Assembly: GCA_001303445.1 (NCBI GenBank)
Contig: LJTQ01000002.1
Coordinates: forward strand, 10,596-74,595
Length of the DNA stretch: 64,000 nucleotides
Reading direction: 5' to 3'
Source of the DNA: Betaproteobacteria bacterium SG8_39
GTDB lineage: Bacteria > Pseudomonadota > Gammaproteobacteria > Burkholderiales > SG8-39
The translations under genes were made by a program, and so were the position numbers. Below are positions 1-64,000 of this stretch, one piece after another (within the stretch, counting starts at the first letter, position 1; every line of letters begins with the position of its first letter). Under the pieces are notes generated by a model, which was not told the origin of the DNA, made no database searches, and saw nothing but the letters and a program-made list of their open reading frames with translations.

Positions 1-220
1 TCGCCTTGTACTCCTCGCCCGGCTCGCGCAGGCGCGCCGCGAGGTCGATCAGGCCGGGGGCGACGACCTGTCCCGCGGCATCGAGCGTGCGTTCCGCGCG
101 CGCGGCACGCGCATCGCCGTCGAGCGCCGCGATCCGGCCGCGCTCGATGAGCACGTCGCCCGCGGCATCACGCCCGCTCGCCGGATCGATGAGGCGTGCG
201 TTGACGATGCGCAGCGTCAT
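1..220 (-). CDS. dihydroorotase-like protein, PyrC'-type (5' fragment; gene continues past window start)
   Basis: Minus-strand ATG at 218-220 overlaps the pyrB stop (ATGA). Hand translation gives [36 protein letters not shown]...[22 protein letters not shown], an amidohydrolase/dihydroorotase N-terminus. The usual HxH metal motif position reads AAR. Not in the ORF track because it is truncated. Confidence 0.8.
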
Positions 221-1173
221 GCCGAGGCCCCCGCGACCATGCTCATCACCGCCATGCGCACCGCGATGCCGAAAGTGACCTGCGGCAAGATGACCGAATG
301 CGGCCCGTCCGCGACGCTGGAATCGATCTCCACGCCGCGGTTCATCGGCCCGGGATGCATCACGATGGCGTCGGGCGCGGCGAGCGCGAGCTTGTCGGCC
401 GTCAGCCCGTAGTGCTTGAAGAATTCCTGGGCGGACGGCAGCAGCGCACCGCGCATGCGCTCGTTCTGCAGGCGCAGCATCACCACCGCGTCGCAGCCCT
501 TCAAGCCTTCGCGCATGTTGCGATACACATGCACGCCGAGCGCCTCGACGCCGGTCGGGATGAGGGTCTGCGGGCCAATGACCCGCACTTCCGGCGTGCC
601 GAGCGTGGTGAGCCCGTGAATCAGCGAGCGCGCGACGCGCGAATGCAGCACGTCGCCGACGATCGCGACCGTCAGCCGGGTGAAATCCTTTTTGTAATGG
701 CGCAGCGTGTAGAGATCGAGCAATCCCTGCGTGGGATGCGCATGACGCCCGTCCCCCGCATTAACGACGTGCTCGTGGGGCTTGACGTGCTGCGCGATGA
801 GGAAGGGTGCGCCGGAGGATCCGTGGCGCACCACGAAGATGTCGGCCTGCATCGCCGACAGGTTGGCGACCGTGTCGAGCAGCGATTCGCCCTTGCTCTG
901 CGAGCTGGCGGCAATGTTCAGATTGATCACGTCGGCCGACAGGCGCTTGGCGGCGATTTCGAAGGTCGTGCGGGTCCGGGTCGAGGGCTCGAAGAACAGA
1001 TTGAACACGCTCTTGCCGCGCAGCAGAGGAACCTTCTTCACCTCGCGCTCGGTTACGCCGATGAACGAGTCAGCGGTCGCGAGCACGCGCTCGAGCACTT
1101 CGCGCGGCAAGCCCTCGATCGACAGCAGGTGCTGCAGTTCGCCATTCTTGTTGAGTTGCGGGTTACGTCGCAT
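217..1173 (-). CDS. pyrB: aspartate carbamoyltransferase catalytic subunit
   Basis: Motifs [21 protein letters not shown] and HPGPMNRG. Start taken at MRRNPQLN (cat at 1171-1173) rather than the longer ORF-track start. Confidence 0.95.
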
Positions 1174-1663
1174 GTTCGAGTTGCAGCGAAAGGCGGCCCT
1201 CTTCGGTGCGGCGCAAGCGCAAGCGCGCACCGGCCGGCACTTCGACGCGCGCACCGCAGTACTGGGCGCAAATTGGCAGCTGGCGGCCACCGCGATCGGC
1301 AAGCACGGCGAGCAGGATGCGCGCCGGGCGGCCGTAGTCGAACAGCTCGTTCATCGCCGCGCGCACGGTACGGCCGGTAAAGAGCACGTCGTCGACCAGC
1401 AGCAGGTCGCGCCCTTCAATCGAGAACGGGATCTTGCTGCGTTTCGGATCGCGGGCGAGGCCCTGCTGGTGGTAATCATCGCGGTAGAAGGCAATGTCCA
1501 GCGTGCCCAGCGGCTCGGCGATGCCGAGCAGGTCGTGCAGCCGCTCGGCCAGCCATACGCCACCGGTATACAGCCCGATCATTGCCGTGTTCGGCGTGAG
1601 CTGCGGCCGGATCGCGTCGGCCAGCTGCAGGCAAAGCTGCTCTGCGTCCGGCAGTGCGGTCAT
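1163..1663 (-). CDS. pyrR: bifunctional pyrimidine operon regulator / uracil phosphoribosyltransferase PyrR
   Basis: The 167-aa internal-start product [10 protein letters not shown]...[16 protein letters not shown] has a PRTase motif and PyrR-like length. It overlaps the pyrB start by 11 nt. Confidence 0.9.
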
Positions 1664-2142
1664 GCCCCGGCCTCGGCAAAGTATTGCTCGAGCAGCAGCT
1701 GCGCGGCGTGCGCGTCGAGCGCTTTTGCGCGCGCCACGCCGGCGGCACGCCGCGCCCCGGCGGCCGCGCGCAATCGTCCTTCCGCCTCGACCGAACTGTA
1801 GCTTTCGTCGACGCAGGCGACAGGCAAGTCGAAGCGGCCGGCGAGCTGGCGCGCGAAGCGCTCGGCACGTGGGGCGAGCGGGTGGACCGCGGCGTCGTCG
1901 CGCCGCGGAACGCCGACCACCAGCGCGCCGGGTTTCCACTCGTCCACCAGGCGGCCGATCTCGGCGAAGCGCGCCGCGCCCTCGCTGCGGATCACCACCA
2001 GCGGGTGTGCGTGACGCGTTTCCAGATCCCCGACCGCGACCCCGACGCGGCGCGTACCGTAGTCAAAGGCGAGCACCGTGCCGCGCGGCGGGAAAGCGGG
2101 GAAGACGGGGGTGGCGCGGGGATTGGCAGCTGAACGCGGCAT
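1660..2142 (-). CDS. ruvX: Holliday junction resolvase-like protein RuvX/YqgF
   Basis: VLAFDYGTRRVGVAVGD is the YqgF signature. The start is ambiguous: ATG at 2157 or 2142, or the in-frame GTG at the V of GTVLAF. The stop overlaps the pyrR start. Confidence 0.85.
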   Translation of the reverse strand: MPRSAANPRATPVFPAFPPRGTVLAFDYGTRRVGVAVGDLETRHAHPLVVIRSEGAARFAEIGRLVDEWKPGALVVGVPRRDDAAVHPLAPRAERFARQLAGRFDLPVACVDESYSSVEAEGRLRAAAGARRAAGVARAKALDAHAAQLLLEQYFAEAGA

Positions 2143-2149
2143 CGCGCGC

Positions 2150-2710
2150 TCAGGCATGTCCCGCTTCGTCCGACAGGCGCGCGAAATCCAGCCCGAGCAG
2201 CTCCATCGCCGCGGGCAGGCGCTCCTCGGACGGAAGGTCGAAAATGATCGCGTCGCGCGCCTCGACCGTGAGCCAGGCGTTTTGCGAGATCTCGTGCTCG
2301 AGCTGCCCGGGCGACCAGCCTGCATAACCGAGCGTGACCATCATGCGTTGCGGGCCCTCGCCACGGCCCACCGCTTCGAGAATGTCCTTGGAGGTGGTCA
2401 GGCCGATGGCCTCGCGCACCTTGAGCGTCGACTGCCACTCGCCCGGCGGGGCATGCAGCACAAAGCCGCGATCGGTCTGCACCGGCCCGCCGAAGTACAC
2501 CGGCGCATCCGCCAGCTCGCGCTGCTTCAGGCCGAGCGACAGCCGCTCGAATAGGGCCTGCAGGGTGAGGTCGATCGGCCGGTTGACCACCAGGCCGAGC
2601 GCACCCTGCTCATTGTGCTCACACAAGTAAGTCAAGGTCCTGGCGAAATACGGATCGACCATGTTGGGCATGGCGATCAGAAAATGATTCGTCAGGTTGA
2701 TCGAGGACAT
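2150..2710 (-). CDS. YqgE/AlgH family protein
   Basis: [45 protein letters not shown] is typical of YqgE/AlgH. Start at cat 2708-2710. Confidence 0.85.
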
Positions 2711-2760
2711 GCGCCCCGCTATTTTACCCCGTCCCCTTACCGAGACAGCCCCCCGCCGAC

Positions 2761-4200
2761 ATGGTTCCTTCCCCTGGCAGCCTCGTGTGGTTCCGTCGCG
2801 ACCTGCGTGCCGACGACCATGCCGCACTGCATGCTGCGCTGCGCGCGGGCGGGCCTGTGCACTGCGTGTTCGTTTTCGACACCGAAATCCTCGATGCCCT
2901 GCAGGCACGGGCCGATCGGCGCGTCGAATTCATCTGGGAAAGCGTCAAGGCGTTGCGGGCTGCGCTCGAGACGCTCGGCGGCGGGTTGCACGTGCTGCAT
3001 GGCCGGGCGCGCGAGGCCGTGCCGCAGCTCGCTGCACGTCTCGGCGTGGCCGCCGTCTACGCCAACCGGGACTACGAACCGCAGGCGCTCTCGCGCGATG
3101 CCGAGGTCGCGGCCCGCCTCGCGGCGCGGGGGCTCGCCTTTCACACCCGCAAGGACCAGGTGATCTTCGAGCGCGGCGAGGTGCAGACCCGGGCGGGCGG
3201 TGATTTCTCCGTCTACACCCCCTACAAACGCGCCTGGCTGGCGAAACTCACGCCCTTCTACCTCAAACCGTATCCGGTGCACGCGCACCGGGCGCAGCTC
3301 GCCGCCGGCCCGACCCGGGCGGTGCCTACCCTCGAGGCACTGGGTTTCCAGCGCAGCAACTTACGGGCGCTCGGTATCGAGCCCGGCGCGCCGGGGGCGG
3401 CGCGGACCTTCGCCGCGTTCAAACGCCGCATCGACCGCTACAAGACGGATCGCGACTTTCCCGCAGTGCAGGGGACGTCCGGTCTCTCGGTGCACCTGCG
3501 CTTTGGAACCGTCTCGGCGCGCGAGCTCGCGAGGTTCGCCTGGCAGCGCAAGCGGATCGGTGCGCAGACCTGGTTGTCGGAGCTGATCTGGCGCGATTTC
3601 TACTTTGCGGTGCTCGCAGCGCGGCCGGACGTCGTCGACGCGGCGTTCCGCCCGGAATACAACGCGATCGTGTACGACGACAACGACCGCTACTGGCGGG
3701 CGTGGTGTGAAGGGCAGACCGGGTATCCGCTGGTCGATGCCGCGATGCGTCAGCTCAACCAGACCGGCTTCATGCACAACCGCCTGCGCATGGTGAGCGC
3801 CTCGTTTCTGGTGAAGGATCTGGGCATCGCCTGGCAACGCGGCGAGCGCTACTTTGCAGCACGCCTTACCGACTACGATCTCGCGGCGAACAACGGCGGC
3901 TGGCAGTGGGCCGCCTCGACCGGCTGCGACGCGCAGCCCTGGTTCCGCATCTTCAATCCCGTCACTCAGTCGACGAAATTCGATGCCGACGGCGCATTCA
4001 TCCGGCGCTTCGTGCCTGAGCTGGCGCAGCTGCCGACAAAATCGATCCACGCGCCATGGCGGCTAACGCCGCTCGAACAGCAGGCCGCAGGCTGCGTCAT
4101 CGGACGCGACTACCCAGCCCCGATCGTCGATCACGACGCCGCGCGCAAGCGCACCCTGGCGCGCTACGGCGTCGTGCGCAAGGACAAGGCGGCGCAATAA
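2761..4200 (+). CDS. phrB: deoxyribodipyrimidine photolyase
   Basis: 479 aa. N-terminal [13 protein letters not shown] and C-terminal FAD-binding block [12 protein letters not shown]...[15 protein letters not shown]...[10 protein letters not shown]. Confidence 0.9.
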
Positions 4201-4245
4201 GCCCGCACTAAGCCGAGTGGGCAGAACGCGCGGCACTGCCGCGCT

Positions 4246-4428
4246 TCAGATCTCCACCATCTCGAAGTCTTCCTTGCGCGCGCCGCATTCGGGGCAGGTC
4301 CAGTTCATGGGCACGTCCTCCCAGCGTGTGCCCGGCGCAATGCCCTCGTCCGGCAGACCCTTCTCCTCGTCGTAGACGAAGCCGCAGATGAGGCACATCC
4401 AGGATTTGAACGCCGTGGTTTCAGACAT
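4246..4428 (-). CDS. rubredoxin
   Basis: 60-aa product with two CxxC pairs (WMCLICGFVYDE...WTCPECGARKEDFE). Start at cat 4426-4428. Confidence 0.9.
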   Translation of the reverse strand: MSETTAFKSWMCLICGFVYDEEKGLPDEGIAPGTRWEDVPMNWTCPECGARKEDFEMVEI

Positions 4429-4528
4429 GAGGACGCCGAGCGCTGGGTTAAAATCGGGTCGCATCTTAGCGCATTCCGTCGCGCGCCCTTTTCCTCGGTG
4501 CGCGTCGCGCACGCGCAAGCCGCGCCGT

Positions 4529-5362
4529 ATGGCATCACTTCCACCTATCGTTCTCAGCTTCGCCGCATCGGACCCCACGGGCGGCGCGGGCCTGCAGGCA
4601 GACCTGCTTACGCTCGCAAGCATGGGCTGTCATCCGCTGTCTGTGGTCACTGCGCTGACGGTGCAGGACACGCGCGGCGTCGAGGCGCTGCTCGCGATCG
4701 ACGCCGACTGGGTCAGCGAGCAGGCGCGCGCGCTGCTCGAGGACATACCGGTCGCCGCGTTCAAGCTGGGCGTGCTCGGCTCGGCCGAGAACGCCGCGGC
4801 AATCGCCGATGTGCTCGAGGATTACCCGGACGTGCCGGTGATCCTCGATCCGGTCATCGCTTCCGGACGCGGCGACGCACTCGCCGATGACGTGCTGGTC
4901 GATACGCTGTGCAGCCTGATCGTGCCGCAGAGCACGATCGTGACACCGAACAGTCTTGAGGCACGCCGCCTTGCGGAAGATGACCTCGAGGACGAAGGGC
5001 TGGACCTGGATTCCTGCGCGCAGCGCCTGCTCGCCATGGGCTGCGATTACGTGCTGATCACGGGCACGCACGAGCTCGGCGCCGAGGTCGTGAACACGCT
5101 GTATGCCGACTCGGGCATTGTGCGCGCGGACCGCTGGCCGCGACTCGCCGGCAGCTATCACGGCTCCGGCTGCACGCTGGCCGCGGCGATTGCCGCGGCG
5201 CTGGCGAATGGCTTGGGCGTGCCCGAGGCGGTACGCGATGCGCAGGAATACACCTGGCAGGCGCTCGCCGGCGGCTTCCGCCCCGGCATGGGACAGCTGC
5301 TGCCGGACCGCTTCTTCTGGGCACGCGAGGTCGGCGGGCAGGAAGACGAGGCCGCGGCGTGA
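4529..5362 (+). CDS. thiD: hydroxymethylpyrimidine/phosphomethylpyrimidine kinase
   Basis: SDPTGGAGLQADL and GSGCTLAAAIAAALA motifs. Start at MASLPPIVLSF (atg at 4529). Confidence 0.9.
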   Translation: MASLPPIVLSFAASDPTGGAGLQADLLTLASMGCHPLSVVTALTVQDTRGVEALLAIDADWVSEQARALLEDIPVAAFKLGVLGSAENAAAIADVLEDYPDVPVILDPVIASGRGDALADDVLVDTLCSLIVPQSTIVTPNSLEARRLAEDDLEDEGLDLDSCAQRLLAMGCDYVLITGTHELGAEVVNTLYADSGIVRADRWPRLAGSYHGSGCTLAAAIAAALANGLGVPEAVRDAQEYTWQALAGGFRPGMGQLLPDRFFWAREVGGQEDEAAA

Positions 5363-5988
5363 CGCGACGCGGGCTGTACGCCATCACACCCGAGGGGCTC
5401 GCGCCCGAGATTCTGGTCGCGCGCGCAGAGCACGCACTGCAGGGCGGCGTCCGGCTGCTGCAATACCGCAGCAAGGACAGTGACCCGCAGCGGCAGCTCG
5501 AGGTGGCGCGCGCACTGCGTGCGCTGTGCCGCAGGTTGGGCGCCGCCTTCATCATCAACGACGACGTCGATCTCGCGCTCGCGGTCGACGCCGATGGCGC
5601 GCACCTCGGGCGCGAGGACGGCGATCTCACTGCCGCGCGGGCCCGCCTGGGCCGACGGCTGCTCGGCGCGTCGTGCTACGACCGCCTCGATCTGGCGCGC
5701 GCCGCGGTCGCCGCGGGCGCCGATTATGTGGCGTTCGGCAGCGTGTACGCCTCCCCGACCAAGCCCGCCGCGGTACGCGCGCCGCTCAGCCTGTTCGGGC
5801 AGGCACGCGCACTCGGCGTTCCGCTCTGCGCGATCGGCGGCATCACCCTGGAAAATGCGCCCACGCTGATCCGCGCGGGCGCAGACCTGCTCGCGGTAGT
5901 TTCGGACCTGTTCGACGCGAACGACGTCGCGGCGCGGGCGCGGGCCTATGCACAGCTGTTTGATCCTGAATCGGTGACCTTGCCATGA
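5359..5988 (+). CDS. thiE: thiamine-phosphate synthase
   Basis: GLYAITPE...LLQYRSK...[21 protein letters not shown]...GGI is ThiE-like. GTG start in a GTGA overlap with the thiD stop. Confidence 0.9.
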
Positions 5989-7277
5989 GCTCAAAATCGC
6001 GTAACGAAGAACTCTTTGCCCGCGCGCAGCAATGCATTCCCGCCGGGGTGAATTCACCCGTACGCGCGTTCCGCGCCGTCGGTGGCACGCCGCCGTTTTT
6101 CGAGCGTGCGCTGGGCGCCTATCTGTGGGATGCCGACGGTACGCGCTACATCGACTACGTGGGGTCCTGGGGGCCGATGCTCGCCGGGCACACTGACGCC
6201 CGGGTGGTGAAGGCCGTGCAGGATGCAGCCGCGCGCGCGCTGTCCTTTGGCGCGCCGACCGAGGCCGAGATCGCGCTCGCCGAGGCCATCTGTCGGCTGG
6301 TGCCCTCGATCGAACTGGTGCGGCTGGTGTCCTCGGGCACGGAGGCGACGATGACGGCGCTGCGCCTGGCGCGCGGCGCGACCGGGCGCAGCGTGATCGT
6401 CAAATTCGAGGGCTGCTATCACGGTCACGCCGACAGCCTGCTCGTCAAAGCGGGCTCGGGCGCGCTGACCTTCGGCAATCCGTCATCGGCCGGCGTGCCG
6501 GCCGAAACGGCCGCGCACACGCTGGTACTCGACTACAACGACACGGCGCAGCTGCGCGCGCTGTTTGCCGAGCGCGGCGGTGAGATCGCAGCGGTCATCG
6601 TCGAACCGGTCGCGGGCAACATGAACCTGGTGGCGCCTGCGCCAGGCTTTCTCGAGGCCCTGCGCGAGGCATGCACGGCACACGGCGCGGTGCTGATCTT
6701 CGACGAAGTCATGACCGGCTTTCGTGTCGCGCTCGGTGGCGCGCAGGCGCGCTTCGGCATCCGGCCCGATCTCACGACGCTCGGCAAGGTCATTGGCGGC
6801 GGCATGCCGGTCGGCGCAGTGGGCGGCAGGCGCGAGATCATGCAGCACATTGCGCCGCTCGGTGCCGTGTATCAGGCGGGCACGCTGTCGGGCAATCCGG
6901 TTGCGGTCGCCGCGGGCCTCGCGACCTTGGAAATCGTCGCGCAGCCGGGGTTCCAGGAAGGCGTCGAGGCGACGACGCGCGCGCTGGTCGAGGGCCTGGC
7001 GGCAGAAGCGAAGAATGCGGGCGTCACGTTTTCCGCGCAGTCGATCGGCAGCATGTTCGGTCTTTACTTCCGCGCCACGCCGCCGACGAGTTTCGCCGAG
7101 GTCATGCAGTGCGACAAGGCGCGCTTCAACCGATTCTTTCACGCCATGCTCGAGCGCGGCGTGTACTTCGCGCCCTCGGCATACGAAGCCGGATTCGTCT
7201 CGGCGGCGCACGGCAGCACCGAAGTCGACGCCACGCTCGCCGCGGCACGCGAGGCGTTCCGCGCGCTGGACCGATAG
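5985..7277 (+). CDS. hemL: glutamate-1-semialdehyde 2,1-aminomutase
   Basis: 430 aa. [18 protein letters not shown] and TLGKVIGGG motifs. ATGA overlap with the thiE stop. Confidence 0.95.
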
Positions 7278-7382
7278 CTCAGATCAGCTGCTGGGTCGAC
7301 GGACCGAGTGCGATGAAGCCGCCGCCGCTGGCGGCAACGATCGGCATCAATGCCGCCTGCGCGAGGCGCGGGGACGCGCGGC

Positions 7383-8120
7383 TCAGGGAATCCGCGCGCT
7401 GCGCATCCTCTGCAGGATGATCTCGACCCGGCGTTCGAGGTAGGGGGTGCTGCCACCTCGCGCATAGCGGCGCGGGCTCGGCAGTATCGCCGCAAGCCAC
7501 GCAGCCTGATGTGCGCTCAGCGCCGCCGCGCTGGTCGCGAAGTGGTATTCGGCAGCCGCCTGCGCACCGAACACGCCCTCGCCCCATTCGGCCACGTTCA
7601 GATACAGCTCGAGAATACGGCGCTTGCTGAGCGTCGCTTCCAGCATCCACGCGATGATTGCCTCCTGTGCCTTGCGCATCCAGGAACGCGCGCCCGACAG
7701 GAACAGGTTCTTGGCGAGCTGCTGCGTAATGGTCGATGCACCCGCGACGACGCGGCCGCGCCGCTGGTTCTTTTCCAGCGCGCGCTCGATCGCATCCCAG
7801 TCCAGGCCGCCGTGTTCCAGGAAGCGGGCGTCTTCTGCGGCGACGACCGCGCGCTTGAGCTGCGCCGAGATGCGCTGATAGGGCACCCAGGCATGGCTGA
7901 GGCGCGCCCGGTCCGGGTGCTGGCCTGCGAGGGCGGCACGCGCACGCAAGGTTTCGAGGCGCGCGTCCATGAACGCGGTGCTCGCCGGGTCGTTGCGTGC
8001 GAGCCATAGCACCTGTCCGAGGAACCAGACCTGCACGACCAGGACAATCGCAATGCCTGCGAGCAGCGCAAACGCCGCCAGTCTCGCGATCACGCGCATG
8101 CCGCCGCACCGCTTAGCCAC
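7383..8120 (-). CDS. mtgA: monofunctional biosynthetic peptidoglycan transglycosylase
   Basis: GT51 motifs AAEDARF, GASTITQQLAKNLFL and RILELYLNVAEWG. Start is either GTG at 8120 or ATG at 8099. Confidence 0.9.
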   Translation of the reverse strand: MAKRCGGMRVIARLAAFALLAGIAIVLVVQVWFLGQVLWLARNDPASTAFMDARLETLRARAALAGQHPDRARLSHAWVPYQRISAQLKRAVVAAEDARFLEHGGLDWDAIERALEKNQRRGRVVAGASTITQQLAKNLFLSGARSWMRKAQEAIIAWMLEATLSKRRILELYLNVAEWGEGVFGAQAAAEYHFATSAAALSAHQAAWLAAILPSPRRYARGGSTPYLERRVEIILQRMRSARIP

Positions 8121-8913
8121 GTCGCAAAGCGTTCAGGACGGCTGCCGTGGGCGGACGCACGCCGCGCCAGATGAAGAACGATTCGGCGGCCTGCTCGACC
8201 AGCATCCCGGCGCCGTCACTCGCACGCACGCCGCGTTCGCGTGCAAACGCAAGAAACGGCGTGTCGCGGCCGTACACCATGTCGTACGCCAGCGCATCGG
8301 GGGCGAACGCGCTCGCCGGGACCGGCGGCAGCGCGCCGACCAGCCCGGCGGCAGTGGCATTGACGACGAGATCGAAAGCCGCGCCATCGAGCAGGTCGTA
8401 GCCGCCACCCGTGATGCGGGGGAAGCGCGCCGCCAGGGCCTGCGCACGCGCGGCCGTACGGTTGACGACGACGAGCGTCGCCACACCGGCGTCGAGCAGC
8501 GGCTGAACCACGCCCTGGGCTGCGCCGCCGGCGCCGAGCAGCAACACCCGGCAACCGTCAAGCTCACAGCCCAGGTTCGTCTGCAGATCACGCACCAGGC
8601 CGACGCCATCCGTGTTGTCGCCGTGCGTCTGGGCACCCTCGAGCACCAGCGTGTTGACCGCCTCGGCCGCGCGCGCGCGGGGACTCAGCGTCGCGCAGTA
8701 GCGAAATGCGGCCTGCTTGAAGGGCAACGTGACGTTCGCGCCACGGCCGCCGGCGGCGCGAAACGCATCGACCGCGGCGTCGAATCCGTCGAGTGCCGGC
8801 TCGAGACGCCCGTACGCGATGTCCTGCCCCGTCGCGCGCGCGAACTCGGCATGGATCCAGGGCGACCTCGAATGCCCGACCGGGTTACCGATGACGACGT
8901 AACGATCCGTCAT
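8113..8913 (-). CDS. aroE: shikimate dehydrogenase
   Basis: VIGNPVGHSRSPWIH, NVTLPFK, NTDGVG and LLGAGGAA motifs. Start at cat 8911-8913. Confidence 0.9.
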   Translation of the reverse strand: MTDRYVVIGNPVGHSRSPWIHAEFARATGQDIAYGRLEPALDGFDAAVDAFRAAGGRGANVTLPFKQAAFRYCATLSPRARAAEAVNTLVLEGAQTHGDNTDGVGLVRDLQTNLGCELDGCRVLLLGAGGAAQGVVQPLLDAGVATLVVVNRTAARAQALAARFPRITGGGYDLLDGAAFDLVVNATAAGLVGALPPVPASAFAPDALAYDMVYGRDTPFLAFARERGVRASDGAGMLVEQAAESFFIWRGVRPPTAAVLNALRRG

Positions 8914-8999
8914 GCGCCTAGTGTACGAACGCCCCGATATTCCCGCTTGGCAAGGGGGTGCGGGGGGGGAAACGTCCCGCGCTTCCCCCCGGCATCCGA

Positions 9000-9920
9000 C
9001 TATTCGGTCCAGATCTTGTCGCCGCGACCAAAAAACCACGTCCGCGTGATCACCAGAAGATCCGTGTCACTCCGGATGTTGGCCGGAAACGGCGCGAACG
9101 GCGCCGCCATGCGGACGATTTTGTAGGCCGCCTGGTCCAGGACCTTGAGGCCGGACGAGCGATCCAGCTCGACCGACTGCACGCTGCCATCGGGGCGGAT
9201 CGTTACGGTGAGGCGCAGGTTGCCGTACACCTTGCCGCGCGCCTCAGGCGGGTAGTTGAGCGTCCCGATGCGCTCGACCTTCATGCGCCAGTCCTCTTCG
9301 TACTGCGCGAAGCGGTATTCCGTGGCACGCGCGCCGATGAACTTCTTGCGCGGACGCTTCTGATAGGCCTCGACACGCCGATCGAGCTGCGCCTGCAGCT
9401 TTAGAGCGGCCAGCGACAAGTCGGCGAGATCGCGTCCAGAGGGACCTGTCGCAGGCTTTTCCTCCGGCTTGGGCTTCGGCTTGCGTGGCGCTTCCTGCAC
9501 CTTGGGTGCCGGCTTGCGCGTAGCCTGCGCCATCAGCTTGCGCTGTCGTTCCTCAAGCGCCTGGACCCTGCGTTGCGCCTTGGCCAAGGTCTTGCCGGCA
9601 TCGTCGGGCTGGGTCACGGGCAGCGGCGTCTTGGCGCGTACCGCCTGATCGGTGTTTCCGCCACGGTCGAGGTTTGCCTGCGCCAGGGCGTCCGCCTTGA
9701 CCGGCGCTTTCTTGGTCTTGGCGTTGACGAGGATGACGTCGAGTGACGTGCTCGGCGACTTCCAGCGAAACGCCTCGGGAAAGGTGAAGTGCACCGACAA
9801 CAGACCCGCGTGCAGCGCGAGGGAAACGAAGACCGACGCATGCAGCGCGCGCGAATGGCGGTGCATGCCTGCCCAGATCCAGGGCAGGCGATTCGGCTCT
9901 GTCGCGAGTACGCCCTGCAA
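9000..9920 (-). CDS. TonB C-terminal domain-containing protein (energy transducer TonB family)
   Basis: N-terminal TM segment (ASVFVSLALHAGLL), a Lys/Pro-rich linker (PRKPKPKPEEKP) and a TonB_C-like end (YPPEARGKVYGNLRLTVTIRPDGSVQSVELDRSSG...LDQAA). Alternative start at 9866. Confidence 0.7.
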   Translation of the reverse strand: MQGVLATEPNRLPWIWAGMHRHSRALHASVFVSLALHAGLLSVHFTFPEAFRWKSPSTSLDVILVNAKTKKAPVKADALAQANLDRGGNTDQAVRAKTPLPVTQPDDAGKTLAKAQRRVQALEERQRKLMAQATRKPAPKVQEAPRKPKPKPEEKPATGPSGRDLADLSLAALKLQAQLDRRVEAYQKRPRKKFIGARATEYRFAQYEEDWRMKVERIGTLNYPPEARGKVYGNLRLTVTIRPDGSVQSVELDRSSGLKVLDQAAYKIVRMAAPFAPFPANIRSDTDLLVITRTWFFGRGDKIWTE

Positions 9921-9959
9921 TATCGTCTCGTAAAAACAACTCGCCGCTATTCTAAGGCC

Positions 9960-11840
9960 TCAGGCCTCCGCGTTGGAGTTGTGCGGGACGCCTTCGGCAT
10001 CGCTGGCCAGCGTTTCGCGGTAGCTGCAGGCCACACTGCGCTCGATCAGATCGACCTCGCCGATGGCGATACACACGCGTGTCCCCGGCTCGAGGGCAGG
10101 GAGCGAGGGTACGGCGACCGTCAGCGGCAGTGCCGCGAAGCGCACCAGCCGTTCACGCAGCACGATGGCCTCGGCCTGCTCGACCTGTTCCTGCAACAGC
10201 CAGCGCAAGCACCAGTAGGACTCCATGGCGCGCTGGTGCTCGGCGTAGCGCGCGTAGACCAGCTCGAACGCGCGCATTGCCGAGAGCAGCGTCTCGGCGC
10301 TGCGCCCGAACGGCGCGCGCCGGCCTTCGAGCGTGGCGACGAGCTGCCACTGGTTCACCAGATCAACGTAGCGCCGCAATGGCGAGGTCGACCAGGCATA
10401 ACAGGAAACACCGAGCCCCTCGTGGGCCTCGGGATGGACGCTCATGCGAACCTTGCCCGAGGTCTGCACGCGGTAAATGGCAGCGACGTCGCGCTCCGCG
10501 AGCTGCGTGCCCCAGACCGTATTGGCCAAGATCATCAGTTCGGCCACCAGCTTGTCCAGCGGCGCGCCTCGCTTGCGCGCACGCAGCTCGACACGGCCAT
10601 CCTCGACGACGATCGTGTACTCCTGCAAAGCGCTGTTCACTGCCGGTTTGCCGCGCCGGGTCTCGAGCGCACAGGCGAACCGCCACAACGTGCGCAGCTC
10701 GTCCTCGAACGGCAGGCCGCAGGCAGCGCCTGCAGGGAACGTTTCGTTCAGCCGGTCGTACTGCGCGTGGTGCAGATTGGCGGCGATCGGAATGCGCTCC
10801 AGCCGCGAACGTTGGCCGCGGATCGAAAAATCCTCTGGCGAGACGTCGAGGTACAGGGACACGGCCGGCTGTGCGGCGCCGTGGTCGAGAGAGAAGTACG
10901 CGATCACGTCCTCCGGCAGCATGGTGAACTTCTGACCCGGCATGTAAGCAGTCGACAGCCGCTCGCGCGCAATGGCGTCGATCGGTGAGCCGGGCACGAA
11001 GCCGAGCGCGGGCGCCGCGATGTGCACGCCGATACGCAGGTTGCCGTCGGCTGTGCGCGTGACCGAGAACGCGTCGTCGATTTCCGTGGTGCCGACGTCG
11101 TCCAGACTGAAAGCCGCGTGCTCGGCGAGCGGCAGCTCGGCCGCCAGCGCGGGCTCCGAATGTGCTGGAAACTGCGTGCCGCGCGGATAGAACTCGTGCA
11201 GAAAGGCATTCAGATGAAAGGCGTAGCTGTCGGTGAGCACGCCGCAGTGCTCCAGGAGACGCGCCGGGCTCAGACCAGTCCGCTTGCAGGCCTGCTCGAA
11301 CGCTTTGGTTTCCGGCTTGTTGCGGTCCGGCGCATAGAGCAGCTCGTCTTTCAGCGACGCGACCTCCGCCGGACAGCTGCCCTGCGCTAGGAGGTCGGAC
11401 CAGCACTCGATTTGCGCCTGGATCCGCCGCTTCTTCTCCATGCCGGCGATCGCGCGCCGCAGGGTGTCCTCCGGCGCAGCCTGAAAGCGCCCATGTCCGC
11501 GGCGGTAGAAATACATCGGCGCCGCCTGCAGCTTGAGCAGCAGGCCGGTCGCCTCGACCGGCGTGGGCTCGCGGCCGACGTATTCCCGCGCCAGCTCCCG
11601 GAAGCCGAATTCGCGCCCGCCGCAGCACTGCCAAAGGAAATCCGTGTCGAGGCCGTCCGCGAACTGCTGCGCCTGGCTGAGAAGCTCCGCCCCTGCCGGC
11701 CGCTCGAACTCCATCAGGACATGCGCCGTTTTGACCTTGGCGCGCCGGCCGTGCAGCGTTTCGACCTGCAGCGAGGCCGGCGACTGCGCGAGCACCACGC
11801 CAACGCGAAAGTCGCCTCCGTCTTCGTACAGCACCTGCAT
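9960..11840 (-). CDS. RNB domain-containing 3'-5' exoribonuclease (RNase II/R family)
   Basis: 626 aa from MQVLYEDGGDF. RNB-type blocks TTEIDDAFSV, SVCYAWSTSPLRRYVDLVNQ and SLDDVG. Confidence 0.85.
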   Translation of the reverse strand: MQVLYEDGGDFRVGVVLAQSPASLQVETLHGRRAKVKTAHVLMEFERPAGAELLSQAQQFADGLDTDFLWQCCGGREFGFRELAREYVGREPTPVEATGLLLKLQAAPMYFYRRGHGRFQAAPEDTLRRAIAGMEKKRRIQAQIECWSDLLAQGSCPAEVASLKDELLYAPDRNKPETKAFEQACKRTGLSPARLLEHCGVLTDSYAFHLNAFLHEFYPRGTQFPAHSEPALAAELPLAEHAAFSLDDVGTTEIDDAFSVTRTADGNLRIGVHIAAPALGFVPGSPIDAIARERLSTAYMPGQKFTMLPEDVIAYFSLDHGAAQPAVSLYLDVSPEDFSIRGQRSRLERIPIAANLHHAQYDRLNETFPAGAACGLPFEDELRTLWRFACALETRRGKPAVNSALQEYTIVVEDGRVELRARKRGAPLDKLVAELMILANTVWGTQLAERDVAAIYRVQTSGKVRMSVHPEAHEGLGVSCYAWSTSPLRRYVDLVNQWQLVATLEGRRAPFGRSAETLLSAMRAFELVYARYAEHQRAMESYWCLRWLLQEQVEQAEAIVLRERLVRFAALPLTVAVPSLPALEPGTRVCIAIGEVDLIERSVACSYRETLASDAEGVPHNSNAEA

Positions 11841-11895
11841 CGTGCGGCCGATTATAGGGGCGCTGCCGCGTGTGACGCGGAAGCGGGGCGCGCGC

Positions 11896-12468
11896 TCAGG
11901 CCGCGCCGATGCCGGCAAACGCGAGAATGCGCGGCAGATGCTCGGGAAAACTTTGCAGCGTGTGGTCGCCACCGTCGCGGATCACCGTGCGCGCACCCTC
12001 GTATTTACGCGCGGCATCGCGCCAATCGAGCACCTCGTCGCCCGTCTCCAGCAGCAGCAGGTAGCGCTCCGGGTCGACCGGGTCGACAACGAGTCCGCGC
12101 CAGCCGGCAAGATGCGCCTGCGTCAGCTCGAAGGCCTCGTCGGTATACAGATTGCGCTGCGGGCCGAGGTAGGCCGCCAGCCCGAGATCCGGACGTATCG
12201 CCGGATTGATCAGCACCGCGCGCCGATCGTACTTCTCCGCGAACCAGGTGGCGTAGAACCCACCGAGCGAGCTGCCGACGAAGGTAGGCCCCTGTGCCGC
12301 ATGCCGTGCGTAGGTGGCCTCGATGGTCTCCACGGCTGCCTGCGGCGCATCGGGCAACGCCGGGCAGGCGAAGTGCGCGCCGAGCCCGCGCGCGTCCATG
12401 TAAGCCTGCATCGCGCGCGCCTTTTTGGACGCCGGCGCACTGATGAAGCCATGCAGGTAGATGATCAT
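11896..12468 (-). CDS. YqiA/YcfP family alpha/beta-fold esterase
   Basis: 190 aa. MIIYLHGFISAP...GSSLGGFYA nucleophile elbow and a C-terminal DH pair. Start at cat 12466-12468. Confidence 0.75.
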   Translation of the reverse strand: MIIYLHGFISAPASKKARAMQAYMDARGLGAHFACPALPDAPQAAVETIEATYARHAAQGPTFVGSSLGGFYATWFAEKYDRRAVLINPAIRPDLGLAAYLGPQRNLYTDEAFELTQAHLAGWRGLVVDPVDPERYLLLLETGDEVLDWRDAARKYEGARTVIRDGGDHTLQSFPEHLPRILAFAGIGAA

Positions 12469-12797
12469 GGCGGGCCGGATTCGGTCGGCGCGCGCCTCGA
12501 AATCGGAAAAACCAGCAGATTGCGCACCAGTCCGCCGGCCGCGACCACAATCAGGAACGCGGTTCCCGCGGCCATGATCGCGAGGTAGGTTGCCATGCCT
12601 TTTTCGCCGGCTTTGACGCTGATCGCGTCGGCGTAGAGCGCGCTGCCGATCATCGCGCCGATGATCAGCGCGGCAACCAGGATTGCGCCGTTCACCAAGG
12701 CGAGCTTGACCCGCGGTACACCCTGCGGATTGGAGTGAAAAAATCCCCACAGCACGGCGCCGAGGAGAAACAGCAGGATCAGGACCATGAAATGCAT
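12465..12797 (-). CDS. small hypothetical membrane protein (3 predicted TM segments)
   Basis: 110 aa, hydrophobic (MHFMVLILLFLLGAVLWGFF..., ILVAALIIGAMIG, AIMAAGTAFLIVVAAGGL). Its stop overlaps the start of the esterase gene (ATGA). No family recognised. Confidence 0.55.
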   Translation of the reverse strand: MHFMVLILLFLLGAVLWGFFHSNPQGVPRVKLALVNGAILVAALIIGAMIGSALYADAISVKAGEKGMATYLAIMAAGTAFLIVVAAGGLVRNLLVFPISRRAPTESGPP

Positions 12798-12832
12798 GCG
12801 GCGCTTTCGTTAACTGAGGAGACGGCCCAAGG

Positions 12833-14230
12833 CTACCGACCCGGCCTGACCTGCCCTTGATCTGTATCACCGCCTGCCAGCGCCAGACGCTCGAGCAGCC
12901 GGCCATGCAGGCCGCCGAAACTGCCGTTCGACATGACGAGGATCTGGTCCCCGGGCCGGGCCGCGCGCACGATCGCCGCGGCGAGCGCGTCCAGATCAGG
13001 GTGACACTGGACGCGCGCCCCGAGCGGGGCGAGTACGCCGACGGGGTCCCAAGCCAGGCCCGCAGCGTGAACGAACACGAGGTCGGCCCCGTCGAGGCTG
13101 TGCGGCAGGGCGTCTTTCATCACGCCCGCCTTCATCGTGTTGGAGCGCGGCTCGAGGACCGCGAGAATGCGCGCGCCGTTGCACCGCGCACGCAAGCCGT
13201 CGATCGTCGCGCGAATCGCGGTAGGGTGGTGCGCGAAATCGTCGTACACCGCGATGCCGTGCACCGTGCCGCGCAGCTCCATCCTGCGGCGCACGCCTTC
13301 GAAGCGGCCGAGCGCTTCGCAGGCGAGCCGGGGTTCCACCCCGGCGTGGCGCGCGGCACCGATCGCTGCCAAGGCGTTCATGCGGTTGTGCGCGCCCGCG
13401 AGGCTCCAGCGCACACGGCCCAGCGTATCGCCCTGCCATTGCACGTCGAACGCGCCGGCGTCGTCTGCATCGGCGCGCGCCGCCCAGTCTTCGGGCGCGC
13501 CGAAACGTTCGAGCGGCGTCCAGCAGCCCTCGGCGAGAACCCGCGCCAAGGCCGGGTCGGATGCATTCGCGAGGATTTTTCCGGTCCTGGGCAATATCCG
13601 CACGAAGTGGTGAAATTGCCGTTCGATGTCTGCAATATCGCCGAAGATGTCTGCATGATCGAACTCAAGATTGTTCAGAATCGCGGTCCGTGCCCGGTAA
13701 TGGACGAACTTGGACCGCTTGTCGAAGAACGCGGTGTCGTACTCGTCGGCCTCGATGACGAAAACGCCACCCGCGCCCGGCCGCGCCGAGACGCCGAAAT
13801 TCGCCGGCACCCCGCCGATGAGAAACCCGGGGGCCTTGCCCGCGTGCTCGAGTATCCACGCCAGCATCGCGCTGGTCGTCGTCTTGCCGTGGGTGCCCGC
13901 AACGGCGAGGACCCATTTGCCGAACAGAATCTCGCTCGCAAGCCATTCCGGGCCGGACACGAACCGTTCGCCGCGCTCGAGGATTGCTTCCATCAGCGGG
14001 TTGCCGCGCTTGATGACGTTGCCGATCACCCAGACATCCGGCGCGAGCCGGATCTGATCCGCGTCGTAGCCCTCGATCAGTTCGACGCCGAGCGCGGCGA
14101 GTTGCTCGCTCATCGGCGGATAGACACCCGCGTCGCAACCCGTCACGCGGTAGCCTGCGGCACGCGCGAGCACCGCCAGCCCGCCCATGAACGTGCCGCA
14201 GATACCGAGGATGTGGACGTGCGCTGGCAT
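12833..14230 (-). CDS. mpl: UDP-N-acetylmuramate:L-alanyl-gamma-D-glutamyl-meso-diaminopimelate ligase
   Basis: 465 aa. HILGICGTFMGGLA, a Mur ligase P-loop (AVAGTHGKTTT) and DDFAHHPTAI. Confidence 0.9.
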   Translation of the reverse strand: MPAHVHILGICGTFMGGLAVLARAAGYRVTGCDAGVYPPMSEQLAALGVELIEGYDADQIRLAPDVWVIGNVIKRGNPLMEAILERGERFVSGPEWLASEILFGKWVLAVAGTHGKTTTSAMLAWILEHAGKAPGFLIGGVPANFGVSARPGAGGVFVIEADEYDTAFFDKRSKFVHYRARTAILNNLEFDHADIFGDIADIERQFHHFVRILPRTGKILANASDPALARVLAEGCWTPLERFGAPEDWAARADADDAGAFDVQWQGDTLGRVRWSLAGAHNRMNALAAIGAARHAGVEPRLACEALGRFEGVRRRMELRGTVHGIAVYDDFAHHPTAIRATIDGLRARCNGARILAVLEPRSNTMKAGVMKDALPHSLDGADLVFVHAAGLAWDPVGVLAPLGARVQCHPDLDALAAAIVRAARPGDQILVMSNGSFGGLHGRLLERLALAGGDTDQGQVRPGR

Positions 14231-14305
14231 TCGAAGGAACGGAAAAGGCGCCGATTTTACGCGCTGCGTTAAGATTCAAGCCCCGTCCGGCGGGGTCCGC
14301 AATTC

Positions 14306-14914
14306 ATGGCAAGGCACGGCAAGCGGCAAAACGCAATTCGTTCGAGCATCGCGGCCGCCGCGGCACGCATCATGGCCGAAGACGGCGTCGACGACTTCGC
14401 CCTTGCCAAGCGCAAGGCCGCTCGACGGCTCGGCGTCGAGGACGGGCAGTGGCTGCCCGCCAACCATGAGATCGAGGCGGAGCTGGCCAACTACCGGGCG
14501 ATTTACCAGGCCGAAGAACATCCTGAACGCATTCGTGCCTTACGCGAGATTGCGCTCGATGCGATGCGCGCGCTCGAGCGCTTCAACCCCTACCTCACGG
14601 GCGCGGTGCTGAAGGGCTTTGCCGGTCGCTACGCGGAAATCGAGCTGCAGGTCTTTCCAGAAAGCACCAAGGACGTCGAGCTTTTCCTGCTCGACCGCAG
14701 CATCCCCTACGCGGCGGCGCCGACCAAGCGCTATGCCGGCGACCGCGCCACGGACGCGAGCGTGCTGACGCTCGAGTGGGGCGGGGTTCCGCTCAAGCTG
14801 ACCGTTCTCGATCCGCGTGACGAGCGCCTCGCGCTCAAGACCTCGGTCGCGGGGCGCGTCATCGACCGCGCGGGAATCCCCCAGGTACGCGAGTTGCTCG
14901 GCGCCAACGCCTGA
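14306..14914 (+). CDS. conserved hypothetical protein
   Basis: 202-aa ORF divergent from mpl with good GC3-rich coding character. No family confidently recognised. Confidence 0.6.
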   Translation: MARHGKRQNAIRSSIAAAAARIMAEDGVDDFALAKRKAARRLGVEDGQWLPANHEIEAELANYRAIYQAEEHPERIRALREIALDAMRALERFNPYLTGAVLKGFAGRYAEIELQVFPESTKDVELFLLDRSIPYAAAPTKRYAGDRATDASVLTLEWGGVPLKLTVLDPRDERLALKTSVAGRVIDRAGIPQVRELLGANA

Positions 14915-14940
14915 GCCGCGCGACGGACACCGGCAGATCG

Positions 14941-15462
14941 ATGGGGCTCACCCGGCGCGAATGGCTGATCCTCGGCGGCGTCGGCACCGCGGCGGCGATC
15001 GCCGGCATCGTCGCAGGTCCGATCCTGCTGCAATCCGGCAGCGGCGCGGCGGAACTCCTCGCGACGCCTCTGCCGGATGTCGCCGGGCGCACGCGCCGTC
15101 TGTCCGAATGGCATGGCAAGGTCGTGCTGTGCAACTTCTGGGCGACCTGGTGCGCCCCGTGCCGGGAAGAGATCCCCATGCTGATCGATTTGCGCGAGCG
15201 GTACGCTGCCCAGGGATTTGAAGTTGTAGGCATCGCCATCGATAATGCAGACAAAGTGCGCGAATTTTCGTCTAAATACGCGATTTCGTACCCTGTCCTG
15301 ATCGCTGAAGCGAAGGGCCTCGACCTGCTCAGAAAACTGGGCAACAACGCCGGAGCGCTCCCCTTTACGGTCACTCTGGACCGCAGGGGAACCGTCCTGG
15401 AACGCAAGCTCGGGATCCTGCGTCGTAGTGATATAGAGCCCAGAATCAAGGCCTTACTATAA
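14941..15462 (+). CDS. TlpA-family thiol:disulfide oxidoreductase (redoxin)
   Basis: WATWCAPCREEIP CxxC motif. N-terminal RREWLILGGVGTAAAIAG is a signal/anchor. Confidence 0.85.
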   Translation: MGLTRREWLILGGVGTAAAIAGIVAGPILLQSGSGAAELLATPLPDVAGRTRRLSEWHGKVVLCNFWATWCAPCREEIPMLIDLRERYAAQGFEVVGIAIDNADKVREFSSKYAISYPVLIAEAKGLDLLRKLGNNAGALPFTVTLDRRGTVLERKLGILRRSDIEPRIKALL

Positions 15463-15549
15463 GACTTGGCGGGCGTCTGAGCGCCGCGCGAAACCGGGCC
15501 CGCCCGTGAGCCTCTTGGGAAGCATGATCAGCGCCGAACGTGGGCTAAA

Positions 15550-16038
15550 ATGCAGCCTACTGGCGCAAACATGCAAAAAAAACGCAAGGAAACCGCGGCT
15601 GCTATCCTGGTCCTACATGGACCCAACCTGAATCTCCTCGGCACGCGGGAACCCAGGATCTATGGCCGAGAAACGCTGGCCCAGATCAACGCGCGTCTGC
15701 AGGCTGCAGGTCACCGCAGGAAGGTCGACGTACGCTGTTTTCAGAGCAATACCGAAGGCGCGCTGATCGACCGCGTGCAGGCCGCGCGCGACGAAGGCGT
15801 GCGTTTCATCGTCGCCAACCCGGCCGCCTACACCCATACCAGCGTCGCGCTGCGCGACGCCCTGTCTGCAGTCGCCATTCCGTTCATCGAGGTGCACTTG
15901 TCCAACATCCACGCCCGCGAGGCGTTCCGGCGCCATTCCTTTTTTTCCGATATCGCGCTGGGCACCATCTGCGGCCTCGGCAGCCAGGGCTACGACCTGG
16001 CGCTCGGCATTGCGCTCGATCGGATTGGCGCGCGCTGA
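15550..16038 (+). CDS. aroQ: type II 3-dehydroquinate dehydratase
   Basis: [36 protein letters not shown] and [12 protein letters not shown]. Alternative ATG at 15571. Confidence 0.9.
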
Positions 16039-16101
16039 GAACGAGCCTCGGCGCGGGCCGGGGTGCCCGCGCCGCCCCGAACACCAAAGAGAGAACCGCC
16101 C

Positions 16102-16563
16102 ATGGACCTCCGCAAACTGAAAAAGCTCATTGATCTGGTGCAGGAGTCGGGTATCGCCGAGCTCGAGATCACCGAAGGCGAGGAGAAGGTGCGCATCGCA
16201 AAAGGCGGGCAGGTGAGCGTCGCTCCGGCGAGCGCGGGCTGGGCACCCACCATGGCGCCGGCGCCCAGCGCGGCCTCGGCCGGCACCGAGGCCGCGTTGG
16301 GGGCTGCCGCCGAGGCAACCACCGAGACCCGGCGCCTGATCAAAGCGCCGATGGTGGGCACTTTCTATCGCTCCTCGGCGCCGGATGCGAGGCCGTTCGT
16401 TGAGGTCGGTCAGTCCATCAAGGAGGGGGAAACGGTCTGCATCATCGAGGCGATGAAACTCATGAACGAGATCGAAGCCGACACCTCGGGCAGCGTGGTC
16501 GAGATCCTGGTCGAGAACGGCCAGCCCGTCGAGTACGGACAGCCCCTGTTCGTCATCGCCTGA
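16102..16563 (+). CDS. accB: acetyl-CoA carboxylase biotin carboxyl carrier protein
   Basis: [13 protein letters not shown]..., an Ala/Pro linker, and the biotinyl motif [15 protein letters not shown]. Start at atg 16102. Confidence 0.9.
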
Positions 16564-16652
16564 TGCAGCCCACCTGCCGCAACCTGACCGGGATGAGCGC
16601 GCGCGCGCGGGCGCACCGCGCCCCGTAGGGAAGAGAAAAAGGCCCGCCGGTC

Positions 16653-17971
16653 ATGTTCGAGAAGATCCTCATCGCCAATCGCGGCGAAATTGCGCTTCGC
16701 ATTCAGCGTGCGTGCCGCGAAATGGGCATCCGCACCGTCGTCGTGCACTCGGAAGCCGACACCGAGGCGAAATACGTCAAGCTGGCCGACGAGTCGGTGT
16801 GCATCGGCCCGCCCAATCCGACGCACAGCTACCTCAACATTCCCGCGATCATCAGTGCCGCCGAGGTCACTGACGCCGAGGCGGTGCACCCGGGATACGG
16901 CTTTCTCGCCGAAAACGCCGACTTCGCCGAGAAGGTCGAAGGCTCCGGGTTCGCGTTCATCGGCCCCAAGCCGGAGAACATCCGCCTGATGGGCGACAAG
17001 GTGAGCGCAAAGCAGGCGATGATCAAGGCCGGCGTGCCCACGGTACCCGGTTCGGACGGCGCGCTGCCCGAAGACAGCCGCGAGATCGTGCGCATCGCGC
17101 GCCGCGTCGGCTACCCAGTCATCATCAAGGCCGCCGGCGGCGGCGGGGGACGCGGCATGCGCGTCGTGCATACCGAGGCGGCGCTGCTCAACGCGGTCAA
17201 TACGACGCGCTCCGAGGCGCTCGCTGCCTTCGGCAATCCAATGCTCTACATGGAGAAATTTCTCGAGAACCCGCGGCACATCGAAATCCAGATTCTCGCC
17301 GACAGCCACAAGAATGCGGTATTTCTCGGCGAGCGCGACTGCTCCCTGCAGCGGCGGCATCAGAAGGTCATCGAGGAGGCCCCGGCGCCCGACCTGCCTG
17401 CAAAATTGCGCGACAAAGTCGGCGAGCGCTGCGTGGAAGCCTGCCGCAAGATCGGTTACCGCGGCGCGGGTACGTTCGAGTTCCTCTACCAGGACAGCGA
17501 GTTCTACTTCATCGAGATGAACACGCGCATCCAGGTCGAGCACCCGGTGACCGAGATGGTCACCGGCATCGACATCGTGCAGGAGCAGATCCGGGTTGCG
17601 GCAGGCGAGAAGCTGCGCTTCCGGCAGAGGGCGCGGAGGACCCTTACCGGTTCACGCCGTCGCCCGGACGCATCACCTCCTACCACCCGCCGGGGGGGCC
17701 GGGCATCCGGGTGGATTCACACGTCTACCATGGCTACACCGTGCCGCCGTTCTATGATTCGATGGTCGGCAAGGTCATCGCCTATGGGGCCTCGCGCGAG
17801 CAGGCCATTCGTCGCATGCGGGTTGCGCTTTCCGAGATGGTCGTCGAGGGCATCCGCACCAACCTTCCGCTGCACCAAGAGCTTCTCAACGACGCGCGAT
17901 TTGTGCGCGGCGGCGTATCGATCCATTACCTCGAGAACAAGCTCATCGAGGAGCAGCGGGGCGCCCGATAG
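16653..17971 (+). pseudogene. accC: acetyl-CoA carboxylase biotin carboxylase subunit, disrupted by an internal deletion plus frameshift
   Basis: Frame 0 is AccC-like from [16 protein letters not shown] through ...[14 protein letters not shown] (to about 17627) and then turns into Arg/Ser-rich nonsense up to 18107. The authentic continuation [44 protein letters not shown]...IHYLENKL runs in another frame from 17633 to the stop at 17971. The conserved block between them (..RGHA(I/V)ECRIN.. in E. coli AccC) is absent. Confidence 0.8.
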
Positions 17972-17982
17972 GGGACGCACCG

Positions 17983-18888
17983 ATGCCCTGGCAGGCGATC
18001 ACGCTCGAGCTCGCCGGGCGCGAGGCGGAGGCACTGTCCGAGGCGCTGCTCGAGGCCGGCGCGGTGTCGGTCGCCATCGAGGACGCGCAGGCCGGTACGG
18101 CGGGTGAGATCGCGCAGTACGTCGAGCCCGACTGGGATGCGCCTGCCGCCTGGCGGCGGAACCGCGTCGAGGTGCTGCTGCAATCGGATGCCGACGTCGA
18201 TCGGATTCTGCGCGAGGCCGCGCAGGCCGCCGGCGTTCAGCTGCCGTCCGCACTGCGCCGCGAACGGTTCGAGGATGCTGACTGGGTGCGACGCTGCCAG
18301 GCACAGTTTGTGCCGCTTGCGGTCGGCACGCGCCTCTGGATCGTCCCGAGCTGGCACGCCGCGCCCGTCGACCCGAGCGGCGTCGCAATCCGTCTCGATC
18401 CGGGTCTCGCCTTCGGCACCGGCTCACATCCGACCACCCGGCTCATGCTCGCGTGGCTCGAGCAGGCGGTGGTGCAAAATCGCAGGCCCGCGCCGCGCGT
18501 GCTGGATTACGGTTGCGGCTCCGGTATATTGGCGATCGCCGCGGGCAAGCTCGGCGCCGTGGGGATCGACGCAGTGGACACGGATCCGCAGGCGATCATC
18601 GCCACAGGAGACAACGCGCGGCGTAACGGCGTCGAAGTACGCGCGCTGCTGCCGGACGCATTGCCCGACGGCGAATACGACATCGTGCTAGCCAACATTC
18701 TTGCCAACCCTCTGATCACGCTGGCGCCGCTGCTCACCGCACGCACGCGGCGCGGCGGACGCATCGCACTCGCCGGGCTGCTCGTCGGGCAGGCGGCGGA
18801 TGTCATCGCCGCCTACGCGTCCGCGTTCGACGCTCGCGTCGCGGCGACCGAAGACGGCTGGGCGCTGGTGGACGGAGTGCGCCGGTGA
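17983..18888 (+). CDS. prmA: ribosomal protein L11 methyltransferase
   Basis: 301 aa. [15 protein letters not shown] and [18 protein letters not shown]-binding motifs. Confidence 0.9.
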
Positions 18889-19730
18889 GTCTCGTCACGC
18901 GCTGCCCGGACTGTGACACCACGTTTCGCGTGCAGGCCACGCAGCTGTCCGCGCGCGGCGGCCGCGTGCGCTGTGGAAAATGCGGACGCGTTTTCGACGG
19001 TCTGGCCCAGATCGTCGAGGACGAAGCGGCGACGCCGCACGTCGGACCTTCGCCGCAGCTGCCGCTGTTCGATCCATCGCGCCTCGCTGCGGAAACGCGC
19101 CGGCCGGCGGTCGTACCGCGCGAGGACGCGCATGCCGCGCCGGCCGGCGGCACGCCGCGGCGCGTGCGCCGCGCGACGACGCCGGGGCCGGATGAGGCCG
19201 CCTTTCTCGCGAGCCCGAGGCGCAGCACCCGCTTCGTGATGCTCTGGAGCCTGCTGGCGCTGCTCGCGCTCGTTGCACTTGCGGCGCAGGCGGCGCTGCA
19301 CTTCCGGACCGACCTTATCTTGCTCGCTCCACAGCTGCGTCCGCACTTCGAGGTCGCCTGCGACATGCTCGCCTGCGATGTCCATCTTCCCCGCCAGCCC
19401 GAGCTGATCGGCATTGAGTCCTCCGAGCTTCGCTTCGACAAGGACCGCGACGGGGTCATACTTCTGACCGCGCTGGTGCGCAATCGCGCAACCTTTCCGC
19501 AGGAGTTTCCCGCGCTCGAGCTCGCGCTGACCGACGAAAGCGATCACCCGATGGTGCGGCGCGTGCTGCTGCCATCCGAGTACCTGGGCGCGAAGGCCGC
19601 GCAGGCCCGGCTGGGCGCAGGCATCGCGGCCGGCGCCGAGGAGCTGATCCGCGTCGAGCTCGATCTGCAGGGGCCGCGTGCCGCCGGATTTCGCCTCTAC
19701 CTTTTTTACCCAGAGACCGCACGCCAATGA
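18885..19730 (+). CDS. zinc-ribbon (MJ0042-type) and DUF3426-like domain protein
   Basis: N-terminal RCPDCDTTFRV...VRCGKCGRVF zinc ribbon, a low-complexity linker, one TM segment (FVMLWSLLALLALVALAA) and a C-terminal beta-rich domain. ATGA-type overlap with prmA. Confidence 0.7.
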   Translation: MSLVTRCPDCDTTFRVQATQLSARGGRVRCGKCGRVFDGLAQIVEDEAATPHVGPSPQLPLFDPSRLAAETRRPAVVPREDAHAAPAGGTPRRVRRATTPGPDEAAFLASPRRSTRFVMLWSLLALLALVALAAQAALHFRTDLILLAPQLRPHFEVACDMLACDVHLPRQPELIGIESSELRFDKDRDGVILLTALVRNRATFPQEFPALELALTDESDHPMVRRVLLPSEYLGAKAAQARLGAGIAAGAEELIRVELDLQGPRAAGFRLYLFYPETARQ

Positions 19731-20668
19731 GCATCCTCGTCACGGGTTCGATCGCCTACGACACCATCATGGTGTTCCCCGACCGGTTCAAGAATCACCT
19801 GCTGCCCGAGCAGCTGCACATCCTGAATATCTGCTTCCTCACGCCGGAAATGCGTCGCGAGTACGGCGGCACAGCCGGCAACATCAGCTACAACCTGCGC
19901 CTGCTGGGCGAGGCGCCGATCGTCATGGCCACTGTGGGCGAAGACAGCCAGCCCTATCTTGAGCGGCTCGACGAGCTGGGAATCGCGAACGGGCAGCTCA
20001 AGCGCATCCGCGGCCAATTCACCGCGCAGGCCTTTATCACGACCGACCTGGACGACAACCAGATCACGGCGTTCCATCCGGGCGCCATGAACTTCGCCCA
20101 TGAGAACAAAGTCACAGACGACCTCAATGCGCAGCTCGCGATCGTGTCGCCCGACGGCAAGGACGGTATGCTGCAGCATGCGCGCGAATGTGCCGAACTC
20201 GGCATCCCGTTCGTGTTCGACCCCGGACAGGGCCTGCCGATGTTCTCCGCAGACGAGCTGAGGGAGTTCGTGCGCCTGGCCGACTTTGTCGCGGTCAATG
20301 ACTACGAGGGCAAGATGCTGGAGGAAAAGTCCGGTGAAACGCTCGAGTCGGTCGCCAGCCAAGTCAAGGCGCTGGTCGTCACACTGGGCGGGCGCGGTTC
20401 GCTCGTTCTGACCGACGGCCAACGTCATGAGATTCCCTGCGTCGAGGCCGAACAGGTGGTCGATCCCACGGGCTGCGGTGACGCTTACCGTGCGGGCCTG
20501 CTGCACGGCATTGCCGCAGGCTGGGACGTTCCGACCTCAGCGCGCTTGGGCGCAGTGATGGGCGCAATCAAGATCGCACACCGCGGCGGGCAGAACCATA
20601 AACCCTCCCACGCCGAGATCGATGCCCGGTTCCGTGGCGCGTTCGATTATTCGCCCTGGGGCATGTGA
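19727..20668 (+). CDS. PfkB-family carbohydrate/nucleoside kinase
   Basis: 313 aa. GGTAGNISYNL and the C-terminal DPTGCGDAYRAG PfkB signature. Confidence 0.85.
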   Translation: MSILVTGSIAYDTIMVFPDRFKNHLLPEQLHILNICFLTPEMRREYGGTAGNISYNLRLLGEAPIVMATVGEDSQPYLERLDELGIANGQLKRIRGQFTAQAFITTDLDDNQITAFHPGAMNFAHENKVTDDLNAQLAIVSPDGKDGMLQHARECAELGIPFVFDPGQGLPMFSADELREFVRLADFVAVNDYEGKMLEEKSGETLESVASQVKALVVTLGGRGSLVLTDGQRHEIPCVEAEQVVDPTGCGDAYRAGLLHGIAAGWDVPTSARLGAVMGAIKIAHRGGQNHKPSHAEIDARFRGAFDYSPWGM

Positions 20669-20669
20669 C

Positions 20670-21194
20670 ATGCCGCGCGTCGCCGGGATCCTGTTGGCAT
20701 GCGTGATGCTGCTGGCGGGCTGCGCGACTCAGGGCCCAGAGGACGAAAGCGGTCGCGGTCCCGAACCGGCGCCCGAACAGGAGGCGCGCACCAAACCGAA
20801 GCCGCCGCCGTCGCCGCCGCGCAATGAAAAAACCGTGCGCTTCGGCACCGTGGATTCGGTCCGGCCGGTCACGCTGCCCGGAAAAGACAGTGGCGCGGGA
20901 TCTCTCATCGGCGCGGTGGTCGGCGGGATCGCAGGCGCCGAGGTCGGCAAGGGCAGCGGCTCGGCGGTGGGTGCCGTGATCGGCACCGTCGCGGGAAGCC
21001 TTGCCGGCAGTGCCATCGAAGACCATGCGACGCGGCGCGAGGCGCTGGAAATCATCGTCGAACTGGACAATACCGGCGAGCTGCGCGCCATCACGCAGGA
21101 AACGGCCGCCGGGACCTTCCTGCGCGGCGAGCGCGTGCGCCTCGTCACCGGCGGCGGCATCACGCGCGTGGAAAAACTCTCCAGGAAGGACTAG
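20670..21194 (+). CDS. outer-membrane lipoprotein with glycine-zipper domain (SlyB / 17-kDa antigen-like)
   Basis: Lipobox LLAGC after MPRVAGILLACVM. Gly-zipper GSLIGAVVGGIAGAEVGKGSGSAVGAVIGTVAGSLAGSAIE. Start at atg 20670, just after the kinase stop. Confidence 0.75.
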   Translation: MPRVAGILLACVMLLAGCATQGPEDESGRGPEPAPEQEARTKPKPPPSPPRNEKTVRFGTVDSVRPVTLPGKDSGAGSLIGAVVGGIAGAEVGKGSGSAVGAVIGTVAGSLAGSAIEDHATRREALEIIVELDNTGELRAITQETAAGTFLRGERVRLVTGGGITRVEKLSRKD

Positions 21195-21601
21195 AGCGCG
21201 GCGCGGATGCGTGCCGCGTGCGCTTCGAGCGCGGCGCGCGGCGGATTCTGCACCGGCCAGGTGAACGCCATGCCGTCGTTGGCGTAGCGCGGCACCAGGT
21301 GCACGTGGTAGTGGAGCACGGTCTGCCCGGCGGCCTCGCCGTTCGCCTGATAGACCGACAGGCCTTGCGGCGCAAAGGCCGCGCGGATCGCGCGCGCGAC
21401 TCGCACCACGGTACGCGCGATGCTCGCCGCCTGCGCCTCGTCGAGCGCGTACACGTCTTTCGCGTGCAGCTTCGCCGCGACCAGCACGTGGCCCGGGTTC
21501 ACCTGGCCGATGTCCATGAAAGCGACACACGCATCGTCTTCGGTCACTTTGGTCGCCGGAATCTGCCCGGCGACGATCTTGCAGAACACGCAGTCGGTCA
21601 T
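21191..21601 (-). CDS. HIT family protein (histidine triad hydrolase)
   Basis: CVFCKI... and the HYHVHLVPR histidine triad. Confidence 0.85.
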   Translation of the reverse strand: MTDCVFCKIVAGQIPATKVTEDDACVAFMDIGQVNPGHVLVAAKLHAKDVYALDEAQAASIARTVVRVARAIRAAFAPQGLSVYQANGEAAGQTVLHYHVHLVPRYANDGMAFTWPVQNPPRAALEAHAARIRAAL

Positions 21602-21613
21602 TGCCAGCCTCCT

Positions 21614-22432
21614 TCAGTCCTCACCCGGCACACGATGGCGGGCGCAGGGCAGCTGCGTCAGCGCCCGGTCCTCCAGCCGCAGCGCGCTGAGTGCTCCGCC
21701 CCAGACGCATCCCGTGTCAAGCACCGCGAGGCGCTCGGTGAGCTTGAGACCGAGGGTCGACCAGTGCCCGCAAACAATCGCCGCCTCTGCGCGCGTCGGC
21801 CGCGCCTCGAACCAGGGAAGGTAGCCCGCCGGGGCTTCGCGTCCCTTGGCACGAACGTTCATCCGTCCCTCGAGCGTGCAGAATCGCATCCGCGTCATCG
21901 CATTCACCAGCACGCGCAGGCGATCCCAGCCGGTCAGTGCCTCGTCCCAATGGTCGGGCGCGCCACCGTAGAGGTGCGCGAGGAACTCGCCGTAATTGGG
22001 CGCTGCGAGTGCGCGCTGTACTTCCTCCGCTAGCGCACGCGCCATGGAAATCGTCCACTGCGGCAGCAAACCGGCGTGCACCATCGCGTAGTTCCGCTCG
22101 ACATGCATCAGGGGGCGTGAGCGCAGCCAGTCGACCAGCTCGCGTGCATCCGGCGCATCGAGCACCCGGTCCAGCGTGTCGCCCGTGCGCGGTTTCTCGT
22201 GACCCTCGAACACGCAGAGCAGGTGAAAGTCGTGATTGCCGAGCACGGTGACCGCCCGTTCGCCAAGATCGCGCACGAAGCGCAGCACTTCGAGAGACTG
22301 CGGACCACGGTTGACGAGATCACCGACGAACCACAGGCGGTCGTGCCGAGAATCGAAGTCGAGCCGGGCAAGCAGCGCCTGCAGCTCGTCGAAGCAGCCC
22401 TGAACGTCGCCGATCGCGTAGGTCGCCATCAC
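21614..22432 (-). CDS. apaH: symmetrical bis(5'-nucleosyl)-tetraphosphatase
   Basis: YAIGDVQGCFDEL, FVGDLVNRGPQS and GNHDFHLL metallophosphatase motifs. 272 aa. Confidence 0.9.
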   Translation of the reverse strand: MMATYAIGDVQGCFDELQALLARLDFDSRHDRLWFVGDLVNRGPQSLEVLRFVRDLGERAVTVLGNHDFHLLCVFEGHEKPRTGDTLDRVLDAPDARELVDWLRSRPLMHVERNYAMVHAGLLPQWTISMARALAEEVQRALAAPNYGEFLAHLYGGAPDHWDEALTGWDRLRVLVNAMTRMRFCTLEGRMNVRAKGREAPAGYLPWFEARPTRAEAAIVCGHWSTLGLKLTERLAVLDTGCVWGGALSALRLEDRALTQLPCARHRVPGED

Positions 22433-22452
22433 GCGCGACTATAACCGGGCGC

Positions 22453-23819
22453 TCAGAGACCTGCCGCGCGCCGGTACTGGATCGCTTCCGCGAGATGCTC
22501 GACCCGGATCGTGGCCTCACCCGCCAGGTCGGCGACCGTGCGCGCGACGCCGAGCACGCGATGGATCGCGCGTGCCGAGAGCCCGCCGCCCGATCACGCA
22601 CTGCGGCGCTGTCTTCGCCCGTGGCGGCGGCGAGGATCTCGTCATGCGCCAGCGCCGGCACCTCGACGCGCAGGTCGATGCGATCGAGCAGCGGCCCCGA
22701 GAGCTTTGCCCGGTAGCGGTCGATCTGCTCGGGCGTGCAGCGACAGCGCAGGCCCGGATGCCCGAGGTAACCGCAGCGGCAGGGGTTCATGGCGGCGACG
22801 AGCTGAAAGCGCGCCGGAAAACGCGCCTGGTGAGCGGCGCGGGCGATTGAAACGAACCCTGTCTCGAGCGGCTCACGCAGGGCCTCGAGCGCATCACGCG
22901 CGAATTCCGGCAACTCGTCGAGGAACAGCACGCCGCCGTGCGCAAGCGAGATCTCGCCCGGTCGCGGCGGATTGCCGCCGCCGACCAGCGCGCGGCTCGA
23001 CGCCGAGTGATGGGGCGCGCGCAACGGTCGCGCACCCCACTGCGCAAGGTCGAAGCCCTGGCGCGAGACCGAGTGCAGCGCGGCGACTTCGCGCGCCTCG
23101 GCCTCGCCCGGCGGCGGAAGCAATCCCGGAAATCGGGCAGCCAGCATCGACTTCCCCGTGCCCGGCGGACCGATGAGGAGCACGCCGTGATCGCCCGCGG
23201 CGGCAACTTCGAGCGCACGCTTGGCCGCGGACTGCCCCTTGACGTCGCGCAGGTCGGCAGCGCCCTGCTTGCGTTCCGGCAACGCCGGCCGGTGAACTGC
23301 GATCGGATGTTCGCCTGCAAGGTGTGCGCACACCTCGAGCAGTGATCGCGCAGGCAGCACGCGGGCGTGCCCGGCGAGCGTCGCTTCGTCCGCGTTGGCC
23401 TGCGGGAGGACGAAGGCACGCTGCGCGCCCTTGGCGTTGAGCGCCATGGCAAACGCGCCGCGCAGCGGTCGCAGCTCACCGGAGAGTGACAGCTCGCCCG
23501 CAAACTCGTGGTCTGCGAGGGCCGCGCGATCGAGTTGGCCGCTCGCCGCGAGAATGCCGATCGCCATCGGCAGATCGAAGCGGCTCGAATTCTTTGGCAG
23601 ATCAGCCGGGGCGAGATTCACGGTGATCCGTCGCTGCGGAAACTCGAAGCGCGCGTGATTGAGCGCGGCGCGCACCCGGTCCTTGGCCTCGCGCACCTCC
23701 GCCTGCGGCAGCCCGACGATATGAAAGGCGGGCAGGCCCGGCCCGAGGTGCACCTCGACGGCGACCTCCGGCGCATCGATTCCGGCGAGTGCACGGCTCG
23801 GCACCTGCGCAAGCGACAT
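22453..23819 (-). pseudogene. yifB: YifB/ComM family Mg-chelatase-like AAA+ ATPase, disrupted by an internal deletion plus frameshift
   Basis: From MSLAQVPSRALAGIDAPEV (cat 23817-23819) through the Walker A (GPPGTGKSM), VLFLDELPEF and LLDRIDLRVEVP...[12 protein letters not shown], the frame is YifB-like. The conserved C-terminus [43 protein letters not shown]-stop (stop at 22453-22455) is in a different frame. About 40-50 residues normally lying between these blocks are missing. Junction at about 22582-22593. Confidence 0.8.
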
Positions 23820-23883
23820 GCGTTTTTCCCCCTGCTGCAGGGGAGCAACGCCGCAAGCCGCAGTCCGGTTTACCGGGTGTGCG

Positions 23884-24135
23884 TCAGGCGTCCGACGCCG
23901 CGCGGCCGCGCGCCTCGATCGCAGCGAGCCGCGACTCGAGGGTTTCGAGCTGTGTCTGCGCGCGCTCGAGGAGCTTTTTCTGCACCTCGAAGTCCTCTCG
24001 CAGCACCAGGTCGTAGCGGTCGAAGAATGCGCCAAGCAGCGCGTGCAGATTCTTGTCCAGGTCCTGTGCGGGCGACTCGCGCATCGCCTCGGCGATGCGC
24101 TCGCCGAGCTCGTCGATCAGTCGCTTATCGGTCAT
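23884..24135 (-). CDS. ubiK: UbiK/YqiC family accessory factor (coiled-coil)
   Basis: 83 aa. MTDKRLIDELGERIAEAM...LVLREDFEVQKKLLERAQTQLETLESRL resembles the UbiK/BMFP family. Start at cat 24133-24135. Confidence 0.7.
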   Translation of the reverse strand: MTDKRLIDELGERIAEAMRESPAQDLDKNLHALLGAFFDRYDLVLREDFEVQKKLLERAQTQLETLESRLAAIEARGRAASDA

Positions 24136-24290
24136 TCGAAAAGGGTCTCGCGGAGGGCGTTTCGAGTCTAGCACCGGCGATGCACCGATACCGGGCATGG
24201 GCCTGGCGGGAGGATCCAGACTGGTGCACTGCATCCGCCACCCGATCCCACGGTGTAGCTAACCCATTGAAAAAGCAATGGAATGACTTC

Positions 24291-24306
24291 TGGCATGGAA
24301 GCTGCA
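24291..24306 (+). promoter_or_regulatory. candidate sigma-54 (-24/-12) promoter for the porin-glnK-amtB unit
   Basis: TGGCATGgaagCTGCA versus the consensus TGGCACG-N4-TTGCA. The invariant GG and GC are at the correct spacing. It lies 46 nt upstream of the porin ATG, with GGGAG as the SD. Confidence 0.55.
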
Positions 24307-24351
24307 AGAAGGGACTCGTCATTTTTCCTTCACACCCCAGGGAGCAGCACC

Positions 24352-25158
24352 ATGCGTAAAACACTTCTCACCCTCGCGCTCGGCAGCACGCTTTGCGTAC
24401 CCGCACTCGCGCAGGCACAAGCGCAGTCGCCGCATTCGTTCAGTGCCAACGTCGGCCTGTACAGCGAGTACGTCTTCCGCGGCATCAAGCAGACCTCGGG
24501 CGAGCCCGCGTTGCAGGGCGGGTTCGACTACGCGCACTCGAGCGGCCTCTACCTCGGCACCTGGGCGTCGAACATCAGCTGGCTCGAGGACTTCGGCTCG
24601 TACACCCGCTCCAGCCTGGAGTGGGACTTCTACGGCGGCTACAAGGCCAACATCGGCAAGAGTGACTTCTCGTTCGACGTCGGCACGATCTACTACTACT
24701 ACCCGGGCAACAAGAACCCGAACATCGTCGACGCCAACACCTGGGAGATCTACGCCGGGCTCGGCTGGAAGTTCCTGGGAATGAAGTATTCCTACAGTAT
24801 CAATGACTACTTCGGCGCCCGGCCGACCGGCAGCAAGACCGACGGCACCTGGTATCTCGATTTCTATGCGGACTACCCGATCGGTAACAGCGGCTTCTCG
24901 GTAAACGCGCACTACGGGATCCTGGACGTAAACAGCGATGGCAGTCAGGCCGCGGCAACGGAAGCGTCCTACAACGACTGGAAAATCGGGGCGAAGTACG
25001 TGGTGCCCTCGGGAACCCTCAAGGACCTGACCCTCGGCGCGTACTACGCCGACAACGACGTCAAGAAGAACGCCGCTGGGACGAGCTTCTACGTCGATGC
25101 GAACGGCTACAACACGGCGAAGGATTCGTTCGTCGTGTACGTCAGCAAATCGTTCTAA
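24352..25158 (+). CDS. TorF-family putative outer-membrane porin
   Basis: Signal peptide MRKTLLTLALGSTLCVPALAQA. SEYVFRGIKQTSGEPALQGGFDYAH..GLYLGTWASN is typical of the proteobacterial TorF/TIGR02001-type beta-barrel, and the sequence ends in an aromatic residue (F). Confidence 0.75.
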   Translation: MRKTLLTLALGSTLCVPALAQAQAQSPHSFSANVGLYSEYVFRGIKQTSGEPALQGGFDYAHSSGLYLGTWASNISWLEDFGSYTRSSLEWDFYGGYKANIGKSDFSFDVGTIYYYYPGNKNPNIVDANTWEIYAGLGWKFLGMKYSYSINDYFGARPTGSKTDGTWYLDFYADYPIGNSGFSVNAHYGILDVNSDGSQAAATEASYNDWKIGAKYVVPSGTLKDLTLGAYYADNDVKKNAAGTSFYVDANGYNTAKDSFVVYVSKSF

Positions 25159-25557
<399 letters not shown>

Positions 25558-25566
25558 GAGAAACCG

Positions 25567-26844
25567 ATGAAAACCCTGATTGCATTTCTCGGCTTGCTGC
25601 TCTCGGCCGGCGTAGCGCACGCGGCCGATGCGAAGCTGGACACCGGTGATACGGCCTGGATGCTGGTCTCTACGGTCCTCGTCGTCATCATGATCGTGCC
25701 CGGGCTGGCCCTGTTCTATGGCGGCATGGTGCGCGCCAAGAACGTGCTCTCGGTGCTGATGCAGGTGCTCGTCGTCTTCTCGATGATGTCGATCCTCTGG
25801 GCGCTGTTCGGCTACAGCCTTGCCTTCAGCGAGGGCAACAGCTTCATCGGCGGTTTCGGCAAGGCGTTTCTCTCCGGCATCAAGCCGGACAGCCTGCAGG
25901 GGACCATCCCGGAGCTGCTGTTCGCGGCCTTCCAGCTCACCTTCGCGGCCATTACGCCGGCGCTGATCGTCGGCGCCTTCGCCGAGCGGATGAAGTTCTC
26001 CGCGGTGCTCTGGTTCATGGCGCTTTGGCTGTTCGTCTGCTACGTGCCGATCGCGCACATGGTCTGGGGCGGCGGCTGGATCGGCGGCATGGGCGCGATC
26101 GACTTCGCCGGCGGCACGGTGGTGCACATCAACGCCGGGGTCGCAGGCCTGGTTGCGGCGATCGTACTCGGCAAGCGCAAGAGCTACGGCAAGCTGGCAA
26201 TGCCGCCGCACAACCTGACGTTCACGCTCACCGGGGCGGCCCTGCTCTGGGCCGGCTGGTTCGGCTTCAACGCCGGCAGCGCGGTCGCGGCGAACGGCAG
26301 CGCAGCGCTGGCAATGATGAATACGCAGCTCGCCACCGCAGCCGCGGTGCTCGGCTGGACCTTCGCCGAGTGGATCATCAAGGGCAAGCCGAGCCTGCTC
26401 GGTGCCGCCTCGGGGGCGGTCGCGGGCCTGGTCGCCATCACGCCGGCCTGCGGCAACGCCGGGCCGATGGGTGCCATCATGCTCGGCGCGCTCGCCGGCA
26501 TCGTCTGCTTCTGGGCGGTGGCCTCGCTGAAGAAGATGTTCGGCTACGACGACTCGCTCGACGTTTTCGGCGTGCACGGCGTCGGCGGCATCGTCGGTGC
26601 AATCAGCATCGGTGTGCTCGCCTCGCCGGGTCTCGGTGGCGCAGGCTTCGGCGGCGAGATCAAGGGCATCGGCGGGCAGCTCGCCGCCCAGTTCGCCGGC
26701 GTCGGCTTCACGATCGTCTACACCGCGATCGCGACGTTCATCATTCTCAAGCTGGTCGACATGTTCACCGGTTTGCGGGTCACGGACGAGCAGGAGACCG
26801 AAGGGCTCGACGTCGCAGAGCACGGCGAGAGCGCCTACAGCTGA
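25567..26844 (+). CDS. amtB: ammonium transporter
   Basis: 425 aa, multi-TM. DFAGGTVVHINAGVAGL and DDSLDVFGVHGVGGIVG signatures. Confidence 0.95.
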   Translation: MKTLIAFLGLLLSAGVAHAADAKLDTGDTAWMLVSTVLVVIMIVPGLALFYGGMVRAKNVLSVLMQVLVVFSMMSILWALFGYSLAFSEGNSFIGGFGKAFLSGIKPDSLQGTIPELLFAAFQLTFAAITPALIVGAFAERMKFSAVLWFMALWLFVCYVPIAHMVWGGGWIGGMGAIDFAGGTVVHINAGVAGLVAAIVLGKRKSYGKLAMPPHNLTFTLTGAALLWAGWFGFNAGSAVAANGSAALAMMNTQLATAAAVLGWTFAEWIIKGKPSLLGAASGAVAGLVAITPACGNAGPMGAIMLGALAGIVCFWAVASLKKMFGYDDSLDVFGVHGVGGIVGAISIGVLASPGLGGAGFGGEIKGIGGQLAAQFAGVGFTIVYTAIATFIILKLVDMFTGLRVTDEQETEGLDVAEHGESAYS

Positions 26845-26866
26845 ACGCAGGCCGTTCGGCAACACG

Positions 26867-26898
26867 ACGGGGCGCCCCTGGGCGCCCCGTTTTGTTTT
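26867..26898 (+). terminator. rho-independent terminator after amtB
   Basis: Perfect 10-bp stem ACGGGGCGCC / GGCGCCCCGT (26867-26876 / 26881-26890), loop CCTG, followed by TTTGTTTT. Confidence 0.8.
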
Positions 26899-27352
26899 AG
26901 TCCGGACAGAGCTTGCCGAGCAGCATCAGCAGGCGGGCGCGCTCTGCGCCCGTCAGGCGCGCGGTGACACGCGCCTCATGGTCTGCGATGCGGCGCTTGA
27001 CGCGCGCGAGCAGCAGCCGTCCACCCCGGGTCAGCCACAGACCATTGGTTCGCCGGTCACTGCCCTTGCGCCGCTCGAGCCAGCCGCGCGACTCGAGCGC
27101 GTCCAGCACACCGACCATCGTCGAGCGGTCAAGCGCCATGGCCTGCGCCAGCCGGCTCTGCGTAACACCCGGATTGGCCTCGATCAGCATCAGCAGGCCC
27201 GCGCGGCCCGGCGACAAATCCGGGATGCTCGCGGCGAAATCGCGAAACAGCTCCTGCTGCGCGCGCCGCAGCCGATAGCCGATCAGGTCCGAGAGCTCGC
27301 CCTGCGCGAGGCGCGGTGCGGTCGGGCGCGGCTCAGGCGCGCGGCGCTTCAT
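26897..27352 (-). CDS. MarR family transcriptional regulator
   Basis: 151 aa. A winged-helix region (LLMLIEANPGVTQSRLAQAMALDRSTMVGVLDALESRGWLERR) is typical of MarR. Confidence 0.85.
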   Translation of the reverse strand: MKRRAPEPRPTAPRLAQGELSDLIGYRLRRAQQELFRDFAASIPDLSPGRAGLLMLIEANPGVTQSRLAQAMALDRSTMVGVLDALESRGWLERRKGSDRRTNGLWLTRGGRLLLARVKRRIADHEARVTARLTGAERARLLMLLGKLCPD

Positions 27353-27370
27353 GGGATTGACGCATGATTC

Positions 27371-27418
27371 GTTTGTGTCCCAAACAGTTTGACGCTCGAA
27401 CGTTCAGGGCGCTAGCAT
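27371..27418 (+). promoter_or_regulatory. candidate MarR operator (GTTTG-N5-CAAAC) and sigma-70-like promoter for the CoA-ligase gene
   Basis: Inverted repeat GTTTGtgtccCAAAC at 27371-27385, then TTGACG (27389-27394), an 18-nt spacer and TAGCAT (27413-27418). TTGACGC also occurs at 27357-27363. Read by eye only. Confidence 0.3.
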
Positions 27419-27480
27419 GCCAGAACACATCCCGCATGCCTGCCCCGAGTCGACCGCTGCCTCGTTGAGCGGCCCTTCCC

Positions 27481-29019
27481 ATGAACGCGGCCGAAAACCT
27501 GCTGGGCGAAGATGCATTGGCGCGGCACGGCCAGCGCACCGCGCTGATCTGCGGCGAGGATCAACTGAGCTACGCCGATCTGGCGCGGCAGGTGCGTCGC
27601 GCGGCCGGGGTAATGAGCGGACTGGGGCTGCGCCCGGGCGAGCGTGTCCTGCTGCTGATGCGCGACACGCCCGAAATGGCGGCCGCCTGGCTTGGCATCG
27701 TGCGCGCAGGCGGGGTCGCGGTCGCGCTCAATACGAAGCTCTCCGAGGAGGACTACCGGCATATCCACGCCGACAGCGCCGCGCGCATCACGCTGATCGA
27801 GGACGTTTTCGCCACCGCACGGCCGGATCTGACGCGCGAGTTCGCGGCGCACGGCGGGCTGGCCGTGGCCGGCCGCGTCGGCGGTGCGCAGGCCATTGAC
27901 TGGCGCGCGACGTTGGCCGCGGCGCGCGAGGACACGCCGGTCTTCGACGCGCGCGCCGAAGACCCCGCGTTCTGGCTGTACTCGTCGGGCACCACCGGCC
28001 GACCCAAGGGCATCATCCACACGCAGGCGAACCTGATGTGCGCCGGCATGGGCCAGCGCGAGGTACTGGCGCTCGGCCCGGATGACCGGGTGCTCGCCAC
28101 GTCGAAGCTGTTCTTCTCGTACGCCCTCGAGCACGGCCTGCTCGGACCGCTTTCGATCGGCGCCACCGCGGTGCTCCATCCCGACTGGGCCGAAGCGGAG
28201 GCGATCTGCGCGCTGGTCGAGCGCTGGCGTCCGAGCGCGTTCTACAGCGTGCCGTCGTTCTATCGCCGCCTGCTCGATGTCCCGCCGCGCGAGCGCGCGG
28301 CGCTTGCCGAAGTGCGTTTCTACGTCTCCGCCGGCGAGCGCCTGCCCGTTTCGGTGAACGACGCCTGGCAGCGCGCCACCGGGCGCGAGATCCTGGGCCT
28401 GTACGGCATGTCCGAGACGTTCTGCGTCGCCATGATGACGCCACCGGGCAGCGTGCGCGGACCACGGACCGGGAAACCGCTCTCCGGGGTCGAGGCGCAG
28501 CTGCGCGACGAGAGCGGCGGCGAGGTCGGAGCCGGCAAGCCTGGCGTGCTCTGGCTGCGCCACCCGTCGATTGCGCTCGGCTACGCCAATCGGCCCGAGG
28601 CGACCCGCGAGCAGTTCGTCGACGGCTGGTTCTGTACGCGCGACGTATTCGTGCGCGACGCCGACGGGTTCTATGCCCATCAGGGCCGATCGGACGATTT
28701 CATCAAGGTCGCCGGGCAGTGGGTGCAGCCGGGCGACGTCGAAGAAATCGTGCTTGGCGCGCCCGAGATTGTCGAGGCGGCCTGCGTGCCGGTCACCGAC
28801 GAGGCGGGATTCGAACGGCTGGCCCTGTTCGTCGTTCCGGCAACCGCCGCCGAGGCCGCGCTCGCTGCCGCGCAAAGCGCCTGCGAGGCGCAGCTGCCCC
28901 GCTTCAAGCGGCCGCGATGGCTGCGCGCGGTACCCGAGATTCCGCGCACGGCGACTGGAAAGATGCAACGCTTCAAGCTGCGCGAAATGCTGGAGCGGGA
29001 ACTGGGCGCCCGAGGCTAG
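27481..29019 (+). CDS. AMP-dependent aryl-CoA ligase (benzoate-CoA ligase family)
   Basis: 512 aa. AMP-binding motif WLYSSGTTGRPKGIIH, YGMSETF and C-terminal PRTATGKMQRFKLR. The overall pattern resembles benzoate/hydroxybenzoate-CoA ligases. Confidence 0.85.
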   Translation: MNAAENLLGEDALARHGQRTALICGEDQLSYADLARQVRRAAGVMSGLGLRPGERVLLLMRDTPEMAAAWLGIVRAGGVAVALNTKLSEEDYRHIHADSAARITLIEDVFATARPDLTREFAAHGGLAVAGRVGGAQAIDWRATLAAAREDTPVFDARAEDPAFWLYSSGTTGRPKGIIHTQANLMCAGMGQREVLALGPDDRVLATSKLFFSYALEHGLLGPLSIGATAVLHPDWAEAEAICALVERWRPSAFYSVPSFYRRLLDVPPRERAALAEVRFYVSAGERLPVSVNDAWQRATGREILGLYGMSETFCVAMMTPPGSVRGPRTGKPLSGVEAQLRDESGGEVGAGKPGVLWLRHPSIALGYANRPEATREQFVDGWFCTRDVFVRDADGFYAHQGRSDDFIKVAGQWVQPGDVEEIVLGAPEIVEAACVPVTDEAGFERLALFVVPATAAEAALAAAQSACEAQLPRFKRPRWLRAVPEIPRTATGKMQRFKLREMLERELGARG

Positions 29020-29057
29020 AATCCGCCTTCATTTGATCACTTGAACGACAGGCAACC

Positions 29058-29750
29058 ATGGCATACGCGATTCCGTTGTGGAGCCCGCCGGCGCTGCCGG
29101 TGAGCGACAGCAAGGACCTGTTTCCGGTCCGGCGCATCTTCTGCGTCGGGCGCAATTACGTCGAGCACCAGAAGGAAATGGGGGGTGACGGTCGCGAGGC
29201 GCCGTTCTTCTTCATCAAGTCGGCGCATGCGATCGTGCCGCCCGGCGGCAAGGTGGCCTATCCGCCGAAGACGTCGAACCTGCACTACGAGACGGAAATG
29301 GTCGTTGCGATTGCGAAAGGCGGGCGGCGCATTCCGGCAAGCGAGGCGAATGCGCACATCTTCGGCTATGGCGTGGGCTTGGACATGACGCGCCGCGACC
29401 TGCAGCAATGGGGCAAGGATCACGGCCGGCCGTGGGATTTTGGCAAGGATTTCGACCAGGCCGCGCCCTGCAGCGCGCTCGCACCGGCGGCGCGCATCGG
29501 GCACCCGGCAAAGGGCGCGATTCGCCTGGCGGTGAACGACAAGCTGCGCCAGGATGCCGATCTCTCGGACATGATCTGGTCGGTGCCCGAGCAGATCGCC
29601 TACCTGTCCGAGTACTACCACCTCGAGCCGGGCGATCTGATCTTCAGCGGTACGCCGGCCGGCGTGGGGGCGGTGAAAGCCGGCGACCGGCTGCTCGCCT
29701 CGGTCGACGGCGTCGGCTCGCTCGAGGTCACGATCGCGCCGGCCGAGTAG
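29058..29750 (+). CDS. fumarylacetoacetate hydrolase family protein (fumarylpyruvate-hydrolase-like size)
   Basis: 230 aa. CVGRNYVEHQKEMG, LHYETEMVVAI and GDLIFSGTPAGVG are FAH-fold motifs. Confidence 0.85.
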   Translation: MAYAIPLWSPPALPVSDSKDLFPVRRIFCVGRNYVEHQKEMGGDGREAPFFFIKSAHAIVPPGGKVAYPPKTSNLHYETEMVVAIAKGGRRIPASEANAHIFGYGVGLDMTRRDLQQWGKDHGRPWDFGKDFDQAAPCSALAPAARIGHPAKGAIRLAVNDKLRQDADLSDMIWSVPEQIAYLSEYYHLEPGDLIFSGTPAGVGAVKAGDRLLASVDGVGSLEVTIAPAE

Positions 29751-29786
29751 CCACGCATCGCGAAGCGGTCGCGCGCGCCGTCCACG

Positions 29787-30425
29787 ATGGAGCTCTATAC
29801 CTACTTTCGCAGCTCTGCGGCGTTCCGCGTGCGCATTGCGCTCAACCTCAAGGGGCTTGCCTATAGCGCGCATACGATTCACCTGCGCAAGAGTGAGCAG
29901 CGCGCGCCTGACTATCTCGCGGTCAATCCGCAGGGTCTGGTGCCTACCCTGGTCGTCGATGGGCAGCGACTCACGCAGTCGCTGGCGATTCTCGAATATC
30001 TCGAGGAGCGTCATCCTGCGCCGGCGCTGCTGCCGGCCGACGCCATCGGCCGCGCCCGCGTGCGCGCGCTCGCCGACCTGGTGGCTTGCGAGATCCACCC
30101 GCTGAACAATCTGCGCACGCTGGACTACCTGCGCACGCATCTCGGCCAGGACGAAGCCGGAATCGCCAGCTGGTACCGGCACTGGATCGCCGACGGGCTC
30201 GAGAAGCTCGAGGCCGCGCTGACGCAGGACGGCAAGGCGGGAACCTACTGCCATGGCGAGCAGCCGACGGTCGCCGACTGCTGCCTGGTACCGCAGATCT
30301 TCAACGCACAGCGCTTCGACAGCGACCTGTCGCCGTATCCAAAGACGATGCGCGTGTTCGACGCCTGCATGAAGCTGGACGCCTTTCAGCGCGCCCAGCC
30401 CTCGGCACAGCCCGACGCCGAATAA
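29787..30425 (+). CDS. maiA: maleylacetoacetate/maleylpyruvate isomerase (zeta-class GST)
   Basis: 212 aa. MELYTYFRSSAAFRVRIALNLKG...NPQGLVPTL is the GST-zeta signature. Confidence 0.85.
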   Translation: MELYTYFRSSAAFRVRIALNLKGLAYSAHTIHLRKSEQRAPDYLAVNPQGLVPTLVVDGQRLTQSLAILEYLEERHPAPALLPADAIGRARVRALADLVACEIHPLNNLRTLDYLRTHLGQDEAGIASWYRHWIADGLEKLEAALTQDGKAGTYCHGEQPTVADCCLVPQIFNAQRFDSDLSPYPKTMRVFDACMKLDAFQRAQPSAQPDAE

Positions 30426-30476
30426 GCCAGCCGGACAGGGGACGCCAACTTTCGCAGCCAGAAGGAGATCAGGGAC

Positions 30477-31226
30477 ATGAAACTGGACGGAAAAAAGGCC
30501 ATCGTGACCGGAGGCGCCTCCGGCATCGGTAAAGCGACGACGCTCGAACTCGCGCGGGCGGGCGCGCAGGTTTTCCTCGGGGACGTCGACGAGGCCGGCG
30601 GCACCGCAGTGCAGAAGGAGGCGCACGCGGCGGGTCTCAAGGTGGACTACGTCAAGCTCGACTTGACCAACGAGACCTCAATCGACCAGTTCGCGGCGGA
30701 CGTCCTCAAGCGCGCCGGCGGCCGCGTCGACGTGCTGGTCAACGCGGCAGGCTGGGGAAAGGTGCAGCCGTTCGTCGACAATCCGCCCGAGTTCTGGGAT
30801 CAGGTGCTGGCGATCAACCTGAAGGGGCCGATCCGGCTGACGCAAAAGCTGCTGCCGTCGATGTTCGAGGCACGCGCCGGGAAGATCGTCAACATCTCGA
30901 GCGACGCCGGGCGCGTTGGCAGCCTCGGCGAGACCGTCTACGCGGCGGCCAAGGGCGGCGTGATCGCGTTCACCAAGTCGCTCGCGCGCGAGGCCGCGCG
31001 CTTCGGCGTCAACGTGAACTGCGTGTGCCCGGGCCCCACCGACACGCCCCTCTACAACCGCGTGCCCGAGAAGATCCGCGAGGCCTTCGTCCGCGCGATT
31101 CCCTTCCGTCGCGTGGCGCAGCCCAAGGAGATCGCCGACGCGATCCTGTTTTTCGCGAGCAACCGCTCCGACTACGTGACCGGACAGATCCTCAGCGTAA
31201 GCGGCGGTCTGACGCTCGCCGGCTAG
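30477..31226 (+). CDS. SDR family oxidoreductase
   Basis: TGGASGIGKAT cofactor motif and YAAAKGG catalytic motif. GAAGGAG SD 10 nt upstream. Confidence 0.9.
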   Translation: MKLDGKKAIVTGGASGIGKATTLELARAGAQVFLGDVDEAGGTAVQKEAHAAGLKVDYVKLDLTNETSIDQFAADVLKRAGGRVDVLVNAAGWGKVQPFVDNPPEFWDQVLAINLKGPIRLTQKLLPSMFEARAGKIVNISSDAGRVGSLGETVYAAAKGGVIAFTKSLAREAARFGVNVNCVCPGPTDTPLYNRVPEKIREAFVRAIPFRRVAQPKEIADAILFFASNRSDYVTGQILSVSGGLTLAG

Positions 31227-31236
31227 CCGCGCAGGG

Positions 31237-31266
31237 CCGATGCCTGCGACGCGGCGCAGGCATCGG
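31237..31266. terminator. convergent-gene hairpin (possible bidirectional terminator, no U-tract)
   Basis: Perfect 12-bp stem CCGATGCCTGCG / CGCAGGCATCGG with a 6-nt loop, between the SDR stop and the rhodanese stop. Confidence 0.45.
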
Positions 31267-31275
31267 GGTCAGCGC

Positions 31276-31671
31276 TCAGCACTGCTCCCAGGGCAGGCCG
31301 TCATGGCGCCAGCCCGCCAGCGAGTTGCGCTGGTGCTGGTCGTTCAGTTCGCCCTCAAAGCCGTGCACCACGTTGTACACGCGCGTAAAGCCGGCGCGCT
31401 CCAGTTCCCCGCCGGCCTCGTTGGAGCGATTGCCGCTGCGGCAGATCAGCACGATCGGCCGCATCGTATGGTTGGTTCCCGCGAGCCGCTTGACCTGGCC
31501 CACGAAGTGCGGGTTGACGAGCCAGTCGGGGCCGTCGTTCCAGGCGACATGCAGCGCGCCCGCCGGATGGCCGACGAACAGGTACTCCATCTCGCTACGG
31601 CAATCGATGAACAGGGCGTCAGGATTGCGCTTGAGAAAATCGAAAGCGGCTTTCGGCTCGAGGTGCTCCAT
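31276..31671 (-). CDS. rhodanese-like domain-containing protein
   Basis: 131 aa. Active-site loop LICRSGNRS within a rhodanese-fold context (FIDCRSEMEY...). Confidence 0.85.
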   Translation of the reverse strand: MEHLEPKAAFDFLKRNPDALFIDCRSEMEYLFVGHPAGALHVAWNDGPDWLVNPHFVGQVKRLAGTNHTMRPIVLICRSGNRSNEAGGELERAGFTRVYNVVHGFEGELNDQHQRNSLAGWRHDGLPWEQC

Positions 31672-31868
31672 ACGCGGGAAGTCCTTGAAAGACCACGCAT
31701 TATAGGGTGTTTCGGGTTGACAGCCAGGGATTGTCTCGGCACACTGCGGCGGGTGTGCGAGGCACGCACACGCTGTGTGGCGCCGATTTGATGGTTCAGC
31801 TTGCGGGCGCCGAACCGCCGTCCCTCGGACGGCGGGGAAAAAAATGCCGCTAAAGAGACGTGCACGAG

Positions 31869-31909
31869 AGCCCGTTTCTAGCGCGAGCTGAACGGGCTTT
31901 TGTTTTTTT
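31869..31909 (+). terminator. intrinsic terminator/attenuator in the metH leader
   Basis: Stem AGCCCGTT (31869-31876) / AACGGGCT (31891-31898) with an inner AGC/GCT extension, followed by TTTTGTTTTTTT. It ends 8 nt before the metH ATG. The upstream gene is divergent, so this is not a gene-end terminator. Confidence 0.7.
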
Positions 31910-31916
31910 ATCTGCC

Positions 31917-35645
<3,729 letters not shown>

Positions 35646-35672
35646 AATCGCGTTTTTACACCGGAGTACGGT

Positions 35673-35774
35673 ATGGGCAAGGGCGACAAGCGCACGCGAC
35701 GCGGCAAGATCTACCGCAGCAGCTACGGCAACAAGCGGCCGCAGCGCAACAAGAAAACCAAGAAGACCCGCTGA
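35673..35774 (+). CDS. 30S ribosomal protein THX (bTHX)
   Basis: Hand-translated 33-aa ORF MGKGDKRTRRGKIYRSSYGNKRPQRNKKTKKTR with a GGAG SD 7 nt upstream. It resembles Thermus THX (GKGDRRTRRGKIWRGTYGK...). Below the ORF-track size cutoff. Confidence 0.8.
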   Translation: MGKGDKRTRRGKIYRSSYGNKRPQRNKKTKKTR

Positions 35775-35788
35775 AGACGCGCAATCCG

Positions 35789-36169
35789 ATGCTCGCGAGC
35801 GCAAAGCTGTTCCTCGCGCTCGGCGCGGTGTTCGGTGCGTGCGGCGTCACGCTCGGCGCATTCGGCGCGCACGCCCTCAAGGCGCGGCTCGCGGCCGATC
35901 AGCTCGCGCTCTGGAACACCGCGACCCAGTACCTGTTCTGGCATGCGCTCGGCCTGCTGGCGGTCGGTCTGGCCTGTACCCAGCTGCCCGAAAGCACCTG
36001 GCTGCGCACAGCCGGCGTGCTGCTCGCGGCCGGCATCGTGCTGTTTTCCGGCAGCCTGTACCTGCTTGCGCTCGGCGCACCCAGAGTGCTCGGTGCCGTC
36101 ACACCCATCGGCGGACTGGCGTTCATGGCCGGCTGGGCCACACTGACGGTCGGCGTGCTGCGCGCCTAG
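35789..36169 (+). CDS. DUF423 (YgdD/TMEM256) family membrane protein
   Basis: 126 aa, 4 TM. GAFGAHAL...YLFWHALGLL pattern. Confidence 0.8.
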   Translation: MLASAKLFLALGAVFGACGVTLGAFGAHALKARLAADQLALWNTATQYLFWHALGLLAVGLACTQLPESTWLRTAGVLLAAGIVLFSGSLYLLALGAPRVLGAVTPIGGLAFMAGWATLTVGVLRA

Positions 36170-36507
36170 GACGCCTCGAGCCTCTCGGCCGTGAGTTGCG
36201 CATCGTCCGGCATGCTGAGCGCGCGCGCCGGCGCGATGTACTGCGCGAGCGGCCAGCTCGTCAGCACGCGCTCGAGCGCCCGCTGGTGCGACGGCTCGAC
36301 GAAACCGATGAGCACGCGGGCCGGCTGACGCGTGCGCAGCAACTGCGCCAACCGCGCCTGCAGCTCGGCCCGACCGGTGCAGCAGGGACAGCTCAGGAGC
36401 TCAAGCACTGCCCAGTCGGGACGTGTTGCGCACAGGCGTACGGTCAGCGCGCGCGCCTGCGCGCGCTCGCTGCCGCTGGTGCAGATGTGTACCGGAACGC
36501 GACTCAC
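36166..36507 (-). CDS. hypothetical protein with CxCC motif (COG0523/CobW-like fragment lacking a P-loop)
   Basis: 113-aa GC3-rich ORF. GTG start in a GTGA overlap with the trkH stop. LELLSCPCCTGRAELQARLAQLL...ARVLIGFVEPS parallels the NGCICC...IIETTG segment of COG0523 G-domains. No GxxGxGK motif. Confidence 0.5.
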   Translation of the reverse strand: MSRVPVHICTSGSERAQARALTVRLCATRPDWAVLELLSCPCCTGRAELQARLAQLLRTRQPARVLIGFVEPSHQRALERVLTSWPLAQYIAPARALSMPDDAQLTAERLEAS

Positions 36508-38027
36508 CGTCTCCAGAACCCCGGCGTAAAGACGATCAGCAGGGTGAACATCTCGAGCCGCCCAAGCAGCATCGTTGCGCTCAACAGGGAAAGCTGCACG
36601 CCGTTCAGGCTGGCATAGGTCCCCGACGGTCCGATTTCATTCAATCCCGGACCCAGATTGTTAATGCACGCCATCGTTGCGCTGAACGCCGTGACGATGT
36701 TCATTCCCGAGAGGGCGAGCAGCAGCGTGACGACGACGATGCACACGCCGTAAACCAGCATGAAGGCGAGCACGGCGAAGATGATCTGGTTCTCGACGAC
36801 GCGCCCACCGAGGCGAATCGGCAGCACCGCCTTGGGATGCAGGATGCGTCGCATCTCGCGCACCGCCTGTTGCGCCATGAGGCGCGTGCGCATCATCTTG
36901 ATGCCGGCACCGGTCGAACCCGAACAACTCGTGAAGCCGCTCATGATGAGCATCCACATCGGCGCGAAGACCGGCCATAAACCATAATCCACGCTCGTAT
37001 ATCCGGTCGTGGTGGCGACCGAGACGACGTTGAAGGCGCTCATGCGCAGCGCGGAGGCCCATTCCGGATACGCGCCGACCCACCACAACAGTCCGGCGAT
37101 GACGAGAACGCTCACCAGCAGCACGCCCAGATATGCGGGCACTTCCGGGTCGCTCGCGTAGACCGAGAGTGAGCGCTTTCTCAAGAGCAGAAAGTGCGTC
37201 GAAAAATTCATCCCCGCGAGCAGCATAAATGCGATCGTCACGGCTTCCAGAACGGGTGAATTCCAGTAGGCAAAGCTTGCGTCGTGCGACGACATGCCGC
37301 CGAGCGACATGGTCGTAAAGGCGTGCATCAGGGCATCCAGCCAATCCATGCCAGCGAGTTTCATGGCGATCGTGCAGGCCAGCGTGATGAGACCGTAGAC
37401 CAGCCAAAGCGCCTTTGCGGTCTCGGTCATGCGCGGCGTCAATTTGTTGTCCTTCATCGGCCCGGGCGTCTCGGCCTTGAACAGCTGCGAGCCGCCAACG
37501 CCGAGCATGGGGAGAATGGCGATGGCCAACACGATGATTCCCATGCCCCCCATCCATTGCAGCTGACAGCGCCAGAAATTGATGGAGGGCGGAAGACCGT
37601 CCAGACCGACGAACACCGTCGCACCGGTCGTGGTAATCGCCGAGACAGCTTCGAAGTACGCGCGCGTAAGCGACAGGTCGCGGAAGTACAGGACCAGCGG
37701 CAACGCAGCGAGCACCGGCAGGCCGGCCCAGCCGCTCGCCACGAGCAGAAATCCGTCGCGCACGCGCAATTCACGTTGCTTACCGTACGTCAGGATCCGC
37801 AGAAATCCGCCCACCGCTGCCGTCGCCAGCATGCCACCCTCGAACGCAAAGCGCGCGCCATCGTCCAGCAGCTCGGCCACCAGCAGCGGCACGCCCATGG
37901 CGAGCGCCATCACCAACGTCAAGGCCGACAGTGCGTGCAGAACGGCGAACGGTTGAACCATGACGTCCGGTGGCGCGGTGCGTTGGGATTCCCAGTGGCG
38001 TCGATAGTGCGCCGGATCGCCGATCAA
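36504..38027 (-). CDS. trkH: TrkH family potassium uptake protein (distal paralog)
   Basis: 507 aa, multi-TM. LPPSINFWRCQLQWMGGMGIIVLAIAILPMLGVGG and TTTGYTSVDY selectivity-filter-like repeats. Confidence 0.9.
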   Translation of the reverse strand: MIGDPAHYRRHWESQRTAPPDVMVQPFAVLHALSALTLVMALAMGVPLLVAELLDDGARFAFEGGMLATAAVGGFLRILTYGKQRELRVRDGFLLVASGWAGLPVLAALPLVLYFRDLSLTRAYFEAVSAITTTGATVFVGLDGLPPSINFWRCQLQWMGGMGIIVLAIAILPMLGVGGSQLFKAETPGPMKDNKLTPRMTETAKALWLVYGLITLACTIAMKLAGMDWLDALMHAFTTMSLGGMSSHDASFAYWNSPVLEAVTIAFMLLAGMNFSTHFLLLRKRSLSVYASDPEVPAYLGVLLVSVLVIAGLLWWVGAYPEWASALRMSAFNVVSVATTTGYTSVDYGLWPVFAPMWMLIMSGFTSCSGSTGAGIKMMRTRLMAQQAVREMRRILHPKAVLPIRLGGRVVENQIIFAVLAFMLVYGVCIVVVTLLLALSGMNIVTAFSATMACINNLGPGLNEIGPSGTYASLNGVQLSLLSATMLLGRLEMFTLLIVFTPGFWRR

Positions 38028-39481
38028 CGACGCCAGAAGGCGGGCGTCAGCAGGACGAAAACCGTCATCAGCTCGAGCCGCCCGAGCAACATCGCAAACG
38101 TGCAGACCCAGGTCTGAAAATCATCCAGCACCGCATATGTCGACGTTGGCCCCACCTCGCCGAGCCCGGGGCCGAGGTTGTTCAGACAGGCCGCTGCCGC
38201 CGAGAACGCCGTCATGAAATCCAGCTGCGTCGCCGTCAGCAGCATGGTGATAAGCGTCAGGGTCGCGCCGTACACCAGCATGTAGGCAAGTACCGCGAAA
38301 ATGATGTTGTTCTCTACCACCTGCCCGCCGAGCTTCACCGGTATCAGCGCGCGGGGGTGCACGATCCGCATCATCTCGCGCAGCGCCTGCTGAAACATCA
38401 GCAGCGCGCGCATCATCTTGATCCCGCCGCCCGCCGAACCGGAGCAGGTGCTGAACGTCGACAGCATCAGCATCCAGAGCGGAGCAAACAGCGGCCAGAC
38501 GGCGTAGTCGGTCGTCGAATAACCCGTCGTGGTGGCAACCGAGACGACGTTGAACAGCGCGTAGCGCGCGGTGGTCGGGAAATTGTCGTGCGCCCCATGC
38601 AAAAAGATATAGCCCGCCACGAGCGCGACGCTGGCGCCGCAGACGCTGAAGAACGCGCGTGCCTCCGCGTCGAACCGGTACGGTCGAAGCGACACGCGAC
38701 GCAAGGCTACGAAATGCGTGCCGAAACTGACACCGGCGGCCAGCATGAAGACCACCGCCAGCGCCTCGATGAGCGCCGAATTCCAGTAGGCAAAGCTCGC
38801 GTCGTGCGACGAAAAGCCCCCCAGCGCGACCGTCGTGAATGCATGCATCATGGCGTCGAGCCCGTCCATCCCGGCCCAGGCGTAGCTCAGGCCGCAGAGC
38901 ACGGTGAGCAGCAGGTACACCAGCCACAGGCCCTTCGCGGTCTGCGCAATCCGCGGCGTGAGCTGCTGTTCCTTCATCGGCCCGGGCGTTTCCGCCTTCA
39001 GCAGCTGACGGCCGCCGACCCCGAGCAGCGGCAAAATCGCGACCGCAAGCACGATGATGCCCATGCCGCCGACCCACTGCAGCATGCAGCGCCAGACATT
39101 GATCGAGGGGGGCAGGCCGTCAAGGCCCGACAGCACCGTCGCACCCGTGGCGGTGAGGGCAGACATGGTTTCGAAGTAGGCATCGGTAAAACTGAGCCCG
39201 GGCAGATAGACGAGCAACGGCACCGTCGCGAACGCCGGCAGCACCGACCACACCAACACGACGAACAGGAACCCGTCGCGTGGCTGCAACTCGCGGCGAC
39301 CGCCGCGCGTCACGACCCAGCCCAGAAAGCCTGCCACCCCTGTGATCAGGATGGCGAGATCGTAGGCACCTTCGGCACCGTCCTCCAGCGTGAGCGAGAC
39401 GGCGAGCGGCAGCAGCATGGCGAGCGCGAAGATTGCGACCACCACGGACAGCAGGTTCAATACAGTCGCAAAGCGGCCCAT
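38024..39481 (-). CDS. trkH: TrkH family potassium uptake protein (proximal paralog)
   Basis: 485 aa. LPPSINVWRCMLQWVGGMGIIVLAVAILPLLGVGG and TTTGYSTTDY. 4-nt overlap with the downstream paralog. Confidence 0.9.
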   Translation of the reverse strand: MGRFATVLNLLSVVVAIFALAMLLPLAVSLTLEDGAEGAYDLAILITGVAGFLGWVVTRGGRRELQPRDGFLFVVLVWSVLPAFATVPLLVYLPGLSFTDAYFETMSALTATGATVLSGLDGLPPSINVWRCMLQWVGGMGIIVLAVAILPLLGVGGRQLLKAETPGPMKEQQLTPRIAQTAKGLWLVYLLLTVLCGLSYAWAGMDGLDAMMHAFTTVALGGFSSHDASFAYWNSALIEALAVVFMLAAGVSFGTHFVALRRVSLRPYRFDAEARAFFSVCGASVALVAGYIFLHGAHDNFPTTARYALFNVVSVATTTGYSTTDYAVWPLFAPLWMLMLSTFSTCSGSAGGGIKMMRALLMFQQALREMMRIVHPRALIPVKLGGQVVENNIIFAVLAYMLVYGATLTLITMLLTATQLDFMTAFSAAAACLNNLGPGLGEVGPTSTYAVLDDFQTWVCTFAMLLGRLELMTVFVLLTPAFWRR

Positions 39482-39499
39482 CGGAAACGACGGCTGCGC

Positions 39500-40873
39500 T
39501 TAGAGGAAGCGCACGCCGACCTGGAACAGTTTTTCTACGCGCGGCAGTGTTTTCTTGTCGGCGACGAAGACGATCGCGTGGTCTTCCGCCTCGATCACCG
39601 TGTCGTGATGCGCCATCAGCACCTCGTCGCCGCGAACGACCGCACCGATGGTCGTCCCGGCAGGCAGATCGATGTCCTCGACGCGCCGTCCGATCACCTT
39701 GCTCGAGTCGCGGTCACCGTGCACGACGGCCTCGAGCGCTTCTGCCGCGCCGCGTCGCAGGCTGTGTACCGCGACGACGTCGCCGCGGCGTACGTGCGCC
39801 AGAAGCTTGCCGATCGTCGCCTGCGCGGGCGAGATCGCGATGTCGATCTCGCCGCTTTGCAACAGGTCGACGTAGGAGCGCCGGTTGATGAGCGCGACGA
39901 CCCGTCGCGCGCCGAGCCGCTTGGCGAGCAGCGAGCTCATGATGTTGTTCTCGTCGTTGTTGGTCACGGCGACGAACAGGTCCATGTCGCCAATGCCCTC
40001 CTGCAGGAGCAGTTCCTCGTCGGTCGCGTCCCCATTGAGAACCAGGGCCTCGTGCACGCGTGCCGCGAGCATCTCGCAGCGCTGCTTGTTGTGCTCGACG
40101 ACGCGCACCGAGTAGTCGCGCTCGAGCGCGCGCGCCAGGCGCTGGCCGATGTTCCCGCCGCCGGCAATCATGATGCGCCGGACCGGCCGGTCCATGCGCC
40201 GCAGCTCGCGCATCACCTTGCGGATGTCGCGCGAAGCGGCAAGGCAGAACACTTCGTCGTCGACCTCGATGACGGTGTCGCCGTCAGGGACGATCGGATG
40301 GTTGCGCCGAAAGATGGCCACGATCCGCGTGTCGATGCTGGGGATATGCGAGCGAATATCCTTCACCGGGTGCCCGACCATCGGCCCGCCGCGATAGGCA
40401 CGCACGGCAACCAGGCTCACCACGCCATCGGCGAAGTCCAGCACCTGCAGCGCTTCCGGAAACTCGATCAGCTTGACGATGTACTCGGTCAGCACCTGTT
40501 CGGGGCAGATCGACAGATCGACCTCGAAGCCCTCGGCACCGAGCAAACGTTCGTCGTTCAAAAAATCGGTGGCCCGCACGCGCGCCACCCGCCGCGGCAC
40601 ATTGAACATCCGCGCCGCAATCTTGCAGGCCGCGAGGTTGGTCTCGTCGCTCTGGGTCACGGCGATCAGTAGATCGGCATCGTCGGCCCCGGCCTCGGCG
40701 AGCACCGAGGGATGCGCCGCGCTGCCGGTGACGGTGCGCAAGTCGAGGCGATCCTGCAACGCGCGCAGACGCGGCGGGTCCACATCGACGACCGTGATGT
40801 CGTTCTGCTCCGAGACCAGGCTTTCGGCGACCGAACCGCCGACCTGACCTGCGCCGAGAATGATGATCTTCAC
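39500..40873 (-). CDS. trkA: Trk system potassium uptake protein TrkA
   Basis: 457 aa, two RCK/NAD-binding repeats (MKIIILGAGQVGGSVA..., IMIAGGGNIGQRLA). GTG start. Confidence 0.95.
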   Translation of the reverse strand: MKIIILGAGQVGGSVAESLVSEQNDITVVDVDPPRLRALQDRLDLRTVTGSAAHPSVLAEAGADDADLLIAVTQSDETNLAACKIAARMFNVPRRVARVRATDFLNDERLLGAEGFEVDLSICPEQVLTEYIVKLIEFPEALQVLDFADGVVSLVAVRAYRGGPMVGHPVKDIRSHIPSIDTRIVAIFRRNHPIVPDGDTVIEVDDEVFCLAASRDIRKVMRELRRMDRPVRRIMIAGGGNIGQRLARALERDYSVRVVEHNKQRCEMLAARVHEALVLNGDATDEELLLQEGIGDMDLFVAVTNNDENNIMSSLLAKRLGARRVVALINRRSYVDLLQSGEIDIAISPAQATIGKLLAHVRRGDVVAVHSLRRGAAEALEAVVHGDRDSSKVIGRRVEDIDLPAGTTIGAVVRGDEVLMAHHDTVIEAEDHAIVFVADKKTLPRVEKLFQVGVRFL

Positions 40874-40921
40874 ACGGACGCGCGCTTGTCGTGACGCGTT
40901 ACGCTATGTGGGGCGCGCATT

Positions 40922-40966
40922 GTAGACCCTCGTAGACCCTCGTAGACCCTCTGGACCCTAGACCCT
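40922..40966. repeat. tandem decamer array (GTAGACCCTC x3 plus two degenerate RGACCCT copies)
   Basis: Read directly: GTAGACCCTC at 40922, 40932 and 40942, then TGGACCCT and AGACCCT. Located in the intergenic region between the ntrX stop (40995) and the trkA start (40873). Confidence 0.9.
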
Positions 40967-40994
40967 TTCGCCGGACGCGAAGCACGCCCGCCGG

Positions 40995-42251
40995 CTAGAC
41001 CTCCTCACGCCGACCAACCTGCAGGCCGAGGGCCTTCAGCTTGCGGTACAGATGCGTGCGCTCGAGGCCCGAGCGCTCGGCGACACGCGACATGCTGCCG
41101 CCCTCGCTCGCCAGCAGCCGTTCGAAATAGCGTCGTTCGAAGTCTTCGCGTGCCTCGCGGTAGGGCCGGTCGAGATCGAACGCCGGCAGCTCCGGGGCCG
41201 CGGGCGGCGGCGCCCGGCCCGCCAAGGCGCGTTCCACGTCCTCGATCTGGATTTCCTCCTCGAGCGAGGAATAGGCGAGGTCGCGCACGACCGCCTCCAG
41301 CTCGACCAGGTTCCCGGGCCAGTCGTGCTGCCGCAGCGCGTTCAACGCCGCGGTCGAAAATCGCCGCGAGGGGCAGCTGCGCGATTCGACCAGCTGCACG
41401 AGCATGCCCTGCGCCAGATCGGGTACGTCCTCGGCAAACTCGCGCAGCGGCGGCAGGCGCAACGTCAACTCGGCCAGACGCTTCACGAGCTCGGCGTCGA
41501 AATCGTGTCGCTCGATCAGCGCCTTCCCATCGACCGGAGAAAACGACACCACGCGCACTCTGTGACGTGCAGCCCGCACCAGCAGAAAATCCAGGCTGCG
41601 CTGGCCCGAACGCCCGAGGCGCGTCAGGTCGTCGATGAACAATACGCCGCCGCCCGCGCGCGTCAGCACGTCCGAGGGGGCATCGGTCAGCACCGCTTCG
41701 CCGTTCAGGAAGGGCGCACCCGGCCCCACCAGCAGCCGGGCGAACAGCTCGGCGCGCAGGTCAGGCTCCCCGCGCAACATGAGGGGACTGGGCGAGTGTG
41801 CGAGCTGCGCGAGGCGCTTTTTCGTTTCGACCAGTGCCGGCGAACGACCGAGCGCGGCAAGCGACAGCTCGCGCGCCGGCGCCGCCTCGGCGCGACGCAG
41901 CGCCTTGTGCACGGTGGCAAGCAAGCGTTGCAGTGCGATCGGCTTTTCGAGGAAATCGAGGGCGCCGATGCGCGTCGCCTCGACCGCAGTCTCGATGGTG
42001 CCATGGCCGGACATCATGATCACCGGCATGCTGAGGCGGCCGTTGGCCGACCATTCCTTGAGCAATGTGATGCCGTCGGTATCGGGCATCCAGATATCGA
42101 GCAGCACGAGGTCCGGCCGCTGGCGCTCGCGCAGGCCGCGCGCCGACGCCGCACTCTCCGCGAGCAGAACCTGATGACCTTCGTCCGAGAGTATTTCGGA
42201 CAGCAGCTCTCGAATTCCGACTTCGTCGTCTACGACAAGAATCTGCGCCAT
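40995..42251 (-). CDS. ntrX: NtrX-type response regulator (REC + degenerate AAA+ + Fis-type HTH)
   Basis: REC domain (ILVVDDEVGIRELL...DLVLLDIWMPDTDG), a central NtrC-like domain, and a C-terminal HTH (GGSMSRVAERSGLERTHLYRKLKALG). Paired with an NtrY-like kinase. Confidence 0.8.
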   Translation of the reverse strand: MAQILVVDDEVGIRELLSEILSDEGHQVLLAESAASARGLRERQRPDLVLLDIWMPDTDGITLLKEWSANGRLSMPVIMMSGHGTIETAVEATRIGALDFLEKPIALQRLLATVHKALRRAEAAPARELSLAALGRSPALVETKKRLAQLAHSPSPLMLRGEPDLRAELFARLLVGPGAPFLNGEAVLTDAPSDVLTRAGGGVLFIDDLTRLGRSGQRSLDFLLVRAARHRVRVVSFSPVDGKALIERHDFDAELVKRLAELTLRLPPLREFAEDVPDLAQGMLVQLVESRSCPSRRFSTAALNALRQHDWPGNLVELEAVVRDLAYSSLEEEIQIEDVERALAGRAPPPAAPELPAFDLDRPYREAREDFERRYFERLLASEGGSMSRVAERSGLERTHLYRKLKALGLQVGRREEV

Positions 42252-42258
42252 GCTGGTC

Positions 42259-44403
42259 CTAAGCCGCCCGTGCTCTCGTCAAGGTCTGTGCGGCGACGGG
42301 AAACAAGATGCTCACGCGCGCGCCGCCGCTCGGCAGGTTTTCAATTGCAATAGTGCCACGATGTTCGTCGATGATCTTCTTCACGATCGCCAGGCCGAGA
42401 CCGGTACCCCGGGGCTTGGTCGTGACATAGGGCTCGAAGATGCGCGCCATCAGGGCCTCGGGAAACCCGCCCCCGGTGTCCGATACCGAGAGCTCGACGT
42501 GGTCGTCCAGGCAGGCCGTCCGCACCTCGATCACGGCCGGACGCTGTGTTTCGCTGCGGTGGGCCACGGCGTATTGCGCGTTGCGCAACAGATTATGGAT
42601 CACCTGCCGCACCTGCATCGCGTCGGCGCGCACCGGCGGCAGGTCGGGCGCGAGGTACCGGCGCAGCGACGCGACGCTGGCATCGTCGTAGAGTGCGAGC
42701 ACCTCGCCGAGCAGCGCGTTCAACTCGAGCGGCAGGAGCACGGGCGTCGGCAGCCGCGCGTAATCGCGGAAGTCGTCGACCATGGCCTTGAGCGCAGTGA
42801 CCTGGTTGACGATGGTGCGCGTCGAGCGGCGCAGCGTCTCCGCGGCTTCGGGCGGAAGCGCACCCGCCACCTTCATTTCCAGGCGCTCGGCCGACAACTG
42901 GATCGGGGTGAGCGGGTTCTTGATCTCGTGGGCAAGACGGCGCGCGACCTCGGCCCATGCCGTCGCGCGCTGTGCCTGGATCAGCTGCGTAATGTCGTCA
43001 AACACGAGCACGCTCCCACCGCCGCTCGCCGCAGGCAGCGCCGACCCGCGCACCAGCAAGGTCTTGCCCGTGCCCTTGAGCTCGAGCTCGCGCTGCCAGG
43101 CCCCGCCGCCGTGCGCAACGATGGACTCGTGCACCGCCTGGGAAAAATTGCTGAGTGCGCTCGGCCACTGTGTAAGCGGCCGGCCTCCGGCCTCGGCCAG
43201 CGCGTCGCCAAGAATTGACGTGGCGCCGTGATTCGAAATCGACAACACGAGGTCCCGGTCGAACACCAGCACGCCGGCCGAAAGGTTGGCGAGAATGTTC
43301 TCGAGGTGCGCTTTGGCCGTCTCAAGGGCAACGCGATTCGCCTCGACCACGCGGCGCGCCTCCTCGAGCTGGCGCGTCATCGAGTTGAAGGACTCGGTCA
43401 GCACGCCGAGTTCGTCGCGGCTCGTGACCGGGGCGTGGCGTGAAAAATCGCCCCGCGCGACGGCCTGCGTGGCCTGGGCGAGGTTGGCCAAGGGCTCGGC
43501 GAGCAGGTTCGACTGCGTCACCGCAACTCCGACCGCGACGAACAGCGCCATCAACAACGCAAAGGTCAGCGTCACGATGTAAATACGCTTTAGCCCGTCG
43601 CGCGCGATCGCCAGCTGGCGATAGTCCCGGTATGCCGCCTCTACTGCCTCGGCGCTGCGCGCGAATGCCACTGGGACGGTCTGGCGCAGTTGCAGGAACC
43701 TCGCTTCCTCGCCGGGCGTCAGCACGTCGACCGGGACCACCACACGCAGCGAAAGCGGACGCCCCGAGGGCGCGTCGATCGAGGCGAACATCCGGTTGGC
43801 GCGCGCCTGACGCATCGCGTTCGAGCTGGGCAGCTCGGGAATCAGACGCGAAACGTCATCGCTCGCGCTCGCGAGGAGGCGTCCCGAGTGCGTCACCAGT
43901 ACCGCCTCGTACACACCGCCTTGCTCGCGCAGGCGGCCCAGCAGCGCGACCTGAGGGCCCGAGGCGCGATCGGAGAGCTCGAGCGCCATGCTGCGTGCCT
44001 TCGCTTGCAATTCGGCGAGACGCTGGTCGATCGCCTGCCGTCCGAGGTTGATGCCGCCCTCCAGCGCCGCATCGACCTTGACGTCGAACCAGGACTCGAT
44101 ACTGCGCGCGAGGAACTGAACGGAAACGCCGTAGACGAGGATCCCCGGTACGACCGCCAGCAGCGCGAAGCGTGCGAGCAGCCTCAGCGTCAGACGCGTG
44201 CCGAACTGCCGCGCGCGGTAGCGGCGCGCAAGCACGAACAGCTGAACCACGACCAGCGTTGCGAGCAGCGCGGCGAGTGTCGCGTTGAGCGCGAGGAGCC
44301 ACGGGTAGTGGCGCGCAAACAGCGTCGTATCGGCGCTCGCGCTCGCCAGCAGGAACAACCCGATCGTGGCGACGATCGCGCCTGCGATTAGGAGCAGCCT
44401 CAT
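42259..44403 (-). CDS. ntrY: NtrY-type sensor histidine kinase (TM-HAMP-PAS-HisKA-HATPase)
   Basis: 714 aa from MRLLLIAGAIV. H-box LAHEIKNPLTPIQLSAERL, N/G boxes HNLLRNAQYA and DTGGGF...GTGLGLAIVKKI. ATGA overlap with the upstream gene. Confidence 0.8.
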   Translation of the reverse strand: MRLLLIAGAIVATIGLFLLASASADTTLFARHYPWLLALNATLAALLATLVVVQLFVLARRYRARQFGTRLTLRLLARFALLAVVPGILVYGVSVQFLARSIESWFDVKVDAALEGGINLGRQAIDQRLAELQAKARSMALELSDRASGPQVALLGRLREQGGVYEAVLVTHSGRLLASASDDVSRLIPELPSSNAMRQARANRMFASIDAPSGRPLSLRVVVPVDVLTPGEEARFLQLRQTVPVAFARSAEAVEAAYRDYRQLAIARDGLKRIYIVTLTFALLMALFVAVGVAVTQSNLLAEPLANLAQATQAVARGDFSRHAPVTSRDELGVLTESFNSMTRQLEEARRVVEANRVALETAKAHLENILANLSAGVLVFDRDLVLSISNHGATSILGDALAEAGGRPLTQWPSALSNFSQAVHESIVAHGGGAWQRELELKGTGKTLLVRGSALPAASGGGSVLVFDDITQLIQAQRATAWAEVARRLAHEIKNPLTPIQLSAERLEMKVAGALPPEAAETLRRSTRTIVNQVTALKAMVDDFRDYARLPTPVLLPLELNALLGEVLALYDDASVASLRRYLAPDLPPVRADAMQVRQVIHNLLRNAQYAVAHRSETQRPAVIEVRTACLDDHVELSVSDTGGGFPEALMARIFEPYVTTKPRGTGLGLAIVKKIIDEHRGTIAIENLPSGGARVSILFPVAAQTLTRARAA

Positions 44404-45023
44404 TGCCCCGTCGCCTCCGGCTTCAGCTCGCGACTTTCCACCGGCGCCTGGATCTGCGGGCTGCGGTATGCGAAGCGATGCCAGGCCGATTCGAAGCGCC
44501 ACTCACTGCTCGTCAGCGCGGTCACCTGGAGCGGTTTGGGCAGCAAGGAAGCGTCCAGACGCATGCGCACGGCCGCCTCGTATTGCGCGTCGGACACCAG
44601 CGCGATGCGCTCGCCAACCACCCAGTTGCGTATCCGGCGCAGAACACCGAGCGCCTCGTCGAGCGTCGGGAACTGCTGCTCGAGCGGCCCGCTCGAAACG
44701 ACGTACTGTCTCGACAGCGCATGATAGGAAAGCCGCAGCTGCAGGCGCTTCTCGGCCGCGCGCTCGTCAACCCAGTACCAGCGTGGGCGCCTCATCTCGA
44801 ACTCGACGAGGAAGTACAGCGGCACCCCGTTTGACACCGCCTCGGCCAGCCGTGGTGGAAACTCGAAGGCAAACTCCGCCTCCAACACGAGACCCTCGTT
44901 TGCCAGCCGCAGATCGGCGGTGCGCAGTTCGATCTCGTCGGCCTGCGCCACGACCGCAGCGAAACACAGCATGGCAAGCAGGGCCTTGGTCAGCCCAGCG
45001 AGCCAACGCACCGGGGGCTGCAT
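44400..45023 (-). CDS. DUF4390 domain-containing protein
   Basis: 207 aa with a signal-like N-terminus. The position between rsmB and ntrY and the sequence (LYFLVEFEMRRPRWYWVDE...LSYHALSRQY) fit DUF4390. Confidence 0.7.
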   Translation of the reverse strand: MQPPVRWLAGLTKALLAMLCFAAVVAQADEIELRTADLRLANEGLVLEAEFAFEFPPRLAEAVSNGVPLYFLVEFEMRRPRWYWVDERAAEKRLQLRLSYHALSRQYVVSSGPLEQQFPTLDEALGVLRRIRNWVVGERIALVSDAQYEAAVRMRLDASLLPKPLQVTALTSSEWRFESAWHRFAYRSPQIQAPVESRELKPEATGQ

Positions 45024-46315
45024 CAGTTCCGCTTTGCCAGCAGCGCGAAAAAAAAGCCGTCATGCCGCGCCTCCGGCAGGCACTGCGCGGGGCTGCCCGC
45101 GGGCAAATCGAGACGCTGCGCGTCCGCCCTGTCGCGAAGGAACAGCTCGATCACGGCATCATTCTCCTGCGGAAAAACCGAGCAGGTCACGTACAGCAAT
45201 TTACCACCGGGCACGAGCACCCGCCAAAGCGCTTCCAGGATCTGCGCTTGCCGCGCCGCGAACGCGGGAATGTCGTCGGGGCGCCGGATCCACTTGATGT
45301 CGGGATGCCTTCGAGCCACGCCCGATGCCGAGCACGGCACGTCGGCCAGGACGCGATCGAAGCCCTGTCCATCCCACCAGGACGCGGTTGCGCGGCAGTC
45401 GGCATTGATCACGCGCCCGGTCAAGCCGAGCCGCTGGAAGTTCTGTTCGATCCGCCTGCAGCGCAGGTCATCGAGGTCGAGCGCAGTGAGCGCGACGTCT
45501 GCCGTCTCAAGGATATGCGCGCTTTTACCTCCCGGTGCGGCACAGGCATCGAGCACCCGCATCCCCCGCTGCAGGTCGAGGTAATCCACTGCGCGTTGCG
45601 CGCCCGCGTCCTGTACCGAGACGTCGCCTTGCGCGAAACCCGGCAGGCGGTCGACCGGCACCGGCCGTGCGAGCAGCAGGCCGACCGGCCCCAGGCGCTC
45701 TGCGGCGAGTTCCGCCGCCGCCAGTCGCTCGAGCATCGCCTGCGGCTCGGCCCGCCGTCGGTTGACGCGCAGGCACATCGGCGGACGCCCGTTGCCGGCT
45801 TCGAGTACGCGCTCCCAGTCGGCGGGATACGCCGCGCGCAACGCATCGATCCACCAGGCCGGGTGCTGGTAGCGGGCCTGCACATCGTCCTGCAGTCGCG
45901 CCTCGATCAGTTTGCGTTCGCGCAGGAAACGCCGCAGCAACGCATTGACGAAGCCCTTTGCCGGCCACTTTTCGAGGAGTCCGCAGGCGCGGACCGCCTG
46001 ATCGACGACGGTGTACTGCGCATGGCGGCCCGAATCGAGCACGTACAACGCGCACCACAGCAGCGCCTCGACGAGCGCGTCGCCGCGGTCCTGGCGCGAG
46101 AGGGACCGCACGATGGCTTGCGAGCGGCCGTAGCGACGCAGCGTTCCATGCGTCACGTCGATCAGGGCGGCGCGCGGCGCCGTGCACCCTTCGTCTACCG
46201 CACGTTCCATCTCTGCGGAAAGACTCTTGCCTGCCGCGACACGCGCAACGATGCGGGCCGCGGCTTGCAGCACGTTCGCAAGCATCGCACCCGGCACCGA
46301 CGGCTCGGCGCTCAC
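45023..46315 (-). CDS. rsmB: 16S rRNA (cytosine967-C5)-methyltransferase
   Basis: NusB-like N-terminal domain. SAM motif VLDACAAPGGKS and catalytic DVPCSASGV / YVTCS cysteines. GTG at 46315 in a GTGA overlap with the fmt stop (alternative ATG at 46285). Confidence 0.9.
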   Translation of the reverse strand: MSAEPSVPGAMLANVLQAAARIVARVAAGKSLSAEMERAVDEGCTAPRAALIDVTHGTLRRYGRSQAIVRSLSRQDRGDALVEALLWCALYVLDSGRHAQYTVVDQAVRACGLLEKWPAKGFVNALLRRFLRERKLIEARLQDDVQARYQHPAWWIDALRAAYPADWERVLEAGNGRPPMCLRVNRRRAEPQAMLERLAAAELAAERLGPVGLLLARPVPVDRLPGFAQGDVSVQDAGAQRAVDYLDLQRGMRVLDACAAPGGKSAHILETADVALTALDLDDLRCRRIEQNFQRLGLTGRVINADCRATASWWDGQGFDRVLADVPCSASGVARRHPDIKWIRRPDDIPAFAARQAQILEALWRVLVPGGKLLYVTCSVFPQENDAVIELFLRDRADAQRLDLPAGSPAQCLPEARHDGFFFALLAKRN

Positions 46316-47247
46316 GGCGATGTGCGGTCGAGCAACTCGCCAACCGCGATCGGTCGGCCACGCAGAAAAGCAGAGGCGTCGAGCGGCTTGCCGCCGGCGC
46401 GCTGCAGGCGCCGAATCTGGAGTGCGCCAACGCCACAGGCAACCGTGATGCCCTCGGGGCCGACGGCGACGACGCATCCCGGTACACCGCCGCCCTCGAC
46501 GACCCGCGCCTGCCAGATCTTGATCGGTTCGCCGCCCAGCGTGCTGAGGGCTCCCGGGGCTGGCCGCAGCGCGCGCACTTGGCAGGCCAGAGCCTGCGCA
46601 GGGCGGGACCAGTCGAGGCGGCTGTCCGGTTTGCTGAGCTTGTGCGCGTAACTGATGCCGGATGCCGGCTGTGGTGTCGCGGCCAGGGCACCCCGTTGAA
46701 GCGCTTCCAGCGCGGCGACAATCAGCTCGGCGCCGAGCACCGCGAGCTTGTCGTGCAACGAGCCGGCGTCGTCGTCCTCCGCGATGGCGATCGCACGCTG
46801 CATGAGCATTGGCCCGGTATCCAGGCCGCTGTCCATTTGCATGATCGTGATGCCGGTCTGCGTATCGCCTGCCATGATCGCGCGCTGGATCGGCGCGGCA
46901 CCCCGCCAGCGCGGTAGCAATGAGGCGTGGATGTTGATTGCGCCGAGCGGGGCAAGTTCGAGCACCTGCTGCGGCAGGATCAGGCCGTAAGCCGCAACCA
47001 CGATGGCCTCCGGTGCCGCTGCGGCAATCGGTGCCGCACTCTCTGGCGCCCTGAGGCTCTCGGGTTGATAGACCTCGATGCCGTGCGCGCGCGCACGGCG
47101 TTTGACCGGTGACCGCGTCGCGCGCAGCCCGCGCCCCGACGGTCTGTCCGGCTGGGTCAAAACCAGCACGACCTCGTGTCCGGCTTCGATCAGGCCAGTG
47201 AGCGCGCGTTCAGCGAATTCGGGTGTCCCGGCAAAAACGATGCGCAC
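46312..47247 (-). CDS. fmt: methionyl-tRNA formyltransferase
   Basis: MRIVFAGTPEFA, NIHASLLPRWRGAAPIQRAI. 311 aa. Confidence 0.95.
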   Translation of the reverse strand: MRIVFAGTPEFAERALTGLIEAGHEVVLVLTQPDRPSGRGLRATRSPVKRRARAHGIEVYQPESLRAPESAAPIAAAAPEAIVVAAYGLILPQQVLELAPLGAINIHASLLPRWRGAAPIQRAIMAGDTQTGITIMQMDSGLDTGPMLMQRAIAIAEDDDAGSLHDKLAVLGAELIVAALEALQRGALAATPQPASGISYAHKLSKPDSRLDWSRPAQALACQVRALRPAPGALSTLGGEPIKIWQARVVEGGGVPGCVVAVGPEGITVACGVGALQIRRLQRAGGKPLDASAFLRGRPIAVGELLDRTSP

Positions 47248-47331
47248 GGCGGTCAGGCGGCGGTGGCCAGGGCGGTGCGGGGACGTTGCGGCTCGGGCGC
47301 GAGCAGCCCGCTCAAAGCCGCACGCCTGGCC

Positions 47332-47835
47332 TCAGGCGCTTTTCTTGAGCTGCTTGGCGAGTTTGGCCCGGACGCGCTGTTGCTTGAGCTGGGAAAGGTA
47401 CTCGACGAAGACCTTGCCGCGCAGGTGATCCATCTCGTGCTGCAGGCAAACCGACAGCAGACCTTGCGCCTCGAGCGTGAACGGGGTCCCGTTCTGGTCG
47501 TACGCGCGCACCTTCACCCGCTCGGCGCGCGGCACCGTGTCGTAAACCGTCGGTACCGACAGGCAGCCCTCTTCGATGTCCGATACGCCATGCGACTCGA
47601 CGATCTCCGGGTTCACCAGCACGATCAGGGAATCACGACGTTCGGAAACGTCGACCACGATCACCTGTTTGTGGACGTCGACTTGCGTCGCCGCCAGCCC
47701 GATTCCCGGTGCGGCGTACATGGATTCGGCCATGTCGGCGACGAGTTGCTTGAGGCCGTCATCGAAGACGGTGACGGGCGCGGCCACCTTGTGCAGCCGG
47801 GCATCCGGGTAGCGAAGAATGTGCAGTAGTGCCAT
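47332..47835 (-). CDS. def: peptide deformylase
   Basis: [16 protein letters not shown] and QHEMDHL motifs. Start at [11 protein letters not shown] (cat 47833-47835). Confidence 0.95.
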
Positions 47836-47981
47836 GAAACGACCAGAAAACGCTTGCAAATTTAATACATTAGAGGCAGCATCTCACCCTGCATGTAAGC
47901 TGTCTCGGGTTTATGCTAGATTTGCTCGAATTGCCAGAAATTCAAGCCATCCCGGGCACTTAGACCAGAATCGGGGGTCCT

Positions 47982-49043
47982 ATGTTCAAGCAATTGGGAA
48001 AGTCTATCACAGCGCTCGTGTTCGCCTTCGCCGGCCTGACGGCAGGAACTGCGGGCGCTGCCCCGCCGAAGCCGGCGATGGTCAAGGCGGATGCGCCAGA
48101 CAGCTACACCGTCGTCAAGGGCGATACGCTGTGGGGCATCGCCGGACGCTTTACGAATTCGCCCTGGCGCTGGCCGGAACTCTGGGACCTGAACAAGGAA
48201 CAGATCAAGAACCCTCACCTGATCTATCCGGGTGACGTCATCCGGCTCGATCGCCTGACCGGCCGGCTCTCGATCGCCGGAGCCGCCGGGCGCGGCGATC
48301 CGAATCGACTCTCGCCACGCGTGCGCGACGAAGGCGCGACGGACAAGGCCATTCCGAGCATCCCGGCGTCGGTCATCGAGCCGTTCCTCTCGCGACCGCT
48401 GGTGGTTGAGCCGGATGGGCTCGACAAGGCCCCGACGATCGTCGCAACGGAAGACAATCGGGTGGTGATTTCCGCCGGCAACCGGGCATACGTGTCCGGC
48501 ATGGCCGAAGGCAAGCCCGATTCGGGCTGGTACATCTACCGGCAGGGCAAGGCCCTGGTTGACCCGGACACCGAGCAGACGCTGGGCTTCGAGGCCATGT
48601 ACCTCGGCACGGCGCGGCAGCTTCGTGCGGGCGACCCGGCCACCGTCGAGTTGACCAGCTCGACGGAGGAAGTCGGCAGGGGCGACAAGCTGATTCCGAT
48701 CGGCAAACCCGAGGTCATCACCTACGCGCCGCATGCGCCGGCGACGTTCGTCAAAGGCCGGATCATTTCAATCTATGGCGCCCGCGGCCGTCTCGCCGAA
48801 GAAGGACAAGCGGCGATCGTCGCATTGAACCGCGGCGCGTCGGACGGGCTCGAGGTGGGCCACGTGCTGGCGCTCCATACGCAGAGCAGCGCGGTCAAGG
48901 TGGCGGGCGGCGACACGCTTCAGACACCGGAGGAACGCTACGGGCTGGTCTTCGTCTTCCGGGTCTTCGAGCGTGTCTCCTATGCCCTAGTCATGAAGAT
49001 CAGCCGGCCGGTGAATAACCTGGACATCGTCCAAACGCCCTGA
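47982..49043 (+). CDS. LysM peptidoglycan-binding domain-containing protein
   Basis: Signal peptide followed by a LysM domain (YTVVKGDTLWGIAGRF...IYPGDVIRL). 353 aa. Divergent from def. Confidence 0.8.
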   Translation: MFKQLGKSITALVFAFAGLTAGTAGAAPPKPAMVKADAPDSYTVVKGDTLWGIAGRFTNSPWRWPELWDLNKEQIKNPHLIYPGDVIRLDRLTGRLSIAGAAGRGDPNRLSPRVRDEGATDKAIPSIPASVIEPFLSRPLVVEPDGLDKAPTIVATEDNRVVISAGNRAYVSGMAEGKPDSGWYIYRQGKALVDPDTEQTLGFEAMYLGTARQLRAGDPATVELTSSTEEVGRGDKLIPIGKPEVITYAPHAPATFVKGRIISIYGARGRLAEEGQAAIVALNRGASDGLEVGHVLALHTQSSAVKVAGGDTLQTPEERYGLVFVFRVFERVSYALVMKISRPVNNLDIVQTP

Positions 49044-49118
49044 CCTCGCGGCGCGCGTGTTGATCCGTAGCCGACCTTGGCGTCCCGAGCCGGACGCCGA
49101 CCCGGAGCGCCCGCGCGG

Positions 49119-50216
49119 ATGACGGCCGACGCCGGGCTGGCGAGTTGGCTTCGCTTAACCCTCGCGCCCGGCCTCGGTCCCGCCAAAATTCGTGAACTGC
49201 TGACCCGCTACGGCCTGCCCGAGCAGGTCCTATCGGCGCCGCGGCGCGAACTGGCCGCAATGCTGCCGCCCAGCGCCCTCGAGGCCGTCGCCTCGTCCGC
49301 GCTGGACGATGCCGTCGAGCGTGCGCTCACCTGGCGCAAGGGCGCGGGCTGTTCGATCGTGACGCTGGGCGATGCAGACTATCCCAACCGTTTGCTCGAA
49401 ATCCCGGATCCGCCTTCCCTGCTCTACATCCGTGGACATCCCGAATACCTGAACCAAGCCTCGCTTGCGATCGTCGGCAGCCGCAACGCCACTGCGCAAG
49501 GCACGCGCAATGCGGAGCGCTTCGCACGCGCGTTCAGCGACGCGGGCCTGACGATCGTTTCCGGGCTCGCGCTCGGCATCGATGGTGCGGCTCACCGCGG
49601 CGCCCTCGACGGACGGGGATCGACCGTCGCAGTCCTCGGCACCGGCATCGACGTCGTCTATCCCGCACGCCATGCCGAGCTTGCCGAGAAAATTGCAGCG
49701 CGGGGCGCGCTGGTCAGCGAATTTCCGCTCCACACGCAACCCGCCGCCGGCCATTTCCCACGCCGTAACCGGCTGATCAGCGGCCTCACGCTCGGTTGCC
49801 TCGTTGTCGAAGCTGCGCTCGAGTCGGGCTCACTGATCACCGCGCGCGCGGCCCTGGAACAGGGCCGCGAGGTATTCGCGATTCCCGGATCAATTCATTC
49901 GCCGCTGTCGAAGGGCTGTCACGCACTCATCAAGACCGGTGCCAAGCTGGTCGAGAGTGCGGACGACGTACTGAGCGAACTGGCTGCGCAGCTACCGCGC
50001 CGCCCGGCGACGCACGCCGCAACGTCCGTGCAGAATCCGGATACGATACAGGATCCGCCCTTGCTCAAGCTGATGGGCGACGATCCCGTCGACCTGGAGG
50101 CGCTGCGCGCGCGCACCGGCTGGCCACCAGAGCGCATTGCCGCCGAATTGCTGCAGCTCGAACTCGCTGGCCGGGTGGAAACGCTCGCTGGCGGGCTTTT
50201 TCAACGCCTTCACTGA
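49119..50216 (+). CDS. dprA: DNA-processing protein DprA
   Basis: Rossmann-like core AIVGSRNAT..G...A...A..L...G.TIVSGLALGIDGAAHRGAL and FPRRNRLISGL. ATG at 49119 preferred over TTG at 49077. Confidence 0.9.
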   Translation: MTADAGLASWLRLTLAPGLGPAKIRELLTRYGLPEQVLSAPRRELAAMLPPSALEAVASSALDDAVERALTWRKGAGCSIVTLGDADYPNRLLEIPDPPSLLYIRGHPEYLNQASLAIVGSRNATAQGTRNAERFARAFSDAGLTIVSGLALGIDGAAHRGALDGRGSTVAVLGTGIDVVYPARHAELAEKIAARGALVSEFPLHTQPAAGHFPRRNRLISGLTLGCLVVEAALESGSLITARAALEQGREVFAIPGSIHSPLSKGCHALIKTGAKLVESADDVLSELAAQLPRRPATHAATSVQNPDTIQDPPLLKLMGDDPVDLEALRARTGWPPERIAAELLQLELAGRVETLAGGLFQRLH

Positions 50217-50226
50217 GGGGTTGCCC

Positions 50227-50685
50227 ATGTACGAGGTACTTGCCTACGTGTACGAGCACTACGAAAGAACCGATTTGGCGTACAACGGAGACAAAGTCGC
50301 GCGCAAGCTCTCGGCCGCCGGTTTCGAGCGCGAGGAAATCCACACCGCGTTACGCTGGCTCGCCGGAATGCGCGGGGATTCGACGCGCGAGACACCGGTG
50401 ATGCCCGACATCGACGCCGCACATCGGGTCTACTCGCCGCGGGAGTTGGCCAAGCTCGAAACGGCCTGTCTCGGCTATATCCTCACGCTGGAGCATTCGG
50501 GCGTCCTCTGCCCGCAGACGCGGGAGCAGGTTCTCGAGCGCGCGCTCGCCGCAGATGGCGAGCCGCTGGTGCTCGCGCAGCTTAAAGTCATCGTTCTGAT
50601 GGTGCTCTGGAACCAGGATCTGCCGAGCCAGCAGTTGCTCGCGCATGACCTGTTCATCGAGTCGGAGTCGCAGCTGCCGAGCTGA
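50227..50685 (+). CDS. smg: DUF494 family protein Smg
   Basis: MYEVLAYVYEHY...L...GF...I..AL.WL is typical of Smg. Located downstream of dprA. Confidence 0.85.
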   Translation: MYEVLAYVYEHYERTDLAYNGDKVARKLSAAGFEREEIHTALRWLAGMRGDSTRETPVMPDIDAAHRVYSPRELAKLETACLGYILTLEHSGVLCPQTREQVLERALAADGEPLVLAQLKVIVLMVLWNQDLPSQQLLAHDLFIESESQLPS

Positions 50686-50894
50686 TCCGAGTCGGCATCA
50701 CGCTCGCGGGCGCGCGCACGCGAATAGCGCATGCGCGGTGCGTCCGCAATGCACGACGCTTGCGGCACGCGGTTGCCGCCGTCCGGAGTTTGCACTTATC
50801 ATCTGCCGCCTTTCGAGACCGGTAGCGCTGCGCGACATGCTCGCGTGGCGTGCAACGGTGCGACGACCCAACGCTGGAGCCCAGGCACACCCAA

Positions 50895-53543
50895 GTGGCG
50901 AAAAGTCTGATCATTGCTGAAAAACCCTCCGTTGCCGCCGACATCGCGCGCGCGCTCGGCGGCTTCACGCGCAAAGGCGATTACTTCGAGAGTGATGACT
51001 GGGTGCTTGCGGCGGCGGTCGGTCACCTGCTCGAGCTTGTGGTGCCGGAGCAATTCGAGGTCAAGCGCGGAAAATGGTCGTTCGCGCACTTGCCGGTCAT
51101 TCCGCCACATTTCGCGCTGGCCCCTATCGAGCGCAACGCCGAGCGTCTCAATCTGTTGCTGCGGTTGATCAAGCGCAAGGACGTCAGTCGCTTGGTCAAT
51201 GCCTGCGACGCCGGCCGCGAAGGGGAGCTGATTTTCCGCTACATCGTGCAGCATGCTCGAACCGACAAGCCCATCTCGCGGCTGTGGCTGCAGTCCATGA
51301 CCCAGCAGGCGATCCGCGACGGCTTCGCCAGCCTACGCCCGGACGAGTCGCTGCTGCCGCTGGCCGATGCCGCCAAGTGCAGATCGGAAGCCGACTGGCT
51401 GGTCGGCATCAACGGCACACGGGCGATGACGGCTTTCAATTCCAAGGAGGGCGGGTTTTACCTGACCCCCGTCGGGCGGGTGCAGACCCCCACGCTTGCG
51501 TTGCTGGTCGAGCGCGAGGAGCGAATTCGCGCCTTCGTGCCGCGCGACTATTGGGAGGTGCACGCTCGATTTGGCGCCGCGGCGGGCGAGTACACCGCGC
51601 GGTGGACCGATCCGGAGTTCCGCAAGGACGACGACGCCGAGCGCCGGGCCGATCGACTGTGGAGCCGAGAGGCGGCGGACGCGATCGTCGCGGCCTGCCG
51701 AGACGCGCCGGGCCGCGTTTCCGAGGACACCCGCCCTTCGACCCAGCAGCCGCCGCTGCTGTTCGATCTGACCAGCCTGCAGCGCGAAGCGAACGGCCGT
51801 TTCGGCTTCTCCGCGAAAGGCACGCTATCGCTCGCCCAGTCACTGTATGAGCGCCACAAGGTTCTGACCTACCCGCGGACCGACTCGCGCGCGCTGCCCG
51901 AGGATTACCTTGGCACCGTCGGCGAGACGATGAAAGCGCTGTCGGACGTGAAGGACTTTGGCGAGCACGCGCGTAACGTGCTGAAGAACAAATGGATCAA
52001 GCCGAGCCGGCGAATTTTCGACAACAGCAAGATCTCGGACCACTTCGCGATCATACCGACCTCGCAGACGCCGCGTAACCTGAACGAAGGGGAACAGAAG
52101 CTCTACGATCTCGTCGTTCGCCGTTTCCTCGCGGTGTTCCATCCGGCGGCGGAATACCTGCAGACCACGCGCATCACACGTGTCGGCGAGCACCCGTTCC
52201 GTACCGACGGCCGCGTGCTGCAGAAACCGGGCTGGCTCGCGGTCTACGGGCGCGAGGCGCAGGGACAAAGCGACAGCCTGCCCCAGGTCATGCCGGACGA
52301 GCAGGTGCGGACGCTCGAGGTGACGAACCAGGCGAACCAGACCAAGCCGCCTGCGCGCTACACCGAGGCGACGCTGCTCTCTGCAATGGAAGGTGCCGGC
52401 AAGCTCGTCGAAGACGACGAGTTGCGAGAGGCGATGGAGGCCAAGGGCCTGGGCACGCCGGCCACGCGTGCGGCAACCATTGAAGGGCTGATCCGCGAGG
52501 AATACGTCCACCGCAGCGGTAGGGAGCTGGTACCCGCGCCGAAGGCGTTTTCACTGTTCTTCGCCCTGAAACATTTCGGCGTCAGCGAAGTCACGTCCCC
52601 GGAGCTCACGGGCGACTGGGAGTACAAGCTCAAGCAGATGGAGCAGGGCAAGCTGCGGCGCGAAGAGTTCATGGATCATATCGAGGAGGTCACCCGCGAT
52701 CTCGTCGAGCGCATTCGCGGCGGGGAAATCCCGAACACCGCGTTTGCCACGGTCTCCGAGCCCTGCCCCAAATGCGGCGGCAGCGTGCAGGAGAACTATC
52801 GCAAGTTCCAGTGTCAGAAATGCGATTTCTCCCTCTGGAAGGTGCTTTCGGGCCGCGAGTGGTCTCCGGAGGAAATCGGGGAATTGTTCCGCGAGCGCTT
52901 CATCGGACCGCTGCACGGCTTTCGCAGTCGGATGGGTCGGCCGTTTAGCGCCGGCATCCGGCTGACCGACGAACACCGGCTGGAGTTTGACTTCGGTCAG
53001 GGGTCTGCGTCCGAGCAATCCGCCGAGGCACCTGATTTTTCGGATCAGCGCAGCCTGGGCCCGTGCCCGAAATGCGGCGCAGGCGTCTACGAGCACGGCG
53101 TGGCCTACGTCTGCGAGAAAGCCGTCGGCCAGGACCGGAGTTGCGAGTTTCGCTCTGGCAAGGTCATCCTGCAGCAGACGGTCGAGCGCTCACAGATGGA
53201 GAAGTTGCTCGCTGAAGGGAAAACGGATCTGCTGACGCGCTTCATTTCGAAGAAGGGCCGGCCCTTCAAGGCATTTCTCGTGCGGCAACCCGAGGGACGG
53301 GTCGGCTTCGAATTCATGCCGCGCGCTAAACCGGCGGAAGGTGGGGCTCGCTCCGCACGGGGCGGTGCATCGGCAGCGACGGCGAAAGTCGCCGATGCCG
53401 AGGAAAAGCCGAAGCGTTCGAAGAAGACCTCTGCCCCGGCCGCGGCGGCACGCCGATCGGCGTCCAAGACCGAGAAGAAACCGACACCGTCCGCCAAGGC
53501 GCCGCGTAAGCGCGCCGCTGCACCCAAGCGCGCCCGCGGCTAG
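50895..53543 (+). CDS. topB: DNA topoisomerase III (type IA) with C-terminal zinc-ribbon repeats and a Lys/Ala-rich tail
   Basis: SLIIAEKPSVA, AVGHLLEL, CDAGREGELIF, ADWLVGINGTRA, GRVQTPTL, LTYPRTDSR and LGTPATRA are collinear with E. coli TopB rather than TopA. The start is uncertain (GTG at 50895 or 50850). Confidence 0.85.
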   Translation: MAKSLIIAEKPSVAADIARALGGFTRKGDYFESDDWVLAAAVGHLLELVVPEQFEVKRGKWSFAHLPVIPPHFALAPIERNAERLNLLLRLIKRKDVSRLVNACDAGREGELIFRYIVQHARTDKPISRLWLQSMTQQAIRDGFASLRPDESLLPLADAAKCRSEADWLVGINGTRAMTAFNSKEGGFYLTPVGRVQTPTLALLVEREERIRAFVPRDYWEVHARFGAAAGEYTARWTDPEFRKDDDAERRADRLWSREAADAIVAACRDAPGRVSEDTRPSTQQPPLLFDLTSLQREANGRFGFSAKGTLSLAQSLYERHKVLTYPRTDSRALPEDYLGTVGETMKALSDVKDFGEHARNVLKNKWIKPSRRIFDNSKISDHFAIIPTSQTPRNLNEGEQKLYDLVVRRFLAVFHPAAEYLQTTRITRVGEHPFRTDGRVLQKPGWLAVYGREAQGQSDSLPQVMPDEQVRTLEVTNQANQTKPPARYTEATLLSAMEGAGKLVEDDELREAMEAKGLGTPATRAATIEGLIREEYVHRSGRELVPAPKAFSLFFALKHFGVSEVTSPELTGDWEYKLKQMEQGKLRREEFMDHIEEVTRDLVERIRGGEIPNTAFATVSEPCPKCGGSVQENYRKFQCQKCDFSLWKVLSGREWSPEEIGELFRERFIGPLHGFRSRMGRPFSAGIRLTDEHRLEFDFGQGSASEQSAEAPDFSDQRSLGPCPKCGAGVYEHGVAYVCEKAVGQDRSCEFRSGKVILQQTVERSQMEKLLAEGKTDLLTRFISKKGRPFKAFLVRQPEGRVGFEFMPRAKPAEGGARSARGGASAATAKVADAEEKPKRSKKTSAPAAAARRSASKTEKKPTPSAKAPRKRAAAPKRARG

Positions 53544-53561
53544 CACGCCGCGCGAGCGTCG

Positions 53562-56000
<2,439 letters not shown>

Positions 56001-56029
56001 TCAACAAACCATGCTGCAAGGCAGCCTTC

Positions 56030-57136
56030 TCATATCCGCATCGGCATCACGACGTAGCGAAATTCCGGCTCCGATGCAAACTGAAAGAGGGTGCTGGACG
56101 ACGCGTCGCCGAACAGACATTCGACTTCCGGACTGCTGACATTGTTCAGCACGTCCAGCAGATAATTGACGTTGAATCCGATGTCGAGCGCTTCGCCCTT
56201 GTACTCGACGTCAAGTTCCTCTTGCGCCTCTTCCTGTTCGGCGTTCGAGGAGACGATCTTCAGGCTCGAATCGGTAAGTACCCAGCGCACACCGCGAAAT
56301 TTCTCGTTCGACAGGATGGCGGCGCGTAACAGCGATTGGCGCAGAACTTCGCGCTCCACCTTCAGACTATTCTTGTGCTGCGTCGGAATGACGCGCCCGT
56401 AGTCCGGAAACTTGCCGTCGACCAACTTCGATATGAGCTCGACGCCACCAAAGCGGAACGCTGCCTGCGCCGCCGAAAGCTCGACCTCCACCGGCTCGTC
56501 GCCGTCGGCGAGCAGTTTGCCGAGTTCTATGACGGTCTTCCGCGGCACGATCACTTCCTGCCTGGGCAACGCACTTTGCAGAGCCATCGCGGCATACGCC
56601 AGCCGGTGACCGTCGGTGGCCACCAGCTTGAGCCGTTCATCCTCGACGACCATCAGCAGGCCATTCAGGTAATAGCGGATGTCTTGCTGAGCCATGGAGT
56701 ACTGCACCATGCCGAGCAAGTGGCGCAGGGCTTTCTGCGGCAGTTCGAAGCGCGCGGTCTCTCCGCTCGGCCTCGAGAGGCGCGGAAAATCCTCCGCGGG
56801 CAGGGTCTGCAGGCTGAAGCGGCTCTTTCCAGCCTTCACCAGCAGCCGCTTGTCCTGTTGTTGCAGCGTGACCTCCGCCGACTCGGGCAGGGCCCGCAGG
56901 ATGTCGACCAGTTTGCGTGCGCCAACGGTTATGGCTCGTGCTCCTCCGCGCTCGCCGATCGGGGCACGCGCAGTAATCTGAATTTCGATGTCCGTCGCCA
57001 AGAACCCCAAGCCTTCGGCGCCCGGTTCGATGAGGACGTTCGACAGGATCGGAAGCGTGTGACGGCGTTCGATGATCCCGCTAACGGCGGAAAGAGGCTC
57101 GAGTATTGCGTCTCGCTTTGCCTTGACCAGAACCAT
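56030..57136 (-). CDS. dnaN: DNA polymerase III subunit beta
   Basis: 368 aa, three-domain clamp. Ends ...[10 protein letters not shown]. Located between dnaA and gyrB. Confidence 0.95.
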
Positions 57137-57297
57137 ATTTATTTACCTAGTAGTTGTAGTAGGTGCTGAATACATCGTGGGATAACGCGGAAAGCAGATT
57201 GCCACCAACGAGTTGCCGCATTCTCGGCGGCGGGAGAACCTGTGGACAGCCTGTGCGGGAGGACGAACAACTTCTTGGCTTCGGCGCGGATGTCGAG

Positions 57298-57306
57298 TTA
57301 TCCACA
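57298..57306 (+). promoter_or_regulatory. DnaA box (perfect TTATCCACA) in the dnaA-dnaN spacer
   Basis: Exact match to the 9-mer consensus, read directly. An AT-rich block at 57137-57176 and a 2-mismatch box (CTGTCCACA on the minus strand, 57241-57249) are nearby. Confidence 0.7.
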
Positions 57307-57347
57307 ATTCATCCCGCTGATAGGCACAGCTTTAACGGGCGAATGAT

Positions 57348-58700
57348 TCATCGCTTGAGCACCTGTTCGAGCACCAGGTAATCGCGGTTCAGCCCACCAT
57401 CCTTCTTGCGCAAATCGGTAATAGTGCGGCAGGCGTGAAGCACGGTGGTGTGATCCCGATTGCCGAAGGCTTCGCCGATCTCCGGCAGGCTCATCTGGGT
57501 CAGGTCCTTTGCGAGCGCCATCGCGACCTGGCGGGGTCGGGCGACGTTGCGGCTTCGTTTCTTGGAGTGCATGTCGGCAATGCGGATCTTGAAGTAGTCT
57601 GCGACCGCCTTCTGGATGCCGTCGATCGTGATCTGCCGGTTCGCGACATTAAGGATGTCGCGTAGTGCTTCCTTGGCGAGCTCGAGATCGAGTTCGCGGC
57701 CGGTGAAGCGCGAAAAGGCCAGCACCTTTTTCAGCGCACCCTCAAGCTCGCGCACGTTCGAGCGGATGTTCTGGGCGATGAAGAAGGCGATGTCCTCCGG
57801 CAGCGCGCTGGATTCGAGTTCGGCCTTCTTCAGAACGATCGCCACTCGCATCTCGAGTTCAGGCGGCTCAATGGCGACCGTGAGACCCCAACCGAAGCGC
57901 GAGATGAGCCGCTCTTCCATCCCGGAAATTTCCTTCGGATAGGTGTCGCAGGTGATCACGATTTGCTTGTGCGCCTCGACCAACGCGTTGAAGGCGTAGA
58001 AAAATTCTTCCTGCGTTCGGTCCTTGTTGGAGAAAAACTGAATATCGTCGATGAGCAGCAGATCGAGCGAGTGGTAGTAACGCTTGAAATCGTCGAACGA
58101 ACGCTGTCGTACGGAGCGCACCACGTCCGAGACGTACTGCTCCGCATGGATGTAGCGGATGCGCGCCCCCGGGCGCTGCTCGGCGAGGTGGTTGCCGATG
58201 GCATGCACCAGATGGGTCTTGCCCAAGCCGACGCCACCATAGATGAACAGCGGGTTGTACGAGACGCCAGGGTTCTCGGCGACCTGTATGGCGGCGGCAC
58301 GTGCGAGCTGGTTCGCCTTGCCTGTAACGAAGCTATCGAAGGTAAAGCCGCGATTGAGTCTGGCGCGTTCCAGGGCTGCGGGCGCCTCGCCGCTGGTCGG
58401 AGCGCTCGGTGCCGCGCTCGCCATCGTCCCGGGAGCGGTACGTGCAGGACTGTCCAGGGTGCGCGAGAGAACGAGCTTCAAAGCGAACGCGTGACCGCTC
58501 GCCTCGGCTGCGAGGCGCTCGATCTTCGCGGAAAAGCGCTCCCGCACGAGTTCCAGCACGAAGCGGTTCGGCGCCGCGAGGACGAGCGTTTGCGGTTCGT
58601 CGGATTCCTCGGGCGTGAGCGGGCGAACCCAGGTATTGAACTGCTGTGTGGGGAGTTCCTGCTCCAATCGGCGCAGGCACGCTTCCCAGAGGTTTTGCAT
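57348..58700 (-). CDS. dnaA: chromosomal replication initiator protein DnaA
   Basis: 450 aa from [17 protein letters not shown]. Walker [11 protein letters not shown] and a C-terminal DNA-binding block ([16 protein letters not shown]). Confidence 0.95.
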
Positions 58701-58798
58701 GCGTTCGGGTAGCTTTTTTGGGCGCTCGTTCGACTGCCGTAACGAAGCCCCGGAAAGGGGCTTCGGAGAGGGTAAAATTCTACCTTTAAGGCGCCAAG

Positions 58799-58807
58799 TT
58801 ATCCACA
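58799..58807 (+). promoter_or_regulatory. DnaA box (perfect TTATCCACA) between dnaA and rpmH
   Basis: Exact 9-mer, about 100 nt upstream of the dnaA start on the opposite strand. Consistent with a dnaA autoregulatory or oriC-associated site. Confidence 0.7.
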
Positions 58808-58888
58808 GGCAGGCGGCACGAAAAAGCCTGATTTGACAACGACTCATGGCGCAGGCTGTAATACCGGCCTTTTTCCCTCGGGGCAGCA

Positions 58889-59023
58889 ATGAAACGGACC
58901 TATCAGCCGTCAAAAAAACGGCGCGCTCGGCAACACGGATTCCTGGTGCGCAGCCGCACGCGGGGCGGACGCGCGGTGCTGCGTGCGCGTCGCGCGCAGG
59001 GGCGCAAGCGTCTGGGCGTCTGA
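58889..59023 (+). CDS. rpmH: 50S ribosomal protein L34
   Basis: Hand translation [44 protein letters not shown] (44 aa). Below the ORF-track cutoff. Confidence 0.95.
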
Positions 59024-59036
59024 TTCCCGCGCGAGC

Positions 59037-59396
59037 GTGCCGAGTGCCGCCTCGGGAGAGCGCCGGACCTTCGAACGCTCGCGTCGCATCACGCGTCGTG
59101 CCGATTTTGAGCGCTTGTTGAAGGCCGGCCAGCGTCGCAGCTTCGGCGGATTTGTTTTTTACATGGCGCGCCGCGAATGCGGCCCGGCGCGTCTAGGAAT
59201 CGTCATCTCGCGCCGCCATGCCCGCCTCGCGGCTACGCGCAATGCCATCAAGCGGTACATCCGGGAAGCGTTCAGGCTGGAGCAGTCTGGGCTTGGACCT
59301 ATCGATCTGCTCGTGCGGCCGCCGTTCGGCGCCAGGCCCTCGGTTGAGATGCTGACGCGCCTTCGCGCCCTTCTGGGGCGCCTGGAAGAGAAATGA
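59037..59396 (+). CDS. rnpA: ribonuclease P protein component
   Basis: [13 protein letters not shown]...[30 protein letters not shown] at 59037 chosen because the ORF-track start (58983) lies inside rpmH. Confidence 0.85.
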
Positions 59397-59635
59397 TTGC
59401 CAAGACATTGCGGCTATTTGTGCGGTCGTATCGGGTCGTCATCAGCCCGCTGATGCCGCCTGCCTGCCGCTTCTACCCGAGCTGCTCGGAATATGCCGAG
59501 GAGGCGCTCTGTCGGCACGGCGCCTGGCGCGGCGGCTGGCTGACCGCCGGCCGCATTCTGCGCTGTGGCCCGTGGCACGACGGCGGCTACGATCCCGTGC
59601 CCGAAACGAACGAAACAGGGCGTAACGGTCGATGA
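59393..59635 (+). CDS. yidD: membrane protein insertion efficiency factor YidD
   Basis: [27 protein letters not shown]...[17 protein letters not shown]. Confidence 0.9.
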
Positions 59636-61299
59636 ACCTCGATACCCAACGCCTCATTCTTCTGCTGGTGTTCAGCTTTTCGGTGCTGATGCTCTGGGAC
59701 GCCTGGCAAAAGCACAATCGCCCCAAGCCCCCCGCACAGACGGCTGCGCAGCGGGCGCAACAGACGGTACCGACCCCCAGCGCGCCGATCGACGGCAAAC
59801 CGGCGCCCACACCGGCGGCCAAGGGCGGTGGCGCGGTGCCTGCGAAGCCGTTGGCCGCGCCGACGCAGGGCGAGATTGTGCAGCTGCGGACCGATCTGAT
59901 GGTCGTGGACATCGACAGCATCGGCGGGACCCTGCGACGGGTGGAGCTGTTGAAGCACCGGGACGCGGTGGATCCGAAAAAGCCGTTCGTGCTCCTCGGA
60001 CCTGAGCATTCGTTTACGGCGCAAAGCGGCCTGACCGGTGAGGGCGGTCCGAACCACCGCAGTCAGTGGCGGATCGAAGACGGCCCCCGAACGCTAGCGT
60101 CCGGCCAGGATGCGCTCGAAGTACGCCTCAGCGCGCAGGGCAGCGACGGACTCACCGCCGAGAAGCGCTACATCTTCCACCGCAACAGCTACATCGTCGA
60201 TCTCGACGTGCAGGTGCGCAACACCACCGCGGCGCCGCTGCAGGCGCACGCGTACTTCCAGCTCGTGCGCGACGACCAGGCGCCGGCCGGGCAAACGGCG
60301 ATGATGCAGACGTTTTCCGGTCCTGTTTACTACACGCAGGAAAATGCCTATCACAAGGTGGACTTCTCGGATATCGCGAAGGACAAGTCCGGGATTCCCG
60401 CGCAGGCCAAAGACGGCTGGATCGGCATGGCACAGCACTATTTCGTCGCAGCTTGGCTGCCGCCGAACGAGACGCCGCGCGAGTACTACGCGAGGAAGCT
60501 TCCGGACGGACTGTATGCCGCCGGCACCATTCTCGGCGTCGGCGAGATTGCCCCTGGCGAAACGCGGAGCGCCCAGCTGCGCCTGTTCGTCGGGCCGCAG
60601 GAGCAACATCGCCTGAAAACGGCGGCACCTGGCCTCGACCTCGTCGTCGACTACGGCTGGCTGACGATCATCGCCTGGCCGCTGTTCTGGCTGCTCGAGA
60701 AATTTCATTCGCTGACCGGCAACTGGGGCGTCGCGATCATCCTGCTGACGATCAGCATCAAGCTGGTGTTTTTCCCGCTTTCGGCTGCGAGCTACAAGTC
60801 GATGGCCAAGATGAAGCTGGTTACTCCGCGCCTGACCAAGATTCGCGAGATGTACGCGAACGACCGCCAGAAAATGAATCAGGCGATGATGGAACTGTAC
60901 AAGACCGAGAAGATCAACCCGCTCGGCGGTTGTTTTCCGATCCTGGTACAGATCCCGGTTTTCATTGCGCTGTACTGGGTGCTGCTCGCCGCGATCGAAT
61001 TGCGCCATGCGCCATTCATTCTCTGGATCAAGGACCTGTCGGCGCTCGACCCGTATTACGTGCTGCCGATCCTGATGGCCGGGACGATGATCCTGCAGAC
61101 GCGGATGAACCCGAAGCCGCCCGACCCGGTGCAGGCCAAGGTGATGCAGTTCATGCCGTATGTCTTCAGCGTATTTTTCTTTTTCTTTCCGGCAGGCCTG
61201 GTGCTTTACTGGCTGGTGAACAACTGCCTTTCAATCGCACAGCAGTGGCAGATTCAGCGCATGTTTGATCGCGACAAAACTGCCCATGCCAGACGCTGA
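59632..61299 (+). CDS. yidC: membrane protein insertase YidC
   Basis: 555 aa, with a large periplasmic domain followed by the 60-kDa insertase core ([16 protein letters not shown]...[20 protein letters not shown]). Confidence 0.95.
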
Positions 61300-62632
61300 C
61301 GCCAGCCCGGCGAGGCACGACACAATTGCGGCCATCGCGACGCCCGCCGGACGCGGCGGGATCGGCGTGGTGCGCGTCTCCGGACCCCGTGCAGCCGAAA
61401 TCGCACGTCGTCTGACTGGCACTCTGCCGCCGCCGCGCCGGGCGGGGCTGAGCACCTTCAGCGACGCACGCGGGGAGACGATCGACGAGGGGCTGGTGAT
61501 CCACTTTCCCGCGCCGCATTCGTATACCGGTGAGGCGGTCGTCGAGTTGCAGGGTCACGGCGGCCCGGTGGTCATGCATGCGCTGCTCGCGGCCTGTGTC
61601 GATGCCGGCGCACGGCTGGCGGAGCCTGGCGAGTTCACGCGGCGCGCCTTTCTTGAGGGCCGGCTCGATCTCGCGCAAGCCGAAGCCGTCGCCGACCTGA
61701 TCGACGCCGCGAGCCGCAGCGCGGCGCGCTCGGCGCTGCGTTCGCTCAAGGGTGATTTCTCGGCCGCGATCGATGCGCTCGCCACGCAGCTCGTCGAGCT
61801 GCGTGCGCTGACCGAGGCGATGCTCGACTTTCCGGAGGAAGAGGTGGATACGCTGCACCGCGATGACGCAGCGCGCAGACTGGAGCGCGCGTGCGCTGCG
61901 CTCGAAGCGGTATTTGCACGCAGCCGGCAAGGCAGCCTGCTGCGAAGCGGGATTCACGTGGTCTTGACCGGGCGGCCCAACGTCGGCAAATCGAGCCTGC
62001 TCAACCGTCTGGCGGGTGAGGAGCGGGCGATCGTGACCCCGACTGCAGGCACGACGCGCGACGCGCTGCGCGAAGCGCTAGAGATCGACGGGGTGCCGCT
62101 GGTCGTCGTGGACACCGCTGGGCTGCGCGAGTCGCACGAAGAGGTCGAGCGGCTTGGCGTCGAGCGCACCCATCGCGAGATCGCGCGCGCAGACGTCATC
62201 GTGTTCGTCTACGAGGCACGCGCCGGACTCGGCGTCGAAGAGCGCGCGTTGCTTGACGCGCTACCTGCGGATGTTCCCTGCGTGCGCGTCGCGAACAAGG
62301 TCGATTTGCTGGAGAAACCGATCGACGCGGCGCACGCGGTTGCGGTGTCGGCAAAGACCGGCGCGGGCCTGGACGCCTTGCGTCGCGCGATTCTCGACGC
62401 TGCGGGCTGGCGGCCGGGCGAGGAGACCGTGTTCCTCGCGCGTGAACGGCATCTGCGCGCGCTCCTCCGGGCGCGTACGCATCTCGAGGCCGCGTCGCGC
62501 GAGAGCGGTCGATGGGAACTGTTTGCCGAGGAACTGCGTCTTGCGCACGCCGCGCTTTGTGAGATCACCGGGGAATTCGGTGCCGACGATCTGCTGGGCG
62601 AAATCTTCGCGCGCTTTTGCATCGGTAAGTAG
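61286..62632 (+). CDS. mnmE: tRNA uridine-5-carboxymethylaminomethyl(34) synthesis GTPase MnmE
   Basis: DTIAAIATPAGRGGIGVVRVSG, G-domain GRPNVGKSSLLN and C-terminal FCIGK. ATG at 61286 preferred over TTG at 61265. Confidence 0.95.
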   Translation: MPDADASPARHDTIAAIATPAGRGGIGVVRVSGPRAAEIARRLTGTLPPPRRAGLSTFSDARGETIDEGLVIHFPAPHSYTGEAVVELQGHGGPVVMHALLAACVDAGARLAEPGEFTRRAFLEGRLDLAQAEAVADLIDAASRSAARSALRSLKGDFSAAIDALATQLVELRALTEAMLDFPEEEVDTLHRDDAARRLERACAALEAVFARSRQGSLLRSGIHVVLTGRPNVGKSSLLNRLAGEERAIVTPTAGTTRDALREALEIDGVPLVVVDTAGLRESHEEVERLGVERTHREIARADVIVFVYEARAGLGVEERALLDALPADVPCVRVANKVDLLEKPIDAAHAVAVSAKTGAGLDALRRAILDAAGWRPGEETVFLARERHLRALLRARTHLEAASRESGRWELFAEELRLAHAALCEITGEFGADDLLGEIFARFCIGK

Positions 62633-62642
62633 GCTGTAATCC

Positions 62643-63410
62643 GTGCCCTGGAACCCGCAGGCCTACGAAGCGTTCGCCGACCATCGCATGCGTCCAGCGA
62701 TCGACCTGCTGAACCGCGTGTCGCTCGACGCGCCGCGCCGTGTCGTCGATCTTGGCTGCGGCAGCGGGGGCGTCACCCTACTGCTCGCGGCGCGCTGGCC
62801 TCAGGCCGCGATCGTTGCGCTCGACAGTTCGGCGGAGATGCTGGCGCGCGCGCGGGCGCGCAGTGCGGCGATCGAATGGCGGCAGGTCGACCTGGCTGCG
62901 TGGCGCACGGCCGAGCCCTTCGATCTGGTTTTCTCGAACGCCGCGCTGCACTGGCTGACGGATCATGCGACGCTCATCCCGCGGTTGGCCGATGCGGTTG
63001 CACCGGGCGGCGTGCTCGCGGTGCAGATGCCGAACAACTTTTCCGCACCGTCGCACCTGCTGATGCACGCGCTGGCGCTCGAGACGCCGTATCGCGCTCA
63101 CCTGGATTCCGTGCTGCGGCAGACGCCGGTGCTCGACGCGCAGAGCTATCACGCGTTGCTCGCGCCCCACTTCGGACGCATCGACCTCTGGTCGACCGAG
63201 TACCTGCAGGTCCTGCAAGGCGAGAATCCGGTCGCAGACTGGACGCGCTCGACCTGGCTCGGCGGTCTGCTCGAAGCGTTGCCAGAGGGGCTGCGCGGGC
63301 CCTTCGAAGCGGAATACCGCCACCGGGTGCTGCAGGCATACCCGAAACGCGACGATGGCAGCACGCTGTTTCCGTTCCGTCGCCTGTTTGTGGTGGCGAC
63401 CACCGCATGA
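62643..63410 (+). CDS. tam: trans-aconitate 2-methyltransferase-like SAM-dependent methyltransferase
   Basis: Collinear with E. coli Tam (WNPQAY...RPAIDLL, VVDLGCGSGG, FSNAALHWL, GVLAVQMPNN, FPFRRLFVVA). GTG start. Confidence 0.8.
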   Translation: MPWNPQAYEAFADHRMRPAIDLLNRVSLDAPRRVVDLGCGSGGVTLLLAARWPQAAIVALDSSAEMLARARARSAAIEWRQVDLAAWRTAEPFDLVFSNAALHWLTDHATLIPRLADAVAPGGVLAVQMPNNFSAPSHLLMHALALETPYRAHLDSVLRQTPVLDAQSYHALLAPHFGRIDLWSTEYLQVLQGENPVADWTRSTWLGGLLEALPEGLRGPFEAEYRHRVLQAYPKRDDGSTLFPFRRLFVVATTA

Positions 63411-63524
63411 CCGCGGTGTTACAATCAACCGTCCCGAAACCCCCACTTATCGCCGCGTCGCGATGCCGTCGAGCCGTGTAGTTTTTCGGTTTCCGCGCGG
63501 TGACGCCGGCCCGGAGTTTTCGAC

Positions 63525-64000
63525 ATGAACGCCCCCCGTTCCGAGCCCCCCGCCTCTGCCGCCGCACCCAGTTGGGTCAAGCATGCCGGACTGCGTCAGT
63601 GGGTCGTCGAGATTGCGGCACTGACCAAGCCCGAGCGCGTGGTTTGGTGCGACGGCAGTCAGGCTGAGTACGACCGGCTGTGCGAAGAAATGGTGCAGGC
63701 CGGTACCTTCATTCGACTGAATGAAAAGCTGCGGCCGAACAGTTTCCTCGCGCGCTCGCACCCGGGCGATGTCGCGCGCATGGAAGACCGCACGTTCATC
63801 TGCAGCGCGCGTGCGGAGGATGCGGGGCCGACGAACAACTGGACCGACCCGCGCGAGATGCGCAATACCCTGAGCGGCTTGTTCGACGGCTGCATGCGCG
63901 GCCGCACGATGTACGTTGTGCCGTTCTCGATGGGCCCCATCGGCTCGCACATCGCCCAGATCGGCGTCGAGATATCCGACTCGCCGTACGTCGTCGTCAA
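63525..64000 (+). CDS. pckG: phosphoenolpyruvate carboxykinase (GTP), 5' fragment running off the window
   Basis: Hand translation MNAPRSEPP...[22 protein letters not shown]...[19 protein letters not shown]...DAGPTNNW...[16 protein letters not shown] matches GTP-dependent PEPCK N-termini. Absent from the ORF track because it is truncated. Confidence 0.9.

Follow-up and report, generated by a model that had tools for sequence, protein, structure and literature searches.

A probable SAM-II riboswitch with a hairpin insertion in the metH leader of an uncultured Burkholderiales-type beta-proteobacterium

SAM-II riboswitches were described by Corbino et al. (2005) as the metA motif, which was also found outside the alpha-proteobacteria, including Bordetella. 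In that study, near-consensus promoters were located a few nucleotides 5' of the P1 helix of SAM-II, and terminators were frequent between P2 and the open reading frame. The family has either a terminator or an SD-sequestering (Shine-Dalgarno) platform downstream, and SAM-II riboswitches of alpha- and beta-Proteobacteria are mostly linked to terminators; according to the literature consulted, the mechanism of SAM-II-dependent termination is not established experimentally. The crystal structure 2QWY revealed that SAM is intercalated between U21 and G22 and pairs with the unpaired U44, and that the L1 uridines U10-U12 form a triplex, with contacts at U44-A46. In beta-proteobacteria, a metXZ RNA element with a terminator-antiterminator mechanism was presented as 'novel' by Leyn et al. 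(2014; PMC4239095); their Fig. S2 (PMC4239095) displays the core GCGCCGAUUUG...GCUUGCGGGCGC...UAUAAAUnCnGCUAAAGA and insertions at the L3 site in the metX leaders of Burkholderia, Ralstonia and Cupriavidus. McCown et al. (2017; PMC5473149) subsequently classed the metXZ elements as canonical SAM-II riboswitches. A form with long loops, RF01726, was described from Bacteroidetes and marine sequences. In the genomes analysed by Leyn et al. (2014; PMC4239095), beta-proteobacterial metH is controlled by SAH riboswitches or by MetR, the SAH type being found in the Comamonadaceae. Literature searches found no published association of SAM-II with metH.

The leader studied here lies upstream of metH in a 64 kb stretch of DNA, hereafter called the window, and is very probably a SAM-II class S-adenosylmethionine riboswitch that would switch metH off at the level of transcription; homology, conservation and the complementarities with their energies were computed, and from these we infer SAM binding and switching. 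The two genes that flank the leader are:

31917-35645, + strand: metH, the regulated gene, encoding a cobalamin-dependent methionine synthase of 1242 aa (Pfam)
31276-31671, - strand: rhodanese gene, divergent from metH (Pfam rhodanese domain)

MetH possesses five of five Pfam domains (S-methyl_trans, Pterin_bind, B12-binding_2, B12-binding and Met_synt_B12), and its alignment with orthologs begins at residue 1. The gap between the rhodanese gene and the metH start codon (ATG at 31917) is 245 nt long and folds into four hairpins with a minimum free energy (MFE) of -72.2 kcal/mol. The mean of 200 dinucleotide shuffles of the leader is -59.0 kcal/mol (z = -3.42), and one of the 200 shuffled sequences is as stable as the real one. 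An earlier note on this DNA had listed a TTGACA hexamer, a CACAC/GTGTG hairpin, a perfect 9-bp hairpin, a short upstream open reading frame (uORF) and a terminator, and had pointed out that metH starts without an obvious Shine-Dalgarno (SD) sequence. Every one of these features can be read in the sequence at the given positions, and the general view of the leader as a structured cis-regulatory element of metH, with a promoter and a regulatory intrinsic terminator, is borne out by the fold and by conservation among orthologs:

31717-31722, + strand: -35 hexamer TTGACA of the metH/riboswitch promoter (sequence; orthologs)
31740-31745, + strand: -10 hexamer CACACT, 17 nt past the -35 hexamer (sequence; orthologs)
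31753-31771, + strand: optional 5' leader hairpin P0, GUGUGCG-AGGCA-CGCACAC (sequence, fold)
31815-31835, + strand: perfect 9-bp hairpin CCGCCGTCC-CTC-GGACGGCGG, 21 nt, an optional stem within L3 of the aptamer (sequence, fold, orthologs)
31844-31891, + strand: open reading frame of 15 codons (ATG at 31844, TGA at 31889-31891), judged spurious (ortholog comparison)
31864-31909, + strand: intrinsic terminator, the expression platform (fold); stem 31864-31877/31890-31903 with the core AGCCCGTT (31869-31876) and AACGGGCT (31891-31898), inner pairs 31880-31882/31887-31889, then TTTGTTTTTTT as the U tract to 31909

The aptamer is located between the P0 hairpin and the terminator and is composed of the following parts:

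31779-31860, + strand: SAM-II aptamer (Rfam RF00521, SAM_alpha; partial RF00521 match, ortholog column identity, model R1)
31779-31784 with 31806-31811, + strand: P1 helix, GGCGCC/GGCGCC (RF00521 alignment, fold)
31785-31790, + strand: L1, GAUUUG (ortholog alignment)
31794-31804, + strand: 5' strand of P2, GUUCAGCUUGC (ortholog alignment)
31797-31804, + strand: core of the P2 5' strand, CAGCUUGC (conserved in 26 of 27 leaders)
31812-31848, + strand: L3, A-rich and interrupted by the hairpin (ortholog alignment)
31849-31860, + strand: 3' strand of P2, GCUAAAGAGAC(G) (ortholog alignment)

At gathering thresholds, the Rfam models have no matches in the whole 64 kb window. In a permissive Rfam scan, RF00521 matches locally at 31779-31811 (GGCGCC-GAUUUGAUGGUUCAGCUUGCG-GGCGCC, 15.3 bits, posterior 1.0) and thus does not reach its gathering threshold of 36 bits. 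The printed RF00521 consensus CCGUGGuGAUUUGacCGGCCGGCUUGCAgCCACGUUAAAcAAgUCGCUAAAgAGGCC allows the window sequence AAAAAAAUGCCGCUAAAGAGAC to be recognized as the L3/P2 3' half of the aptamer. For comparison, 80 loci encoding close relatives of MetH were used. Each of the 26 loci that come from beta-proteobacterial genomes of Burkholderiales type, mostly uncultured metagenome-assembled genomes with MetH identities of 66-89%, has the same element directly 5' of metH; together with the window, these give a set of 27 leaders. Ten of the orthologs have no hairpin insertion in L3, and seven of these score 37.9-41.9 bits against RF00521 with full-length coverage of the model; three more reach 29-36 bits. 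The orthologs that pass the RF00521 threshold differ from the window essentially in having no L3 hairpin, and the window aptamer is identical to them column by column. R1, a covariance model for which the ten insertion-free orthologs alone were used, detects the element in the window at 31778-31865 (49.1 bits, E 1.3e-13) as a single copy in 64 kb and finds all 26 Burkholderiales-type loci; in the gamma-proteobacterial metH loci, no element was found with R1. The next-best R1 match, at 29199-29226 on the - strand (10.4 bits, E 0.14), is located within a long open reading frame and was taken as a chance match. Further Rfam matches at 10-20 bits, among them rnk_pseudo, Thr_leader, the RAGATH-1 hammerhead and McaS, were set aside, their scores being driven by the generic terminator hairpin.

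The low RF00521 score of the window element is explained by the 21-nt hairpin that sits in L3. At this site, 17 of the 27 leaders carry a hairpin of 4-12 bp whose sequence is unrelated from leader to leader, and ten have none, their L3 having a length of 12 nt; the stem is optional and variable. The A-rich segment that follows the hairpin, GGAAAAAAAUG at 31836-31846, corresponds to the short A-rich L3 of the family (UUAAAcAAg). Of the orthologs with an insertion, three were scanned (L001, L002 and L004), and these likewise fall short of E 0.1 for RF00521. Judging from these alignments and scores, the window element appears to be an ordinary SAM-II aptamer with a dispensable hairpin inserted into L3, and such insertions appear to cause false negatives with RF00521, by which 17 of the 27 leaders (three of these scanned) would be pushed under the threshold.

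The earlier note had looked in vain for the hallmarks of the SAH riboswitch in this leader, and the SAH model (RF01057) is indeed without a match even at E <= 10. It had also suggested an Rfam scan against a list of families that included SAM-II, and SAM-II turned out to be the answer. An aptamer of a new class with only superficial resemblance to SAM-II, or a riboswitch that responds to another ligand (SAH, cobalamin or methionine), could be considered in view of the SAH riboswitches that control metH in Comamonadaceae and of the score of the window element, which is below the RF00521 cut-off. However, models for cobalamin, SAM-SAH, SAM-V and the SAM-II long loops (RF01726) are, like the SAH model, without a match at E <= 10 (801-nt and 181-nt queries), close orthologs pass the SAM-II cut-off, and all SAM-contact nucleotides of the SAM-II structure are conserved, which makes a different ligand or class very unlikely.

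The conservation of the SAM-II aptamer was analysed in the alignment of the 27 leaders. The element of the orthologs reads GCGCC-GAUUUGAnGUUCAGCUUGC-GGGCGC, followed by a variable linker with AAAcAAAU at its end, then the invariant nCnGCUAAAGAGACG and the terminator GCCCGUUUC...GCAAGCUGAACGGGC-UUUU. The contacts seen in 2QWY map onto GAUUUG, CUUGC and GCUAAAG of the leader, and the SAM-contacting positions are all invariant save one nearly invariant L1 uridine. Five of the six GAUUUG columns are invariant, the first U being replaced in L003 (GACUUG), and the GCUUGC strand deviates in L001, which has GAUUGC as in Burkholderia metX. GCUAAAG (31849-31855), which is part of the 3' strand CGCUAAAG with the unpaired U, is invariant in all 27 leaders. 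P1 is likewise invariant and paired in 27 of 27 leaders, and the P2b pairings CUU:AAG and GC:GC are 99.3% paired and do not vary. Because P1 and P2b are invariant in this closely related set, they provide no evidence from covariation, and P2b is supported by conservation and complementarity. P2a (GUU:GAC) is weak: it consists of just 3 bp including one G-U pair, is 91.4% paired and is broken in two to three orthologs with no compensatory change. In the covariation analysis of orthologous metH leaders proposed in the earlier note, the outer pairs of the terminator covary; the invariant P1 and P2 are uninformative. Conservation in related genomes, also raised there, holds for the aptamer and the terminator hairpin in the 27 leaders but not for the start codon of the uORF (11 of 27) or the L3 hairpin (17 of 27).

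The uORF was the basis of the mechanism put forward in the earlier note, in which ribosomes translating 31844-31891 cover the 5' arm and the loop of the terminator and thereby block termination and/or enable reinitiation at the SD-less metH start. The open reading frame does exist and does overlap these parts of the terminator, a G-rich stretch is located 5' of its AUG, and the start of metH has no obvious SD sequence; however, the comparison of the leaders contradicts control by a leader peptide, which we consider highly improbable. An ATG or GTG is found at the start site in only 11 of the 27 leaders; the other 16 have ATA, ATT, ATC, GTA or GTT, and the natural ATA, ATT and ATC variants contradict the leader-peptide model. 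The conserved L3/P2 core of SAM-II, AAAUnCCGCUAAAG, includes the AUG. The only residues that recur in the encoded peptides, (x)PLKRR, are exactly the translation of the invariant core CCGCUAAAGAGACG, and they recur because the riboswitch nucleotides encoding them are invariant. Frame, length and stop vary with the length of the spacer between core and terminator, so that the stop ranges from 45 nt 5' of metH to read-through into metH. No internal Met codon, by which methionine could be sensed, was found in the uORF peptide, and the 'GGGG SD' forms the 3' arm of the hairpin that is optional in L3; the ten insertion-free leaders lack it. As judged from these comparisons, the uORF appears to be an accidental by-product of the conserved riboswitch core.

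Upstream of the aptamer, the TTGACA hexamer and the -10 hexamer CACACT would place the transcription start near 31752. A promoter of the form TTGAC[AG]-N17/18-nAnMnT is present in 20 of the 27 orthologous leaders, with CAGACT, CACACT, CAGAAT or GACAAT as the -10 hexamer at the same spacing. The distance from the end of the -10 hexamer to P1 is 6-9 nt in 13 leaders, which agrees with the published SAM-II description, and only six leaders (the window, L001-L003, L010 and L015) have room for P0, with 26-35 nt between the -10 hexamer and P1; the sequence of P0 varies among these six. A simple rule-based promoter and terminator scan detected neither the metH promoter nor the terminator on the + strand. 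The promoter was missed because the -10 hexamer CACACT is too weak for the rule, and the terminator because its loop exceeds the limit of 8 nt; folding and conservation recovered both.

The terminator hairpin (31864-31903) comprises 14+3 bp and is followed by UUUUGUUUUUUU, which ends at 31909, 8 nt 5' of the metH ATG. Across the 27 leaders, the terminator is 96.8% paired, and its two outer pairs covary (CG/AU/GU and GC/AU). The complete OFF structure, in which P1 and the P2 pseudoknot coexist with the terminator, has 94.4% of its cells paired in the 27 leaders versus <=55% in slid controls. The same region gives weak matches on the - strand to RF02424 (Bp2_Cand287_SIPHT, a Burkholderia sRNA candidate), with 13.8 bits in the window and <=32.3 bits in orthologs, and could on this basis be taken for an independent minus-strand sRNA gene related to RF02424. 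All scores are far under the cut-off of 70 bits, however, and the + strand is the one that agrees with the promoter, the U tract and the met gene located downstream. Moreover, the reverse complement of the RF02424 consensus consists of a SAM-II core (GCGUCGAUUUGAU..UUCAGCUUGCGGACGC ... AAACAGCUAA) and then a terminator, so the resemblance favours SAM-II on the + strand, and a separate sRNA gene is extremely unlikely.

How the SAM-II aptamer could control this terminator is suggested by a second set of complementarities, in which each strand of P2 can pair with one arm of the terminator:

31794-31805, + strand: antiterminator strand 1, the aptamer loop GUUCAGCUUGCG, complementary to the terminator 3' arm CGCGAGCUGAAC (31882-31893)
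31854-31860, + strand: antiterminator strand 2, AGAGACG of the P2 3' strand, complementary to the terminator 5' arm CGUUUCU (31873-31879)

The duplex of strand 1 with the 3' arm has 12 bp and -22.6 kcal/mol and is 90.1% paired over the 27 leaders; the pairing of strand 2 with the 5' arm is present in prefix folds by 31885 and beyond and is 95.3% paired over the leaders. Taken as a whole, the antiterminator is 91.9% paired versus <=44.5% in slid controls (27 leaders). Covariation within it is sparse (3 cells in 2 pairs), and the most distant orthologs, L043 and L077, have a different 3' arm. The antiterminator is the unconstrained MFE structure in 12 of the 27 orthologs, and when the P2 strands are blocked to mimic bound SAM, the terminator forms in 25 of 25 leaders, the window and L013 being outside this count. 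In prefix folds of the window leader, the antiterminator is the MFE structure for transcripts ending at 31893-31897 (-51.3 to -52.9 kcal/mol), and the terminator is favoured only at full length, with -56.6 versus -53.5 kcal/mol for the antiterminator. At full-length equilibrium the terminator dominates (P about 0.98), and the argument for the antiterminator therefore depends on the co-transcriptional order of folding, which was modelled by prefix folding alone. In these models, terminator and antiterminator would be nearly isoenergetic, as expected of a kinetic switch.

The proposed mechanism would start with transcription from the TTGACA-N17-CACACT promoter. At high SAM levels, the aptamer would adopt an H-type pseudoknot in which the P1 loop CAGCUUGC is paired with the downstream GCUAAAGAG, the L1 uridines (GAUUUG) lie in the pseudoknot groove and SAM is stacked between the U and G of CUUGC, facing the unpaired U of GCUAAAG. 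Both P2 strands would thereby be sequestered, the hairpin 31864-31903 and its U tract could form, and transcription would be terminated 8-15 nt 5' of the metH start codon, leaving metH off. At low SAM levels, the P2 strands would be free and each would invade one arm of the terminator, 31794-31805 pairing with the 3' arm at 31882-31893 and 31854-31860 with the 5' arm at 31873-31879; the resulting two-helix antiterminator would permit read-through of the polymerase into metH. We give about even chances to the full proposal, namely that SAM decides between the pairs loop:tail plus terminator and the pairs loop:3' arm plus tail:5' arm in a symmetric four-strand exchange, and that SAM-II has taken over metH in this uncultured Burkholderiales lineage, where SAM feedback repression would have replaced SAH feed-forward activation. 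With the riboswitch itself accepted, the SAM-terminated leader of ~150 nt might additionally act in trans as an sRNA, a role proposed for the riboswitch-derived sRNAs RZ and RA of Sinorhizobium meliloti. In that species, transcripts terminated by SAM-II do accumulate as sRNAs, and the optional 5' hairpin and the terminator hairpin would stabilise such a product; the sequence data, however, indicate no trans target, a trans function has not been demonstrated even in S. meliloti, and the optional elements are not conserved, so an additional role in trans seems unlikely.

The metH leader thus appears, by homology, to be a real and conserved cis-regulator of a well-known class. The earlier note had considered a different or divergent, novel regulator, an idea that finds no support here: orthologs pass RF00521, the beta-proteobacterial form is already published, and since the note itself had held that a confident match to a known family would make the element known rather than novel, it counts as known. 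What is new here is minor, namely the association with metH, the false negatives caused by L3 insertions and the explicit two-helix antiterminator model. With this leader, metH joins the genes known behind SAM-II riboswitches, and SAM apparently exerts direct feedback repression on the last step of methionine synthesis in one uncultured lineage of Burkholderiales type; such repression of the final step by SAM is physiologically sensible. As insertions in L3 lower RF00521 scores, riboswitches of this kind can stay unannotated and be misread as uORFs, as sRNAs or as leaders of a novel type. The complementarity of each P2 strand to one terminator arm, which is conserved, provides a concrete, testable model for SAM-II-driven termination.

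Among the known systems, the sRNA candidate Bp2_287 (RF02424) occupies the same bases on the opposite strand, and its reverse-complement consensus holds the SAM-II core and a terminator; it is, however, annotated as an sRNA of the other strand and scores 14-32 bits here versus its cut-off of 70. The SAH riboswitch (RF01057) shares with this leader the gene metH, the bacterial class and the principle of a leader RNA that senses a metabolite of the methyl cycle, but there is no match in sequence or structure, and SAH riboswitches turn expression ON with SAH, whereas SAM-II turns it OFF with SAM. The metA motif (SAM-II, RF00521) agrees with the window leader in P1, in L1 GAUUUG, in the P2 5' strand GCUUGC, in the A-rich L3 and in the 3' strand CGCUAAAGAG, and also in having a promoter just 5', a terminator 3' and a gene of the methionine pathway downstream. 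The window leader differs from it by the 21-nt hairpin in L3 and the short, G-U rich P2a, by its gene, which is metH and not metA, metX, metY, metZ, metC or hom, and by its host, which is not an alpha-proteobacterium but an uncultured beta-proteobacterium of Burkholderiales type. The metXZ element has a near-identical core, GCGCCGAUUUG..(C)AGCUUGCGGGCGC .. UAYAAAUnCnGCUAAAGA, which is followed by a terminator, and its copies in Burkholderia, Ralstonia and Cupriavidus carry a hairpin at the same L3 site as the window. The metXZ copies precede metXW or metZ, whereas the window element and its 26 orthologs precede metH; and while the terminators of the metXZ elements are not conserved in sequence (Leyn et al., PMC4239095), the metH group has conserved terminator arms with complementarity to both P2 strands.

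A hairpin insertion in L3, the aptamer loop between P1 and the 3' strand of P2, is present in 17 of the 27 metH leaders, which comprise that of the window and those of 26 Burkholderiales-type loci (L numbers):

31815-31835, plus strand, L3 hairpin insertion of the window
L001-L004, L006, L008, L010-L012, L014-L017 and L019-L021, orthologous leaders with the insertion

Among the leaders scanned, the window and three insertion-bearing orthologs do not reach the threshold of the SAM-II model RF00521, whereas insertion-free leaders pass; RF00521 has a sensitivity gap. Three orthologs (L020:1400-1440, L022 and L035) were also seen to have an extra stable hairpin between GCUAAAGAGACG, the aptamer tail, and the terminator, one example of which reads CGGGAGACUCGUCUCCCG. 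This hairpin is a second optional stem, located in the expression platform. R1, the covariance model built from 10 insertion-free leaders, also gave a weak partial match on the minus strand of the window at 29199-29226 (GCGCCGACUUGAUGA..GGCGC; 10.4 bits, E 0.14), which lies within a long minus-strand ORF (29037-30626) and was attributed to chance.

The public record titles of L008, L010, L015, L018 and L020 read 'uncultured Enterobacteriaceae', 'Bordetella parapertussis' or 'uncultured Bordetella'. MetH and the leader of these MAGs are clearly of the Burkholderiales type, and the labels are probably taxonomic misassignments.

Only 8 nt separate the terminator U tract from the metH start (window 31899-31919), and no recognisable Shine-Dalgarno sequence is found at the window start (UUUUUUUAUCUGCCAUG); GGAG precedes metH in some orthologs and is missing in many. 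Since the ribosome footprint of the metH start takes in both the U tract and the terminator hairpin, it could be speculated that this hairpin might also lower translation of the read-through mRNA. On the opposite side of the intergenic region lies a further element:

31699-31704, ATTATA on the plus strand, a perfect TATAAT -10 box read on the minus strand

It is located about 28 nt upstream of the start codon of the divergent rhodanese gene, and 19 of the 27 orthologous intergenic regions have ATT[AG]TA in a comparable place. This box is probably the promoter of the rhodanese gene, in a back-to-back arrangement.

Rfam further reports weak matches to RF02424 (Bp2_287), a Burkholderia sRNA predicted by SIPHT:

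window 31753-31902, minus strand
L022:1326-1483, minus strand
L077:1322-1448, minus strand
L035:1305-1466, minus strand

All four coincide exactly with the SAM-II aptamer and terminator. The reverse complement of the RF02424 consensus reads GCGUCGAUUUGAU..UUCAGCUUGCGGACGC...AAACAGCUAA with a terminator behind it, and the family therefore appears to be a SAM-II riboswitch that was annotated on the wrong strand.
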